From: Thermoplasmatota archaeon
GTDB lineage: Archaea; Thermoplasmatota; Penumbrarchaeia; Penumbrarchaeales; Penumbrarchaeaceae
Assembly (NCBI GenBank): GCA_965234725.1
Contig: CBDDUX010000001.1
Span: 1-49,582, forward strand
DNA: 49,582 bases
Reading direction: 5' to 3'
Position numbers and translations under genes: made by a program. The notes beneath the pieces are model-generated. The model had not been told where the DNA came from. It worked only from the letters and a program-made list of their open reading frames with translations, and made no database searches. Positions within the stretch are counted from its first letter, which is position 1, and the number at the start of each line of letters is the position of its first letter. Positions 1 to 49,582 of this stretch are shown here, in pieces.

Positions 1-1
1 G

Positions 2-51
2 AGGGTAACGATGTGTTGAGCCTTTTAGGGTAAACGATGTGTTGGACCTTT
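2..51. repeat. Imperfect tandem direct repeat, 2 x ~25 bp (possibly truncated by window edge)
   Basis: agggtaacgatgtgttgagcctttt / agggtaaacgatgtgttggaccttt; exact core aacgatgtgttg at 7-18 and 33-44. Confidence 0.7.
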
Positions 52-91
52 CCATGTAGGTAAAATAGGAGTCCAATATATTATTTTATTC

Positions 92-123
92 AAAAAAAAA
101 AGAAGGGGCTTAAAACAGCCCCT
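92..123 (-). terminator. Hairpin plus U-tract terminator downstream of the PFOR gene
   Basis: Minus strand reads aggggct-gtttta-agcccct then tctttttttttt, about 25 nt after the stop codon. Confidence 0.75.
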
Positions 124-148
124 ATCGATTAATAAACAACTAATTCCT

Positions 149-3745
<3,597 letters not shown>

Positions 3746-3870
3746 CTATGGACAGCTGTAGTATAAATCTTTCCATCCCATTCCAGATGATAAAACTTTT
3801 AGTTACGAATTGTCCGATCTTTGACCAATTACAGGAAAGGAACAATAAGGTCAAGGTTTATATCGTTACG

Positions 3871-4143
3871 ATGGCGAGAGCACGCATCATATTCAGAGGA
3901 AAGGTCCAGGGTGTATGGTTCAGAGCTAACTGTCAGAAAAGGGCATTGGAACTAGGACTGAAGGGGTGGGTCAGGAACCTCCCAGAGGGTTCTGTAGAGA
4001 GTCTGGTTGAAGGACCAAAGGAGAAAATACTTGATCTCATTGAATGGAACAGGGCCTCACAACCATTTGCCAGAGTGGACGATGTCAGGATAGAGTGGGA
4101 AGAAAAGACCGGCGGTCTTTCAGCTTTTTATATTCAAAGATGA
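3871..4143 (+). CDS. acyP: Acylphosphatase
   Basis: GKVQGVWFR and GWVRNLPEGSVE motifs; start moved to ATG 3871 (90 aa). Confidence 0.92.
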   Translation: MARARIIFRGKVQGVWFRANCQKRALELGLKGWVRNLPEGSVESLVEGPKEKILDLIEWNRASQPFARVDDVRIEWEEKTGGLSAFYIQR

Positions 4144-4181
4144 CATGAATCGGATGAATTGTCTATAATATTTTTCACATC

Positions 4182-4883
4182 TCATCCGGAATTTCCAGAG
4201 GTTTGGCCCCTTGTTGCCATGAAGGGCGAAAGGGCGAGTGCCATTTCCCTGATGTTCAAGGACTGGATAATCACTTTTCCCGGACCCGTAAGCTCTGTCA
4301 TGAAAAGACCCTCCCCTCCAAAAAGCATTGATCCAACACCCTTGATCCTCGAAATGTCATACTGGATCGACTCTTCCCATGCTACGGCCGACCCTGTATC
4401 CACTTTTAATTTCTCTCCTTTTTTCAACTCTATCTCGAGGAAATCACCAGCAGCGTGGATAAAGACCTTGCCTTTGCCCTCGTACTTCTGCAGGATCAGC
4501 CCTTCTCCACCGAAGAATACCGAACCTAGTTTCTTCTGGAATGTTGTCTTCATTTCCACGGAATCCTCGGCCACCAAAAATGCATCCTTCTGAGCGATCC
4601 AGGTTCCGTCCTTTTCAGTATCTATGGGGTAGATCGTTCCAGGGACATTTCCTGCGAAACCAACGTATCCATCCCCTTTCGCTGTGAACTCTGTAAGGAA
4701 GAACGTCTCACCTGTCAAAAGCTTCCTTCCAAGGCTTTTCAGTAGACCTCCTCTGGCCTTTGCTTTCATCTCTATATCACCAAATAGCATGACAAGGGCT
4801 CCGGCTTCAGCGTACACCTTCTCTCCCTTTTCTAGCATTAGTTTGGCTATCTGCAGATTATTCCCGAATATCTTGAACTTCAT
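4182..4883 (-). CDS. AIM24 / TIGR00266 family protein
   Basis: GEKVYAEAGAL, LTGETFF, FFGGEG, LFGGEGLF..LTGPGKVIIQS; GGTGG SD before MKFKIFG. Confidence 0.88.
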   Translation of the reverse strand: MKFKIFGNNLQIAKLMLEKGEKVYAEAGALVMLFGDIEMKAKARGGLLKSLGRKLLTGETFFLTEFTAKGDGYVGFAGNVPGTIYPIDTEKDGTWIAQKDAFLVAEDSVEMKTTFQKKLGSVFFGGEGLILQKYEGKGKVFIHAAGDFLEIELKKGEKLKVDTGSAVAWEESIQYDISRIKGVGSMLFGGEGLFMTELTGPGKVIIQSLNIREMALALSPFMATRGQTSGNSG

Positions 4884-5001
4884 TACATACCACCTCTTTT
4901 CCAAAATATGATGAACCTATAGATTATTCTTACTATCCAGATTATCAAATTACTTATATTTTGGGTGTTTATTCCGAGACAACTCTCGGAGGAACCACAG
5001 G

Positions 5002-6825
5002 ATGGCATTTCAGAAGATCAAAGAGACCTTCAGATCATATGACATCCAATACTGGGTAGTCATTACCCTGGAACTTCTGGAGAGAGGTGCATATTACGGT
5101 ATCATGGGCTATTTTCCAGTTCACTGTTACAACAATCTCGGATTCTCCGCCACCCAATACGGGATCCTTTATGCTCTATTGGTTTTCCTCCTCTATCTTA
5201 TACCTTTGATATCAGCATCCCTTGCCAGGAAGTTCGGATATAAAATCATTCTAATCACTGCATTCCTGATAGTGATACCCTCCTACCTTCTGATGACCTT
5301 CACACGATCCTACATTGCATTCTTCCCCTTGATAATTGCATGGGGAATAGGTGCTGGAGCCTTCAAACCGATGGTTTCTGCAACCATTGCACATGTAACC
5401 GAAAAAGAGCACAGGAACTCTGCCTATTCCATCTACTATCTTTCCATCAACTGGGGTTCGGCTATCGCAATGGTTGGGATCGGACTGCTGATCCCTGAAA
5501 GATTTGCCCAGATAGCTTTTCTTGTGGGAACGGTCCTAATAACCGCAAATCTTCTGATCACGATTCTTTTCTACAGGAATCCCATGCCCAAGGATCCCAC
5601 AGAGAAGATCGTCAATGCATTCAAGAAGATGGCCCTGGTCCTGAGGGACAAAAAGTTCGCTATCCTCCTTTTGATCTATGCCGGTTTCTTCTTCATCTTT
5701 TCCTCGATGCATACTTTCCTTCCCATATACTACACTAATTTTGGTATTCAACCGGCAGTGTGGCTCACTGCACCACTAATTAGCGCTATCAACCCTATAA
5801 CGATAATCACACTGGGGCCATTCCTCTCAAGGTTCATGGACCGTTTCGCTTCATTGAAATTGATGATCGTTGGGATGGGACTGTTCTCTCTTGGACTCCT
5901 TATTCTTGGTTTCTTTCCTGTCGTCTATGCCATGGCCTTGGGGATATTCATCTATTCCATCGGAGAGTTCATGACACACCCCAATTTCATCTCGTACGTA
6001 TCCAAGATCGCCCCAAAGGAGAAAGTTGCCCTCTACATGGGTTATGCATTCCTTCCTTCGGCAGCAGGGAACGTTTTCGGTTCCATTTTTGGTGGTGTGA
6101 TGTTCGACAAGATCGCCGTCGATCTGGAGATGCCATCACTATTCTGGGCAATATATGTCTCCATAGGACTCATTTCCATAGGTAACTTCCTACTCTACAA
6201 TAAGTGGATCTCTTCGGGGATGGGTATTATTACGACAAAAAGGAACTTTTTCAATTCCCGACTATCCTATGTTGGTGTCTATTCTTCAATAGCGGTTATT
6301 GTCCTTGCAGGGATCAGTGCCGGAACAACCTCCTATACCGGTTATGAAAAAGATGAAGAGGATAGATGGAGAGGGCCTTTTTTCAAGATATCCGAGACTA
6401 CGTCCTATTCTGAATACCTCAATGAGGGAGGGACCATGGAATTCCCGATCAATATACCATATCCAAATGTAGTGAATTTCAATTTAACTCTGGTCTGGAC
6501 GGATGAACCTGACACCAGCAGGATAGTCAGGACATATGAGAACGGTCCTGATACGTTCAGAGCATCAATTGGAATGGCCAATTTGACAAGGGAATCAATT
6601 TCCGGGTCCAATATTCACGGTCAGCCTGGTTCGATCGAACTTGATCTGGAATTCTCAGGTGAACCGCAATACTTGAATTATACAGGTGAATATCTGATTA
6701 CAATAGAAATGCTGGATGCTGGAGATCTCTTCCCCGGAGTTGGTGTCATAGGGTTCACGGACCAGGGGAACAGCTTTGATCTGATAGTGGAATACACTTA
6801 CCTTACAGATCGCATTCCAGAATGA
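5002..6825 (+). CDS. MFS transporter (POT/PTR peptide-transporter-like) with extra C-terminal domain
   Basis: ELLERGAYYG (ExxER motif), GAFKP, YYLSINWG, about 12 hydrophobic segments, then an extra TM and a hydrophilic domain. Confidence 0.85.
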   Translation: MAFQKIKETFRSYDIQYWVVITLELLERGAYYGIMGYFPVHCYNNLGFSATQYGILYALLVFLLYLIPLISASLARKFGYKIILITAFLIVIPSYLLMTFTRSYIAFFPLIIAWGIGAGAFKPMVSATIAHVTEKEHRNSAYSIYYLSINWGSAIAMVGIGLLIPERFAQIAFLVGTVLITANLLITILFYRNPMPKDPTEKIVNAFKKMALVLRDKKFAILLLIYAGFFFIFSSMHTFLPIYYTNFGIQPAVWLTAPLISAINPITIITLGPFLSRFMDRFASLKLMIVGMGLFSLGLLILGFFPVVYAMALGIFIYSIGEFMTHPNFISYVSKIAPKEKVALYMGYAFLPSAAGNVFGSIFGGVMFDKIAVDLEMPSLFWAIYVSIGLISIGNFLLYNKWISSGMGIITTKRNFFNSRLSYVGVYSSIAVIVLAGISAGTTSYTGYEKDEEDRWRGPFFKISETTSYSEYLNEGGTMEFPINIPYPNVVNFNLTLVWTDEPDTSRIVRTYENGPDTFRASIGMANLTRESISGSNIHGQPGSIELDLEFSGEPQYLNYTGEYLITIEMLDAGDLFPGVGVIGFTDQGNSFDLIVEYTYLTDRIPE

Positions 6826-6853
6826 AAGTATCTGGATGAATCATGATACGATC

Positions 6854-7891
6854 CTATTCAAAGATCGCATCCATGTCTATGTTCTCTGTAATCAACCTTT
6901 CAAGCAGATCGACCTTCTCACTATCATCCTTAGTTATCAGGTGTTCCATATCGTCCACCTGTTTTGCAGTATGAAATGTATCTCCAGGAACAAGTAACAG
7001 AGGTATTCCATTTTTCTCCGCCTGACCGATTATATTCGAGGAAGGCAGGATATTATTGGTAAGGATTATACCGGCTGTCTCGCTCTCAATAGCCGCGAGG
7101 CACATATCCTCTCTATCTCCGGATGTGATTATCAGCTTGTTCTCCTTGGAGAATAGCGGGTTCTTCAAAGCTGCATCCCCGCTCATCGCTCCAATGTATA
7201 TCTCCTTCACTTTATTGGAGAAGTTCTCCTCCCCAGCAAGGACCTTGGCAAAGAGAAAATCAGAAATATATCCGATAGAGAGATATGTTAGGTCCTTCTG
7301 GAACGGGATCACACCGATCACCTTTATACCCAGGTTTTCTATCTTTTCCGAATAGATATCCATGAAATCCTCAACATCCTTGACCTTGTTGATTATAACA
7401 CCGTTAAAATTCACACCTGGCATGTTCAGATGATCCTTGATGAAGGTCAGGTCGTCTATGATGGAGTCATCATCCCCGCTTATTACGAAGATCAGACTCC
7501 CCTTTGTATATCTGCATATCGAGAAAGCATCCAGATTGACCGAAGATCCGTACATCATATCCTTTCCAGCTTCAATGATGAGCAGCTCCTTTTTCGGATC
7601 AATAGAATCCTTCATCTCCTCAAGTTTCTGGATAATGGTCGATTCATTATACATATAACGAAGTTTTGAATGGTCGAAGCCAATGGACATGTCCTCTGGA
7701 TCTTCATCAAGATCGAAAAGGTTCTTGATAAGGGCTGAGTCATAGTCCAGAAGTCTCTTCTTCCGGTATAGGACCCTCTCACCGAATGGTTTCAGATAGC
7801 CGAAATCCTTCTTAAGGGCCTTTCCGAGACCTACGATCATTGATGTCTTTCCGACACCATCTTTCAATGAAGCTATGATTATGGTATCCAT
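6854..7891 (-). CDS. Phosphotransacetylase N-terminal-like (BioD-like P-loop + DRTGG domain) protein
   Basis: GVGKTS, GYLKPFG, IYIGAM, LIITSGDRED; no Pta catalytic domain. Confidence 0.85.
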   Translation of the reverse strand: MDTIIIASLKDGVGKTSMIVGLGKALKKDFGYLKPFGERVLYRKKRLLDYDSALIKNLFDLDEDPEDMSIGFDHSKLRYMYNESTIIQKLEEMKDSIDPKKELLIIEAGKDMMYGSSVNLDAFSICRYTKGSLIFVISGDDDSIIDDLTFIKDHLNMPGVNFNGVIINKVKDVEDFMDIYSEKIENLGIKVIGVIPFQKDLTYLSIGYISDFLFAKVLAGEENFSNKVKEIYIGAMSGDAALKNPLFSKENKLIITSGDREDMCLAAIESETAGIILTNNILPSSNIIGQAEKNGIPLLLVPGDTFHTAKQVDDMEHLITKDDSEKVDLLERLITENIDMDAIFE

Positions 7892-7897
7892 CTTCTA

Positions 7898-10024
7898 TCA
7901 CCCCTTCTCCTTTGTTAACAGTACCCTGACATCAACAGCCTTGACTCCCTTTCCTTTTTCATAAGCCACAAGGGGATTTATCTCAATATCGGAGATATCC
8001 CTGCATGACCTGATGAGAGAACCAAGTTTTGCTATAACCTCGATGACCGTATCGATATCCCTTTCCGGTTCACCCCTCACTCCAAGGAGAAGAGGATAGG
8101 CTTTGGTTTCCTTTATCATCCTCAGTATCTCCCTGCGGGTCGTTGGGAGGGCCCTGAACGATACTTCCTTCATTACCTCGACATATATGCCTCCAAGTCC
8201 GAACATTATTGTTGGTCCGAAATTTGGATCCTGTCTGGCCCCTATTATCGTCTCTGATGTGATCTTCACCATCTCCGCGACTTCAATACCTTCAATTACG
8301 GCATTTCTGTCATAGTTCCTGCAACTCGTCATAATGGCCTGATATGCATCGATAACTTCTTCCCGATTCACCAGATCAAGGGCCACTCCTCCAGCATCGG
8401 ATTTGTGTATAATGTCCTTGGAAACAATCTTCATGACAACAGGGAATCCGATATCTTCTGCAAGTGCAATTGTATCCTGTAGGTTCTTTGCAACTTCAGA
8501 CCTGGGAACAGGAACTCCGACAATCTCCATCAACTCCTTTGCCTCGTTAGCAAGGAGGAAGGTCCTCTCATCACTTCTTACTCGAGAGATGATCTCTGAT
8601 ATGCTTTCAATATCAAGTTCCGGTTCAAGTGAGGACTCTCTCTCCTCATTCCTTATTCGATAGAATTTGTACAACGCTCCCAGGACCTGGACAGCCTCGT
8701 CAACATCTCCAAAAACCGGGACTCCTTTGTCCCTTAGAATTGTTATAGCTCTTTCGACATTCCCTCCACCAAGAAGGGAGAAGACAATCGGTTTCCCTTT
8801 TTTCTGGTATGACTTGAAGTTCTCCTCCACCATTCTCGTAAGATTCTCCGAATCAAAGGTGGCTGTCTCACAATAGAGACCGATCATTGCGTCGATCTTA
8901 TCCGTTATTAAACCGGCACCAATTGCCAGATCATAATCCTCTGATACAGAACCCCCAGTGATATCGACAGGATTCTTGAGTGATCCAAAATCAGGTGTTG
9001 CATCCTTGAATATTTCCGTCATCAGGTTGATATCATCCAGGAGATTGACCTCATATTTCTCGCAGGCATCGGTTGCCATTACTCCCACACCTCCACCGTT
9101 GGTAACGATAACAGTGTTCTCTCCTTTGGGAATCGGTGCTGTAGCCAGGAACTTTGACCAGTTGAATGCCTCATCCAGGGTATCAGCTCTCATTACTCCG
9201 CATTGTTTCATTACCTTGTCGAACACCTTATCAGAACCTGCAAGAGAACCTGTATGGGAAGCTGCCGCCATAGCACCTCTCTTGGACCTCCCGGACTTGA
9301 TCACGATCACAGGTTTCTCCCTTGTAACCTTTTTAAGTGTCTTTAATAACCTCTCACCCTTCTGGACGCCTTCAATGTACATCATGATTACCTTTGTGTT
9401 GGAATCATACCTCAAGTATTGAAGGAGGTCCGTCTCATCCAGATCGGATTTGTTCCCGAGAGAGACCATTGTCGATAGACCGATATTTTCTATGGCTGTC
9501 TTGCCTATCATAGCAATACCTAATGCTCCGCTCTGGGTAATTATCCCCACATTTCCTGAAAGGACATCCTTGGAACCGAACGTTCCATTAAATTCAGATG
9601 CACCTGAATATATACCGAATATATTGGGACCAAGCACTCTCATTCCATGTTCATGGGCGTATTCCACAATATCTTGTTCTTCCTGTTTGTTGCCGACCTC
9701 GGAAAAACCCGATGTTATTATTACAAGGAACTTCACACCTTTTTGACCGCACTCCTTAACAGATCCAAAGACCGCCTTTGAGGGTATCGATATAACGGCC
9801 ATATCCACATCCCCTTCGATGTCAAGGATGGACTTTTTCATCTCCCTGCCAAGGGCCTCCCCACCTTTTGGGTTGATCCCATGTACCTCTCCTGCAAATC
9901 CCCCCGAAATGATGTTGTCCAATATCTTGTATCCGATCTTGCTAGGGTTGTTCGAGGCCCCTATAACCGCGACCGATCTTGGTTCGAAGAGATATCTAAT
10001 ATCTGGCATGTTGTCGATCATCAA
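7898..10024 (-). CDS. Acetate--CoA ligase (ADP-forming), fused alpha/beta
   Basis: PRSVAVIGAS, LGPNIFG, phospho-His motif ASHTGSLAGS, TNGGGVG, NPVDITG, ATP-grasp IIHKSDAGGV and DIEINPL. Confidence 0.92.
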   Translation of the reverse strand: MMIDNMPDIRYLFEPRSVAVIGASNNPSKIGYKILDNIISGGFAGEVHGINPKGGEALGREMKKSILDIEGDVDMAVISIPSKAVFGSVKECGQKGVKFLVIITSGFSEVGNKQEEQDIVEYAHEHGMRVLGPNIFGIYSGASEFNGTFGSKDVLSGNVGIITQSGALGIAMIGKTAIENIGLSTMVSLGNKSDLDETDLLQYLRYDSNTKVIMMYIEGVQKGERLLKTLKKVTREKPVIVIKSGRSKRGAMAAASHTGSLAGSDKVFDKVMKQCGVMRADTLDEAFNWSKFLATAPIPKGENTVIVTNGGGVGVMATDACEKYEVNLLDDINLMTEIFKDATPDFGSLKNPVDITGGSVSEDYDLAIGAGLITDKIDAMIGLYCETATFDSENLTRMVEENFKSYQKKGKPIVFSLLGGGNVERAITILRDKGVPVFGDVDEAVQVLGALYKFYRIRNEERESSLEPELDIESISEIISRVRSDERTFLLANEAKELMEIVGVPVPRSEVAKNLQDTIALAEDIGFPVVMKIVSKDIIHKSDAGGVALDLVNREEVIDAYQAIMTSCRNYDRNAVIEGIEVAEMVKITSETIIGARQDPNFGPTIMFGLGGIYVEVMKEVSFRALPTTRREILRMIKETKAYPLLLGVRGEPERDIDTVIEVIAKLGSLIRSCRDISDIEINPLVAYEKGKGVKAVDVRVLLTKEKG

Positions 10025-11928
10025 ATCCCTCTGAAAGCCATTTTCAATTCATATACTCCGGAACTGCTCTTTTTCTGGATATCGAAACCCATCTTCTCGA
10101 ACAGATGCAGCATGGAACTGTTCTCAAGAAGGACCTCTGCCGTGAATCCGAGAAGACCCCGTCTCTTTGCCAGAGTCGTCAGATACTGAAGAAGGACCGT
10201 GCCTATTCCCTTGTTCTGGTGATCGTCCCTTATTACAAAGGCCGCTTCAGCAGTATGAGAATGTTCATCAATACCGTACTGGGCTACTCCCAGGACCATT
10301 TCCATCTCACCCTTCTGATCTATCGCAAGGATAAGCATCTCTTTTGTATAGTCAATTATTACGAAATCCTGAAGCCTTTCATGTGGCATGTCCTTTCTGG
10401 ATGAAATAAATCTTCGGTAAATGGATTTGTCAGAAAGGGAATAGAAGAAATCTTTCAGGAGTGGTTCATCGGAGATCTTTACCGGCCTGAGCAGGATGGG
10501 ATCACCCTCCAATGTGGTCTTGTATGTCTCCAGATGTTCTGGGTACTCTCCCCTCTTTCCGGGAATGAATGCTTGGTCCTTGAAGATCAATCCAAGTTCC
10601 TTTGCCTGTTCGATAAGTGTCTTCCTGAATTTGGGATGTGCTATTGCTATTAGGTCCATAGCTCTCTCTCTGATATTTTTGCCATGGATGTAAGCGATTC
10701 CGTATTCCGTCACCACATAATGGACATCCCCACGGTTCAAGGTCACGCCTGCTCCTTCAGGGAGAAAAGGCACTATCCTTGAAACGGAATTGTCAATAGC
10801 TGCTGATCTAAGGACAAGGATAGTCTTCCCCCCCGGGGAAAGGGTTGCACCTCTCATGAAATCAGCCTGCCCGCCTATTCCACTGTAAAAAGTTGTACCG
10901 ATGGATTCAGCTGTGGCCTGGCCAGTAAGATCGATCTGAAGTGCTGAATTGATCGCAACCATTCTTCGGTTTTGGGCTATTGTCAGCGGATTGTTGACAT
11001 AATCAATGGTGTTAAACTCTACCGCAGGATTATCGTCGATGAACTCATACGTGGATGGCTTTCCCATGCAAAAAGAGGCGATCGATTTTCCCCGATGAAT
11101 GGATTTCTTATCATTGGTTATGATTCCCTTCCTCATCAGATCGGCAAGACCGTCAGTGAAAAGTTCTGTATGAACACCAAGGTCCTTCTTTTTATCAAGA
11201 TTTGATAGGATCGCATTTGGAATTGAACCGTATCCAACCTGGATGGTTTCTCCGTCCTCGATGATCCTGGCTACATATCCGCCGATGGATTGAGAAATAT
11301 CATCAGGGATGCTGGGTTCATATTCAAGCAAAGGTTCGTAATGTGGAACAATATAGTCCAAGTCCTCAATGTGGAGGAAAGTATTTCCATGGGTCCTGGG
11401 CATATAGCTGTTGACCTGGGCGATGACCAGTTTTGAGGATTCTACAGCTGCCTTCACTATATCCACACTGATGCCAAGACTAACATAACCATGTGGATCC
11501 GGTCTTGATACCTGAATCAGAGCTACATCCATTGGTTCCAATCCACTGTAGAACATCTCCGGCACCTGAGAAAGAAAGATCGGAGTATAATCTGCCAATC
11601 CGGTATTCACAGCATCTCTTGTATTGTTTCCAACGAAGAATGAATTGTGCCTGAAATTGGATTTGTACCTCTCATCCGTATATGGAGCTACACCCAGTGT
11701 CCATACATGGAATACCTCAGCATCGAAGAAGGCCTTGGGATGGGATTGTATGTAATTCATCATGGCCTTTATCAGATATTGAGGCTGCCCGCAACCTGTA
11801 CCAATGAATATCTTATCCCCTCTTCGGAACTTGTTGAAGAGGACTTCCTCGGGGACGACCTTGTCAGGATAGCGTTCAGCCCATCTCCTGAAATTTGCCT
11901 CCCTTATATCTGATTCTTCATCTGTCAA
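10021..11928 (-). CDS. Acetyl-CoA hydrolase/CoA-transferase fused to a C-terminal GNAT acetyltransferase
   Basis: IQVGYGSIPNA, GVHTELF, SGIGGQADF, VVTEYGIA; C-terminal LRPVKISD, AEAAFVIRDDHQNKGIG, MLHLFEKMGF. Confidence 0.9.
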   Translation of the reverse strand: MTDEESDIREANFRRWAERYPDKVVPEEVLFNKFRRGDKIFIGTGCGQPQYLIKAMMNYIQSHPKAFFDAEVFHVWTLGVAPYTDERYKSNFRHNSFFVGNNTRDAVNTGLADYTPIFLSQVPEMFYSGLEPMDVALIQVSRPDPHGYVSLGISVDIVKAAVESSKLVIAQVNSYMPRTHGNTFLHIEDLDYIVPHYEPLLEYEPSIPDDISQSIGGYVARIIEDGETIQVGYGSIPNAILSNLDKKKDLGVHTELFTDGLADLMRKGIITNDKKSIHRGKSIASFCMGKPSTYEFIDDNPAVEFNTIDYVNNPLTIAQNRRMVAINSALQIDLTGQATAESIGTTFYSGIGGQADFMRGATLSPGGKTILVLRSAAIDNSVSRIVPFLPEGAGVTLNRGDVHYVVTEYGIAYIHGKNIRERAMDLIAIAHPKFRKTLIEQAKELGLIFKDQAFIPGKRGEYPEHLETYKTTLEGDPILLRPVKISDEPLLKDFFYSLSDKSIYRRFISSRKDMPHERLQDFVIIDYTKEMLILAIDQKGEMEMVLGVAQYGIDEHSHTAEAAFVIRDDHQNKGIGTVLLQYLTTLAKRRGLLGFTAEVLLENSSMLHLFEKMGFDIQKKSSSGVYELKMAFRGI

Positions 11929-12005
11929 AGGAACGCTTCCCGGTATGGTCGCCTATTGATAACTGGTATTTGAAACTTCCTAGGTCAATTCAAAGTGATT
12001 ATTTA

Positions 12006-12036
12006 AACTTTAACTAACTATATGGCAGTTAAAGTT
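12006..12036. promoter_or_regulatory. Perfect 10-bp inverted repeat (putative operator) in divergent promoter region
   Basis: aactttaact-N11-agttaaagtt. Confidence 0.55.
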
Positions 12037-12181
12037 AAGATTGTTTAGGACAATCTCTTCTTATTTCCAATAAATTTGTTACGAAATCGATTTTTCCTTA
12101 TTGGATGGTCAGGCAAATTTCGTTGTCCTGCTATTTTATGAACCGATATAATAAAATATCAGGTATTATGGATGATGTAAC

Positions 12182-14797
12182 ATGGATGTTACCCCTCTCA
12201 TTTCTAAGGTATCGATCCTAATGGTAATATCTCTCCTGGTCCCGTTCATCTCCATTGACATCGATGCACAGGGATCCTCGGAAGGGGAGGACATCGGACT
12301 CATAGACTTTGAATACCAAAGACTATACAAGGAAACGAACCTAATCTATAGAGCGGCTTTCGGAGACCTGATCCCAGGGAATGGTTTTACAGAGATGGCA
12401 ACCTGTTCAAGGAACGGCAGGATCACAGTAACATATGGTTCGGATATGTCCTGGAATACTGAGCTGATCAAGCATGTGTACGTGAATAATGTTTCCACGG
12501 ATCCAGCCGAGGTGACTTCTCTTGCAGTTGGTGATATCCTGGAAGAAAGGGAAGGTGATGAACTAATTTCGGTAGATACCGACAACTCGGTACGATTGCA
12601 CACCTTCGACAACGGAAAATGGAATTCCAAGGTCATCTGGGAGGATACTAACTGGCTTTATGAAGTGGCCATAGCAGAGATTGATATGGAGAACGACGGA
12701 CCTGAGATCGTTGTGGTTGGAGAAGATCACAATGCGACTCTACTGACAAGGACAGGGAACGTTTGGAAAGCCGAAACCCTGTTCAAGGATAATTTTCCTC
12801 TAGATGCATGTGCCGTTGATGATCTCCTTCCTGATACACCGGGGAAGGAGATAATCGTAAGCGGGATAGACCGTAATGTTACATTGATCACCGGTTCTCC
12901 GGGTAATTGGACAAGTAGGGATATCGCATTCCTTGGGTTTTCAGTCATTGATCTTGTGATATTGGACCTGGACCCGAACATAATAGGAAAGGAGATCTAT
13001 GCATCCAATTTTAACGGTGATGTCTATCAGATCTATCCCGATAAAGATCATTTCTCAAAGAAAAAGGTTCACTTCGAGGGGAAGATGATATATGGTCTTG
13101 AATCTGGTGAGATCGAAGGAGAACCAGTTATCTCCATGGCATCATACAACAACAGAATTGCATTACTCTATTATGATGAAGGGTTCAAAGTGAAGGAGCT
13201 TTACAGAGAGGATTATATCATGGTAGGAACTGGTATCTTCGACCTTGACCCTTACCACAAAGGAAACGAGGTCTTCGCATTATCAGGACTGGGCTATCTT
13301 ACAATGATCTATCATGACGATCCCGGATTGGATATCCTCCTTCCATTCAATTCAACAAAGATCTCAGTGAACGAATCTATTGAAATACCTTTCATAATAA
13401 GATCGAAAGGAGGATATGATGGGACCGTCTCCTTTACTCCAACTGTGATCGGAACATCCATTGTAATACCTCAACCTCCGGTCATCAATGAACCTGGTAT
13501 GTTCAGCTGTAATTTCCCGGGATTTAATGAACCCGGAGATTATATGTTCGGTTTCGCGGTGAATGGTCCCAATGGACCCATCCTTAAGAGCATTGATGTT
13601 AAGGTAACTGAGGATAATAGAAAGGTGAATTTTTCGGTTGGAATACTCAACGGTTCGGTTGGAAGGGACAGGCAGAGGACATTCAATTTCAAGGTTATCA
13701 GCGAAACCGATATTGGATTGCCTTTCACTTTTCAACCCTTTAGGATCCCCTCGGGAATATCAATAGATACCAATAGAAGTGCTGTGGACCCACTTGGATC
13801 CCCGATCCCAGTTTCTTCAACAGTAAAAGTAAGGCCGGGAGCAGAACTGAAGAATCATGAGTTCTTCCTAATAGGATCGTCAACAGATAACAGGAATAGG
13901 GCCATTGGGTTCTCAATAGATGTACAAATGAGTTCTATTGCAGATTTCGATATCTTTATCGATAGTTCAGGCATCATCCTTGGTGAAGGAGAGGAGGCAA
14001 CCATCAAGATCGCATTTATCTCGATAAATGGATATTCGGAAGATATCAACCTATCATTGATCGAGGAGGTTGAAGGGCTTGATGTTACTTTCTCGAAAAC
14101 ATCAGTGGTTCCACCCGGTGAGGTCGATCTCACCGTAAAGGTACTCGATGATGAGGGGCCTTTCTTCATATTCGTTCGTGGGACATCAGGTGGATTGACC
14201 AGGGATGACTCGCTGAGAGTCGACACAAGACCCCCAATGATCAAACTCAATATTGAAAGTCCCAACTCAACATTGCAGCTTGAGAAGAACGAGAAGGGAT
14301 CCCTGACAGGTGTGATCGAATTGAACCTGACACCTGAGAACGGTATTATCGAGTCTGTCTCTATAGAGATAGAGGGACTTGAAGAATATTACACTGTGAA
14401 CCTTGACCCGGTAAATATTCAAAGGATACCCTACCCCATGAAACTGGAGATCACCGTCAATTCTCCTCTGAACGGCACATTGGGGTCGATCAATTTGAAC
14501 ATCACAGGGGAAGGTGGTTCATGGACCTACCAGATCTATCTCTCATACCCTGAAACCGAAAAGAATAATGATACCGGGTTAGATCCTGCCTGGATCATTA
14601 TCTCCGCCTTGACGATACTTTTCATTTTTTCAATCGGTCTCCTGCTGTTCATCAGAGGGTCGAATCCTTTAAATCACAACGAAGGGGTTTCAGAGGACCA
14701 TGGTGCCCATGAAGGCCATGGTGGAAGCGGTGAGACCGCTGAACGGTATCATGGCCGCGGCAGGGGTCTGGATAGGCTGGTCGGTGGCAAGAGGTGA
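12182..14797 (+). CDS. Large membrane-anchored surface protein (FG-GAP-like propeller repeats plus Ig-like domains)
   Basis: N-terminal signal peptide; repeated (G)D-x-x-P-x-x-x-G-x-E-I motifs; beta-rich domains; C-terminal TM helix. Confidence 0.75.
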   Translation: MDVTPLISKVSILMVISLLVPFISIDIDAQGSSEGEDIGLIDFEYQRLYKETNLIYRAAFGDLIPGNGFTEMATCSRNGRITVTYGSDMSWNTELIKHVYVNNVSTDPAEVTSLAVGDILEEREGDELISVDTDNSVRLHTFDNGKWNSKVIWEDTNWLYEVAIAEIDMENDGPEIVVVGEDHNATLLTRTGNVWKAETLFKDNFPLDACAVDDLLPDTPGKEIIVSGIDRNVTLITGSPGNWTSRDIAFLGFSVIDLVILDLDPNIIGKEIYASNFNGDVYQIYPDKDHFSKKKVHFEGKMIYGLESGEIEGEPVISMASYNNRIALLYYDEGFKVKELYREDYIMVGTGIFDLDPYHKGNEVFALSGLGYLTMIYHDDPGLDILLPFNSTKISVNESIEIPFIIRSKGGYDGTVSFTPTVIGTSIVIPQPPVINEPGMFSCNFPGFNEPGDYMFGFAVNGPNGPILKSIDVKVTEDNRKVNFSVGILNGSVGRDRQRTFNFKVISETDIGLPFTFQPFRIPSGISIDTNRSAVDPLGSPIPVSSTVKVRPGAELKNHEFFLIGSSTDNRNRAIGFSIDVQMSSIADFDIFIDSSGIILGEGEEATIKIAFISINGYSEDINLSLIEEVEGLDVTFSKTSVVPPGEVDLTVKVLDDEGPFFIFVRGTSGGLTRDDSLRVDTRPPMIKLNIESPNSTLQLEKNEKGSLTGVIELNLTPENGIIESVSIEIEGLEEYYTVNLDPVNIQRIPYPMKLEITVNSPLNGTLGSINLNITGEGGSWTYQIYLSYPETEKNNDTGLDPAWIIISALTILFIFSIGLLLFIRGSNPLNHNEGVSEDHGAHEGHGGSGETAERYHGRGRGLDRLVGGKR

Positions 14798-15542
14798 CCC
14801 CTACTCGATCGACCTTCCCCTAATACTATTAACTCTATCAGCTTTCCTTGTACTTTCCGGCGGTAACATTCTGAACGATCTGGGAGATGTTATGATCGAT
14901 CAAAGGGCTCATCCCAGAAGACCGCTGGTCTCAGGCAAATTGCGCTTGAAAGAGGCAAGACTTGCTTTCCTGTTCATGTGGATGGTACCCATTTTCCTCA
15001 CTTCCATCGCATCTATATTTGCTGTTACCGTATACCCGGTCATAATACTCATCATCTCAATGTTCCTCATCACATTTTACGAATTATACCTTAAGGAAAG
15101 AGGGTTGATGGGAAATGTTACTGTGGGAGCTCTGACCGGACTTCCATTCCTCTTCGGGGCCTCTCTGATGAATGAATTCAGCCTCCTTTTGATCGGGATA
15201 TCTATAATGGCTGCTTTGATCAATATCTCAAGAGAGATCCGAAAGGATATGGAGGATATTGACGATGATCGTCGGTTCAGGAAAACGCTTCCTGTAAGGA
15301 TAGGTCTTGAACGATCTGCAATATATGCTTCCGCTCCATGTCTTTTGGCAGTAATGATCAGCCTCTTGGTGGCCATACTCATTGATCTCAACCTTGTCTA
15401 TATTACACTGGTCGTGATAGCAGATATCTTATTCCTCTATTCCATGGTGAATACAAATGAAGGGGCTAGAGGGTCACAGATCGCTCTGAAGAGAGGTATG
15501 ATGATCGCCTCACTTGCATTCATATCACTTGCTTTCCATTAA
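14709..15542 (+). CDS. Digeranylgeranylglyceryl phosphate synthase (UbiA family)
   Basis: AVRPLN, NILNDLGDVMID..AHPRRPLVSG, GLMGN, REIRKDMED, KTLP; multi-TM. Confidence 0.88.
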   Translation: MKAMVEAVRPLNGIMAAAGVWIGWSVARGDPYSIDLPLILLTLSAFLVLSGGNILNDLGDVMIDQRAHPRRPLVSGKLRLKEARLAFLFMWMVPIFLTSIASIFAVTVYPVIILIISMFLITFYELYLKERGLMGNVTVGALTGLPFLFGASLMNEFSLLLIGISIMAALINISREIRKDMEDIDDDRRFRKTLPVRIGLERSAIYASAPCLLAVMISLLVAILIDLNLVYITLVVIADILFLYSMVNTNEGARGSQIALKRGMMIASLAFISLAFH

Positions 15543-15613
15543 ATACGCAACATATGTCCAGGAAAGGTTTTTCATTATCCTATACATAGTAAAGGACATA
15601 ACCTGGACCGGAG

Positions 15614-18600
15614 ATGGTCATTTTGAGAACTAATTACATCCTCATACTTTTCTCGCTGATGCTTTTGATCATCGGCATCTTAGACATGAATATGATCCCT
15701 GGAGGCAAAGAAGGATCAATATCTGCACTTCAGACCAGGGATGGTGTTGAACATTCACCGATAGTAATTGATGGGAATTCGGATCTTCTAACAACAGCCT
15801 CGAGTGAAGGATGGCCAGGTGATGGCTCCGAAGAGGACCCGATCATAATTTCCAATTACCGGATCATAGCCCAGGGGAATTATGGAATAAGGATCACTGG
15901 ATGCGATCTCCACACTGTCGTAGAAAATATTAATTTAACGATCGCTTACGAGGCTGGAATTGAGCTCACTTCCTGCACTAATGTTACTATTAAAGGAAAC
16001 CTTATCTATGCAATGATCTCCTCTGATGCAATAAGACTGGTGGGATCATCGGACTGCATCATTACTGAAAATCATCTCGACAAGGACGATCAAGTGGTCA
16101 TCGGATACAATGGCATAAGGCTTGTGGATTCTCCTGGGAATTCCATTACTGACAACATAATTGCTAGGATGGTCAATGACGGAATCCTTCTTTCAGGTCT
16201 ATCAGATGAGAATCTGATCAAAGGCAATCATCTGGATGAATGCTCCAATATCGGGATCATGGTCCAGTCCGACAATAATTTGATCGTCAACAATTCAGCC
16301 TTTGGCAATGGTTGGGGAATACGGGTTTCGGGAGATAATAATGATATTTTAGGGAACAGACCAAGAAGCAATGGATATGGCATCTACATATCAGATGGAA
16401 AGAAGAATACTATCAAGGAGAATATTGTCACCAGGAACTTCATAGGAATAGATTTGATCGCGTCACTTGATAACCTGATCTTCGACAATTACATAGCGAA
16501 ATCCGACTCATTCGGGGTGGAACTGTACTGCAATCAAGGAAGCGGAAATATTGTCCATTCCAATCATTTTTATTACAACAATGGATCCAGCAGTTTTTAC
16601 GATGTTGAAAGTGTACAGGCATATGATCTGAACCCTGGAAACCTATGGTACAACACCACATCCGGAAGGGGGAACTTCTGGTTCGATTGGAGAGGGGTTG
16701 ATGGTAACAGCGATGGTATAGTTGATCTATCCTACCCTATTGCAGGTGGTGGGAAAAGGGATATGAAACCCTTAAAGAATCCAACCATGTCTGATGTATT
16801 CCCTCCTCCTTGGAACCTGAAACCACACCCTCAATCCGCTTATATAGATATTACCTGGAACGCTCCCTGGTACGGTCCTTCCGTCAAGATAGAGAGATAT
16901 CTTATCTACAGGAGCGAGAGAGATGGGGGAGAGTTTTATCTTGATTCTGTTCAAGGGACAGAATTGACCTATAGAGATCTCGATGTCCTGCCTGGCAGAG
17001 CATATTATTATTACATAATTGCAGAGAACTCGATTGCTTTGAGCAATCAAAGCAAAAGGATCAAATCCTCTCCGGATACGATATCACCAAAGATACTTAT
17101 CGATCAACCGGAGGATGGTGATATCCTGAATAATAGGACTGTGAACGTCCTTTTCACAGGATCGGACAATATTGCCCTGGACCGATTCGAAGTATCACTT
17201 GACGGGGAAGAACCGGTTGACAACGGATTGTATGATAACAAGACCTTCGAGGACCTGACTGAAGGATCACATTCAGTTTATGTAACCGCTTTTGATCTAG
17301 CCGAACACAACAAAACTGCGGTTGTGGATTTCATTGTAGATGTCTCAAACCCATTCATAAAGATAGATTCCAATGAAAGTGGAGGTATCCTTTCCGGAAC
17401 GACCTCTCCGACCTTGACCTGGGTGGCAGGTGACAATGTCTCGGGAATCGATGGATTCTTCATATCAATAGATGGGGACCAGTTCAAATGGACAGGAAGG
17501 AACATGGAATACACAATCCCAGAACTTCTTCCGGGATCCCATACTGTATCCATAAGGGTAAGGGACAGGGCCGGGAACAGGATCAACGATACAGTCAACC
17601 TTACGGTCGATCCGGAGACACCCCGGATCGATATCATCTCACCTTATGAATTCTATATCAATAACACAGGAACCATCCCTTTCAGGTGGTTTGCTGAGGA
17701 TGATATCTCCGGTATTTCCAAATTCCATATAAGATGGGACAGTGGTGACTGGATCGATATCGGTAGGATCAGAGAATACGAAGTGGATGGCCTTACCGAG
17801 GGTTCCCATCATATCTACATCAGGGCATTTGATTTCGCCGATAACAATATCACGGCAGAAAGAACGGTCATTGTTGACTTGAGCCCTCCTGAAATGGAAA
17901 TAACACATCCTGTAGAAGGAGGCTTGTATAATGGGGAATTCAACTTGCAGTGGTCTGGTACGGACCTCCTAACAGGAATATCAGGTACAACCCTGATAAT
18001 TGACGATGGAGAGCCCCAACATTTCAAGAAGGAACAACCGATCAAGATATCATTCCCAAAGGATGGCACCCACACCATAGAACTCTTCGTCATTGATGGA
18101 GCTGCCAATTCGGTGTCAATCAGAAGAACATTCCATTACGACATCACTCAACCCACTGTTGCCTCTTTCCACCCTACCGGAACCGAAGTGAATGTGAGCA
18201 CAGACCTGATCATAGGATTCTCCGAGGATATGGAGCTCACATCCATCTCGCTGGATATGGAGGATGTTTCAGGAAATTTCTCCTGGGAAGGAGGGAATCT
18301 TACGTTCGACCCCGATAGGGCTCTGGAATACGGAAAGAAGTATTCCCTGAGAATAACCGGATTCGATATTGCGGGAAATCCTCTTGTTCCCTTTGACTGG
18401 TATTTCACAACGGAATTCGATCTTTCCGAGGGAAGAGGTATGATCATTGGAAGGGTCACTGATGGATTGGGATCCACCATATCCAATGCATCAATAAGAG
18501 TTAGATCGGGTGAAAGGGGCCAGACAAATGAGACCGGTTGGTTCCAACTTGTTGTCATAGAGGGTGACAATCATCTGATAGTCTCCTTCCCTGGATATCG

Positions 18601-18922
18601 GGAATCCAAGTTCGATTTTACTATTAAGGAAGGTGAGGTCCTTGAATTGGGTGATATTCCAATAAAAATGATTCCGGAAGAAGTTAGTGATAAGAAGAAG
18701 GAAGGACCCGGTACCCTCCTTATCATATTGGTCGTTGTAATTATCGCTTTACTATTCTCTGCTCTCATTGGATGGCAGGTCCATAGGTCCAGAAAAGAAT
18801 CTGAACTTGAAAAATTTATTTCGGGTCCTGTGAAGGGAGCTGAGATCGGGAAACCACCAGCTCAGGTTACAAGGGATTACAATACGGACGGACACACTGT
18901 TATCGATCATTTCGATGGATAG
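15614..18922 (+). CDS. Surface protein: NosD/CASH beta-helix, FN3, Ig-like repeats, carboxypeptidase-regulatory-like domain, C-terminal TM
   Basis: HSPIVIDGN..GWPGDGSEEDP, G-I-x-L..N-I-x-N repeats, GNFW, FN3 PPWNL..YYYYIIAEN, repeated D-x-x-x-P/EGSH units. Confidence 0.85.
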   Translation: MVILRTNYILILFSLMLLIIGILDMNMIPGGKEGSISALQTRDGVEHSPIVIDGNSDLLTTASSEGWPGDGSEEDPIIISNYRIIAQGNYGIRITGCDLHTVVENINLTIAYEAGIELTSCTNVTIKGNLIYAMISSDAIRLVGSSDCIITENHLDKDDQVVIGYNGIRLVDSPGNSITDNIIARMVNDGILLSGLSDENLIKGNHLDECSNIGIMVQSDNNLIVNNSAFGNGWGIRVSGDNNDILGNRPRSNGYGIYISDGKKNTIKENIVTRNFIGIDLIASLDNLIFDNYIAKSDSFGVELYCNQGSGNIVHSNHFYYNNGSSSFYDVESVQAYDLNPGNLWYNTTSGRGNFWFDWRGVDGNSDGIVDLSYPIAGGGKRDMKPLKNPTMSDVFPPPWNLKPHPQSAYIDITWNAPWYGPSVKIERYLIYRSERDGGEFYLDSVQGTELTYRDLDVLPGRAYYYYIIAENSIALSNQSKRIKSSPDTISPKILIDQPEDGDILNNRTVNVLFTGSDNIALDRFEVSLDGEEPVDNGLYDNKTFEDLTEGSHSVYVTAFDLAEHNKTAVVDFIVDVSNPFIKIDSNESGGILSGTTSPTLTWVAGDNVSGIDGFFISIDGDQFKWTGRNMEYTIPELLPGSHTVSIRVRDRAGNRINDTVNLTVDPETPRIDIISPYEFYINNTGTIPFRWFAEDDISGISKFHIRWDSGDWIDIGRIREYEVDGLTEGSHHIYIRAFDFADNNITAERTVIVDLSPPEMEITHPVEGGLYNGEFNLQWSGTDLLTGISGTTLIIDDGEPQHFKKEQPIKISFPKDGTHTIELFVIDGAANSVSIRRTFHYDITQPTVASFHPTGTEVNVSTDLIIGFSEDMELTSISLDMEDVSGNFSWEGGNLTFDPDRALEYGKKYSLRITGFDIAGNPLVPFDWYFTTEFDLSEGRGMIIGRVTDGLGSTISNASIRVRSGERGQTNETGWFQLVVIEGDNHLIVSFPGYRESKFDFTIKEGEVLELGDIPIKMIPEEVSDKKKEGPGTLLIILVVVIIALLFSALIGWQVHRSRKESELEKFISGPVKGAEIGKPPAQVTRDYNTDGHTVIDHFDG

Positions 18923-18947
18923 TTGATGTTCAAACTCTAAGGATCGG

Positions 18948-19976
18948 TCAGAAGAAAATATCCAATGATGATTGTTCGTTCTCGACCTCTTCATAATTTG
19001 ATCTTGCAATAAGATCCAGATTCCTTCTTACCCCCTCTTCTCGAAAACCTAGATCTCCAACAAGCATTCCAAGGACCCTTTCTTCATCCGGTTTCCTGAA
19101 CTCGATTGTATAATCATCGGTCACAGAAGGTTCAAGGAATATCCTTCTAACTTCCTGGAATTCGAGAAGGGGAAAACGTTTCACCTTTGTCACTGTCTCC
19201 AGATCTCCCAGTTCTTTAATGAGTTTTAGAGCTTTTTTCGGGCCGATCCCATTCACGCCCTCATTGAAATCGGTCCCAATCATCACTGCCATATCGACCA
19301 ATTGTTCCCTTGACACTCCCATCTTCATCAAGGAATCCTCCAAGGAGATAACCTCGGGAAGCACTGTAATATACATTTTCCTTCCAGGTTGCTTGCGTCT
19401 TCCAGTCACTCCAAGATTCCTTACAAGGAGTGGGCATCCGAAAAGAAGTGAATCGAAATCCTGAGAGGATACAGCATAAGCATCACCTTTGCTACACATG
19501 TAAGAGGCCTGCCCTTCTCCGTCGGATGGGGCCTTAACTGTGGGAATGCCAAGATATCTCAGGAGTGTGACTGTCTGTTCCACCATCTCTTCAGTGAGGT
19601 GAGAGGTCTGCATTGCTTTGGTCCTTGCAGTTGCAAGGTCACCTACCTCGATCGCCTGCTCCCAGTCCTTGATCGCTTTCTCCTTTCTCTCCCTTCTCTG
19701 GTCCAGAGTTCCTTTCTTCAATTCATGGGGTTTCCCATCGAACACCATTACAGGTTTTATTCCGTTATTAATGAGGTTGGAGATCCTTGATAGGATACCT
19801 TTGAGATGAGATATTACGATCCCATCCGAATTGGATAGAGGATAGCCTTCAGGGGTCCTGATCGATGATATGAACTGATAAAGCATATTGTAGGTATCGA
19901 AGGCAACAACCTTTCCCCGGAGTTCATTTTCGGAAAGCTGCCTCTTCACAACAATATCTGAAAGCTTGATCCCCAT
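18948..19976 (-). CDS. fen: Flap endonuclease 1
   Basis: FDTYNMLYQFISSIR, VFDGKP, APSDGEGQ, SQDFDSLLFG, GTDFNEGVNGIGPKKAL, C-terminal PIP box QSSLDIFF; start at MGIKL. Confidence 0.95.
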   Translation of the reverse strand: MGIKLSDIVVKRQLSENELRGKVVAFDTYNMLYQFISSIRTPEGYPLSNSDGIVISHLKGILSRISNLINNGIKPVMVFDGKPHELKKGTLDQRRERKEKAIKDWEQAIEVGDLATARTKAMQTSHLTEEMVEQTVTLLRYLGIPTVKAPSDGEGQASYMCSKGDAYAVSSQDFDSLLFGCPLLVRNLGVTGRRKQPGRKMYITVLPEVISLEDSLMKMGVSREQLVDMAVMIGTDFNEGVNGIGPKKALKLIKELGDLETVTKVKRFPLLEFQEVRRIFLEPSVTDDYTIEFRKPDEERVLGMLVGDLGFREEGVRRNLDLIARSNYEEVENEQSSLDIFF

Positions 19977-20041
19977 GATACCCGAATATATCGTAACTTC
20001 TATCAATCTTTCCTCTTACTTAAATCATAAAAGGTCCTTTC

Positions 20042-20920
20042 ATGGATATGCGGTTGTTCATTCCAACTGTATTCAGCCTCATCCTTGTTTCGATCCTGAT
20101 ATTGATCGTACACCCAGCCATTGGAACGGAAGTTGAACAAGGACCATATTTCATCCACCCCGAAGAACCGATCCGGGGAAAAATGACGACCATACAGGTC
20201 CTGGTCGTCAACGACTCAAGCTCTCCGGTTATGGGAGTAAGATTGAGTATTTCAGGGAAGTTCTTCCATTCCTTTCTGATCCTTACCAATGGATCTAACC
20301 AGACCCACAGCATCGATATCTACATGACAGAAGTGAAATTTGGAGAAAGTGGAGACATTTTGGTCACAGAGCAGCACCTGGTAGGATCACATTGGTCAGA
20401 TGTCAGGTCCTTTAATGTCACGGTAAAACAGGAAAAAGCGGTAAATGATAAGATATTTGGTCTTCCAGACTGGTACTGTTCCATTGGTGTTCTTATCCTG
20501 ACACTCACATTAATATTCATCACGTGGGCATATTTTAAAGGAAGGAGGATACAGAAAAATCGTAAAGTGGATGCTCCTGGGCAGATAAAATGTTCAGACT
20601 GCGGTCGATCATTGAAAGGAACGGAGGAAAACTGCCCATATTGCGGAGTCGAACTGACCGGAGAGGAATATCTATGTGGAAAATGTGGAAAAATAGTAGG
20701 CCCCTCAGATGAGAGATGTGAGGCTTGCGGTTCTCGGCTCGGATCAGGAAAGGAGATCATCACTCCAAATGTAAGATCACAAAGAACGATCAAGAAGAAT
20801 AAAAGGCCTACCTCCAATTCCCCGGTATCTGATTCCATGAAAAGAACATGTGACGGATGCGGTACCGTCCTTTTAAGATCGGAATTAACCTGTCCAATTT
20901 GCGGAAGATTGAATAGGTAA
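20042..20920 (+). CDS. Membrane protein with cytoplasmic double-zinc-ribbon repeats
   Basis: Signal peptide, TM helix, six CxxC pairs (CSDC, CPYC, CGKC, CEAC, CDGC, CPIC). Confidence 0.8.
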   Translation: MDMRLFIPTVFSLILVSILILIVHPAIGTEVEQGPYFIHPEEPIRGKMTTIQVLVVNDSSSPVMGVRLSISGKFFHSFLILTNGSNQTHSIDIYMTEVKFGESGDILVTEQHLVGSHWSDVRSFNVTVKQEKAVNDKIFGLPDWYCSIGVLILTLTLIFITWAYFKGRRIQKNRKVDAPGQIKCSDCGRSLKGTEENCPYCGVELTGEEYLCGKCGKIVGPSDERCEACGSRLGSGKEIITPNVRSQRTIKKNKRPTSNSPVSDSMKRTCDGCGTVLLRSELTCPICGRLNR

Positions 20921-20931
20921 AGAATAAAATG

Positions 20932-22770
20932 TCAATTCAGAATGGTATCCTGGATGATTGATCTCATATTTGTTTCATGACCGTCAGCTCCTGTCATCAG
21001 TTTGAAAGCCCTGAGTGATGACCTCATCAAGATATCTACACCTGATACAGGTACGCCTCCCCTTGATTCGATCGAAGAGAGAAAAGGTGTCCATTGCAAT
21101 TTGTAATATAGATCCATTCCGTATAATGGCTCCAATCCCCTTACAAGCTCTGCGATCTCCATTGTACCATCCGGGTCTCCCTTTACAGATCTGGTCTGAA
21201 AGGGTACGGAATTGATTATCAGATCGAACTTTGTTCCCGGTTTTGAAATAGCTTTGAAGGATGTACCCTTGATCCTACTTTTTAAATTGTCTGCTATCTC
21301 CTTTGCCCGGTCATGATTGCTCCCGGCGATATAGGTATCCATCCCCATCATGGATGATGCTACAGCCGCTGATCTTCCACTGGCTCCTGTTCCAAGTACC
21401 AATGCTTTGGATCCCTTGGTGATGTCAGAGATATGGATCTGGTCCCCGACTCCATATATCTCCGAGTTAAAGCCGCAGGTCTTACCTCCCCTGAAAGATA
21501 CGACATCAATACTACCTACCCTTGCGGACCTTGGATCGACCCAATCCATCATCCCTGCAACACTGGTCCTGAAAGGCATTTCAATGAAAATTCCTTTCAT
21601 ACCCATGGACCTGGCCATATCCAACTGTGTTACCATGTCACCGAAATCGGACCCTATCGGGATCATCAACGCATCCATGGATAAATGGTTGAATTGAGCA
21701 TTGAACATGCGATTCCTGAATTCAGCATTATCCAGTCTGCCCATCTGAAGATAGATGGAGGTTTCAGGTGTCATTTCCCTTTTCCAGAGGGACCAATCGC
21801 TTGAGATATCATTTCCGACAATCCCAAGGTTCTTCCAAATGGACCATCGGTCAATAATATGCCCTGAAGGATCGTTTTTAGAAAGATCACCTGAGATCTC
21901 TGTCCCATCGATATATACCATATCGGATATTGAGATCGGACCCAGTATCTGGGTCAGTTTATTGTTTCCCCCGATCGGTTCAATGACCGCTAACTTTCCT
22001 GGGATCCAGGCTCTAATATTTCGGGAGATCCTGATGGCATTTTTTAATCCATTCGAATCCTTGATTGGAAGCAAGACCTTGTAACCCTGAATATCTTCCG
22101 TCCCCAGACCAACCGGCGGTGTCCATTGGGTTATCCCATCAAGGACTTTGGTTATCATTACCCTCGTGCCAGATCCCCTTGCAAGGTCGATTATCTCCTT
22201 CCTTTTATCTCCTGGGATATCCTCCTCTATCTCTATCCAGGAGAAACCCTGTGCAGCTATCATCTTCAGCAGATCAAGTCTTGAGCTTTCGGGAAGTAGT
22301 TTTTCGGTGACCATCCCCCCATACCTATAGGGTCTTAACGATCCGATGCAGGACGATCGGAGGAATGATGCTGTCTGAACAATATGAACACCGAATCTGG
22401 CCTTAGCCTCTGGGGTTCCTCTAGGATCGAACGTATCGAAACGAAGGTCGAAAAGTACAGCTCCTTTGGACCTGTACTCGAAGAAGGATCTCCTCACTGA
22501 ATCTACAGAGGGACCCCTTAGGTTGATCACTCCCCAGGGGGGAATTAAAATCTCCATCGGTTTTACCCCTTGATCGGACTTGATAGTGCATCGTTCAATA
22601 TGGTTATATTTTATTTGTTCCAACAAATTGATCATTCTATCCATTTCAAAGGTCGATCTCTCTATCCCCGGACGATCATTCATCATATTATCTATTAAAG
22701 ATATACTGAATTCCTTATCATCGATCGCAAGATCCTTCCCGATCCTACCCAACTCATCAGTGCTTATCAT
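20932..22770 (-). CDS. Divergent type I dehydroquinase-like / shikimate dehydrogenase-like fusion
   Basis: DLRFD, LRPYRYGG, WIEIE, GYKV (AroD-like); MPFR, GSIDVV, GFNSE, LVLGTGASGRS, DLIINSVP, MDLYY..TPFL, SGVDIL (AroE-like). Confidence 0.7.
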   Translation of the reverse strand: MISTDELGRIGKDLAIDDKEFSISLIDNMMNDRPGIERSTFEMDRMINLLEQIKYNHIERCTIKSDQGVKPMEILIPPWGVINLRGPSVDSVRRSFFEYRSKGAVLFDLRFDTFDPRGTPEAKARFGVHIVQTASFLRSSCIGSLRPYRYGGMVTEKLLPESSRLDLLKMIAAQGFSWIEIEEDIPGDKRKEIIDLARGSGTRVMITKVLDGITQWTPPVGLGTEDIQGYKVLLPIKDSNGLKNAIRISRNIRAWIPGKLAVIEPIGGNNKLTQILGPISISDMVYIDGTEISGDLSKNDPSGHIIDRWSIWKNLGIVGNDISSDWSLWKREMTPETSIYLQMGRLDNAEFRNRMFNAQFNHLSMDALMIPIGSDFGDMVTQLDMARSMGMKGIFIEMPFRTSVAGMMDWVDPRSARVGSIDVVSFRGGKTCGFNSEIYGVGDQIHISDITKGSKALVLGTGASGRSAAVASSMMGMDTYIAGSNHDRAKEIADNLKSRIKGTSFKAISKPGTKFDLIINSVPFQTRSVKGDPDGTMEIAELVRGLEPLYGMDLYYKLQWTPFLSSIESRGGVPVSGVDILMRSSLRAFKLMTGADGHETNMRSIIQDTILN

Positions 22771-22848
22771 ATCTTCTCAAATTCCGATCGAGAAGGTAGT
22801 TTATATCCAATGATGGGGAGGGCCAAGGGGGTTCCCAATCCTAATGGA

Positions 22849-23187
22849 TCATCCCATCAAACTTATTATCGCTTCTGCAGGCTCTCCATCAGCGTCCTTA
22901 AGGGCTTTCAAGGCTTGTTCCCTTCCAACACCTGTCTGGTCCATGACCAATTGAATATCCTCCTCGGGCACCTCTTGGCCCAAGGACCTCTCAGTTAATT
23001 TACCCTGGATCTGGAAGGTCTTTTCACCCTGAACATTCATTATCGTTACGGAGGCACCCTCAATGATCATCTCTTTTGTCTCCGTCTCTATTATGACCCT
23101 CTTTACACCTTCCACCTCCTCCATGTTCAACCCCATCTTCCTCATCATTCTCTCCATCTGTCTGGGGTTCATCCTTCCGGGCATCAT
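22849..23187 (-). CDS. nac: Nascent polypeptide-associated complex protein
   Basis: MNPRQMERMMRKMG, EEDIQLVMDQTGV..A..AL....GEPAEAI; GGTGG SD before MMPGR. Confidence 0.93.
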   Translation of the reverse strand: MMPGRMNPRQMERMMRKMGLNMEEVEGVKRVIIETETKEMIIEGASVTIMNVQGEKTFQIQGKLTERSLGQEVPEEDIQLVMDQTGVGREQALKALKDADGEPAEAIISLMG

Positions 23188-23201
23188 GGAACATACCACC
23201 T

Positions 23202-23624
23202 TCAAAGGTCCCTGATCAAAAGCCAACTCTGATAACCAGTCATATTTCCGGTATTATCAGTCCTGAACTTCATGTTCTTGAAGACAGTGAGTTTATCATG
23301 GATAGTATTTCCGGTATCATAAAGTTCCACGATGACCTTTGAGATACCCCTCTTCTTCATCTTCTTGAGGAAGAATTTGATGAAACCTTCAGGATATTTC
23401 ATATCCTTCCAATCAGTGAAAGTGAATCCGTTCACCTTTACCTGACTACCATCGATCTCATACTCAAGGGCTCCCATTCTCTTCTGGGTTTCATAATCAT
23501 ACATCGTAAGAGACCGAACCTCACCGGTAGCGGTAGGTCTGATCAGTTTCGATTCATATCCCACGCTCTTTCCGGAGAAAAGGCCGGTCTTGATCTTGTC
23601 GTATTCAAGGTCAACCATTGACAT
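23202..23624 (-). CDS. Hypothetical protein, possible degenerate GNAT fold
   Basis: 140-aa ORF with SD-like gaggt; pattern MGALEY..VKVNGF..FLKKMKKRGISKVIVE..VFKNMKF. Confidence 0.6.
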   Translation of the reverse strand: MSMVDLEYDKIKTGLFSGKSVGYESKLIRPTATGEVRSLTMYDYETQKRMGALEYEIDGSQVKVNGFTFTDWKDMKYPEGFIKFFLKKMKKRGISKVIVELYDTGNTIHDKLTVFKNMKFRTDNTGNMTGYQSWLLIRDL

Positions 23625-23849
23625 ACCTCTAGGAACCAAAGGGTTTCGCCGTTAAATCCTCCATGTTTACTTATTTCTTTCGTTCGGATGGCCGGTCGGT
23701 CCAAAAGGATATTTCGATTTATTTCAAGGATTTCTCTTATTAACTGGGATCATTTTTAACGTTCTCAGATCTCCAATGGAAATAGAGGTACATTACTTTT
23801 AAATATTCCATGGTCATTGTAAGATCGACCTTCGGGGCGGGATGCACAT

Positions 23850-24257
23850 ATGACCAGATGTAGAGATCTAAATTGTAGTCTATGCTGCCATGACAGAGAG
23901 GTTATCCTCACACATGAGGACCTTAACAGGCTCCTTACAATGGGGCATTATGAACAGACATTTGCCAGAAAGTCAAAGCACGGTCACAATTTGAAAGAGC
24001 TGATCTTTATTGATGGAGACTGTATCTTTTTAAAGAACGGGTCCTGCTCTGTATATAATAACAGACCTACAGCATGTGCAATTTTTCCATATACAATGGA
24101 GAAAGGAAGAGAGGCCTTCGATAAGGAATGTCCGCATTTTTCGTCATTCGAGAAAGATGATTCCTTCGTTGATACCGCGAGGTCAGGATTTCAAAGGATC
24201 GTAGAGGACATTCAAATGACCGTCGCAAGGTATGAGGAAAGGGAAAAAGCCCTCTGA
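23850..24257 (+). CDS. YkgJ family cysteine-cluster (CxxCxxCC-type) protein
   Basis: CRDLNCSLCC, CIFL, CSVYNNRPTACAIFP. Confidence 0.88.
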   Translation: MTRCRDLNCSLCCHDREVILTHEDLNRLLTMGHYEQTFARKSKHGHNLKELIFIDGDCIFLKNGSCSVYNNRPTACAIFPYTMEKGREAFDKECPHFSSFEKDDSFVDTARSGFQRIVEDIQMTVARYEEREKAL

Positions 24258-24258
24258 A

Positions 24259-25482
24259 CTACTTTCCCAGGTCCTTCCTCCTCATTTCGAAATCCTCCCT
24301 GCTGAACAGAAGTAAAAGCACCAATACTATGGAAATTATCAGGTTCAACGGGAAAGAGCCCAGGTAAAATCCTCTTACCAGGAATCCTAATAAAGCGATT
24401 ACAATAATGTATGTCCATTTATAACCCTTCAAAGTCAGGAATGCACCCGTAAGGAAGATTATGGATAGACATATGTAAACACCTCCGATCATATAGTTCC
24501 ACGAAAGATCGAGATCCTTCAACATCGTGTCAGGTTGGGCTTCCACGATATCCAGAGTTATGGATCCATCACTTTTTTCATTGATAATTATCTCCTGATA
24601 TTCTCTGTCCCTGATCTCCCTACCGGATAAAAGAATGGAACATATCCCAGGATGAACAGATACGTTGATATTCTTCACCATCTCGTTTTCAGTTCCCGTA
24701 TAGATGCGGATCGGTCCATCCAAAGGATCAATAAGTTCTATCTCAAAGGATCCTCCCAAAAGGGGTTCTGAAAGGTCGATCGTAAAATTTATCTTGGCAA
24801 TTCCAGGTTCATCTATCAAACCATATAAAAATCTTAAAATGTTGGTAATATCTGTTTCAGAACCAGGGAGGTTCTTCCATTTTATTGAATCATTTCCGAC
24901 CTTGATAATGAAGGTACCATTTCCATCAAGGGTTAGGACCTTTGTCTCATTACCTATGGTCTCCTCTTTGAGATGGTCTTCTTCAGGTCCGTATTCAAAT
25001 GTCCGGCCCGTCATCACAGGATAGATATCTCCAATTACAATCAGATCGAATGTGCCGTTCGTGACCGTCTCACTTATCTTGATCTGCTCCCTTTCACGCA
25101 GAAGTTCGATGGTCCTTTCTGTTGAAATATTGTTGGGAGACCTTTCAAGGTCACCGTCCAATTCATCCATTGGATATGCAAGCCATCTTATCTCAAGAGG
25201 TATGAATCCCTCTTTATAGACCTCAAGATCGATCATTCCAACAGATACGTTTCGGAAATGGAACCTTCCATCACTTCCGGTAATTATCTCGCTTTCCTTC
25301 AATTGGACAATAGCACCCTGAATGGGATCAGAACTTGAAGAAACGACGATCCCCATGATCTCAGTTGAACCATCATTTGTATCCAGCTGATTGTTCCGGT
25401 AAATAATGAAACCACCGTAAATGGACGTGGAAACTGCTATTATGATGAAAAGAACAAATGCTGCGGTTATCCTCCATCTCAT
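24259..25482 (-). CDS. Membrane protein with carboxypeptidase-regulatory-like domain
   Basis: N-terminal TM, GIVVS..PIQGAIV..TGSDGRF..KEGF, three C-terminal TM segments. Confidence 0.75.
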   Translation of the reverse strand: MRWRITAAFVLFIIIAVSTSIYGGFIIYRNNQLDTNDGSTEIMGIVVSSSSDPIQGAIVQLKESEIITGSDGRFHFRNVSVGMIDLEVYKEGFIPLEIRWLAYPMDELDGDLERSPNNISTERTIELLREREQIKISETVTNGTFDLIVIGDIYPVMTGRTFEYGPEEDHLKEETIGNETKVLTLDGNGTFIIKVGNDSIKWKNLPGSETDITNILRFLYGLIDEPGIAKINFTIDLSEPLLGGSFEIELIDPLDGPIRIYTGTENEMVKNINVSVHPGICSILLSGREIRDREYQEIIINEKSDGSITLDIVEAQPDTMLKDLDLSWNYMIGGVYICLSIIFLTGAFLTLKGYKWTYIIVIALLGFLVRGFYLGSFPLNLIISIVLVLLLLFSREDFEMRRKDLGK

Positions 25483-25532
25483 TTACTGACCCTCTCCTCA
25501 ATCCTTTAGTTACTATAAAATGATTATATGGT

Positions 25533-26273
25533 TTAAGCCTCAACTTCAAAGGATAACCTGAGTGATCCATTTCCTTTGATATCCACCGGACGGATGAGCT
25601 TGATCTCACCACTTGTCAATTTTCCAGCGATCTTATTCACTTCCTTCAGGTCTATGATATCAAGGTCCTGTCCTTTTAGAAGTGACTTTATCCCGGTAAT
25701 ATGTCCCTGACCGACGACCGCGAGAATATGTGGATGGTTCCGATTCAATGAAATGATCTTCTTGCTCATATACGAATCCCTGTAATCAACGATCCTCTCC
25801 TTCAGTTCAGGGAATACCTTCCCGAACTCCTCCATGGCACGTTCAGGGTCCTTCTCTATTACATCAAGTCCTTTCTCTATCTGTTTCTTCGGTAGAACAG
25901 ACGCTCCAAGAACAGATCCCGTAAGTTTCAGTTTCTGGATCAAGGTCATTCCCGAGATCAGTCCGGATACCATGGGTGTTGCCTCGATATCGATGAAGAA
26001 ATGTGGTATTCCCATTTCCCGGGAGGCTTCAACAGCACCGAGCATCTCCTCTCCAACAGTAGCCCCCTGGGATCTGGCTGCTTTTTCGTACACTTTTTGA
26101 AGCCTTTTCATTAAAAAAGGAGCATCTTTCGATCTATCAATTCCTTTATCGAGCATCTCGAACCTGAACTTGTCCAATTCGATGCAGACGGCATGTGGTC
26201 TACGGTTGAAAATGATGTATTTCACCGCATCCTTTATCGAGAATACGTGACCGATACCTACAAGAGTGATCAT
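25533..26273 (-). CDS. TraB/GumN family protein
   Basis: LVGIGHV, PHAVCIELDKFR, GEEM, IVDYRDSYM, AVVGQGH. Confidence 0.88.
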   Translation of the reverse strand: MITLVGIGHVFSIKDAVKYIIFNRRPHAVCIELDKFRFEMLDKGIDRSKDAPFLMKRLQKVYEKAARSQGATVGEEMLGAVEASREMGIPHFFIDIEATPMVSGLISGMTLIQKLKLTGSVLGASVLPKKQIEKGLDVIEKDPERAMEEFGKVFPELKERIVDYRDSYMSKKIISLNRNHPHILAVVGQGHITGIKSLLKGQDLDIIDLKEVNKIAGKLTSGEIKLIRPVDIKGNGSLRLSFEVEA

Positions 26274-26331
26274 GTCCAGAGTCCAACTGGCAGAAAATCA
26301 CGATATGAAATAAACATATTGGATGAATTGG

Positions 26332-27396
26332 TCATATACCAAGGTCATCTGGTTCTTCACCGATCTCAAAAGCAAACTTCTTGAGGAGCTTCCTGGCCTG
26401 TTCGTTGATATCATCAGGTGGATCTATGTATACTACAACATAGAGGTCACCATGATCACCTGTAACCGGGTCCGGGAAACCTTCCCCCTCGATAAGGAAC
26501 TCCGTCCGTGATCTTGTCTTCGGAGGGATCCTGAGGGTTCTTCTTCCTTCCAATGTCATGACACGTTGTTTTCCACCGAAAACCGCTTTTGGAAGTGAAA
26601 TGGACTCTTCGATGTACAGATCATTGTCGACCCGCTTCATGTTGGTCTCCTCATCGACTGCAACCGTTACCATCAGGTCCCCTCTGGGTCCTGATCCAAG
26701 ACCATGACCACCCTTTCCATTCAGTTTAATGATCGCCCCATCCTCGACTCCCGCAGGAAGCGATACAGGGACCTTGTCGACACCATTTACAAGACCGATC
26801 CCAGAGCATCTTGAGCAGAATTGCTGCATTAGGATGCCCCTTCCATTGCATGTTGAACACATTACCCTCTGATTGATGTAACCTTGAGGGGTTTGAACTG
26901 GTGCCAGAAGAGCTCCTGATCCTCTGCAGGTAGGACATTGGGATACCTGAGTATTCGGTTCAGACCCAGACCCATCACACCTGGAGCATTTGATAGGCAT
27001 GGAGATATCCACGGTCTTCTTCATCCCGTTGAAAGAATCTGCGAACTTTATTGTGAGATTGATCTTGACATCGGAACCTCTCTGGGGAGCCAGTGGAGGA
27101 CCTTGATAGTGGTATCCGGAAGAAGGAGCCGGAACTTCCTGGTTCCTTAAATTACCCTGAGATCTTCCACTTCTCAGAAGCTCAAGGTCATACTTTTCCC
27201 TCTTCAAAGGATTGGATAGGATCTCGTAAGCTTCCTTTACCTTCTTGAAATTGTCTGCAGCTCCGATCTCTTCATCCCTGTTGAGGTCAGGATGAAAGCT
27301 CTTGGCCAGTCTCCTGTAGGCCTTTTTAACATCTTCCTGGGTGGCATCCTCCTCGATACCTAAAATGGCATAATAGTCTTCCACCAAGGGGGTCAC
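26332..27396 (-). CDS. dnaJ: DnaJ chaperone (J-domain, four CxxCxGxG, C-terminal domains)
   Basis: DYYAILG, HPD, CSRCDGSG/CPTCRGSG/CSTCNGRG/CSRCSGIG, GDL motifs. Confidence 0.93.
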   Translation of the reverse strand: MTPLVEDYYAILGIEEDATQEDVKKAYRRLAKSFHPDLNRDEEIGAADNFKKVKEAYEILSNPLKREKYDLELLRSGRSQGNLRNQEVPAPSSGYHYQGPPLAPQRGSDVKINLTIKFADSFNGMKKTVDISMPIKCSRCDGSGSEPNTQVSQCPTCRGSGALLAPVQTPQGYINQRVMCSTCNGRGILMQQFCSRCSGIGLVNGVDKVPVSLPAGVEDGAIIKLNGKGGHGLGSGPRGDLMVTVAVDEETNMKRVDNDLYIEESISLPKAVFGGKQRVMTLEGRRTLRIPPKTRSRTEFLIEGEGFPDPVTGDHGDLYVVVYIDPPDDINEQARKLLKKFAFEIGEEPDDLGI

Positions 27397-27460
27397 CTTC
27401 GATTAGGGTTCTCTCGTATGACCTGATCATATTTTATTCTATCCAAATTCAAATATTCAA

Positions 27461-27497
27461 TAGGACCGGAGACCGTAACTTCCGGCTACCGGTCCTA
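27461..27497 (-). terminator. Strong hairpin directly after the dnaK stop (terminator or mRNA stabiliser)
   Basis: taggaccgg...ccggtccta 9-bp perfect arms plus inner ag/ct and ccg/cgg pairs. Confidence 0.55.
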
Positions 27498-27509
27498 CAT
27501 ATGCAAAGA

Positions 27510-29660
27510 TCATTCGAGGATCTTTATCTTGGCACCGCAGTCTGGGCACTGAACTTTAACAGGTCTGTCCGGGGTATCGATCTCTATCTCTGTTCCACAC
27601 TTGGGACAGTCGATGACCTCAGGTTCATATTCCTCCTCATCTTCGTCCTCCTCCTCCTTGACCGGGGCCTTTTTAGTTGCTTTAGGTGGTGATTTCTTCA
27701 CTGTCTTCTTCGAAGGTGGAGCTTTTTGCTCCTTCTTCTCCTCCGGTTCAGAGGATTTCTCCTCCTTGGCAGGGGCTTTCTTGGGGTTTCCCTTGATCGT
27801 ACCTTTTGCACCGCAGTGAGGACAGGTGATTTTCAGAGGCCTCTTTGGCGAGGTTATCTTGATGGGCTTCTTACATTTCGGACATTTGATGGTGATAGGT
27901 TCATAGCCCTCTTCGCTGCCTCCGGATATATCCTTATAGGCATCAGCGAACAGATTCTGTGATTTCTCGGTCAGGTCATCGATGGCGATCTTCAATTCCT
28001 TGATATTCTTCTCATCCATCATTTCCTTGACCATCTTTACGGCTTTCTTGGTATCTCTGACCTTCTTTGCATCAAGCTTTTCCTCAAGTTCCACAATGGC
28101 TTTCTCCGTGGAATAGATCAGAGCATCAGCCTGGTTGCGGAGTTCTGCAAGCTTTTTCTTCTTCTTGTCAACCTTTTCGTACTTGGCTGCTTCCTCGATC
28201 ATCTGGCCAACCTCTTGTTCGGTCACACCTGATGACGGTTGAATGGTGATCTTCTGTTCCTTTCCAGTAGCCAGGTCCTTTGCAGACACATTGACGATAC
28301 CGTTTGCATCTATATCGAAGGTGACCTCTATCTGTGGTATCCCCCTTGGTGCGGGAGGAATTCCGATCAGATGGAACTTACCAAGGGATTTGTTGTCAGA
28401 TGACATCTCCCTCTCACCCTGCACAACATGGATCTCCACCGAGGTCTGATTATCCTGAGCAGTGGAGAATATCTGGTTCTTCCTGCAGGGGATTGTGGTA
28501 TTTCTGGGTATGAGCTTTGAGGTTAGACCTCCAACGGTCTCCACCCCTAGTGAGAGAGGGGTAACATCCAGAAGCAGAACGTCCTTGACCTCACCGGTCA
28601 GTACTCCACCCTGGATCGCTGCTCCTACTGCAACACATTCATCTGGATTTATTCCCTTGTTGGGTGATTTCCCGAAGAACTCCTTGATGAAGTTCTGGAC
28701 TGCGGGCATTCTGGTCGATCCGCCTACTAGTAGTACCTGATCGATATCCTTTGGTGTAAGTCCAGCGTCCTTCATGGACCTTTTTGTGGGGCCTTTCGTC
28801 GCATCTATCAGGTCTTCTGTGAGAGATTCGAACTTTGCCCTTGTGAGTGTATAATCTATATGTTTAGGACCATCTTCATCAGCGGCAATGTAGGGAAGGT
28901 TAATGTTCGTATCAAGCCTGGAAGAAAGTTCTATCTTTGCCTTCTCAGAAGCTTCCTTCAACCTCTGCATTGCATTCTTATCTTCTCTGAGGTTGATATC
29001 GATCTCATCCTGGAACTTGTCAATGAGCCAATCCATAATCCTTGCATCGAAGTCATCGCCTCCCAACAGATTGTTACCAGAAGTGGCCTTGACCTCGAAT
29101 ACACCTTCTCCTATATCCAGAATGGAAACATCGAATGTCCCGCCTCCAAGGTCGAACACCAAGATGGTCTGTTCCTGGTCCTGTTTGTCCAGACCATATG
29201 CAAGTGACGCTGCTGTTGGTTCATTAATGATCCTCAGAACGTCCAATTTTGCAATCCTTCCAGCATCCCTTGTAGCCTGTCTCTGGGGATCCTCAAAATA
29301 TGCTGGCACGGTAATAACTGCTTTATCGATCTCCTCTCCAAGATATTCCTCGGCATCCTTCTTGAGCTTCCTTAGGATCAATGAAGAGATCTCCTGAGGG
29401 GTATAGACCTTATCATCGACCTTCACCTTGTATTTGGTTCCCATCTTCCTCTTGATGGAAGAAATGGTGCGCTCAGGATTGGTCACTGCCTGTCTTTTTG
29501 CAACATGACCCACAAGTATTTCCCCGTCTTCCGTGAATGCAACCACGGATGCCATAGTCCTACCTCCCTCTGCATTAGGGATAACGACGGGTTCACCGCC
29601 TTCAAGTACTGCCATCGCTGAATATGTGGTTCCAAGATCGATTCCTATTACCTTTGCCAT
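27510..29660 (-). CDS. dnaK: Hsp70 chaperone DnaK with C-terminal double zinc-ribbon extension
   Basis: [59 protein letters not shown] before MAKVIG. Confidence 0.96.
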
Positions 29661-29740
29661 TGTAACCCTCCTCTGATGATCATAATTTATCATTCATCGC
29701 TATTGTTTTATTATTCCCAATTTGGGAGACCACTGAATTT

Positions 29741-29767
29741 TCAACAATCCGTTAGTATAAATATATT
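29741..29767 (-). promoter_or_regulatory. dnaK promoter: TATA box immediately followed by CTAAC-N5-GTTGA
   Basis: Minus strand aatatatttata-ctaac-ggatt-gttga-aaa. Confidence 0.6.
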
Positions 29768-29835
29768 TCCCTATTTTTTATCAATGAAATAATTGGGAAA
29801 AAATAGCATTATTTCCCATACTGGCCATTTTAACC

Positions 29836-30822
29836 TTATTGGACATCCATATTGTCGACGATCTCCTCTATCTCTTCAAGTTCCTCGTCGACTTCCTCAA
29901 CATTCCCAACCTCATCGATGTCTTTGTTCTTGCCTTCCTTTTCACCATCCTTTTTCAGGTTTTTTCCCTCCTCCTCCTTTTCTTCCTTGATCTTCTTTGG
30001 CCTTGGTTTTCCTCCTTTCGAGACCCTGACCTTTGCGGCTCGAAGGACTATTCCTTCCACCACATAACCTTTAACATCAACATCAATGACTGTGTTCTCG
30101 AAGACTGTATCATCTTCGATCATACTAATTGCTTCATGGAAGTTCGGATCGAAGACCTCATTTATTGGATCTATGACCTCTATACCGTTATCATGGAGTA
30201 CCTTTAATACCCCTTTCCTGATCGATTCTATCCCATCGATCATCTGTCGGACACTGGACTTCCAATCGTTCTTCTTTGCCTCGGTAAGGGCTCTATCAAG
30301 ATTGTCAAGGACATCAATTATTCCGAGGATCAATTTCTTGGAACCCATCTTGACCTTTCTTTCCAACTCGTTCTCATTTCTCTTCTTGAAGTTCTCGAAG
30401 TCCTTCTGATTACGGTCTAGTTTCTTTTCGAGAGCATTGATCATGGCGATCTTGCTGTTCATATCCTCTTCGATCTTATCCTTCTCGGACCTAAGATTCT
30501 CCAGCTCATCTTCAAGAAGTTCGAACTCCCTCTGGAATGAATCCTTATCATCTTTCAGACTCTCAAGCTGACCTTTCAATCTTGACAGGTCCTTTATATC
30601 CTTCCTCAATCTTTTCTTTACTCCTTCAGGTAGCGGGACCTTCTGGGCTTTTTTACTGGAGACCTTTGTTTCCGGTTCTTTTTTTTCTTCCGAAGGATCG
30701 GTTTTTACCTTCTTCCGGGATTTCTTTTCTTTGGAGGAACTCTTCTTTGACTTGGGTTTTTCCTCCTCCGGCTCCTCCTCATCCTCATCGAACTCGAATT
30801 CGAATTCCTCCTCGGGTTCCAT
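29836..30822 (-). CDS. grpE: GrpE nucleotide exchange factor with long charged N- and C-terminal extensions
   Basis: KDFENFKKR, LDNLDRAL, FDPNFHEAI, KGY....VLRAAKVRV; GGTGA SD before MEPEEE. Confidence 0.92.
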   Translation of the reverse strand: MEPEEEFEFEFDEDEEEPEEEKPKSKKSSSKEKKSRKKVKTDPSEEKKEPETKVSSKKAQKVPLPEGVKKRLRKDIKDLSRLKGQLESLKDDKDSFQREFELLEDELENLRSEKDKIEEDMNSKIAMINALEKKLDRNQKDFENFKKRNENELERKVKMGSKKLILGIIDVLDNLDRALTEAKKNDWKSSVRQMIDGIESIRKGVLKVLHDNGIEVIDPINEVFDPNFHEAISMIEDDTVFENTVIDVDVKGYVVEGIVLRAAKVRVSKGGKPRPKKIKEEKEEEGKNLKKDGEKEGKNKDIDEVGNVEEVDEELEEIEEIVDNMDVQ

Positions 30823-30845
30823 TGCGATCACCATATCGTTCCTTT

Positions 30846-30868
30846 CGAACGAACCGTTGGTAAATAAT
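30846..30868 (-). promoter_or_regulatory. grpE promoter: TATA-like box immediately followed by CCAAC-N5-GTTCG
   Basis: Minus strand attattta-ccaac-ggttc-gttcg-aaa; same layout as the dnaK promoter. Confidence 0.55.
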
Positions 30869-30929
30869 GTTTTTCTTAAGAATTATCAAAATAATAAATA
30901 AGTTTTAAACCTGGACCTTCACATGGCAA

Positions 30930-31967
30930 TCACATTCTGGCCATTACAGGATAGAGTCTGCTGCTGATCTTATAGGTGGTCCATTCATCTTTACAGCAAA
31001 CCATTGGGTCGGGTAAACATGAAGGATCATTGAAAAGTGAGAATTCCCTGATTGCAGAAATGATAATTTCATCACATTTCCCACAATTATGAGAACCTCT
31101 TTTCTTCCCTCCACCGGTTGGTGAGGACATGAGGTGGGTTTTTCCACCGGTCACCTTATAAGATCTTTTTAGAACCTCTAAAAGGGACCATAACCATGGA
31201 GTCCGGTAGAGACCTCTCTTGTAGAGCCCTTCCACGGGGGTATTTGATTGGATATTCATAGGATTGATCGATATGGTTGAACCTGGGAAATATCGATGAA
31301 TATCACTTACAGATGAAACCATATCCTCAATGGAGTCCGATTCTCCAAGAAGGGGTGGTTTCATTAGAAGGTATGTCTTCAAATGGGATCCACTGTTGAT
31401 CACCTTCGTACCTGCTTTTTTAAATTGTTCCCAGTCAAATCCTTTGTGAATGAGGTCCCTCCTGATCCGATCTGAGGAAGTCTCTAAACCAATTGCAATT
31501 TCAAGGGATCCTATTCGTGAAGAGAGGTTCTCAACCATCCCTGTCTGGATGAATTCAGGTCTGCTTTCCACAAGGACCCTTGGGTCTGGGTGATATTGGC
31601 TAATCAGGTCCATTGTCTTCTCCTGGACCTCGATTGGTATCTCTTCAGGATCAAGAAAGGACCCGGAAGTAAAGATCTTGATATAATCATGACCGTCCCA
31701 TTTCTTTAATGAATGTTCCACTTGGTGAAGAAGATCCTCTGTTGTCACTGTACCACCCCTAGTATCATTGCAGTAACCACACATAGTGCAGCCGGCTTTC
31801 TTCCACCAACTACAACCAGGCCCATCCAATATCATTACAAGGGCCTTCACTTCTTTACCATTGAGAACATCTGTTTCGGTCCAGACCGAAAGGGGATATT
31901 CCCTTCTACCAGGTCCTTCAATGGTCATATCAACACCTCTTTCACGATCAACAATCCTTTGAATCAA
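30930..31967 (-). CDS. Archaeosine biosynthesis radical SAM protein RaSEA
   Basis: Cx7Cx2C (CSWWKKAGCTMC), KIFTSGSFLD, ESRPEF, IGLET, KTYLLMKPP, YRTPWLWS, GSHNCGKC; start uncertain. Confidence 0.9.
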   Translation of the reverse strand: MIQRIVDRERGVDMTIEGPGRREYPLSVWTETDVLNGKEVKALVMILDGPGCSWWKKAGCTMCGYCNDTRGGTVTTEDLLHQVEHSLKKWDGHDYIKIFTSGSFLDPEEIPIEVQEKTMDLISQYHPDPRVLVESRPEFIQTGMVENLSSRIGSLEIAIGLETSSDRIRRDLIHKGFDWEQFKKAGTKVINSGSHLKTYLLMKPPLLGESDSIEDMVSSVSDIHRYFPGSTISINPMNIQSNTPVEGLYKRGLYRTPWLWSLLEVLKRSYKVTGGKTHLMSSPTGGGKKRGSHNCGKCDEIIISAIREFSLFNDPSCLPDPMVCCKDEWTTYKISSRLYPVMARM

Positions 31968-32269
31968 CCTATAGAATATATCTGGACATGTGGCGTGCCA
32001 CCAATATCAACTATTTCTCCATCATCAAGTAATCCCGCTTCCTTTAATAGACCGATACAACGGTCCCCAACTGCGTTGATGCTTTCTACAAGGGGAATGG
32101 TCCTTAAAATAGTCTCAGGATCCACAGTATCCCCCCCATAGAAGTCCTCTGTGATCTTGAAATTTATATCCCCCTTTTTGAACACCTTTCCAAGTAATTC
32201 CCCATCACATAGGGCCATGATGGTGCTATGGCCATACTTATGGACCTTCATGATCACACTCTTTTCCAT
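31964..32269 (-). CDS. DUF424 family protein
   Basis: ALCDGELLGK, FYGG, INAVG, IGGTPHVQ; typical neighbour of mcm; start could be 32287. Confidence 0.88.
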   Translation of the reverse strand: MEKSVIMKVHKYGHSTIMALCDGELLGKVFKKGDINFKITEDFYGGDTVDPETILRTIPLVESINAVGDRCIGLLKEAGLLDDGEIVDIGGTPHVQIYSIG

Positions 32270-32283
32270 GTATACACCTTTCC

Positions 32284-34410
32284 TCATAAAACAGAATACT
32301 CCCCTGTCCTTGGTTCGAAGATCGCTCCCTCATCCTGGAGCTTCTTCAGATATCCTTCAAGTTCATGTTCATCGATATTGATCTCAGCCGCTCTATCCAC
32401 AAGATCGCTTCTTGATATCCTTCCATCTGTCTTCTTAGTATCCTTGATGATCCTCACGATCTCATACATCTTATCCTTCTGGCTCTTGAACCCACCACCA
32501 AGAACTCCGTCAATGTCGTATGCTCCTGATTCTGTCATAGCGACATCCTTCAGAGAGAATCTCATGAGTTCTATGGCCATCCTGGAATCCTGCCTTGTCA
32601 CATTTGGCGAAAGCCTGATCCTTGCCGATGACTCAGCCATTCTTACAAGAGCTTCCAGCTGTCTTGCTGTAAGAGCCACGCTTCCACCTGTCTCACTTCC
32701 GAATGATGCATTATCTGCTCTCAGGTTCACATAGAATTCCATTATCTCCTGTTTTGCCTCTTCGTCGAGGACGGGGAAACATTCCCTTTTCGCATAGGCC
32801 ACATATTTTCTGAGGACCTCGGGTTCGAAATGTGGTTTTACCATATCTAGCAAGTTCTCATCCGATTCCAACATATTCTTCAATCTGGTGTCTCCGATGG
32901 CCTCTGACATCTTGAGCTCACCGATCCAGTGTCTTTCAAGAACCGCATTGGCCAGTTTTCTATCCTCATTGACCTTGGGCTCATCTGTCATGGTGAATAT
33001 CAGATCAAACCTTGATCGCAGAGGTGGAGGGAGATTTATCTGCTCATGTTTAGGCTGACCTATCCTGAACCTTCCCTGCTTAGGATTGGCTGCCCCCAGG
33101 ACCGAACATCTGCTTTGAAGGGTTGCCTGGATACCTGCCTTTGCGATGGAAACAGTCTGTTGTTCCATTGCCTCGTGCATGGCTGATCTATCTGATTCTG
33201 TCATCTTATCCATTTCATCGATACAGGCAAGTCCCATATCCGCAAGGACCATTACCCCAGCCTCCAGAGTATATCTCCCCTCCCCAAAATCATCCTTGAC
33301 CACAGCTGCTGTGAGACCTGCAGCAGATGTTGATTTACCAGATGTGAAGATACCCCTTGGTGCCAGTTTGCTCATGTAGGTTAAAAGCTGGGATTTTGCC
33401 GTTCCAGGATCACCAACCAGGAGAAGATGGATATCCCCCCTTCCCCTGGAACCGTCATGATATTCCTTTGACACTCCGCCAAACAGCTGTAAAGCAAGGG
33501 ATTCCTTGATGTGCTCGAGTCCAAAGACCGATGGAGCAATTGATGAAACAATATTATTGAATATCTTAGGATCCTTGGCCATCTTCCTTGCTGTGTTGAT
33601 ATCCTCCTCGGTCAGCTCCATATCGTTATAGACCTGGTCGTTGGATTCTATGCAATTTCCCTGTAGATAAATATCAAAAACCGTAGCCTTTGTCTGGCCT
33701 TCCTTTCTCTGCTTCGCTTTGAGGTTACCAGTTATGGATATCCTGTCACCGGGGGAAACCTCACCACATACATCATCTTCCAGTACTATTGAGATCCTCT
33801 GTGGTTGATCGCCACCCCTAAGACCCTCCGGAAATTCCTGTATCTCTATCTTCTGGGAGTCAATGAAAAGCGATTCTGTAATATTGAACTTGAATACCGT
33901 TGATCCAGCCCTCTTCCCACAACCACCGTCATCCTTTGGACATTCCAGCGGTTCGGTGTAATGAAATGGGTCCTGTTCGATCTCCTGTTTGAATCCGCAT
34001 GAACTACAACTGAAGGTCCCAACCAGGAGCTTGGGTCGGACCTCTGTCACTTTTCTTACGATCCCCTCCAAAGAGATGAATTTTGAAAGGTTCTCTGCCC
34101 TCAGGTTCCTGATGTTTATCTTCTCGTTCTTGAACAGATCACTGATCCTGAGATTGATGCCAACCTTCTGGTCTGGTTCCAGAAGGGAGTTCATTGCGGC
34201 CTCCCCAACCCTTATCACCATCTCAGGTCTGTCAAGGAGGGCCTCAGCAAGGTCTCCACTGAACTGGAATATATCCCTGAAACTGAGGATCACGGACCTT
34301 GTTCTAGGGTATCCATCGGCAATGGACTTGATCCTGGCTGAGAGGTCTCTAAGAGAAAAATAGTCGAGCCATAACTGATAGACCATCTCTTCGTCGATAT
34401 AACGTTCCAT
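32284..34410 (-). CDS. mcm: MCM replicative helicase (no intein)
   Basis: Zn finger CSSC..CPKDDGGC, GDIHLLLVGDPGTAKS, CIDEMDKM, HEAMEQQ, AANP, SRFD, TARQLE. Confidence 0.96.
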   Translation of the reverse strand: MERYIDEEMVYQLWLDYFSLRDLSARIKSIADGYPRTRSVILSFRDIFQFSGDLAEALLDRPEMVIRVGEAAMNSLLEPDQKVGINLRISDLFKNEKINIRNLRAENLSKFISLEGIVRKVTEVRPKLLVGTFSCSSCGFKQEIEQDPFHYTEPLECPKDDGGCGKRAGSTVFKFNITESLFIDSQKIEIQEFPEGLRGGDQPQRISIVLEDDVCGEVSPGDRISITGNLKAKQRKEGQTKATVFDIYLQGNCIESNDQVYNDMELTEEDINTARKMAKDPKIFNNIVSSIAPSVFGLEHIKESLALQLFGGVSKEYHDGSRGRGDIHLLLVGDPGTAKSQLLTYMSKLAPRGIFTSGKSTSAAGLTAAVVKDDFGEGRYTLEAGVMVLADMGLACIDEMDKMTESDRSAMHEAMEQQTVSIAKAGIQATLQSRCSVLGAANPKQGRFRIGQPKHEQINLPPPLRSRFDLIFTMTDEPKVNEDRKLANAVLERHWIGELKMSEAIGDTRLKNMLESDENLLDMVKPHFEPEVLRKYVAYAKRECFPVLDEEAKQEIMEFYVNLRADNASFGSETGGSVALTARQLEALVRMAESSARIRLSPNVTRQDSRMAIELMRFSLKDVAMTESGAYDIDGVLGGGFKSQKDKMYEIVRIIKDTKKTDGRISRSDLVDRAAEINIDEHELEGYLKKLQDEGAIFEPRTGEYSVL

Positions 34411-34583
34411 ATTGGGATCTCCTTGTTCTGCCCGGGGAGCTTCCCAATTACTACCCGGGTATTTTTATCCATCTGTTCCACGGGAAATACTGGAAATAAA
34501 TGGGTCGTTTGGGGAGTTTCCAGAAAGTGAATGTTATTTTATCAGTGTATGTGGTTACGGTGTAGATTATAATGTTCTGTATC

Positions 34584-35012
34584 ATGAAGTGTCCACGTTG
34601 TGGAAATGTCCAAGGTCTTGAGATGGGTAACAGGACGATTTCTTGCAGGAATTGCGGACTGAGGAGCAAGACTGAAACACTTGAGTTGATAGGACCATTC
34701 AAAGATCAGGAAGGAATGAGAAAACGGATCTGGGATATCAAGAGTGGAAACATGGTGGATGACGAATCGATCCTCTCAAGAGAGATGCTTGAAACATCTG
34801 GTACAAGGATTGTGAAAGGATTGAACATTGCAGGGAAGGAGAATCTAATATTGGATATTCTTTTAAATGGTCCCTTGGAAAAGGCCCAGATACTTGAACA
34901 AGTGGAACCACACGGTATCGAAAATGTGGAATTGGAGAGTATCCTTGAGAGATTGATCAGAACCAACAGGGTATTCTCTCCAAGATATGGTCTTTTCGAG
35001 GCAGTAAAATAA
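34584..35012 (+). CDS. Zinc-ribbon plus winged-helix protein (DUF1922/DUF5817-like)
   Basis: CPRCG..CRNCG at N-terminus; C-terminal wHTH-like LERLIRTNRVFSPRYG; start may be 34572. Confidence 0.7.
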   Translation: MKCPRCGNVQGLEMGNRTISCRNCGLRSKTETLELIGPFKDQEGMRKRIWDIKSGNMVDDESILSREMLETSGTRIVKGLNIAGKENLILDILLNGPLEKAQILEQVEPHGIENVELESILERLIRTNRVFSPRYGLFEAVK

Positions 35013-35028
35013 ACCAATGGAACTATCC

Positions 35029-37758
35029 TCAGGTCAAGAGTGAAATGAGGATCTCTTTGTTGATATAATAGTGGATGTTCCTTCCCTTCTTGATCTTTTC
35101 AAGGTAACCTGTCCTTGAAAGTTCGGAGAGATGGTAACTTATATCTGTTTGACTCCTGTCAAGCATCAAAGAGAGTTTCTTAGGAACGATCCCTGGATTC
35201 TCCGAAATAAGTTGAAGGATCCTCTGATGGAACGGAGATATATACTCCTCGATAGATGGACTTCTTTTATAGGAGGAAGCATAAAAGAGCTTGTACTTTC
35301 CCATCTTCTTTGAGTATATCTTCTCTTCTCGCTCCAATACTCTAAGGTGGTGGACAAGGGAGCCATCGTTAAGGTCCAGATTCCTTTTAAGTTCCGAATA
35401 ATTAGCTCCGGGTCTTGCCTTTATATAACCCAGTATCTCGAATCTGACACCTTTCTCGATCTTTGACTTCTTTAACTTTGAGTAGAGTGGAATGAACATA
35501 AGGGTCCAACTGTACCTCGCCGGTTCAAATCGCAATAGGACCATGGAACCTGCCAAGGACATTAGGATGAAGGACACTACTATTGACGGGATGAGAAATG
35601 GGATCATCTCTGGATCATTTTGTGACATGGAAGGTGGATCATCGGATAGAGAGGACGGAACTGGGATGGCCGGGACCACTTCATCATCTTCCTCCTCAGG
35701 TCCTTTCCAGACAGTACCACCTTTGGTCCCCTCATTTTTCTCATCCACCTCATCCACATCATTATCCTGAATGGAAGAAGCTCCGGAACCTTCTCCAGAA
35801 GTATCTTCTTTCATTGGTGTATCAGTGGGATCAAAGAGAGGATTTCTCAATTGAACTTTATTGTTATCTTCAACACTCTCGGTTATCTCATTGAACGGGT
35901 CTACGGAAACATCGAAGAATTCCAGATCCTTGTCCACTATCCAATCGATATTGATCTCCCTTGAACTATCAGCTTCCATGGAATAGATAACATACTGTCC
36001 CAGGAAGGTAGAACCTTCCCTGACAAGTACCTTGAACTGATCAGTTGATATACTCCCGGTATTAACTACAATCATTGAAAGGGATATCACATCTCCCTCA
36101 TTGGCATCCCATTTTGAGGGGAGAAGATAATCTGTCCTCATCGCAAGGTCCCTATATTCTGATCGTACCTCTATTGTGGCGATGTTATCATCAGGATAGA
36201 GATCATCGATCAGCCCGAGTGGATCCAATATAACGGTGAATACTGAAATATCCCTTTCGGCTGTCCAGGTCCAGGTCAGTTTCCTCGAAGTTCCGGAAAG
36301 GAGAGTTTCCATTTCTACCCTTTTAAAAAGATTTCCATCCTTTATTATGTCAACAAGCATGCCCTCCTCGTCAATTGTCCCCGAATTCCTTAACGTCGCT
36401 GAGAAATGGATGGTGCCGCCTTCTATTATCGGAGACATAGACACCTCGATCTTTGGATCGAGGGAGATATCATGCCTCTCAGCGGGAAGTGTACTGAAGA
36501 ACAACCTCTTCGGTTCATCTCTGTAGTTTGATACCCTGTCCTTGAGATTGACCTCCAGGATGAAATCTCCAAGTGGAAGAGCATCCACATGGAATCCGAT
36601 CCTGCTTCCGTCTATTACCAGGTTCGTTGGGAAGTACCAATCCCTAATGATCTCTCCATTCCTCTCCTTAATCCTTGCTGTGAACGTGGAAAGATCTATA
36701 CCGGATCCTTCGTCCCTTGCCTCCATGTCGAATGCAACGGATCCCTCATTCAACTGACCTTTTATATCACCAATTACAGCTGGGGTCGAATCTAAAATCA
36801 ATTCGACCGTTCCATTCCCCTTAACTTCACACAGAGAGGGTGTTTCCAGAATCTTAAATATGAATCGATCAGGACCATCCAACATGGGAACCCTGAAAGA
36901 GAAATGAATATTGGCCAGATCCGACCTGAATGCGGGCTCATAGGACCATATCATTCCCTTGGAATCTACTATCCCCATCCGGATATCACTGGGCTGAGGA
37001 TATATGGTATCTGTCCCAGAGAAAGTTACTGAGATGTCAGTCATCTTAAGGAATGTCCCCCCTCTAAGATATCCATCAGGGGTAAGATATACCGAGTCCT
37101 CCACAATTATCTTGGGTTCTCCTTTAACTTCCAAGTCGTTTTCGACCGTATAAGCATCCTTGATCTCTATATAACTTGATTGACCATTAACTGAATCAAG
37201 GAAAACACCAATGCCAAAGGACCTGTCCTCCTCCACCGTCCATTTGAACCTCATATGGATATCGGTCTCCCACTTACCTTTGGTGGAATTGAAGATCGTT
37301 CTGGAATCATTGACATTCAATAAGATGATATTTTCGATCTTTTCCGTTATTATGAAAGTATCTGTCCTTATACTATACTCGATCCTCGTATCAGGATCAT
37401 CTAAATCCATGAGTACAGTGATCTTATCAGGGGAAACGGCAGTGTAAGATATCCTGATATAGAATGGAATGTTGGGATAGGCCGTTCCCTTGTGGTGGCC
37501 GAAGATCTCAACATCATTAATTTCCATTGGGATCTCCTTTTGTTCTTCCCAATGTTCAAAATCATTCGGATGACCAATGTGTTCTTCATCAATGTCAAAG
37601 GATCCGGAATAATCCGATGTAATTTCATCAGATCCTGTATCAAAAGATAGTACAAACGCTGGAAGCACCATGATCAACAGTGCCATTAGAATCATGACGG
37701 GGAGAATGATCTTCCTCGTGTTGATCCCTTTTTCCAACGAAATTCCTCCGGCAAACAC
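35029..37758 (-). CDS. Membrane-spanning regulator: extracellular Ig/CARDB domains, TM, cytoplasmic tandem winged-helix (COG3398-like)
   Basis: Two CARDB-like units (N.G....VDP.N.I.E..EDNN), acidic linker, TM, PLYSKL..RFEILGYIKARPG..GSLVHHLRVLE, second HTH ENPGI..ISYHL; probable start TTG 37737 after GGAGG. Confidence 0.85.
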   Translation of the reverse strand: MFAGGISLEKGINTRKIILPVMILMALLIMVLPAFVLSFDTGSDEITSDYSGSFDIDEEHIGHPNDFEHWEEQKEIPMEINDVEIFGHHKGTAYPNIPFYIRISYTAVSPDKITVLMDLDDPDTRIEYSIRTDTFIITEKIENIILLNVNDSRTIFNSTKGKWETDIHMRFKWTVEEDRSFGIGVFLDSVNGQSSYIEIKDAYTVENDLEVKGEPKIIVEDSVYLTPDGYLRGGTFLKMTDISVTFSGTDTIYPQPSDIRMGIVDSKGMIWSYEPAFRSDLANIHFSFRVPMLDGPDRFIFKILETPSLCEVKGNGTVELILDSTPAVIGDIKGQLNEGSVAFDMEARDEGSGIDLSTFTARIKERNGEIIRDWYFPTNLVIDGSRIGFHVDALPLGDFILEVNLKDRVSNYRDEPKRLFFSTLPAERHDISLDPKIEVSMSPIIEGGTIHFSATLRNSGTIDEEGMLVDIIKDGNLFKRVEMETLLSGTSRKLTWTWTAERDISVFTVILDPLGLIDDLYPDDNIATIEVRSEYRDLAMRTDYLLPSKWDANEGDVISLSMIVVNTGSISTDQFKVLVREGSTFLGQYVIYSMEADSSREINIDWIVDKDLEFFDVSVDPFNEITESVEDNNKVQLRNPLFDPTDTPMKEDTSGEGSGASSIQDNDVDEVDEKNEGTKGGTVWKGPEEEDDEVVPAIPVPSSLSDDPPSMSQNDPEMIPFLIPSIVVSFILMSLAGSMVLLRFEPARYSWTLMFIPLYSKLKKSKIEKGVRFEILGYIKARPGANYSELKRNLDLNDGSLVHHLRVLEREEKIYSKKMGKYKLFYASSYKRSPSIEEYISPFHQRILQLISENPGIVPKKLSLMLDRSQTDISYHLSELSRTGYLEKIKKGRNIHYYINKEILISLLT

Positions 37759-37808
37759 CTTTGTACTATATTATTAAATGATCATGGTTCTTAAGGTTTT
37801 CCTTCCGA

Positions 37809-37816
37809 TATATAAA
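37809..37816 (-). promoter_or_regulatory. TATA box upstream of the CARDB-wHTH gene
   Basis: Minus strand tttatata, 50-70 nt upstream of the start. Confidence 0.5.
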
Positions 37817-37856
37817 CCCCTGGCAACCATGGTATCCCTTTTCCTTTTTCTTCAAC

Positions 37857-38360
37857 ATGGGTGATGTCGGGATCGATCGGGGGATTGACCAAATGGTGGG
37901 GAAATTGCAATATGGGAAGGGTCGCATAATATCCCCTCGCCCGACCCCGAGCATCTATGGCGGATCCCGACACAAGGTCAGGGGGCTTTTTTGGCCATCC
38001 CAGGGCCCATAAATGAGAATTAGAGGAAGAGTGGTTGTGCCTAGGGTAGAAGTTGGGCGGCACAACCGGGGTTTCAGATTCCTAATAGAGGTTTTATTGA
38101 TCGTCTGTTTCCCGTGAGGGGACCTTCAGGTTGGCCCCCTCATCGGGTTTGCTATACGAACTACGTTGCTTTTGTTTTCTTATCACGAAGACAGGAAAGC
38201 TGTAATCGGACATCTTCACAGCCTTTGCCTTCTGTCCCGAGAACGATATTGTCCCGGAATGGGTTCCGAAACCCGGTGTCTTTCCATTTTTCAGGAAAAG
38301 CGCACTTTTTACGATGTCCCTGACGAACATCTCAGGTGCCAGCCGGGTTCCGGATGTGGG
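37857..38360. ncRNA. Candidate structured non-coding RNA of unknown family (multi-hairpin intergenic region)
   Basis: GC-rich stems: 37865-74/37963-72 (10 bp), 38033-41/38059-67 (9 bp), 38111-38147, 38190-38236, 38261-74; no credible ORF. Confidence 0.35.
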
Positions 38361-38512
38361 GTATTTTTCTTGGGGTCTTAGGTGTGTCTCTGTGATTGTC
38401 AAATGTATGCCCCTGAGGTTACCGTAATGCAATGACTTAGCTTTCTGTTAGTGATTAACTGAAGTAGCGTATATATTAAGATTTGAAAAAAATTTTATGT
38501 ATTATTTAAAGT

Positions 38513-40108
38513 TTACTCAACTGCAAGGGTTCTCATGATTGTGGAAAAATTGGAGCCAGATCCTTTATAGACAATTCTACCATCCTTGATAGTTAAGAAA
38601 GATCTCAAAGAATCCTTTAGATACACTGCAATATTAGCTGAAGAACCGACATGGAAACCATTGCCACCGTTTCTTTCCAAACCGGAAAGACGGAATGATC
38701 CCTCAGTATATGATCTCAAAGCCTCTGAAAAGGTAAGGCTTTGACCCTTTTCTTGATGTCGCATCGCGCTCATGATCCCGTACATCGGCCCCACCGGCAT
38801 CATATCCGATCCGAAACACACATGGACTGAATTGTCGAGTATATCCCTGAATCTATTGAGCCTGAATCTTCCAGGGCCAAGAGCTTGTTCATATAGACCC
38901 CCTTCTCCACCCCAGTTTCCCTGGAAATTGGGTTGGAGGCAAAGGGCAATTCGAGGATCATTGAGCTTGCATAGGTCCTCTTTCCGGATGCCTTCTGCGT
39001 GTTCTAACCTTATTGGTCCATCAAGTTCCCTAACGAGATCAAGGACCATTCCTGTCGCACGATCCCCTATCACATGGACCATGGGAACCAGGCCGTTCTG
39101 ATGAGATCTAAATATCCTTTCGATCAATTCGTCCTTGGAGTAAAGGAGCCCGGCCGAAGGTCCATCGATATAATCTTTATGAAAACTTGCAGTCCTAGCA
39201 CCGATCGATCCATCAAGGAAGAACTTTGAAAACGAGACCATATTGGGATTAGCGCAACTTCCATTGAAAAGAGGAAGGCCATCATCCCAATCCTTGATCC
39301 CTTTCATCGATCCCTTGACCCGTGAATCATCCTCAGGTACTATTGATATTGCAAGGTCAGGTGATCCTCCCATCTTCCTGAAAATATCGGTATGCTCCTC
39401 GAGGAGATATTCTGGGATTATATCCACACCTCCGACGATACCCATGGAAAATATTTCTCTAACAGATTCCTCAACAAAGGATAGTCTGAATACCTCTGGG
39501 GTCTTTATCTTCCATGACAATCCCATTGCTCCATCTTCTATGAGTATGCCGTTTTCCGGGATATCCATACTCGACCCAAGAATTTTCATGGCTTCGTTAT
39601 TGACAACTGCCTTATGACCGCAAATCCGCCTGATCACAACAGGATCATTAGGAAAGATCTCATCCAGGTACTTCCTATCTATCCTTCTTGGGGAGTGGAA
39701 AAACGATTCATCATAATCAACTCCAAGAAGTATTCCCGTTGATGAGATGAAGGGATCATTCTCCGGTTCCTTCAATCTCTGTTTCAGGATCTTGACCATT
39801 TCCTCCAAGGAGGACGCTTTTGAGAGGTCAACTGCCTTCCTTGAGAATGACCATTGATATAGATGCATATGAGCATCACACATCGCAGGAAGGACAATAG
39901 CATCATGAAGGTCCAATACAAGAGTATCAGATCCTCTTTTATATCCTGGAAGATCACCAACTCCCAGGTCTTCTATCCTTCCATCCCTTAACACCATCCA
40001 TCCTTTGGATGGACCTTCCTTCTTTGGAAATTGGATACGGCAGTTGTGAAAACAGATATCAAACCTTCCACCTAGGTTCGAAGGGCTTTCCGTTCGCTGA
40101 ATGACCAT
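38513..40108 (-). CDS. Amidohydrolase family 3 (YtcJ-like)
   Basis: LPAMCDAHMH, RICGHKAVVN, KFFLDGSIGARTA, HVIGDRA, RLEHAE, FGSD. Confidence 0.9.
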   Translation of the reverse strand: MVIQRTESPSNLGGRFDICFHNCRIQFPKKEGPSKGWMVLRDGRIEDLGVGDLPGYKRGSDTLVLDLHDAIVLPAMCDAHMHLYQWSFSRKAVDLSKASSLEEMVKILKQRLKEPENDPFISSTGILLGVDYDESFFHSPRRIDRKYLDEIFPNDPVVIRRICGHKAVVNNEAMKILGSSMDIPENGILIEDGAMGLSWKIKTPEVFRLSFVEESVREIFSMGIVGGVDIIPEYLLEEHTDIFRKMGGSPDLAISIVPEDDSRVKGSMKGIKDWDDGLPLFNGSCANPNMVSFSKFFLDGSIGARTASFHKDYIDGPSAGLLYSKDELIERIFRSHQNGLVPMVHVIGDRATGMVLDLVRELDGPIRLEHAEGIRKEDLCKLNDPRIALCLQPNFQGNWGGEGGLYEQALGPGRFRLNRFRDILDNSVHVCFGSDMMPVGPMYGIMSAMRHQEKGQSLTFSEALRSYTEGSFRLSGLERNGGNGFHVGSSANIAVYLKDSLRSFLTIKDGRIVYKGSGSNFSTIMRTLAVE

Positions 40109-40155
40109 GAAAGTGTAAGGTCAACCTATTTTATCTATTACCCGTTCACATATCC

Positions 40156-41409
40156 ATGGTCCTGATGGGAGATGGCCACTCGAATTATGATCTGATCATA
40201 GTTGGAGCGGGTCCTGCTGGATCCTATGCCTCCGCAAGATTCTCCGAACTAGGATATAGGGTCCTCTTAGTGGACAGAAAGCATGAGGTTGGTAGACCGG
40301 TGCAATGTGCTGGACTGGTGAACTCTCGTTTGTTCGATCTTCCTGGCCTTGGTAAACTCAAGGATGGGACCATCCTCAGGTCCATCAGAGGTGCTGATGT
40401 ATTCTCTCCATCTGGGAATATGTTGCCTCTCCGTGGAAAAGAGAACAAAGCTTTTTCAATTGATAGGGCCAGGTTCGATCATGAACTTCTGATTTCGGCC
40501 GCTGAAATGGGATCTTCATTGATGTTAAAAACGGAACTGAGGGGGATCAGAATATTGGAAGATGGATCCGCTAAGGTCGGTTTACTCGGTCCGGGAGGAG
40601 AGATGAATGTATCGGCTCCTATGGTACTGGCTTGTGACGGGCCAGGTTCGACTTTACGTTCAATGTTGAGGATGGCAATTCCAAAGGAGACCATACCGGG
40701 TGTTTCCATGGAATTGGAGCTCCGGTCGGGGGAGCTTCCATCTGAAAGAGTGGCAGTTCTTACAGGTTCCAGAACTGCTTCTGGTTTCTTTGCCTGGATC
40801 ATACCCTCATACCTTCCAAACGGGTTCAGATTAGGTCTATCGGCACTAACAGGAGAGGGACTGAGATCAGGTATGGAGAAGTTATTCCTGGATACCAGAG
40901 TTACAAGGTTCCTTTCTCTTGAAGGACCCTTGAGAGAATCTTCGGGATCGATTTCTACAACCTTCGGAAGCGTACCGATGGGCCAGCCAAAAGAGATCTC
41001 CAAGGGTCCGGTCCTTCTCCTTGGAGATGCTGCCGGAATGGCAAAACCAACTAGCGGGGGAGGAATCTATCCAGCATTGATGGCAGTTGATTCCCTGACC
41101 AGATCCTTGAACGGAGATGTGAAACCAGGGGTCCAGGCCATATCCAATTTCCTGTCATCTTGGAAAAAAGGATACGGAAAGGAGCTTGCAAGGACCTTTG
41201 TTCTAAGGAGGATAATCAAGGAGCTCAAGGATGAGGAGATGGATATCGGCCTCAGAGCCTTGAGTGATGAGAAGAATCTAAAGATCATAAACGAAAAGGG
41301 AGATATAGACCATCCTGTCCAGCTAGCAGTTGGTCTCTTGAGATCGGACCCATCCTTGCTGGCCCTCATACCAAGGTTCGTACCTCATTTAAGGGGATTG
41401 TTCATCTGA
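40156..41409 (+). CDS. Geranylgeranyl reductase family (digeranylgeranylglycerophospholipid reductase-like)
   Basis: IVGAGPAGS, PVQCAG, DRARFD, CDGPGS, GFFAWIIP, LGDAAG..KPTSGGGI. Confidence 0.88.
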   Translation: MVLMGDGHSNYDLIIVGAGPAGSYASARFSELGYRVLLVDRKHEVGRPVQCAGLVNSRLFDLPGLGKLKDGTILRSIRGADVFSPSGNMLPLRGKENKAFSIDRARFDHELLISAAEMGSSLMLKTELRGIRILEDGSAKVGLLGPGGEMNVSAPMVLACDGPGSTLRSMLRMAIPKETIPGVSMELELRSGELPSERVAVLTGSRTASGFFAWIIPSYLPNGFRLGLSALTGEGLRSGMEKLFLDTRVTRFLSLEGPLRESSGSISTTFGSVPMGQPKEISKGPVLLLGDAAGMAKPTSGGGIYPALMAVDSLTRSLNGDVKPGVQAISNFLSSWKKGYGKELARTFVLRRIIKELKDEEMDIGLRALSDEKNLKIINEKGDIDHPVQLAVGLLRSDPSLLALIPRFVPHLRGLFI

Positions 41410-41412
41410 TCC

Positions 41413-43416
41413 TTAGGAAAAAGTCTTCTTTTGGGAAGAATACATGGATACTACTTCATCGTCAGTTGTTGCATCTGTTGGACCTTTGTCCTTTCGGAAC
41501 CTCCCGGTAAACCTTGGAAAACGAAGACCAAGTCCGGCTCCTTCTTTCAATATATTGAAGGAGCAAGTATGGATCGGGGAGAAGGTTATCTCTGCGGCAA
41601 GGACCTCCAGAACCAATTCCGGACTTGTGTATACATCAGGTTCGATCTGGGATCGGACATTTTTCCAAACTGAGACTTTGTCACCTTTCATCTCATCCAC
41701 TTGACCGATCAAATAGGCCAGATGCTCATCATTGAACCCGCTTCCCAGTTTGCAGACCGTCCTGAAAATGCTTTCTTTCTCATCCCAAGTAGCCATAAGA
41801 AGCGCTCCATAGGTCCCTTTCCTCCTTCCTGTACCATAAAACGCCCCAACTACCACAAGATCAAGTGTATCCGAGAGCTCCGACCTGTAATCATTCTTGT
41901 ACTTCACCCATAGCCATCCCCTGCTTCCAGCCTGATAGATCGATGAATCCGAAATGTTCTTTGCCATTATCCCTTCACATCCGTCCTCGAGTGCTTTCTC
42001 GAAGAATGTGTTACCAACTTCTGGATCAGTAATGACCTCCATGGTCGAAAGTGATAGGCCCCTTTCCAGGTCGATCTCCTGATCAATTCCTGTAAATAGC
42101 TCCGTTATTGCCTTCCTTCGTGAAAGGTATGGCTGGTTGGTCATATCCTCCCCATTCTTGAATAGACAATCGAACATCACAAGAGAAACAGGGACCTCCT
42201 CTATCTTTTCATCCAGGCCATACTTCCGTCCCCTTCTCTGTGAAATGATCTGGAATGGTAGAAATGCTCCGGTATCAGGATCAACTGGAACACATTCACC
42301 CTCAACTATACAATCGATCCCCTTGAAGCTACTTTCCAAACTGGATCTGACGTCAGGGAACTGGTGGGTGATATCCTCCAGCTGCCTTGAGAATAATTTG
42401 ATCTTAGTGTTACCATTTTCATTGAACAAATGGACCTGGACCCTGAGGCCGTCGTACTTATATTCGAACGCAGAGGTTCCCCCCATCTTGTCCAAGATCT
42501 CCTCAACAGAGGACAATCTCTCACCTAACATCGAACGGAGAGGGATCCCCGGTCTTACACCGATCTCCAAGACGACATCCATGCCCTCCTCACCGAGCAT
42601 CCTTCCGATGGACCCTAGATCCGGATGAACATTGAAGGTCCTTGCAAGCTTCTCCCTATTTTCATTGACCTTGCCCTTCAATTTCTCAAGGATCTCGGTC
42701 ATCATCTTAGCGGTTTCCCTCGATAGGTTGTTCTTGTCCGGTTTGGATGATACGTATATCAATTCATAGAGGGGGCCTGTCCTCTTCGTTCCTATATTCC
42801 TGATCTCGTTCCTGAACCCTTCAATTCCTTCCAATCCTTCCAGGAGGGATCCGGCCTCTTCAAATCCGGGAGTGAAGAGATAGGAAAGGGCATCTATCAC
42901 TGTCATATCGGCTATCCCGAGTCTCATCTTTCCGCATAGGATCCTGGTAATATACCTCGCTTCAAGGGGAGTCGAATCATGCAGCATTTCAGCGATCAAT
43001 TTCAGTTTCAGGTCCTGTGATGATCTTCCTCCAGCCCTGGCGATCTTCTCAAGGTTCCCAAAGACACGATCAAGGGTCAGCGGTTCCTGGAAGAGTGACA
43101 TCTGTTTCTTGGAGCCGATGATAGCCTCTGCGAGAAGACCGATATCACCCTTCTTCTTCGATAGGTCCTCTATCTCATGGAATGGGACCATTGTTACCAT
43201 GTAGAGTGCTTTCATCGCCAGTTTCTCGGCAACACCAAGTTCCAGACCTTCATATCCGGGCTTCACCTCTCCCTTTGTCAACCTGATTATCATTTCGATA
43301 TCCGATGGAGACCTATCTTTCAGCAGATCTATCAATTCATCTGTCATCTCCAATCTTCCGGAGAGGTCCTCTATCCTGCCGTAATGGGAAGCTATCTCCG
43401 AAAACGGTGTGCCCAT
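41413..43416 (-). CDS. lig: ATP-dependent DNA ligase
   Basis: EYKYDGLRVQ (motif I), VEGE, FDCL, EGIMAK, WLWVKYK, DLVVVGA, LRFPRF; PIP-like QMSLF. Confidence 0.95.
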   Translation of the reverse strand: MGTPFSEIASHYGRIEDLSGRLEMTDELIDLLKDRSPSDIEMIIRLTKGEVKPGYEGLELGVAEKLAMKALYMVTMVPFHEIEDLSKKKGDIGLLAEAIIGSKKQMSLFQEPLTLDRVFGNLEKIARAGGRSSQDLKLKLIAEMLHDSTPLEARYITRILCGKMRLGIADMTVIDALSYLFTPGFEEAGSLLEGLEGIEGFRNEIRNIGTKRTGPLYELIYVSSKPDKNNLSRETAKMMTEILEKLKGKVNENREKLARTFNVHPDLGSIGRMLGEEGMDVVLEIGVRPGIPLRSMLGERLSSVEEILDKMGGTSAFEYKYDGLRVQVHLFNENGNTKIKLFSRQLEDITHQFPDVRSSLESSFKGIDCIVEGECVPVDPDTGAFLPFQIISQRRGRKYGLDEKIEEVPVSLVMFDCLFKNGEDMTNQPYLSRRKAITELFTGIDQEIDLERGLSLSTMEVITDPEVGNTFFEKALEDGCEGIMAKNISDSSIYQAGSRGWLWVKYKNDYRSELSDTLDLVVVGAFYGTGRRKGTYGALLMATWDEKESIFRTVCKLGSGFNDEHLAYLIGQVDEMKGDKVSVWKNVRSQIEPDVYTSPELVLEVLAAEITFSPIHTCSFNILKEGAGLGLRFPRFTGRFRKDKGPTDATTDDEVVSMYSSQKKTFS

Positions 43417-43530
43417 GGTTCTTTAATGGTTATTTGATATAATAATCGATACCCGTTCCGATAGGGACAATAATGGTATCAGGGTTGAGAATGGACCCAA
43501 ACCCATTATAAACCCTCCAATTGACATACT

Positions 43531-43776
43531 ATGTTAATGGATGAATTCAGGACCTGGTTCTCAAAGATGTTCCTCAATTTCGATGAGGGGAATTTGAGGG
43601 AGGCCCTATACTGTTCTGATATGGCCCTCTACAGCGCAGAGAGGACCCAAAATGAACCTCCACACGAGGATCTCGGCAAGGTCTATTTGTTGAGAGGTAG
43701 CATACTGGACCGTCTGGGTAAAAGTAAAGAAGCAGTACACTGTTTCCGAATCGTTGAAGACCTGAAAGGGTTCTAG
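43531..43776 (+). CDS. Small TPR-like hypothetical protein
   Basis: GNLREALYC and YLLRGSILDRLGKSKEAVHCF fit the TPR pattern; ttataa box ~20 nt upstream. Confidence 0.6.
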   Translation: MLMDEFRTWFSKMFLNFDEGNLREALYCSDMALYSAERTQNEPPHEDLGKVYLLRGSILDRLGKSKEAVHCFRIVEDLKGF

Positions 43777-43829
43777 GCCAGATGGAAACCAATTTATAGA
43801 ACAATTAAATTAGCCCCTCTTGGATATGT

Positions 43830-43905
43830 GCCCCGATGGTGTAGCGGCCTATCATATTGGCCTGTCGAGCCAATGACACGGATTCAAATTCCGTTCGGGG
43901 CGCCA
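43830..43905 (+). tRNA. tRNA-Asp(GTC), CCA encoded
   Basis: Acceptor GCCCCGA/TCGGGGC, anticodon arm ttggc-ctGTCga-gccaa, T arm acgga-ttcaaat-tccgt, discriminator G then CCA. Confidence 0.95.
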
Positions 43906-44088
43906 TTTATCCTTTTTCCGTTCAAATCATCTTATTATCAGAAGTAAAAGGATCTATGAAGATCGAATTTGAATCTATATCCAAAAACCGCTTGATGCTG
44001 TTTTGAAATAGAGGAAAATTAAAATCCATTGATTTACAACAGTATCTCATGAATGGATTTTAATAGGTTGTACATTTCTCCTTAACCC

Positions 44089-45294
44089 GTGTCAAAGACC
44101 GTTCCGAAGAGGGTCCTGAAAGGCAACAAACCTCCATTCTCAAGGAGGATCATCAAGGAATCAAAGGAAATCGGACTTTATCCGTATTTCATTCCGATCT
44201 CGGGTCAGCAGGGACATAGAGTTACGATCAACGGAAAGGATACCGTGATGCTGGGATCGAACAACTATCTTGGCATGACGGAACATCCTGAAGTAAAAAA
44301 AGCTGCAAAGGATGCCATAGATAAATATGGTGTTGGCTGCACGGGTTCCAGATATCTGAATGGAACCCTTGAAATCCATCTCCAGATGGAAGAAGAACTA
44401 GCTGAGTTCATGGGGAGCGAGAGTGCGCTCATGTTCTCAACCGGTTACCAGACCAATGTCGGCACCATATGGTCTTTGGTGGGTAAGCATGATATTGTTC
44501 TCTCCGATCAATACAATCATGCTTCCATTGTAGACGGTTGCAGAATGGCAAAACCCGAGGTCCTTGTCTATGACCACAACGATATGGACTCCTTCCGGGA
44601 ATGTGTATCGAATATGGACCCGGATAAAGGCGCCCTGGTGATAACCGATGGACTTTTCTCAATGGAAGGAGACTTGGCCAAACTTCCGGTGATCGTCGAT
44701 ATATGCAACAAGGAAGATATCCTGATCATGGTTGATGACGCCCACTCCATCGGGGTCCTGGGCAACCATGGAGAAGGTACTGCCAATCATTTTGGTCTGG
44801 AAGTTGACATCACCATGGGAACATTTTCGAAGTCATTCGCTTCCATGGGAGGCTTCATCTCCGGTAACGAGGACCTCCTTACCGATATCAAGCATTCTTC
44901 AAGGACGTTGATGTTCTCGGCCGCTCCACCTCCGGCAAATGTCGCTACTGCAATGAAGGCAATGCACCTGATCATGGATGAACCTGAACATAGGAGGAAT
45001 CTCTGGAGGAATGCCAAATACCTCAACAATGGTCTAAAGAAGATGGGATTGGATACGGGTCACACTGAAAGCCCGATAATTCCTGTGATCATTGGCGAGG
45101 ATGTACATACCGTTGCCTGGTGGCGAATGCTCCTGGATAGAGGAGTATACACCAATCCGGTAGTATACCCGGCTACCCCTCGGGACAGGAACCTCATAAG
45201 GACCTCAGTAATGGCTACTCATACAATAGAGGACCTTGATCAGGTCCTTTCCGTATTCGAAGAGGTCCTGAAGATCCTTCCTTTCGATGATTGA
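44089..45294 (+). CDS. PLP-dependent alpha-oxoamine synthase, serine palmitoyltransferase-like
   Basis: LYPYF, MLGSNNYLG, GCTGSRYLNGT, FSTGYQTN, NHASI, DGLFSMEGD, VDDAH, GTFSKS (PLP Lys), FSAAPPP. Confidence 0.85.
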   Translation: MSKTVPKRVLKGNKPPFSRRIIKESKEIGLYPYFIPISGQQGHRVTINGKDTVMLGSNNYLGMTEHPEVKKAAKDAIDKYGVGCTGSRYLNGTLEIHLQMEEELAEFMGSESALMFSTGYQTNVGTIWSLVGKHDIVLSDQYNHASIVDGCRMAKPEVLVYDHNDMDSFRECVSNMDPDKGALVITDGLFSMEGDLAKLPVIVDICNKEDILIMVDDAHSIGVLGNHGEGTANHFGLEVDITMGTFSKSFASMGGFISGNEDLLTDIKHSSRTLMFSAAPPPANVATAMKAMHLIMDEPEHRRNLWRNAKYLNNGLKKMGLDTGHTESPIIPVIIGEDVHTVAWWRMLLDRGVYTNPVVYPATPRDRNLIRTSVMATHTIEDLDQVLSVFEEVLKILPFDD

Positions 45295-45357
45295 GGACCT
45301 CATGATCTCTTAAGAAACTTAAAAATCCTTAGAAAATGTTCCAAATGCATATCTCAT

Positions 45358-45439
45358 GCGGGGGTACTCTAGCGGTCAAAGAGGCAGGACTTAGGATCCT
45401 GTGGTTAGTCCTTCGAGGGTTCAAATCCCTTCCCCCGCA
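45358..45439 (+). tRNA. tRNA-Leu(TAG)
   Basis: Acceptor GCGGGGG/CCCCCGC, anticodon arm cagga-ctTAGga-tcctg, long variable arm, gaggg-ttcaaat-ccctt, discriminator A. Confidence 0.95.
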
Positions 45440-45503
45440 CTAAATTTTCATCCATTAGTAACGAAGTGGATAATGGATGTTGAATTGGGAGGGATTTGAA
45501 CCC
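45417..45503. repeat. Long inverted repeat pairing the tRNA-Leu T arm with its 3' trailer
   Basis: gggttcaaatccct (45417-30) / agggatttgaaccc (45490-503); inner catccatta (45449-57) / taatggatg (45471-79). Confidence 0.8.
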
Positions 45504-45598
45504 GGTAGGTCTTGAGACCAACGTATTCTTTCTATCCAACAATTGGAAAGTTATTAATCGATGACAACAGATATTCAGGTGTTAAAAGGAGGTCCTTC

Positions 45599-46072
45599 AT
45601 GAGAACCGGGATAGTAATAACTGGATTGGTCGTCTTTCTGATCGCTCTCATCCTCTCGATAGTCTTATTGGCCATAGCTGGGGTAACTTATGAAACACCG
45701 GATAAGGACCCCTATAAAGAAGTCACTGGGTCCGGTAATGTGAATCTGGAAAAGGGAGATTACATCCTCTGGTCCGACGAAAAGGATGTTGAGGTATCCG
45801 TAAGAGACCAGATGGGGAAGGATATTGAGATCAATGATATGGGAATGAATGTTGAATATTCAGGTAATTATTATGTTGGAACAATCTCCATCACCAAGGA
45901 AGGTAACCACTTCATATCCACTGATACAGGTACCGCTTCGATCTATATCACTAAAGCAGATGATATGCAGGTCCAGGGTATACTGGGCGGATGTGGTTGC
46001 TGCTGTGGGCTCCTTTTCGTTCCGGCCGGATTGCTATTACTTATTATCGGGTTAATTATGAAGAAGAAATGA
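45599..46072 (+). CDS. Hypothetical membrane protein (two TM, Cys cluster)
   Basis: AGGAGG SD before ATG 45599; N- and C-terminal TM; GGCGCCCG. Confidence 0.75.
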   Translation: MRTGIVITGLVVFLIALILSIVLLAIAGVTYETPDKDPYKEVTGSGNVNLEKGDYILWSDEKDVEVSVRDQMGKDIEINDMGMNVEYSGNYYVGTISITKEGNHFISTDTGTASIYITKADDMQVQGILGGCGCCCGLLFVPAGLLLLIIGLIMKKK

Positions 46073-46138
46073 TGTCATTAATAGAACGTATACATCTCTC
46101 CAGAAAGATTGGTATCAAATGATCGCATCAGGTATCAT

Positions 46139-46303
46139 ATGACCGAACTCTGCCCAAATTGTGAGACATCATTAACTGAATATGGGAAGTACCTTTATTG
46201 TTACAGATGTTCCAAACAGTACAAGAGGAAATTCTTTGGAAAGGGCCTTAAAGAAATGGAAAGGACCATAGAGAAAGATCAGCAGAAGGCAATGGGTAGG
46301 TGA
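46139..46303 (+). CDS. Small zinc-ribbon protein
   Basis: CPNC..CYRC, basic tail; ends 4 nt before the HAD gene. Confidence 0.65.
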   Translation: MTELCPNCETSLTEYGKYLYCYRCSKQYKRKFFGKGLKEMERTIEKDQQKAMGR

Positions 46304-46307
46304 CTGG

Positions 46308-47012
46308 ATGACAATGATCAAGGGTCTTCTCGTAGATCTGTTCGGAACTATCATACCCAGACCAGATAGGAGAAGGCATGATGAGTTCATGGATTCCATA
46401 TCCGAAATATTAGGAATGGATACTCTATCAGTCAGGGAGAAATGGCATGGATCGTACTTGAGAAGGATCATGGGATCGGACGGCACTTCCAGGGATTTTG
46501 TGAGTTATTTTGTCTCTCAGTTCTCCGTTGATGATCCAGAAGGGAAAGTCGATCGTATCAATAGAGAATGGTTTGAGATCACCGATGAGCTCATGGTATT
46601 CTACCAGGATGTGACACCTGTATTGGACGGTCTCAAGACCCAAGGGGTGAAATCGGTTCTTCTAACAAATTGTGGGGCCAATGTTCCTGAGATCTTTAAA
46701 TCCAAGGCCATAGCAAAGAAATTCGATTCTGCTATTTATTCCTCGGAGGAGATGATCACAAAACCGGATCGTGATATATTCTTAAAAGGATGCGAGAGTA
46801 TTGGTCTTTCCCCATGTAATTGCGCTTTTATTGGAGATGGTGACAATGATGAACTATTAGGTTCGCGGGATGCCGGCCTTCTCACGATCAAGATTGACAG
46901 GAAAGAAGCATCGGGAGATTATATAATCAAACCCATTCCGGATTGGGATCCAACAGTATCGGATTTTTATGAGCTATTTGATATCTTGGGAATCAGGAAT
47001 CCGTCCTTATGA
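46308..47012 (+). CDS. HAD-superfamily hydrolase (subfamily IA)
   Basis: LLVDLFGTI, LLTN, KPD..IF, FIGDG..DELLGS. Confidence 0.9.
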   Translation: MTMIKGLLVDLFGTIIPRPDRRRHDEFMDSISEILGMDTLSVREKWHGSYLRRIMGSDGTSRDFVSYFVSQFSVDDPEGKVDRINREWFEITDELMVFYQDVTPVLDGLKTQGVKSVLLTNCGANVPEIFKSKAIAKKFDSAIYSSEEMITKPDRDIFLKGCESIGLSPCNCAFIGDGDNDELLGSRDAGLLTIKIDRKEASGDYIIKPIPDWDPTVSDFYELFDILGIRNPSL

Positions 47013-47916
47013 CATCCTCTATCATAAGCGATGCCTCAATGGGTTCAAGATCGAATTTGGTCGATATCGTATCCCTGATACTATCTTTGTCCTTTCCCTT
47101 CTTCAACAAATTCCTGATCACTTTGGAAATATCATCATACTTCCTTTCCAGGACCGCCTCACGGTACAATCCAGCAGCAAAGGATCCCTCGAATCCCTCT
47201 TCGGCAAGTCTATCAAGGATCGCATCCCCATCCATACCTTCATCGATCCATCCGCTTACCATTTCAAGGGCGGGTCTCACGAACTGTTCATATCCAGTGG
47301 AATTGTAAAGCTCTTCTGCGAGTTTTTCTTCAATACCTGTTTCGACAAGTTCCTTAACAACCAGATCCTTGGGGACACCTTCATCGATCCTCTTCTTTAT
47401 GGTCTCCAGAACTGGTTCGATATACAACTCGAAGAACCCCTCAGAGAAGAATTTGTCCGCCATCTTCTGTTCCAGTCCTTCGGTTACCAGCTCTTTGACT
47501 ATGGTTTCCCGATCAGTTCCTTCCTCCAGCCTCTCCTTGATATGATCGATGATCGGTCTGATGTTCATCTCGTAGAAGGCTTCTGAGAAGACTCTCTCGG
47601 CCACATCCTCTTTCGCACCATCTTTCATGATCTCGGAGACGATCTCTTCCTTTGTTTTGAACTCCACCACCATTTCCCTGGCCTTATCCATATGAGGAGA
47701 CAGAACCGTCTCTTTATAGGCACTCTCAAAAAGGTCCCGTGCGATCATTGCATCAATTCCATCGGAAGTAAGATATTCGACCGCTTCATTAATTTCCATG
47801 CCTTTTTCGATATTGGAGATCATCTTCTCCCTGGCCTTTTCAAGGTCCTCGATGTTAATGGCCTTCCCTTTGACCGTTTTGCTTCCTACCCTATCGACCA
47901 GACCTCTGTGGGGCAT
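46993..47916 (-). CDS. Acidic helical tandem-repeat protein (~6 x 47 aa)
   Basis: Repeats such as IDHIKERLEEGTDRETIVKELVTEGLEQKMADKFF and LETIKKRIDEGVPKDLVVKELVETGIEEKLAEELY; start uncertain. Confidence 0.75.
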   Translation of the reverse strand: MPHRGLVDRVGSKTVKGKAINIEDLEKAREKMISNIEKGMEINEAVEYLTSDGIDAMIARDLFESAYKETVLSPHMDKAREMVVEFKTKEEIVSEIMKDGAKEDVAERVFSEAFYEMNIRPIIDHIKERLEEGTDRETIVKELVTEGLEQKMADKFFSEGFFELYIEPVLETIKKRIDEGVPKDLVVKELVETGIEEKLAEELYNSTGYEQFVRPALEMVSGWIDEGMDGDAILDRLAEEGFEGSFAAGLYREAVLERKYDDISKVIRNLLKKGKDKDSIRDTISTKFDLEPIEASLMIEDVIRTDS

Positions 47917-47985
47917 ATCACATTCTCCCTGTAAGTGCAATACTTACGAAGGGATTAATGGTACCATCTTTAATATCGTTATGGA

Positions 47986-48729
47986 TTACTGGATAGACCT
48001 TCTGGTCTCAAAATCAGGTCCCATCTCATCGATTTTCTTCAGAAGGGGTTTGATCCCGTCCTCTATGTATGCGGAAGCAAGTCTATACTTCTCCTCCGTT
48101 GACAATTTCGAAGGATCGTTCAAAGAATGATCTCGAAGGAACATGTTGTTCGGATTGAACTCTTCAAGGAAATCCACCCATTTCTCACCCTCATCGGTCA
48201 GCCAGGGCTTCTGGAAGATCATGTAGTATTTGATGCATCTTTTTAGAATGTTCTTGATATTGATTATCTCATCATCTATCCTGCCTTCTTTCTTGAGGGC
48301 TATGGTCAACCTCTTCCTGGCAGTTATCAGGTTCTCTCTAAGCATTTGTTCCATCTGTGCCCTCAGATGCTCATGGTTGAATGATGATATACCCTTGAAA
48401 AAGGACCTTCCGAAAACGGTCTGATATGACGTAAAGACATCAAGAACGGCATGTGGAACGGAATCACCCATTCCCTCGATATCTGCCTGTTCCAATATCA
48501 GAGGATCTTTGATACATTCTTCCTTGTGATCTGTGATCACCTCACAAATGATCCTCATCTCTTCGAGACCAACATGATCCAGAACTATGACCATATTGCA
48601 GTCCTTTGCCTTATCTGGATCTCCCTGGATCTCGGTTCCAAAAACAACAGCAGAGACTACATGTCCATCGATCCTGGAATCGATCTCTTTTGCAAGATTC
48701 TCCCCCAATTCCAATATGGTCAAATCCAT
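47986..48729 (-). CDS. Nucleotidyltransferase-fold protein (Pol-beta superfamily, D-x-N variant) with helical C-terminal domain
   Basis: VVSAVVFGT..G.....DCNMVIVL, then PLIL, YQTVFG, LRAQMEQMLRENL. Confidence 0.65.
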   Translation of the reverse strand: MDLTILELGENLAKEIDSRIDGHVVSAVVFGTEIQGDPDKAKDCNMVIVLDHVGLEEMRIICEVITDHKEECIKDPLILEQADIEGMGDSVPHAVLDVFTSYQTVFGRSFFKGISSFNHEHLRAQMEQMLRENLITARKRLTIALKKEGRIDDEIINIKNILKRCIKYYMIFQKPWLTDEGEKWVDFLEEFNPNNMFLRDHSLNDPSKLSTEEKYRLASAYIEDGIKPLLKKIDEMGPDFETRRSIQ

Positions 48730-48867
48730 CACCAATGTGGTTTAGACATCATGTTGGTTTAAAAAAGTTACCACTGGATTAGTGAAATTGATTAATGATA
48801 ATAAATCCACTCGGTAATAACCTTTAAATGTTAAATGAGTTTAACCCCTCTTTACCCGCTAAAACAC

Positions 48868-48941
48868 GGGCCTGTAGCTTAGCCAGGTAGAGCAGACGGC
48901 TCTTAACCGTAAGGCCGAGGGTTCGAACCCCTTCAGGCCCG
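48868..48941 (+). tRNA. tRNA-Lys(CTT)
   Basis: Acceptor GGGCCTG/CAGGCCC, anticodon loop ctCTTaa in acgg/ccgt stem, gaggg-ttcgaac-ccctt. Confidence 0.95.
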
Positions 48942-49582
48942 CCTCTTTATTAAGGCATTTTTTAGGGTTTATTTGGGATATTTTGCCCATTTTGATCATT
49001 TTTAGAGATTTTTAGGGATATTGTAACTTTTTTAAGGGTATTAATATGAATCCATGTAAGAATGTATCTTTGATTCTAATGTCGGCAGGGTGGGTTTTTC
49101 GGGTCAGAAAGGGCCATCCTTGAAGATTTGAGAGTGAGAGATCTAACACACATGCATACATGGGTCTCGATCTCTCGATGTATGAAAAGGTCCATTACGT
49201 AGATTGGAAGAGAGGATTTAATATCTAGGAAAGAATGTAAACGGAACCTCTTCACGAGCTATAGAAATGTATTTCACACTTTTATAATTTAGCTTGCCAT
49301 AAGCACATTCATTAAAAACAAATATTTTTTTTAAAAAATTTAAAAAAAGTTTATTTGACAAAATCTCCATTTTGTAAAGGAAGTTACGTAATTTGAAATG
49401 AAATCATCATTATTTTTAAAACTTTTTTTAAAATTTTCAGTTTCTCAATCAATATATGCTTCTTTTTATGGGTTTTCTTTTATAGGGTATTTCAGAGAGG
49501 TTCAGCAGGAAGGGAAATCCATATGACAACCCTTACGCTTCATACTGCACCCCTTCTGTTTTTTCAGTAACATCTTGTAGTG

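Follow-up and report, generated by a model that had tools for sequence, protein, structure and literature searches.

DnaK1, an Hsp70 encoded in a window of 49,582 nucleotides (the whole stretch of DNA analysed here), ends in two putative zinc ribbons joined by a long charged linker. This architecture is shared by 15 named genomes of uncultured Thermoplasmatota, in which the gene always lies inside the order grpE-dnaK-dnaJ. The ribboned DnaKs share one origin, and the fusion of chaperone and ribbons is real and old. As for its function, we lean with guarded confidence toward the view that the tail may be a docking or localisation module of a dedicated Hsp70 system.

Overall Organization of DnaK1

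The dnaK1 ORF, including its stop codon, occupies positions 27510..29693 of the reverse strand and encodes 727 residues. Among 16 full-length close homologues, 15 begin with M(A/T/S)KVIGIDLG, which corresponds to position 29660. For this reason, 29660 is preferred over the first ATG at 29693, which adds 11 residues, and the true protein probably consists of 716 residues. The Hsp70 core (residues 15–586; 27936..29651, reverse strand) comprises the NBD, the linker, the SBD, and the helical lid. It matches positions 1–598 of the 599 positions of Pfam PF00012 (HSP70) with an E-value of 7.1e-235, and sequence inspection indicates that the 12-residue interdomain linker is intact. The protein also scores above the cut-offs of both NCBIfam DnaK equivalogs, NF001413 (918.2 bits; cut-off 648) and TIGR02350 (902.8 bits; cut-off 822.55). 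Thus, dnaK1 resembles canonical DnaK in having the full NBD-linker-SBD-lid core and in sharing an operon with grpE and dnaJ. The difference lies at the C-terminus: the canonical DnaK tail is disordered and about 30 residues long (PMC8215388, partial text), whereas a tail of 130–300 residues with two or three zinc ribbons takes its place in the ribboned proteins.

Structure and Conservation of the Ribbon Tail

The tail of DnaK1 consists of three parts. Ribbon 1 (residues 598–635; 27789..27902, reverse strand; CPKC-x16-CPHC) has a net charge of +10, and ribbon 2 (residues 690–727; 27513..27626, reverse strand; CPKC-x16-CPDC, with a C-terminal Glu) has one of −2, both computed on the 35-residue ribbon cores. 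The two are 53% identical in alignment, and the four Cys of each ribbon (eight per tail) are kept without exception in all 14 aligned tails. These data bear out the original prediction, made from the DNA alone, that two homologous CxxC-x16-CxxC units stand at the C-terminus of this DnaK. It had further described one unit as strongly basic and the other as acidic. The former description holds for ribbon 1; for ribbon 2, 'strongly acidic' would be an overstatement, as it is mildly acidic (−2 in the core and −5 when the YEPE flank and the terminal Glu are counted). Between the ribbons lies a polyampholyte linker (residues 636–689; 27627..27788, reverse strand), Lys/Pro-rich and then rich in poly-Glu/Asp, in agreement with the composition first reported for it. 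Depending on its delimitation, it spans about 54–57 residues, with 15 Lys and Arg, 16 Asp and Glu, and 9 Pro. In relatives, the linker is 57–86 residues long; its composition and length are kept, and its sequence is not.

In the AlphaFold2 model of the tail, each ribbon is predicted to form four strands (pLDDT 70–82), corresponding to the two β-hairpins of a zinc-ribbon fold, and the linker is predicted to be disordered (pLDDT 44–56). The best fold matches are small zinc ribbons, all of them weak. The pTM of the whole tail is 0.27, so the relative placement of the two ribbons carries no confidence. Because the Cys residues are invariant in all 14 tails and strands are predicted in each ribbon, the tail architecture is more than a product of chance, and its units are regarded as putative zinc-binding domains.

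Purifying selection on ribbon 1 is extreme. Of its 36 codons, 31 show synonymous variation only and 3 alter the residue when 15 genomes are compared, at a mean nucleotide identity of 82%. Ribbon 1 is more conserved than the chaperone core.

Operon Partners and the Canonical Paralogue

The genes on both sides of dnaK1 encode its co-chaperones. GrpE1 (332 residues; 29836..30834, reverse strand) is a nucleotide-exchange factor whose Pfam GrpE domain (residues 110–273, E 2.4e-38) is flanked by Lys/Glu-rich extensions of about 100 residues at the N-terminus and about 60 residues at the C-terminus. DnaJ1 (354 residues; 26332..27396, reverse strand) is a class-A-like J-protein without a G/F-rich region; it contains the Pfam domains DnaJ (residues 7–70), DnaJ_CXXCXGXG (137–200), and DnaJ_C (110–327), and its residues 71–109 include five Gly and no Phe. 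With 306.8 bits, it fails the cut-off of the class A DnaJ equivalog TIGR02349 (377.2 bits). In 13 of the 15 related loci, grpE is found upstream of the ribboned dnaK, the contig being cut in the other two, and dnaJ lies downstream in 13.

The same genome possesses a second, canonical operon on another contig (C10), which encodes GrpE, a DnaK of 615 residues, and a DnaJ with a G/F-rich stretch. The dnaK1 operon differs from a canonical one in three respects: its DnaK is a second paralogue, no G/F region is present in its DnaJ, and long charged extensions flank the domain of its GrpE. The view that this is a specialised Hsp70 system is therefore upheld by an operon of its own conserved in 15 genomes, a G/F-less DnaJ, and a separate canonical operon.

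Distribution and Origin of the Ribboned DnaKs

Hsp70s with a ribbon tail were found in 20 protein clusters, with lengths of 473–899 residues. Among 26 longer matches to the tail, a precomputed Hsp70 Pfam domain is present in every one but the weakest. The 15 named relatives include the MAG 'Thermoplasmatales archaeon ex4484_6', and the public-database entries for ribboned proteins are named only 'molecular chaperone DnaK'. Within the class, an Hsp70 frame of at least 674 residues is present in 28 of 37 genomes. No ribboned DnaK was seen in 6 of the 37; five of these genomes have a completeness of 81% or less, and the sixth reaches 93%. None of the ribbon matches in four outgroup genomes from the phylum falls inside an Hsp70 frame. 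Phylogenetic analysis places the ribboned DnaKs in one clade (support 99/95), whose sister group consists of the short, canonical paralogues from that class (100/98). One member of the ribboned clade (G026, 801 residues) has a ribbon-less tail.

An assembly chimera, which would have explained the unusual architecture as an artefact, is rejected, as the junction between core and tail is carried by independent genomes and by bridging contigs. One of the latter, assembled from an RNA library that belongs to a different study (X4, record 5; 1016 nt, 25 mismatches), spans ribbon 2, the linker, ribbon 1, and the lid and extends into the SBD. Other RNA runs cover the tail piecewise (X6, 27400–27726 and 27864–28069; X7, from 28009 on), and an independent DNA run (X2) covers 28481–29800 only, i.e., the core; RNA-library contigs of this kind do not prove transcription, and stretches without coverage carry no meaning.

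A search of the published literature (main texts on zinc ribbons of DnaK/Hsp70, on archaea, and on J-domains and membranes) found no description of this architecture, in line with the initial remark that no characterised Hsp70 is known to have such a tail. In the accessible part of PMC12874294, which deals with KJE in archaea, the terms 'zinc' and 'C-terminal' occur zero times, and in that of PMC13580251, a review of Hsp70 diversification, 'zinc' occurs once, in a reference title. The mentions of Hsp70 and zinc ribbons in PMC11090510 concern McrBC-linked Hsp70-like domains, not DnaK.

Family Identity and Spread of the Ribbon

Judged by sequence, the ribbons are probably MJ0042-type zinc fingers, and in this lineage they form a portable, mostly C-terminal module. 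Fingers of that type have two CxxC pairs about 16–19 residues apart in a unit of about 35 residues; both ribbons display this spacing, with 16 residues between the pairs, and the likeness to the MJ0042-type finger (TIGR02098; PF13717 and Zn_ribbon_5, PF13719) extends to the two predicted β-hairpins. Against TIGR02098 (cut-off 20.9), the tail alone scores 30.9 bits and the whole protein 20.5 bits. Against PF13717 (Zn_ribbon_4, cut-off 30.3), the whole protein scores 24.8 bits, ribbon 1 26.5 bits, and ribbon 2 28.9 bits.

Besides dnaK1, 11 ORFs of the same genome match the ribbon profile (E ≤ 0.02), one of which is probably RNA polymerase subunit P. They include surface proteins with PKD, CARDB, and FG-GAP domains, in which a membrane helix precedes the ribbon, as well as two TPR proteins and one J-domain protein. 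Coiled-coil proteins of the lineage also end in the ribbon. The cytoplasmic tails of giant surface proteins end in the same ribbon as well. On a wider scale, a profile built from 12 ribbons matched 3930 cluster representatives among 1.84 billion at E ≤ 0.001. In the best 150 of these 3930, the last ribbon ends no more than 12 residues before the C-terminus in 116, and a crude membrane helix was found in 74. Pfam Zn_ribbon_4 (PF13717) is matched by 61 of the 106 ribbon relatives that were scanned (E ≤ 1e-5). The targeting module proposed in the original prediction fits this pattern, since the same type of ribbon is portable and C-terminal on many unrelated proteins.

Structural Relatives of the Ribbon

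The fold predicted for the ribbons is that of a generic small zinc ribbon; its matches are weak and tied, and the functional family is not readable from the fold. A wide VIA-align search gave no match with Z ≥ 5 (best Z, 3.0), a Foldseek search against the PDB gave none at E ≤ 0.001, and searching the ESM Atlas with the tail yielded nothing usable. When the ribbon profile was compared with solved chains, the best match was the archaeal ribosomal protein eS27 (E 9.5e-6, 28.3 bits), and RNA polymerase subunit P, TFIIB, and topoisomerase ribbons were found among the others.

The top fold match is LysW/ArgW (PDB 3wwl), with a Z of 3.0 and an rmsd of 1.3 over 36 residues at 36% identity, and ribbon 2 alone passes Pfam Zn_ribbon_LysW (29.4 bits; cut-off 27). 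Ribbon 2 is likewise acidic and ends in Glu, but it is part of a 727-residue chaperone. In LysW, a flexible C-terminal extension carries the substrate, and ribbon 2 is without it. A role as a LysW/ArgW carrier is rejected, the score against the lysW equivalog TIGR01206 being 25.3 bits where the cut-off is 53.2.

Two zinc proteins associated with chaperone function were also considered. Hep1/Zim17/Tim15, which has its own DNL signature, acts in trans on mitochondrial Hsp70 and keeps it soluble. Like the tail of DnaK1, it contains a four-Cys ribbon tied to Hsp70; here, however, the module is generic, stands in cis, and has no significant match. Yeast Tim15 ranks fourth in the Foldseek search, with an E-value of 0.8 and an rmsd of 5.5 over 50 columns. 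The zf-DNL family (PF05180) is absent from the best 25 of 94 Pfam families for ribbon 1 and from the best 25 of 107 for ribbon 2 (E ≤ 10), so that any match to it is weaker than E 0.012 and 0.0015, respectively. As for Hsp33, no such family occurs among the best 25 Pfam and NCBIfam matches listed for the protein and its ribbons, and its resemblance to the DnaK1 tail is conceptual only.

A Probable Docking Role for the Tail

The docking reading is based on the occurrence of the ribbon across many different proteins and on the analogy with the docking ribbons of GltJ and ZitP. The single, old origin of the fusion and the constraint on ribbon 1 also speak for it. Points against it are the weak and tied fold matches, the eS27 match, the ribbon-less tail of G026, the six class genomes in which no ribboned DnaK was seen, and the dissimilar ectodomains of J-tailed and ribbon-tailed surface proteins described below. 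The ZnR of GltJ (PDB 7zok) matches the ribbon profile at E 1.3e-3, and ZitP (PDB 2nb9) is a fold match with a Z of 2.8 and an rmsd of 3.0 over 43 residues. The ZitP ribbon is N-terminal and single. Both ribbons serve for docking and sit, beside flexible linkers, at the cytoplasmic end of a bitopic membrane protein; that of GltJ from Myxococcus, which is N-terminal and single, binds its own linker and then MglB, and that of ZitP from Caulobacter binds PopZ (PMC11135422, partial text). The general fold is the same as that predicted here, but the present ribbons stand in tandem at the C-terminus (116 of the best 150 relatives) and are fused to Hsp70.

Of the two DnaK paralogues that this class of uncultured sediment Thermoplasmatota retains, dnaK1 is the specialised one. 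Under the docking reading, its core would work as an ordinary ATP-driven clamp, served by its own GrpE and its own G/F-less DnaJ, with the usual tail of about 30 residues replaced by two MJ0042-type ribbons (three in other families) on a Lys/Glu/Pro tether. The invariant ribbon 1 would recognise a partner that is itself conserved, and owing to the length of the tether the core could act on clients in the surroundings of the docking site. Since the charge of ribbon 1 varies between families, from 0 to +10, a specific partner is favoured over plain electrostatic binding. That partner is more likely to be a protein than a plain polyanion.

Eukaryotic Hsp70 tails carry an EEVD motif that is read by TPR co-chaperones, and fungal Ssb is an Hsp70 attached to the ribosome. 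The logic would be the same in DnaK1, namely an unchanged engine whose C-terminal end sets the partner or the place, and the genome also has TPR proteins with a ribbon. DnaK1, however, has no EEVD and carries putative folded zinc domains instead of a short linear motif; no homology is implied.

Possible Alternative Functions of the Tail

Several other functions could be assigned to the same features. The tail might tether the chaperone to ribosomes or nucleic acids, the +10 ribbon and the Lys-rich linker binding rRNA, RNA, or DNA by an Ssb-like logic. The eS27 match and those to RNA polymerase subunit P, TFIIB, and topoisomerase ribbons are consistent with this idea, as are the charge of ribbon 1 (+10 in 14 of 14 tails of family f1) and the 15–33 Lys and Arg of the linkers; the invariance of ribbon 1 would likewise suit a very conserved ligand, e.g., rRNA. 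Yet the eS27-type matches reflect a generic CPxCG ribbon similarity (fold Z 2.5–3.0), the first ribbon is just +4 in family f5 and 0 in f6, and the linkers, with 14–27 Asp and Glu, are polyampholytes rather than plain polycations. In addition, the module ends surface-protein tails in the cytoplasm, a setting in which attachment to ribosomes would hardly make sense. Such a tether appears unlikely.

A zinc- or redox-gated switch, also raised in the original prediction, seems improbable as well. Here, the ribbons would be inert while folded with zinc, and loss of zinc or oxidation of Cys would unfold ribbon 1 into a DnaK-binding motif, which would fill the substrate cleft in cis or in trans and alter the activity or the oligomeric state. 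Such a motif has a hydrophobic core flanked by positive residues, negative ones being disfavoured (PMC8215388, partial text). Ribbon 1, in which Ile, Leu, and Thr alternate with Lys, would be suited to this role, as would the eight invariant Cys, and in GltJ a ribbon of this kind acts as an on/off switch through binding to its own linker (PMC11135422, partial text). On the other hand, the ribbons of family f6 are neutral and Glu-rich and would make poor DnaK clients, the same ribbons occur on many non-chaperone proteins, and the Hsp33 family is missing from the best 25 matches listed, as noted above.

The opposite charges of the two ribbons had originally been taken to allow self-pairing or oligomerisation; pairing within one molecule would be autoinhibitory, and pairing between molecules would yield oligomers. 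Each of the tails examined in f1 (14 of 14) and f2 (2 of 2) does combine a basic ribbon (+7 to +10) with one that is acidic or neutral (−3 to +1), the pair recurs in 17 of 17 proteins of the f1 type, and all 14 aligned f1 tails end in Glu or Asp. Outside these two families, which share one order, the pattern breaks down: all ribbons are basic (+4 to +11) in f5, f7, f8, and f9, and the three ribbons of f6 are all 0. As complementarity is absent in f5–f9, self-pairing cannot be the ancestral role, and the claim that it is a conserved function is not supported. Ribbon 2 is, moreover, just mildly acidic, and the tail model has the low pTM given above. A complex prediction of ribbon 1 with ribbon 2, both supplied as alignments, gave a score of 0.00 (mark, 0.32), which weighs neither way. 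Overall, self-pairing is considered quite improbable.

Finally, a built-in escort like Hep1/Zim17, in which a ribbon would bind the NBD of its own chain and keep DnaK soluble, is very hard to credit despite the shared four-Cys ribbon and the Foldseek rank of Tim15, because that match is not significant, Tim15 is absent among the 16 VIA-align matches shown at Z ≥ 2, the best 25 Pfam families of either ribbon do not include zf-DNL, and ribbons of this type are common on proteins that have no relation to Hsp70.

J-Domain Surface Proteins

At least four type-I membrane proteins of the genome (1576, 1541, 781, and 703 residues) end in a cytoplasmic C-terminal J-domain. Through these domains, the lineage would connect Hsp70 to the tails of membrane proteins by a second route, which speaks for the docking reading. 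J-domains number 3–12 per genome in the class, compared with 0–3 in the four outgroups. No sign of tail swapping on one ectodomain scaffold was seen: a blastp comparison of five J-tailed with five ribbon-tailed proteins gave no match at E ≤ 1e-5, and their ectodomains thus show no similarity at this threshold.

Speculatively, and with a small chance of being correct in our estimation, the ribbon tails and the J-domain tails might be two arms of one membrane-proximal Hsp70 network. The ribbons would park DnaK1 at or beside ribbon-bearing tails through ribbon-hub or ribbon-ribbon contacts, and the J-domain tails would fire it, resulting in ATP-driven remodelling, clustering, or release of the inner ends of adhesin-like surface proteins. 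Auxilin/Hsc70 and Sec63/BiP are site-tethered Hsp70 systems of eukaryotes; if the network exists, it would be an archaeal counterpart of such systems.

Implications

Hsp70 systems usually gain their functional diversity from J-proteins, the Hsp70 remaining uniform. In this case, an entire class of archaea has retained, for as long as it has existed, a second DnaK with putative folded zinc domains on its tail. Together with the abundance of J-domains relative to the four outgroup genomes and their presence on surface proteins, the ribboned DnaK suggests that a prokaryote may have a site-specific Hsp70 network of a eukaryote-like kind. Ribbon 1 also offers a concrete handle for finding what the widespread C-terminal ribbon module of Thermoplasmatota surface proteins binds.

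Architecture and Conservation of the Ribboned DnaK

The ribboned operon lies on the minus strand and comprises grpE (29836–30834, 332 aa), dnaK (27510–29693, 727 aa), and dnaJ (26332–27396, 354 aa). An MCM gene (32284–34410) and a NAC-like ORF (22849–23226), both identified by eye, are found nearby. Beside the MCM gene, a 148-aa ORF (34566–35009, plus strand) encodes an N-terminal CxxC-x(n)-CxxC ribbon followed by a helical part, with a weak match to DUF5817 (19.9 bits); it falls into no assigned family. Translation from the first ATG of dnaK probably makes the protein 11 residues too long, since 15 of the 16 close homologues of full length start with M(A/T/S)KVIGIDLG, for which the equivalent start here is 29660. 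The Pfam HSP70 domain spans residues 15–586 of the product, DnaK1 (E 7.1e-235), and residues 600–725 match Pfam zinc-ribbon families below threshold only. The tail contains ribbon 1 (residues 598–635, CPKC-x16-CPHC, net charge +10), a 54-aa linker that is Lys/Pro-rich and then poly-acidic, and ribbon 2 (residues 690–727, CPKC-x16-CPDC, net charge −2, or −5 with its flanks). In an AlphaFold2 model based on an alignment of 14 tails, each ribbon has four strands (pLDDT 70–82), the linker has pLDDT values below 55, and the pTM is 0.27.

Residues 590–727 used as a query retrieved 20 clusters of 473–899 aa, all with Hsp70 domains and a ribbon tail. Searching longer proteins with the tail only gave 26 matches, all except the weakest carrying a precomputed Hsp70 Pfam domain; those with names are entered as "molecular chaperone DnaK" from MAGs of Thermoplasmatota or Thermoplasmata. 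Of 41 related genomes, 39 matched the tail query. Within the class, 28 of 37 genomes encode an Hsp70 frame of at least 674 aa, most of them together with a short one of about 600–660 aa, and in three more the ribboned gene is cut by a contig end. It was not seen in the remaining six; the completeness of these is 93% for one and no more than 81% for the other five. Fifteen named genome records contain the tail, including "Thermoplasmatales archaeon ex4484_6", and in these grpE lies upstream and dnaJ downstream of the ribboned dnaK wherever the contig permits. In addition, a metatranscriptome library from a different study contains a contig of 1016 nt (X4 record 5) that covers 27574–28589 with 25 mismatches; it leads out of ribbon 2 across the linker, ribbon 1, and the lid and reaches the substrate-binding domain. 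From another RNA library (X6), two contigs cover 27400–27726 and 27864–28069. These contigs are independent molecules with the fusion and are no proof of transcription. Thus the tail layout of the original prediction matches the protein as read, and the chimeric assembly it had allowed for did not materialize, given the fusion in independent genomes and the bridging RNA-library contig.

Constraint and Charge of the Ribbons

Compared between 15 genomes, ribbon 1 (36 codons) has a mean nucleotide identity of 82%; variation is synonymous only in 31 codons, and the residue is changed in three (I/V, L/I, and G/N). The Hsp70 core of relatives shows 78–98% identity (tblastn), so the constraint on ribbon 1 exceeds that on the core. 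For the linker, length class (57–86 aa) and composition (15–33 K+R, 14–27 D+E, and 5–13 P) are kept, while the sequence is not.

Opposite charges of the two ribbons had been proposed to allow self-pairing. Each of the 14 tails of family f1 combines a ribbon 1 of +10 with a ribbon 2 of −3 to +1 and a terminal Glu or Asp; in f2, which belongs to the same order, the ribbon charges are +7, −1, and +9 to +11. Ribbons are exclusively basic in f5 (+4, +4, +6), f7 (+10, +9), f8 (+8 to +11), and f9 (+9, +5), and all three are neutral in f6; thus, the basic/acidic pair holds for the f1/f2 order and is not a conserved principle. Judging from these sequences, it is a derived trait of that order. Self-pairing of the ribbons is accordingly an unlikely reading. 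In the three-ribbon tails of f8 relatives (loci L070 and L072; proteins P0019–P0021), a further conserved segment, approximately APPEP...EVFHEPRKGIWQPSDKEFKFGE, sits between ribbons 2 and 3; no family is assigned to it, and DnaK1 lacks it.

A Second Hsp70 System and the Paralogue Tree

The source genome (3.54 Mb in 114 contigs; completeness 97.65%) contains a second, canonical operon on contig C10 (about 28600–32620, locus L002). It encodes a GrpE of 302 aa, a DnaK of 615 aa whose acidic tail is of the ordinary kind, and a DnaJ of 377 aa that has a G/F-rich region. Both DnaKs pass the NCBI DnaK equivalog models. DnaJ1, the DnaJ of the ribboned operon, scores 306.8 against the DnaJ equivalog cut-off of 377.2 and lacks the G/F region. 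The canonical paralogue whose presence was to be checked is thus there, and its separate operon, together with the G/F-less DnaJ1, bears out the suggestion of a specialised Hsp70 system. With three GrpE genes and 11 J-domain ORFs, the Hsp70 co-chaperone set is expanded for a prokaryote. At the N-terminus of the C10 GrpE, an extension of about 100 aa gives a borderline match to Hsp20/alpha-crystallin (20.1 bits against a cut-off of 20.8), so this protein may be a GrpE-sHSP fusion.

In a maximum-likelihood tree built from 35 Hsp70 cores and rooted by midpoint only, all ribboned DnaKs group in a single clade (support 99/95), whose sister group is the canonical short DnaKs of f1, f5, and f7 (100/98). 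The short DnaK of the related genome G033 falls outside both, as do the DnaKs of three outgroup genomes that have only one. Two members of the ribboned clade were scored ribbon-less: in one the tail is partly masked and a ribbon visibly begins, and in the other, from G026 (801 aa), the tail is truly different. The tree fits a single gain of the ribbon tail and a possible loss.

Ribbons and J-Domains on Other Proteins

The DnaK1 tail alone passes NCBIfam TIGR02098, an MJ0042-type zinc finger (30.9 bits, cut-off 20.9). Pfam Zn_ribbon_4 is the best or second-best family of each single ribbon, slightly below cut-off, and ribbon 2 passes Zn_ribbon_LysW. A profile of 12 ribbons from the source genome matched 3930 cluster representatives among 1.84 billion (E ≤ 0.001). 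In 116 of the best 150 of these, no more than 12 residues follow the last ribbon, and 23 begin with a ribbon; a crude membrane helix is present in 74, and one of the 150 is an Hsp70. Over-long proteins aside, 106 of the 150 were scanned, giving Zn_ribbon_4 in 61 and PKD domains in 12.

Eleven further ORFs of the source genome match a ribbon profile (E ≤ 0.02), one probably being RNA polymerase subunit P. Three of them are giant surface proteins (1059, 2091, and 1464 aa) with a membrane helix and then basic residues before the ribbon; others are two TPR proteins, one coiled-coil protein, some small proteins, and a J-domain protein of 204 aa. The ribbon often comes after poly-acidic stretches; at C47:22302–26693 (plus strand) and C69:27433–28290 (minus strand), these are very acidic and studded with Trp and Phe. 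The 204-aa protein (C10:54359–54970, plus strand, L046) has an N-terminal J-domain, a ribbon of the same type, and a C-terminal helical part resembling, by eye, the DG-x-I-x3-E repeats of a TPR-ribbon protein on C24 and a KaiC-like ATPase on C4.

A J-domain recruits and fires Hsp70. Four large proteins of the same genome carry one at the extreme C-terminus (Pfam): 1576 aa (C29:46134–50861, minus strand, L050; J-domain 1503–1568), 1541 aa (C67:3134–7756, plus strand, L056; 1464–1531), 703 aa (C26:58594–60702, plus strand, L051; 603–670), and 781 aa (C22:39904–42246, plus strand, L057; 691–757). Their ectodomains are beta-helix, FN3, and Ig-like (Pfam), and each has a hydrophobic helix followed by Lys/Arg 60–130 residues ahead of the J-domain. 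They are type-I membrane proteins with one membrane helix and a cytoplasmic J-domain, so surface proteins of this archaeon end inside the cell in either a J-domain or a DnaK1-type ribbon. Ectodomains of the two kinds gave no blastp match to each other at E ≤ 1e-5 and appear unrelated. Genomes of the class have 3–12 J-domain matches, whereas four outgroup genomes of the phylum have 0–3; J-domains within frames of 1000–1940 aa recur in at least nine relatives.

Proposed Role of the Tail

Against solved structures, the ribbon profile matched eS27 (E 9.5e-6), LysW, the GltJ ZnR (7zok, E 1.3e-3), and ZitP (2nb9, E 0.1); fold searches gave LysW, ZitP, eS27, and Tim15, all weak and tied. Small ribbons of this fold are proven docking domains beside flexible linkers: the ribbon of GltJ engages its own linker and, on release, MglB, and ZitP binds PopZ (PMC11135422). 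By analogy, the best-supported reading is an ordinary Hsp70 engine with the tail as a docking device, in which ribbon 1 would attach to a conserved partner and the disordered tether, over 50 residues long, would supply reach. Because ribbon 1 charge varies between families, a specific protein partner is favoured over plain polyanion binding. Alongside this docking reading stand four less probable rivals: tethering to ribosomes or nucleic acid, a pseudo-substrate gated by zinc or redox state, self-pairing of the ribbons, and a Hep1-like escort.

Ribbon-tailed DnaKs are present in public databases, labelled plain DnaK. Full-text literature searches, together with passages of 2026 work on the diversity of Hsp70 in archaea and in general, yielded no account of a DnaK with a zinc-ribbon tail, and the searches yielded none in print of surface proteins with a C-terminal J-domain tail. 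New here are the paralogue tree of ribboned and canonical DnaKs, the codon-level constraint on ribbon 1, the restricted range of the basic/acidic charge pattern, the RNA-library contig bridging DnaK core and tail, and the C-terminal J-domain tails on surface proteins.

Follow-up and report, generated by a model that had tools for sequence, protein, structure and literature searches.

Sphingolipids are regarded as a eukaryotic and, lately, a widespread bacterial lipid class, and we know of no archaeal examples. A literature search by title and abstract found no report of an archaeal serine palmitoyltransferase (SPT). An environmental survey that sought archaeal producers, whose supplementary tables of Spt homologues lay outside that search, reported none among Black Sea MAGs in the part of the article available (PMC11334938). 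The SPT of Sphingobacterium multivorum (PDB 3A2B and the 8GUH series) is the closest solved structure to the protein described here. Bacteroidales SPTs (BT_0870 type) are encoded next to a diacylglycerol-kinase-family gene, and the gene of Sphingomonas parapaucimobilis, of the Sphingomonas paucimobilis type, shares its cluster with a dedicated ACP and a CerR-like, NAD(P)H-binding reductase. The CFAT/SulA/CapB enzymes of sulfonolipid synthesis have an SPT-like scaffold and use a long-chain acyl donor, according to the available text of PMC13692747. KBL and BioF share with the archaeal protein the fold and the catalytic His, Asp, His, Lys and Arg, but differ from it in the pocket loop and fall in separate clades.

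The window analysed here, a DNA stretch of 49,582 nucleotides, belongs to an uncultured Thermoplasmatota archaeon from marine sediment whose genome is 97.65% complete. FEN-1, MCM, the archaeosine enzyme RaSEA, NAC and an ATP-dependent DNA ligase, together with two ether-lipid genes, for a DGGGP-synthase-like UbiA protein and a geranylgeranyl reductase family protein, confirm the archaeal host, in line with the original prediction of DGGGP synthase and GGR in the window. An SPT-like alpha-oxoamine synthase (AOS) is encoded at 44089..45294 (+ strand) by a single ORF of 401 aa with a GTG start and no internal stop, which we call the type-1 copy of a Thermoplasmatota SPT-like clade. ARAGORN places tRNA-Asp (GTC) upstream at 43830..43905 and tRNA-Leu (TAG) downstream at 45358..45440, both on the + strand, so that the SPT-like gene shares the interval between them with no other protein gene, as had been predicted. 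As also predicted, the ORFs and family annotation of the window show neither a bio nor a tdh gene next to the SPT-like gene. With only tRNAs alongside, the locus holds neither a partner gene for the enzyme nor linked downstream lipid enzymes, unlike the kinase-adjoining Bacteroidales genes. The ATP-dependent DNA ligase (41413..43416, - strand; TIGR00574, 452 bits) serves as a synteny anchor only and lies outside the function. A match to Pfam Aminotran_1_2 (PF00155, E 4.5e-53) and a dN/dS of 0.049 against a 95%-identical orthologue confirm that 44089-45294 is a real, intact gene for a PLP-dependent alpha-oxoamine synthase, and the gene is under purifying selection.

Among NCBIfam families, SerpalmtaseCFB (NF047600) gave the best score (490.5 bits), ahead of TIGR01825 (420), KBL (380), BioF (371) and CqsA (222). 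The protein lies below the curated cut-offs for SPT (NF047600, 490.5 vs 640; NF047599, 378.9 vs 500; NF047603, 324.9 vs 670), and also below those for KBL (380.4 vs 460 and 296.8 vs 493) and BioF (371 vs 426.45). Because all 106 non-E. coli relatives scanned likewise score below 640 on NF047600 (0/106 reach it), this cut-off delimits a narrower Bacteroidota group. Against the PDB, the S. multivorum SPT scored 417 bits (E 6e-124, residues 20-395), compared with 287 for Thermus KBL/AONS, 279-288 for Sphingomonas-type SPTs, 233-252 for CFATs (7u7h, 251.8; 28eh, 233), 229 for E. coli KBL and 123 for CqsA. About half of the residues aligned with the S. multivorum enzyme are identical (53 of the first 102, counted by hand), and both proteins are of the same length class, soluble and free of extra domains; on sequence similarity to this solved SPT, the fold can be considered settled. 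The differences are the archaeal host, an N-terminus about six residues longer, the score below the NCBIfam CFB-SPT cut-off, and an activity that is predicted from sequence. Identity reaches 44.7-47.7% (tblastn) with Bacteroidales SPTs (Parabacteroides distasonis WP_005854840, Bacteroides finegoldii WP_007753371) and 40.3% with that of S. parapaucimobilis (WP_042486022).

Copies in other Thermoplasmatota families (G010, G199, G373 and G050) score 330-340 bits yet fall in the KBL clade; bit score thus fails to separate SPT-like from KBL-like copies, and SPT-like status was counted only by tree or operon. The 13 Thermoplasmatota SPT-like rows form a clade with support 98/99. In an LG+C20 mixture-model tree, a quick search with SH-aLRT only, this clade lies inside a 28-row clade with Bacteroidales SPTs (SH-aLRT 95), which is in turn inside a 41-row clade with the Sphingomonas SPT clade (SH-aLRT 94). 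The first quick tree also puts the archaeal clade inside the SPT-spanned clade (support 80), and LG+G4 with bootstraps gives a polytomy where the backbone joins the archaeal clade to the two lineages of validated SPTs. Tree anchors were orthologues of validated SPTs rather than the assayed proteins, and CFAT sequences were left out. AU tests of the two groupings that run counter to the original prediction, with groups named after a tree had been seen, reject union with KBL (cost 80.4 lnL, p-AU 0.00074) and with BioF (87.6 lnL, p-AU 0.00081).

The three motifs listed in the original prediction were all recovered by translation: YPYF (Y31-F34; 44179..44190, + strand), GCTGSRYLNGT (44335-44367) and GTFSKS (44818..44835, + strand), which holds the PLP Schiff-base lysine K248 (44830-44832). 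Within the second, translation and alignment identify GSRYLNGT (G86-T93; 44344..44367, + strand) as the substrate-pocket loop contributed by the partner subunit. Pocket residues were mapped by alignment to the S. multivorum SPT structure, using the residue roles given in the available part of PMC10196870, and 19 of 19 mapped active-site or pocket positions are kept or conservatively replaced. The positions are Y25, Y27, F28, N52, G80, S81, R82, F83, L84, N85, N117, H138, S185, D210, A212, H213, T241, S243, K244, M271, F272 and the family arginine; residues for PLP, the serine carboxylate, the serine hydroxyl and the acyl pocket are kept save F83, here Y, and F338, here V, the single position given as changed. 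In the numbering of the archaeal protein, the catalytic residues K248 (Schiff-base Lys), H144 (stacking His), D216 and H219 (Asp and His on pyridine N1 and O3') and R371 (carboxylate Arg) are invariant, and the serine-contacting or loop residues G86, S87, R88, L90, N91, G92, T93, N58, S247 and N123 are present. T245 and S247 correspond to Thr241 and Ser243 of the S. multivorum enzyme, and Y33 to its Tyr27, a wall of the acyl-chain pocket (PMC10196870, available part).

Y31, Y33 and F34 are invariant in the archaeal SPT-like (13/13) and Bacteroidales/CFB-like rows (11/11), whereas KBL and BioF rows differ; Sphingomonas SPT also lacks YPYF, with T, F and A at positions 31, 33 and 34. The loop G-S-R-x-L-N-G-T occurs in 13/13 archaeal SPT-like rows, 3/3 Bacteroidales SPTs (as GSRFLNGT), 8/8 CFB-like rows and Sphingomonas SPT, and the four clade-mates of Sphingomonas SPT keep G-S-R-x-L-N-G, with T93 in three of the four and S in one. 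KBL rows carry V87 (8/9), I90 (9/9) and A91 (8/9), and BioF rows I/V/T at position 90 and S/T/A at 91. The loop sets SPT rows apart from those of KBL and BioF, and it agrees with HMM and PDB scores, trees and AU tests in placing the protein nearer to bacterial SPTs of the Bacteroidota/Sphingobacterium and Sphingomonas types than to KBL or BioF, as originally proposed.

The neighbours of clade-mates look, from their family assignments, like lipid-building sets. In a second Thermoplasmatota family (f21), all three genomes examined carry an operon of an AMP-binding ligase, the SPT-like AOS, a short-chain reductase and two to three hexapeptide acyltransferases, flanked by sulfotransferases. In 2/2 genomes a type-2 SPT-like copy follows a PKS-like KS...ACP gene and a cis-prenyltransferase and adjoins a PlsC-like acyltransferase or a patatin. 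The f21 operon resembles in its logic the bacterial ceramide pathway (Spt, bCerS and CerR), laid out in Caulobacter as AasR-AcpR-Spt-CerR-CerS: acyl activation, condensation, keto-reduction and N-acylation (PMC11087976 and PMC11324152, available parts). It differs in that its acyltransferase candidates are hexapeptide-repeat (LbH) proteins and its reductase belongs to the classical short-chain SDRs and is no NDUFA9-like CerR. The type-1 gene of the window has neither acyltransferases nor a reductase of the f21 type linked to it.

We put at about 0.5 the probability that the type-1 gene encodes a homodimeric SPT-type alpha-oxoamine synthase using serine and a long-chain acyl thioester, of bacterial ancestry and vertically inherited since. 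Condensation of these two substrates is the most likely activity of the enzyme; what we infer is the use of serine itself, how long the acyl chain is, which carrier bears it and what becomes of the product. L-serine would form an external aldimine on K248, which, once deprotonated, would attack the long-chain acyl thioester (acyl-CoA or acyl-ACP), with subsequent decarboxylation. The reaction would yield a long-chain 3-keto amino alcohol of the 3-ketosphinganine type, which may enter a sphingolipid-like or other amino-lipid pool alongside the isoprenoid ether lipids.

The same condensation chemistry might instead act on an unusual acyl donor or on an amino acid other than serine, such as glycine, alanine or cysteate, and yield a non-canonical long-chain base, a reading that we find doubtful but worth weighing. 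The donor could then be a polyketide-type chain of the host's PfaA-like megasynthase or an isoprenoid-derived acyl-CoA, and the product 1-deoxy, sulfonated or otherwise non-canonical. Amino-acid specificity is not readable from sequence with certainty, CFATs keeping the SPT scaffold (PMC13692747, available part), and the S. multivorum SPT takes Ala, Gly and homoserine at low efficiency (PMC10196870, available part). ACP domains of the host genome are found only within the PKS-like megasynthase, the type-2 copy stands directly behind a PKS-like gene, sulfotransferases lie beside the f21 operon, and position 89 (Phe83, a wall of the acyl pocket) is Y, F or L across three archaeal subclades, all of which would suit a divergent substrate. 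However, the serine-contacting residues N58, G86, S87, S247 and N123 are all SPT-like, and CFAT structures, compared by score and by N123 and S87, stay well below the 417 bits of SPT. The side-chain pocket of CFATs is described as remodelled, whereas the archaeal protein keeps SPT-type N123 and S87, N123 being the equivalent of the Asn117 that the available part of the CFAT paper names as SPT-specific (PMC13692747).

Unlikely, in our view, is a role outside membrane lipids, as a small-molecule or signal synthase that makes a CqsA-like alpha-hydroxyketone or aminoketone autoinducer or off-loads a secondary metabolite. Fusion or linkage of relatives to PKS/NRPS is frequent (73 of the best 150 representatives exceed 470 aa), which together with the PKS-linked type-2 copy and the lack of linked downstream lipid enzymes at the type-1 locus lends this role some credit. 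Yet the CqsA family scores less than half as high as SPT (222 vs 490 bits; 123 bits in the PDB), clade-mates adjoin a PlsC-like acyltransferase, patatin, acyl ligase, reductase and acyltransferases, and the type-1 gene is a single-copy, core-like gene at a fixed site in four genera, unlike typical accessory biosynthetic clusters. The alpha-oxoamine synthase family is notoriously difficult to sub-classify, JGI calls several relatives '8-amino-7-oxononanoate synthase', and KBL and BioF HMMs score 371-380 bits, but it is very improbable that the protein is a housekeeping enzyme with SPT looks, either KBL (the glycine C-acetyltransferase of threonine catabolism) or BioF (of biotin synthesis), given scores below both curated cut-offs (380 vs 460, 371 vs 426), a different pocket loop, the AU rejections, a separate KBL-type paralogue of the host on contig C47 (KBL clade placement, support 99/98) and a search of the whole 97.65%-complete genome that found neither BioB (best 45 bits vs a cut-off of 225) nor BioD. 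Zinc-type Tdh was likewise absent from the whole genome at E<=1e-20.

The host genome was also searched for enzymes that could surround an SPT-type condensation. The original prediction had proposed looking for acyl-CoA synthetase and ACP, and candidates for both turned up: seven AMP-binding ligase matches, and ACP domains solely in the megasynthase (3740 aa, KS-AT-6xACP-KR-DH-PPTase, PfaA-like). Acyl donors from these ligases or from the megasynthase are plausible. It had also proposed a search for ceramide reductase, which yielded no convincing homologue in the host genome, the best CerR-like match having 25% identity. Acetyltransf_5 (PF13444), which we take, without certainty, to be the bCerS family, had no N-acyltransferase above cut-off in the host genome (best 18.8 bits), a weak negative in that the family stood in for bacterial ceramide synthase and was searched without a bCerS sequence. 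NF047601 and NF047602, considered as ceramide enzymes, were rejected, both being MscS channel families. Close homologues of the f21 reductase and hexapeptide acyltransferases are absent from the host genome (best 40% over 179 aa and 35% over 112 aa). Generic candidates are a PlsC-like acyltransferase and an SDR on contig C62, and two DAGK-type kinases. Across 24 family genomes, the type-1 gene shows no specific phyletic link with the PKS-like megasynthase (22/24), the C62 PlsC-like gene (14/24) or the C108 operon (4/24), and its co-occurrence with the PlsC-like/SDR pair is not specific. Because ceramide reductase matches reach at most 25% identity and Acetyltransf_5 stays below cut-off, sphingoid-lipid production by the archaeal host is something we infer.

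The intact, strongly conserved SPT-like gene hints at sphingolipid-like lipids in some archaea. It is possible, and we suggest it tentatively, that some Thermoplasmatota make sphingoid-type lipids and that the f21 operon is a ceramide-like pathway independent of bacterial bCerS/CerR and of eukaryotic CerS. In the sediment family of the window, the tRNA-flanked enzyme would draw acyl chains from ligases or from the family-wide PfaA-like megasynthase; in f21, acyl ligase, SPT-like enzyme, short-chain reductase, hexapeptide N-acyltransferases and sulfotransferases would act together, with products possibly sulfated, akin to those in anoxic marine lipidomes. If true, archaea would have, next to isoprenoid ethers, a third type of membrane-lipid chemistry. 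The presence in two Thermoplasmatota families of a conserved SPT-like clade, accompanied by acyl ligases, reductases, acyltransferases and PKS-type machinery for acyl-ACP, bears on the 'lipid divide', that is, on how strictly isoprenoid-only archaeal membranes are, and archaea could be a further source of sedimentary long-chain-base biomarker lipids.

In RNA libraries of a single study, two short contigs match the type-1 gene (94.5% and 98.7% identity). As DNA may be present in RNA libraries, they hint only weakly that the gene is maintained; they give no level, start or end, and uncovered parts of the gene carry no meaning. The original prediction of an acquired gene held in part. A bacterial origin is plausible, the protein being nested among bacterial sequences, and the gene may have passed from bacteria to an ancestor of these Thermoplasmatota long ago, with vertical descent in one family thereafter. 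The gene is not a recent or isolated import: the order tRNA-Asp, SPT-like gene, tRNA-Leu is kept in 9/11 related genomes, the gene has normal GC and a dN/dS of 0.05, and we conclude that the type-1 gene is old and vertically inherited within one Thermoplasmatota family. Taken singly, tRNA-Asp lies upstream and tRNA-Leu downstream of the orthologue in 10/11 each of the other genomes carrying a type-1 copy, and the DNA ligase adjoins it wherever the flank is long enough. Across four genera, the gene is a stable, core-like single copy at the same chromosomal site.

The gene studied, an alpha-oxoamine synthase (AOS) resembling serine palmitoyltransferase (SPT), is a single ORF at 44089-45294 (+) that encodes 401 aa from a GTG start and lies between tRNA-Asp(GTC) (43830-43905, +) and tRNA-Leu(TAG) (45358-45440, +). 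Its product contains YPYF (44179-44190, +), GCTGSRYLNGT (44335-44367, +) and GTFSKS (44818-44835, +); ORF listing, tRNA calls and translation confirmed both the position between two tRNAs and the motifs reported in the original prediction. The window is archaeal: it carries FEN-1, MCM, RaSEA, NAC and an ATP-dependent ligase, as well as a geranylgeranyl-reductase family protein and a UbiA protein of DGGGP-synthase-like type. The genome comprises 3.54 Mb in 114 contigs (completeness 97.65%), the gene matches its neighbours in GC content (0.48), and the whole stretch was found in one run only, a marine sediment metagenome. All six close homologues with names among P0002-P0040, and likewise 4/4 related loci, are proteins of "Thermoplasmatota" or "Thermoplasmatales" MAGs.

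Pfam returned only the broad Aminotran_1_2 family. The top NCBIfam family was SerpalmtaseCFB (NF047600; 490.5 bits against a cut-off of 640), followed by TIGR01825 (420.2), glycine C-acetyltransferase (KBL, 380.4), the beta-proteobacterial SPT model (378.9) and 8-amino-7-oxononanoate synthase (BioF, 371), every score falling below its own cut-off. We scanned 108 proteins, namely 16 of the 39 archaeal-clade matches and 15 of the 80 bacterial matches (picked via 72%-identity clustering), 75 (370-470 aa) of the 150 best 50%-representatives, and the two E. coli controls BioF and Kbl. Not one protein reached 640 on NF047600, which indicates that the curated cut-off is narrower than the group treated here, and none was a clear SPT equivalog, the E. 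coli controls matching their own families aside. Archaeal rows scored 440-510 bits on NF047600 and the nearest bacterial rows 521-625 bits. Among solved structures, Sphingobacterium multivorum SPT was best (417 bits), ahead of Thermus KBL/AONS and Sphingomonas-type SPTs (279-288 bits), cysteate fatty acyltransferases (233-252 bits) and E. coli KBL (229 bits).

Residues were mapped through the printed alignment of the window protein to the S. multivorum structure 8GUH, using those named in passages of PMC10196870. On this map the window protein retains Y31/Y33/F34 (Tyr25/Tyr27/Phe28), N58 (Asn52), N123 (Asn117), H144, S191, D216, A218, H219, T245, S247, K248, M275 and F276; the loop G86-S87-R88-Y89-L90-N91 corresponds to Gly80 to Asn85, with Tyr in place of Phe83, and F338 is replaced by V342. 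The catalytic residues are the same in all groups of a 62-row alignment and are thus uninformative on specificity. The G-S-R-x-L-N-G-T loop is present in 13/13 Thermoplasmatota SPT-like rows, 3/3 Bacteroidales SPTs, 8/8 CFB-like bacterial rows and the Sphingomonas SPT, whose four clade-mates keep G-S-R-x-L-N-G and end in T (three) or S (one). In KBL rows, positions 87, 90 and 91 are V (8/9), I (9/9) and A (8/9), respectively; in BioF rows, position 90 is I/V/T and position 91 S/T/A. As a sequence signature, the loop does discriminate SPT rows from KBL and BioF rows. We take the loop Asn of the SPT-like rows to be the equivalent of Asn100 in S. paucimobilis SPT.

Trees were anchored on annotated records: E. 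coli BioF and Kbl, a tdh-linked Bacillus Kbl, an Alicyclobacillus BioF in bioA-bioF-bioD, Bacteroidales SPT orthologues with a DAG-kinase-family neighbour, and Sphingomonas parapaucimobilis SPT with ACP and NAD(P)H-binding neighbours. Representatives that were multidomain (73), short (2) or partial (4) were excluded from a quick tree of 115 rows; a careful LG+G4 tree was built on the 62-row subset (support as ultrafast bootstrap/SH-aLRT). The latter recovered a BioF clade (97/90), a KBL clade (99/98) containing a paralogue from the window's genome and other Thermoplasmatota copies, and the remaining 48 rows (95/66) with a polytomous backbone. Within these 48 rows, all Thermoplasmatota SPT-like rows formed a single clade (98/99) with two parts: the rows of a second family, f21 (100/100), and those of the window's family (100/98), the latter divided into type 1 (the window's gene and its orthologues, 100/100) and type 2 (a second copy, 100/100). 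Under a site-heterogeneous model (quick search, SH-aLRT only), this clade and Bacteroidales SPT together formed a group of 28 rows (95), and that group combined with the Sphingomonas SPT clade into one of 41 rows (94). Placement of the window's gene within KBL or BioF was rejected: with groups defined once a tree had been seen, AU tests forcing the 13 SPT-like rows with KBL (delta lnL 80.4, p 0.00074) or with BioF (delta lnL 87.6, p 0.00081) excluded both unions. We conclude that independent lines of evidence support the original view of the gene as SPT-like and not KBL or BioF.

The window's genome encodes three AOSs. The copy on contig C47 is KBL-type by score (TIGR01825 483 bits, KBL 441) and by tree. 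Contig C5 carries a homologue (49% identity) of the epimerase-type gene adjoining a Halobellus KBL-type copy; this C5 homologue may be an SDR-type threonine dehydrogenase. Given the C47 copy, and since no BioB, BioD or zinc-type Tdh was found in this genome, the window's gene is not needed for housekeeping roles.

Across a sample of 401 Thermoplasmatota genomes, copies of at least 59% identity occurred only in the window's family, in 12 of 23 other genomes; the common match at ~41% identity (300 bits) is the KBL-type paralogue. Type 1 was found in 11 other genomes of four genera, and type 2 in G065 and G114. In 9 of these 11 type-1 genomes the gene is flanked by tRNA-Asp on its upstream side and tRNA-Leu on its downstream side; in one, only tRNA-Asp is seen, since the contig stops within the gene, and in one only tRNA-Leu, with no tRNA call in 548 nt upstream. 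Four related loci from a separate search duplicate genomes among the 11. Where the flank extends far enough, the neighbouring gene is always that for DNA ligase. Contigs of two further genomes break at the tRNA-Asp spot, so that 12/23 is a lower bound. Against a 95%-identical orthologue, dN/dS was 0.049 at dS 0.51; synonymous sites were saturated in more distant pairs. Taken together, distribution, tRNA synteny and dN/dS point to a gene taken up from bacteria long ago and vertically inherited since. The proposal of an acquired gene therefore holds in this deep sense and fails for a recent import or island. In G119, a genome of the same genus without the type-1 gene, ~650 nt of ~200-nt repeats (about three copies; C30, L082 1-650) lie beside tRNA-Asp and run to the contig end. 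An 81-aa ORF (43531-43776, +) between ligase and tRNA-Asp in the window is conserved, with 86% identity in the nearest genome and a homologue in G119, and gave no family match.

At its own locus the type-1 gene stands without a protein-coding partner, unlike its clade-mates. In both type-2 genomes (G065:C43, L070 21-5197; G114:C12, L071 731-6147), the copy, 59-60% identical to the window's gene, lies behind two genes, an ORF that encodes a partial ketosynthase plus an ACP domain and, after it, a cis-prenyltransferase gene, and is followed by a PlsC-like acyltransferase or patatin-like lipase. In the three f21 genomes examined (G204:C11, L080 221-7485; G234:C54, L079 3273-11885; G195:C18, L081), the SPT-like gene stands in a conserved operon, ordered AMP-binding ligase, SPT-like gene, adh_short reductase and 2-3 hexapeptide-repeat acyltransferases, flanked by a downstream arylsulfotransferase or by a divergent sulfotransferase and an epimerase-family gene upstream. 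This reproduces the logic of activation, condensation, reduction and N-acylation of the bacterial ceramide pathway, as outlined in passages of PMC11087976 and PMC11324152, with acyltransferases unrelated to those of that pathway. The f21 operon is a candidate for an independent ceramide-like, possibly sulfated-lipid pathway. In Bacteroidales (Parabacteroides distasonis, L012 2789-3760; Bacteroides finegoldii, L014), the SPT orthologue is divergent beside a diacylglycerol-kinase-family gene.

Possible acyl donors in the window's genome (G000) include seven AMP-binding matches and a 3740-aa PfaA-like megasynthase (C54:15325-26547, L063 326-11548) with KS, AT, six tandem ACPs, KR, DH and a fused C-terminal phosphopantetheinyl transferase. 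The megasynthase is conserved in 22/24 family genomes and so is not contamination, its ACP domains are the only ones found in the genome, and the type-2 KS...ACP ORF is 59.6% identical to an internal stretch of it. It neighbours surface proteins and a 2-oxoacid:ferredoxin oxidoreductase, with no PfaB/C/D-like genes among the neighbours. Downstream candidates are generic and unlinked: a PlsC-like acyltransferase and an epimerase/3-beta-HSD-type reductase on C62, and two DAG-kinase-family kinases, on C44 (27.7% identity to the Parabacteroides kinase) and C108. A search of this genome gave no good homologue of the Sphingomonas CerR-like protein (25% identity) or of the f21 reductase and acyltransferases. 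PlsC-type acyltransferases are of the ester-lipid type, unusual for archaea. The C62 gene adjoins the reductase and an acetyl-CoA-synthetase-like ligase (C62:14180-17876, L064 10681-14377), and has orthologues of at least 53% identity in 14/24 family genomes; a second PlsC-like gene lies on C35.

Full-text literature searches turned up no account of an archaeal SPT; in PMC12619533, a study that queried sediment metagenomes, "Thermoplasm" is absent from the main text. One RNA-library contig covers 44015-44249 (13 differences in 235 nt) and another 44840-45073 (3 in 234 nt); coming from two runs of one study whose libraries may contain DNA, these short contigs, one per run, hint weakly at transcription of the gene or of a close relative's copy. 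Production of sphingoid lipids by the window's gene, as originally proposed, is a well-motivated inference, and the setting (archaea, a conserved clade, operons resembling an independent ceramide-type pathway) merits experiment.

The third AOS of the genome fits no curated family (best BioF, 333 bits) and comes first in a tight operon with overlapping starts (C108:26177-31295, L004 10178-15296), followed by a DAG-kinase/YegS-type lipid kinase, an NAD-epimerase/3-beta-HSD-type reductase, a radical SAM/SPASM protein and a DGGGP-synthase-like UbiA prenyltransferase. Such an operon also occurs at G190:C14 (L087 4016-9410); the kinase is found in 4/24 family genomes, with the same order in the other three within contig reach. 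Speculatively, this operon could make a phosphorylated amino-alcohol backbone that is later prenylated. Elsewhere in the window, residues 85-446 of a 635-aa protein (10021-11928, -) resemble butyryl-CoA:acetate CoA-transferase and its C-terminal residues 474-619 a Pat-type acetyltransferase; this protein adjoins an ADP-forming acyl-CoA synthetase and a CBS/DRTGG-type protein.
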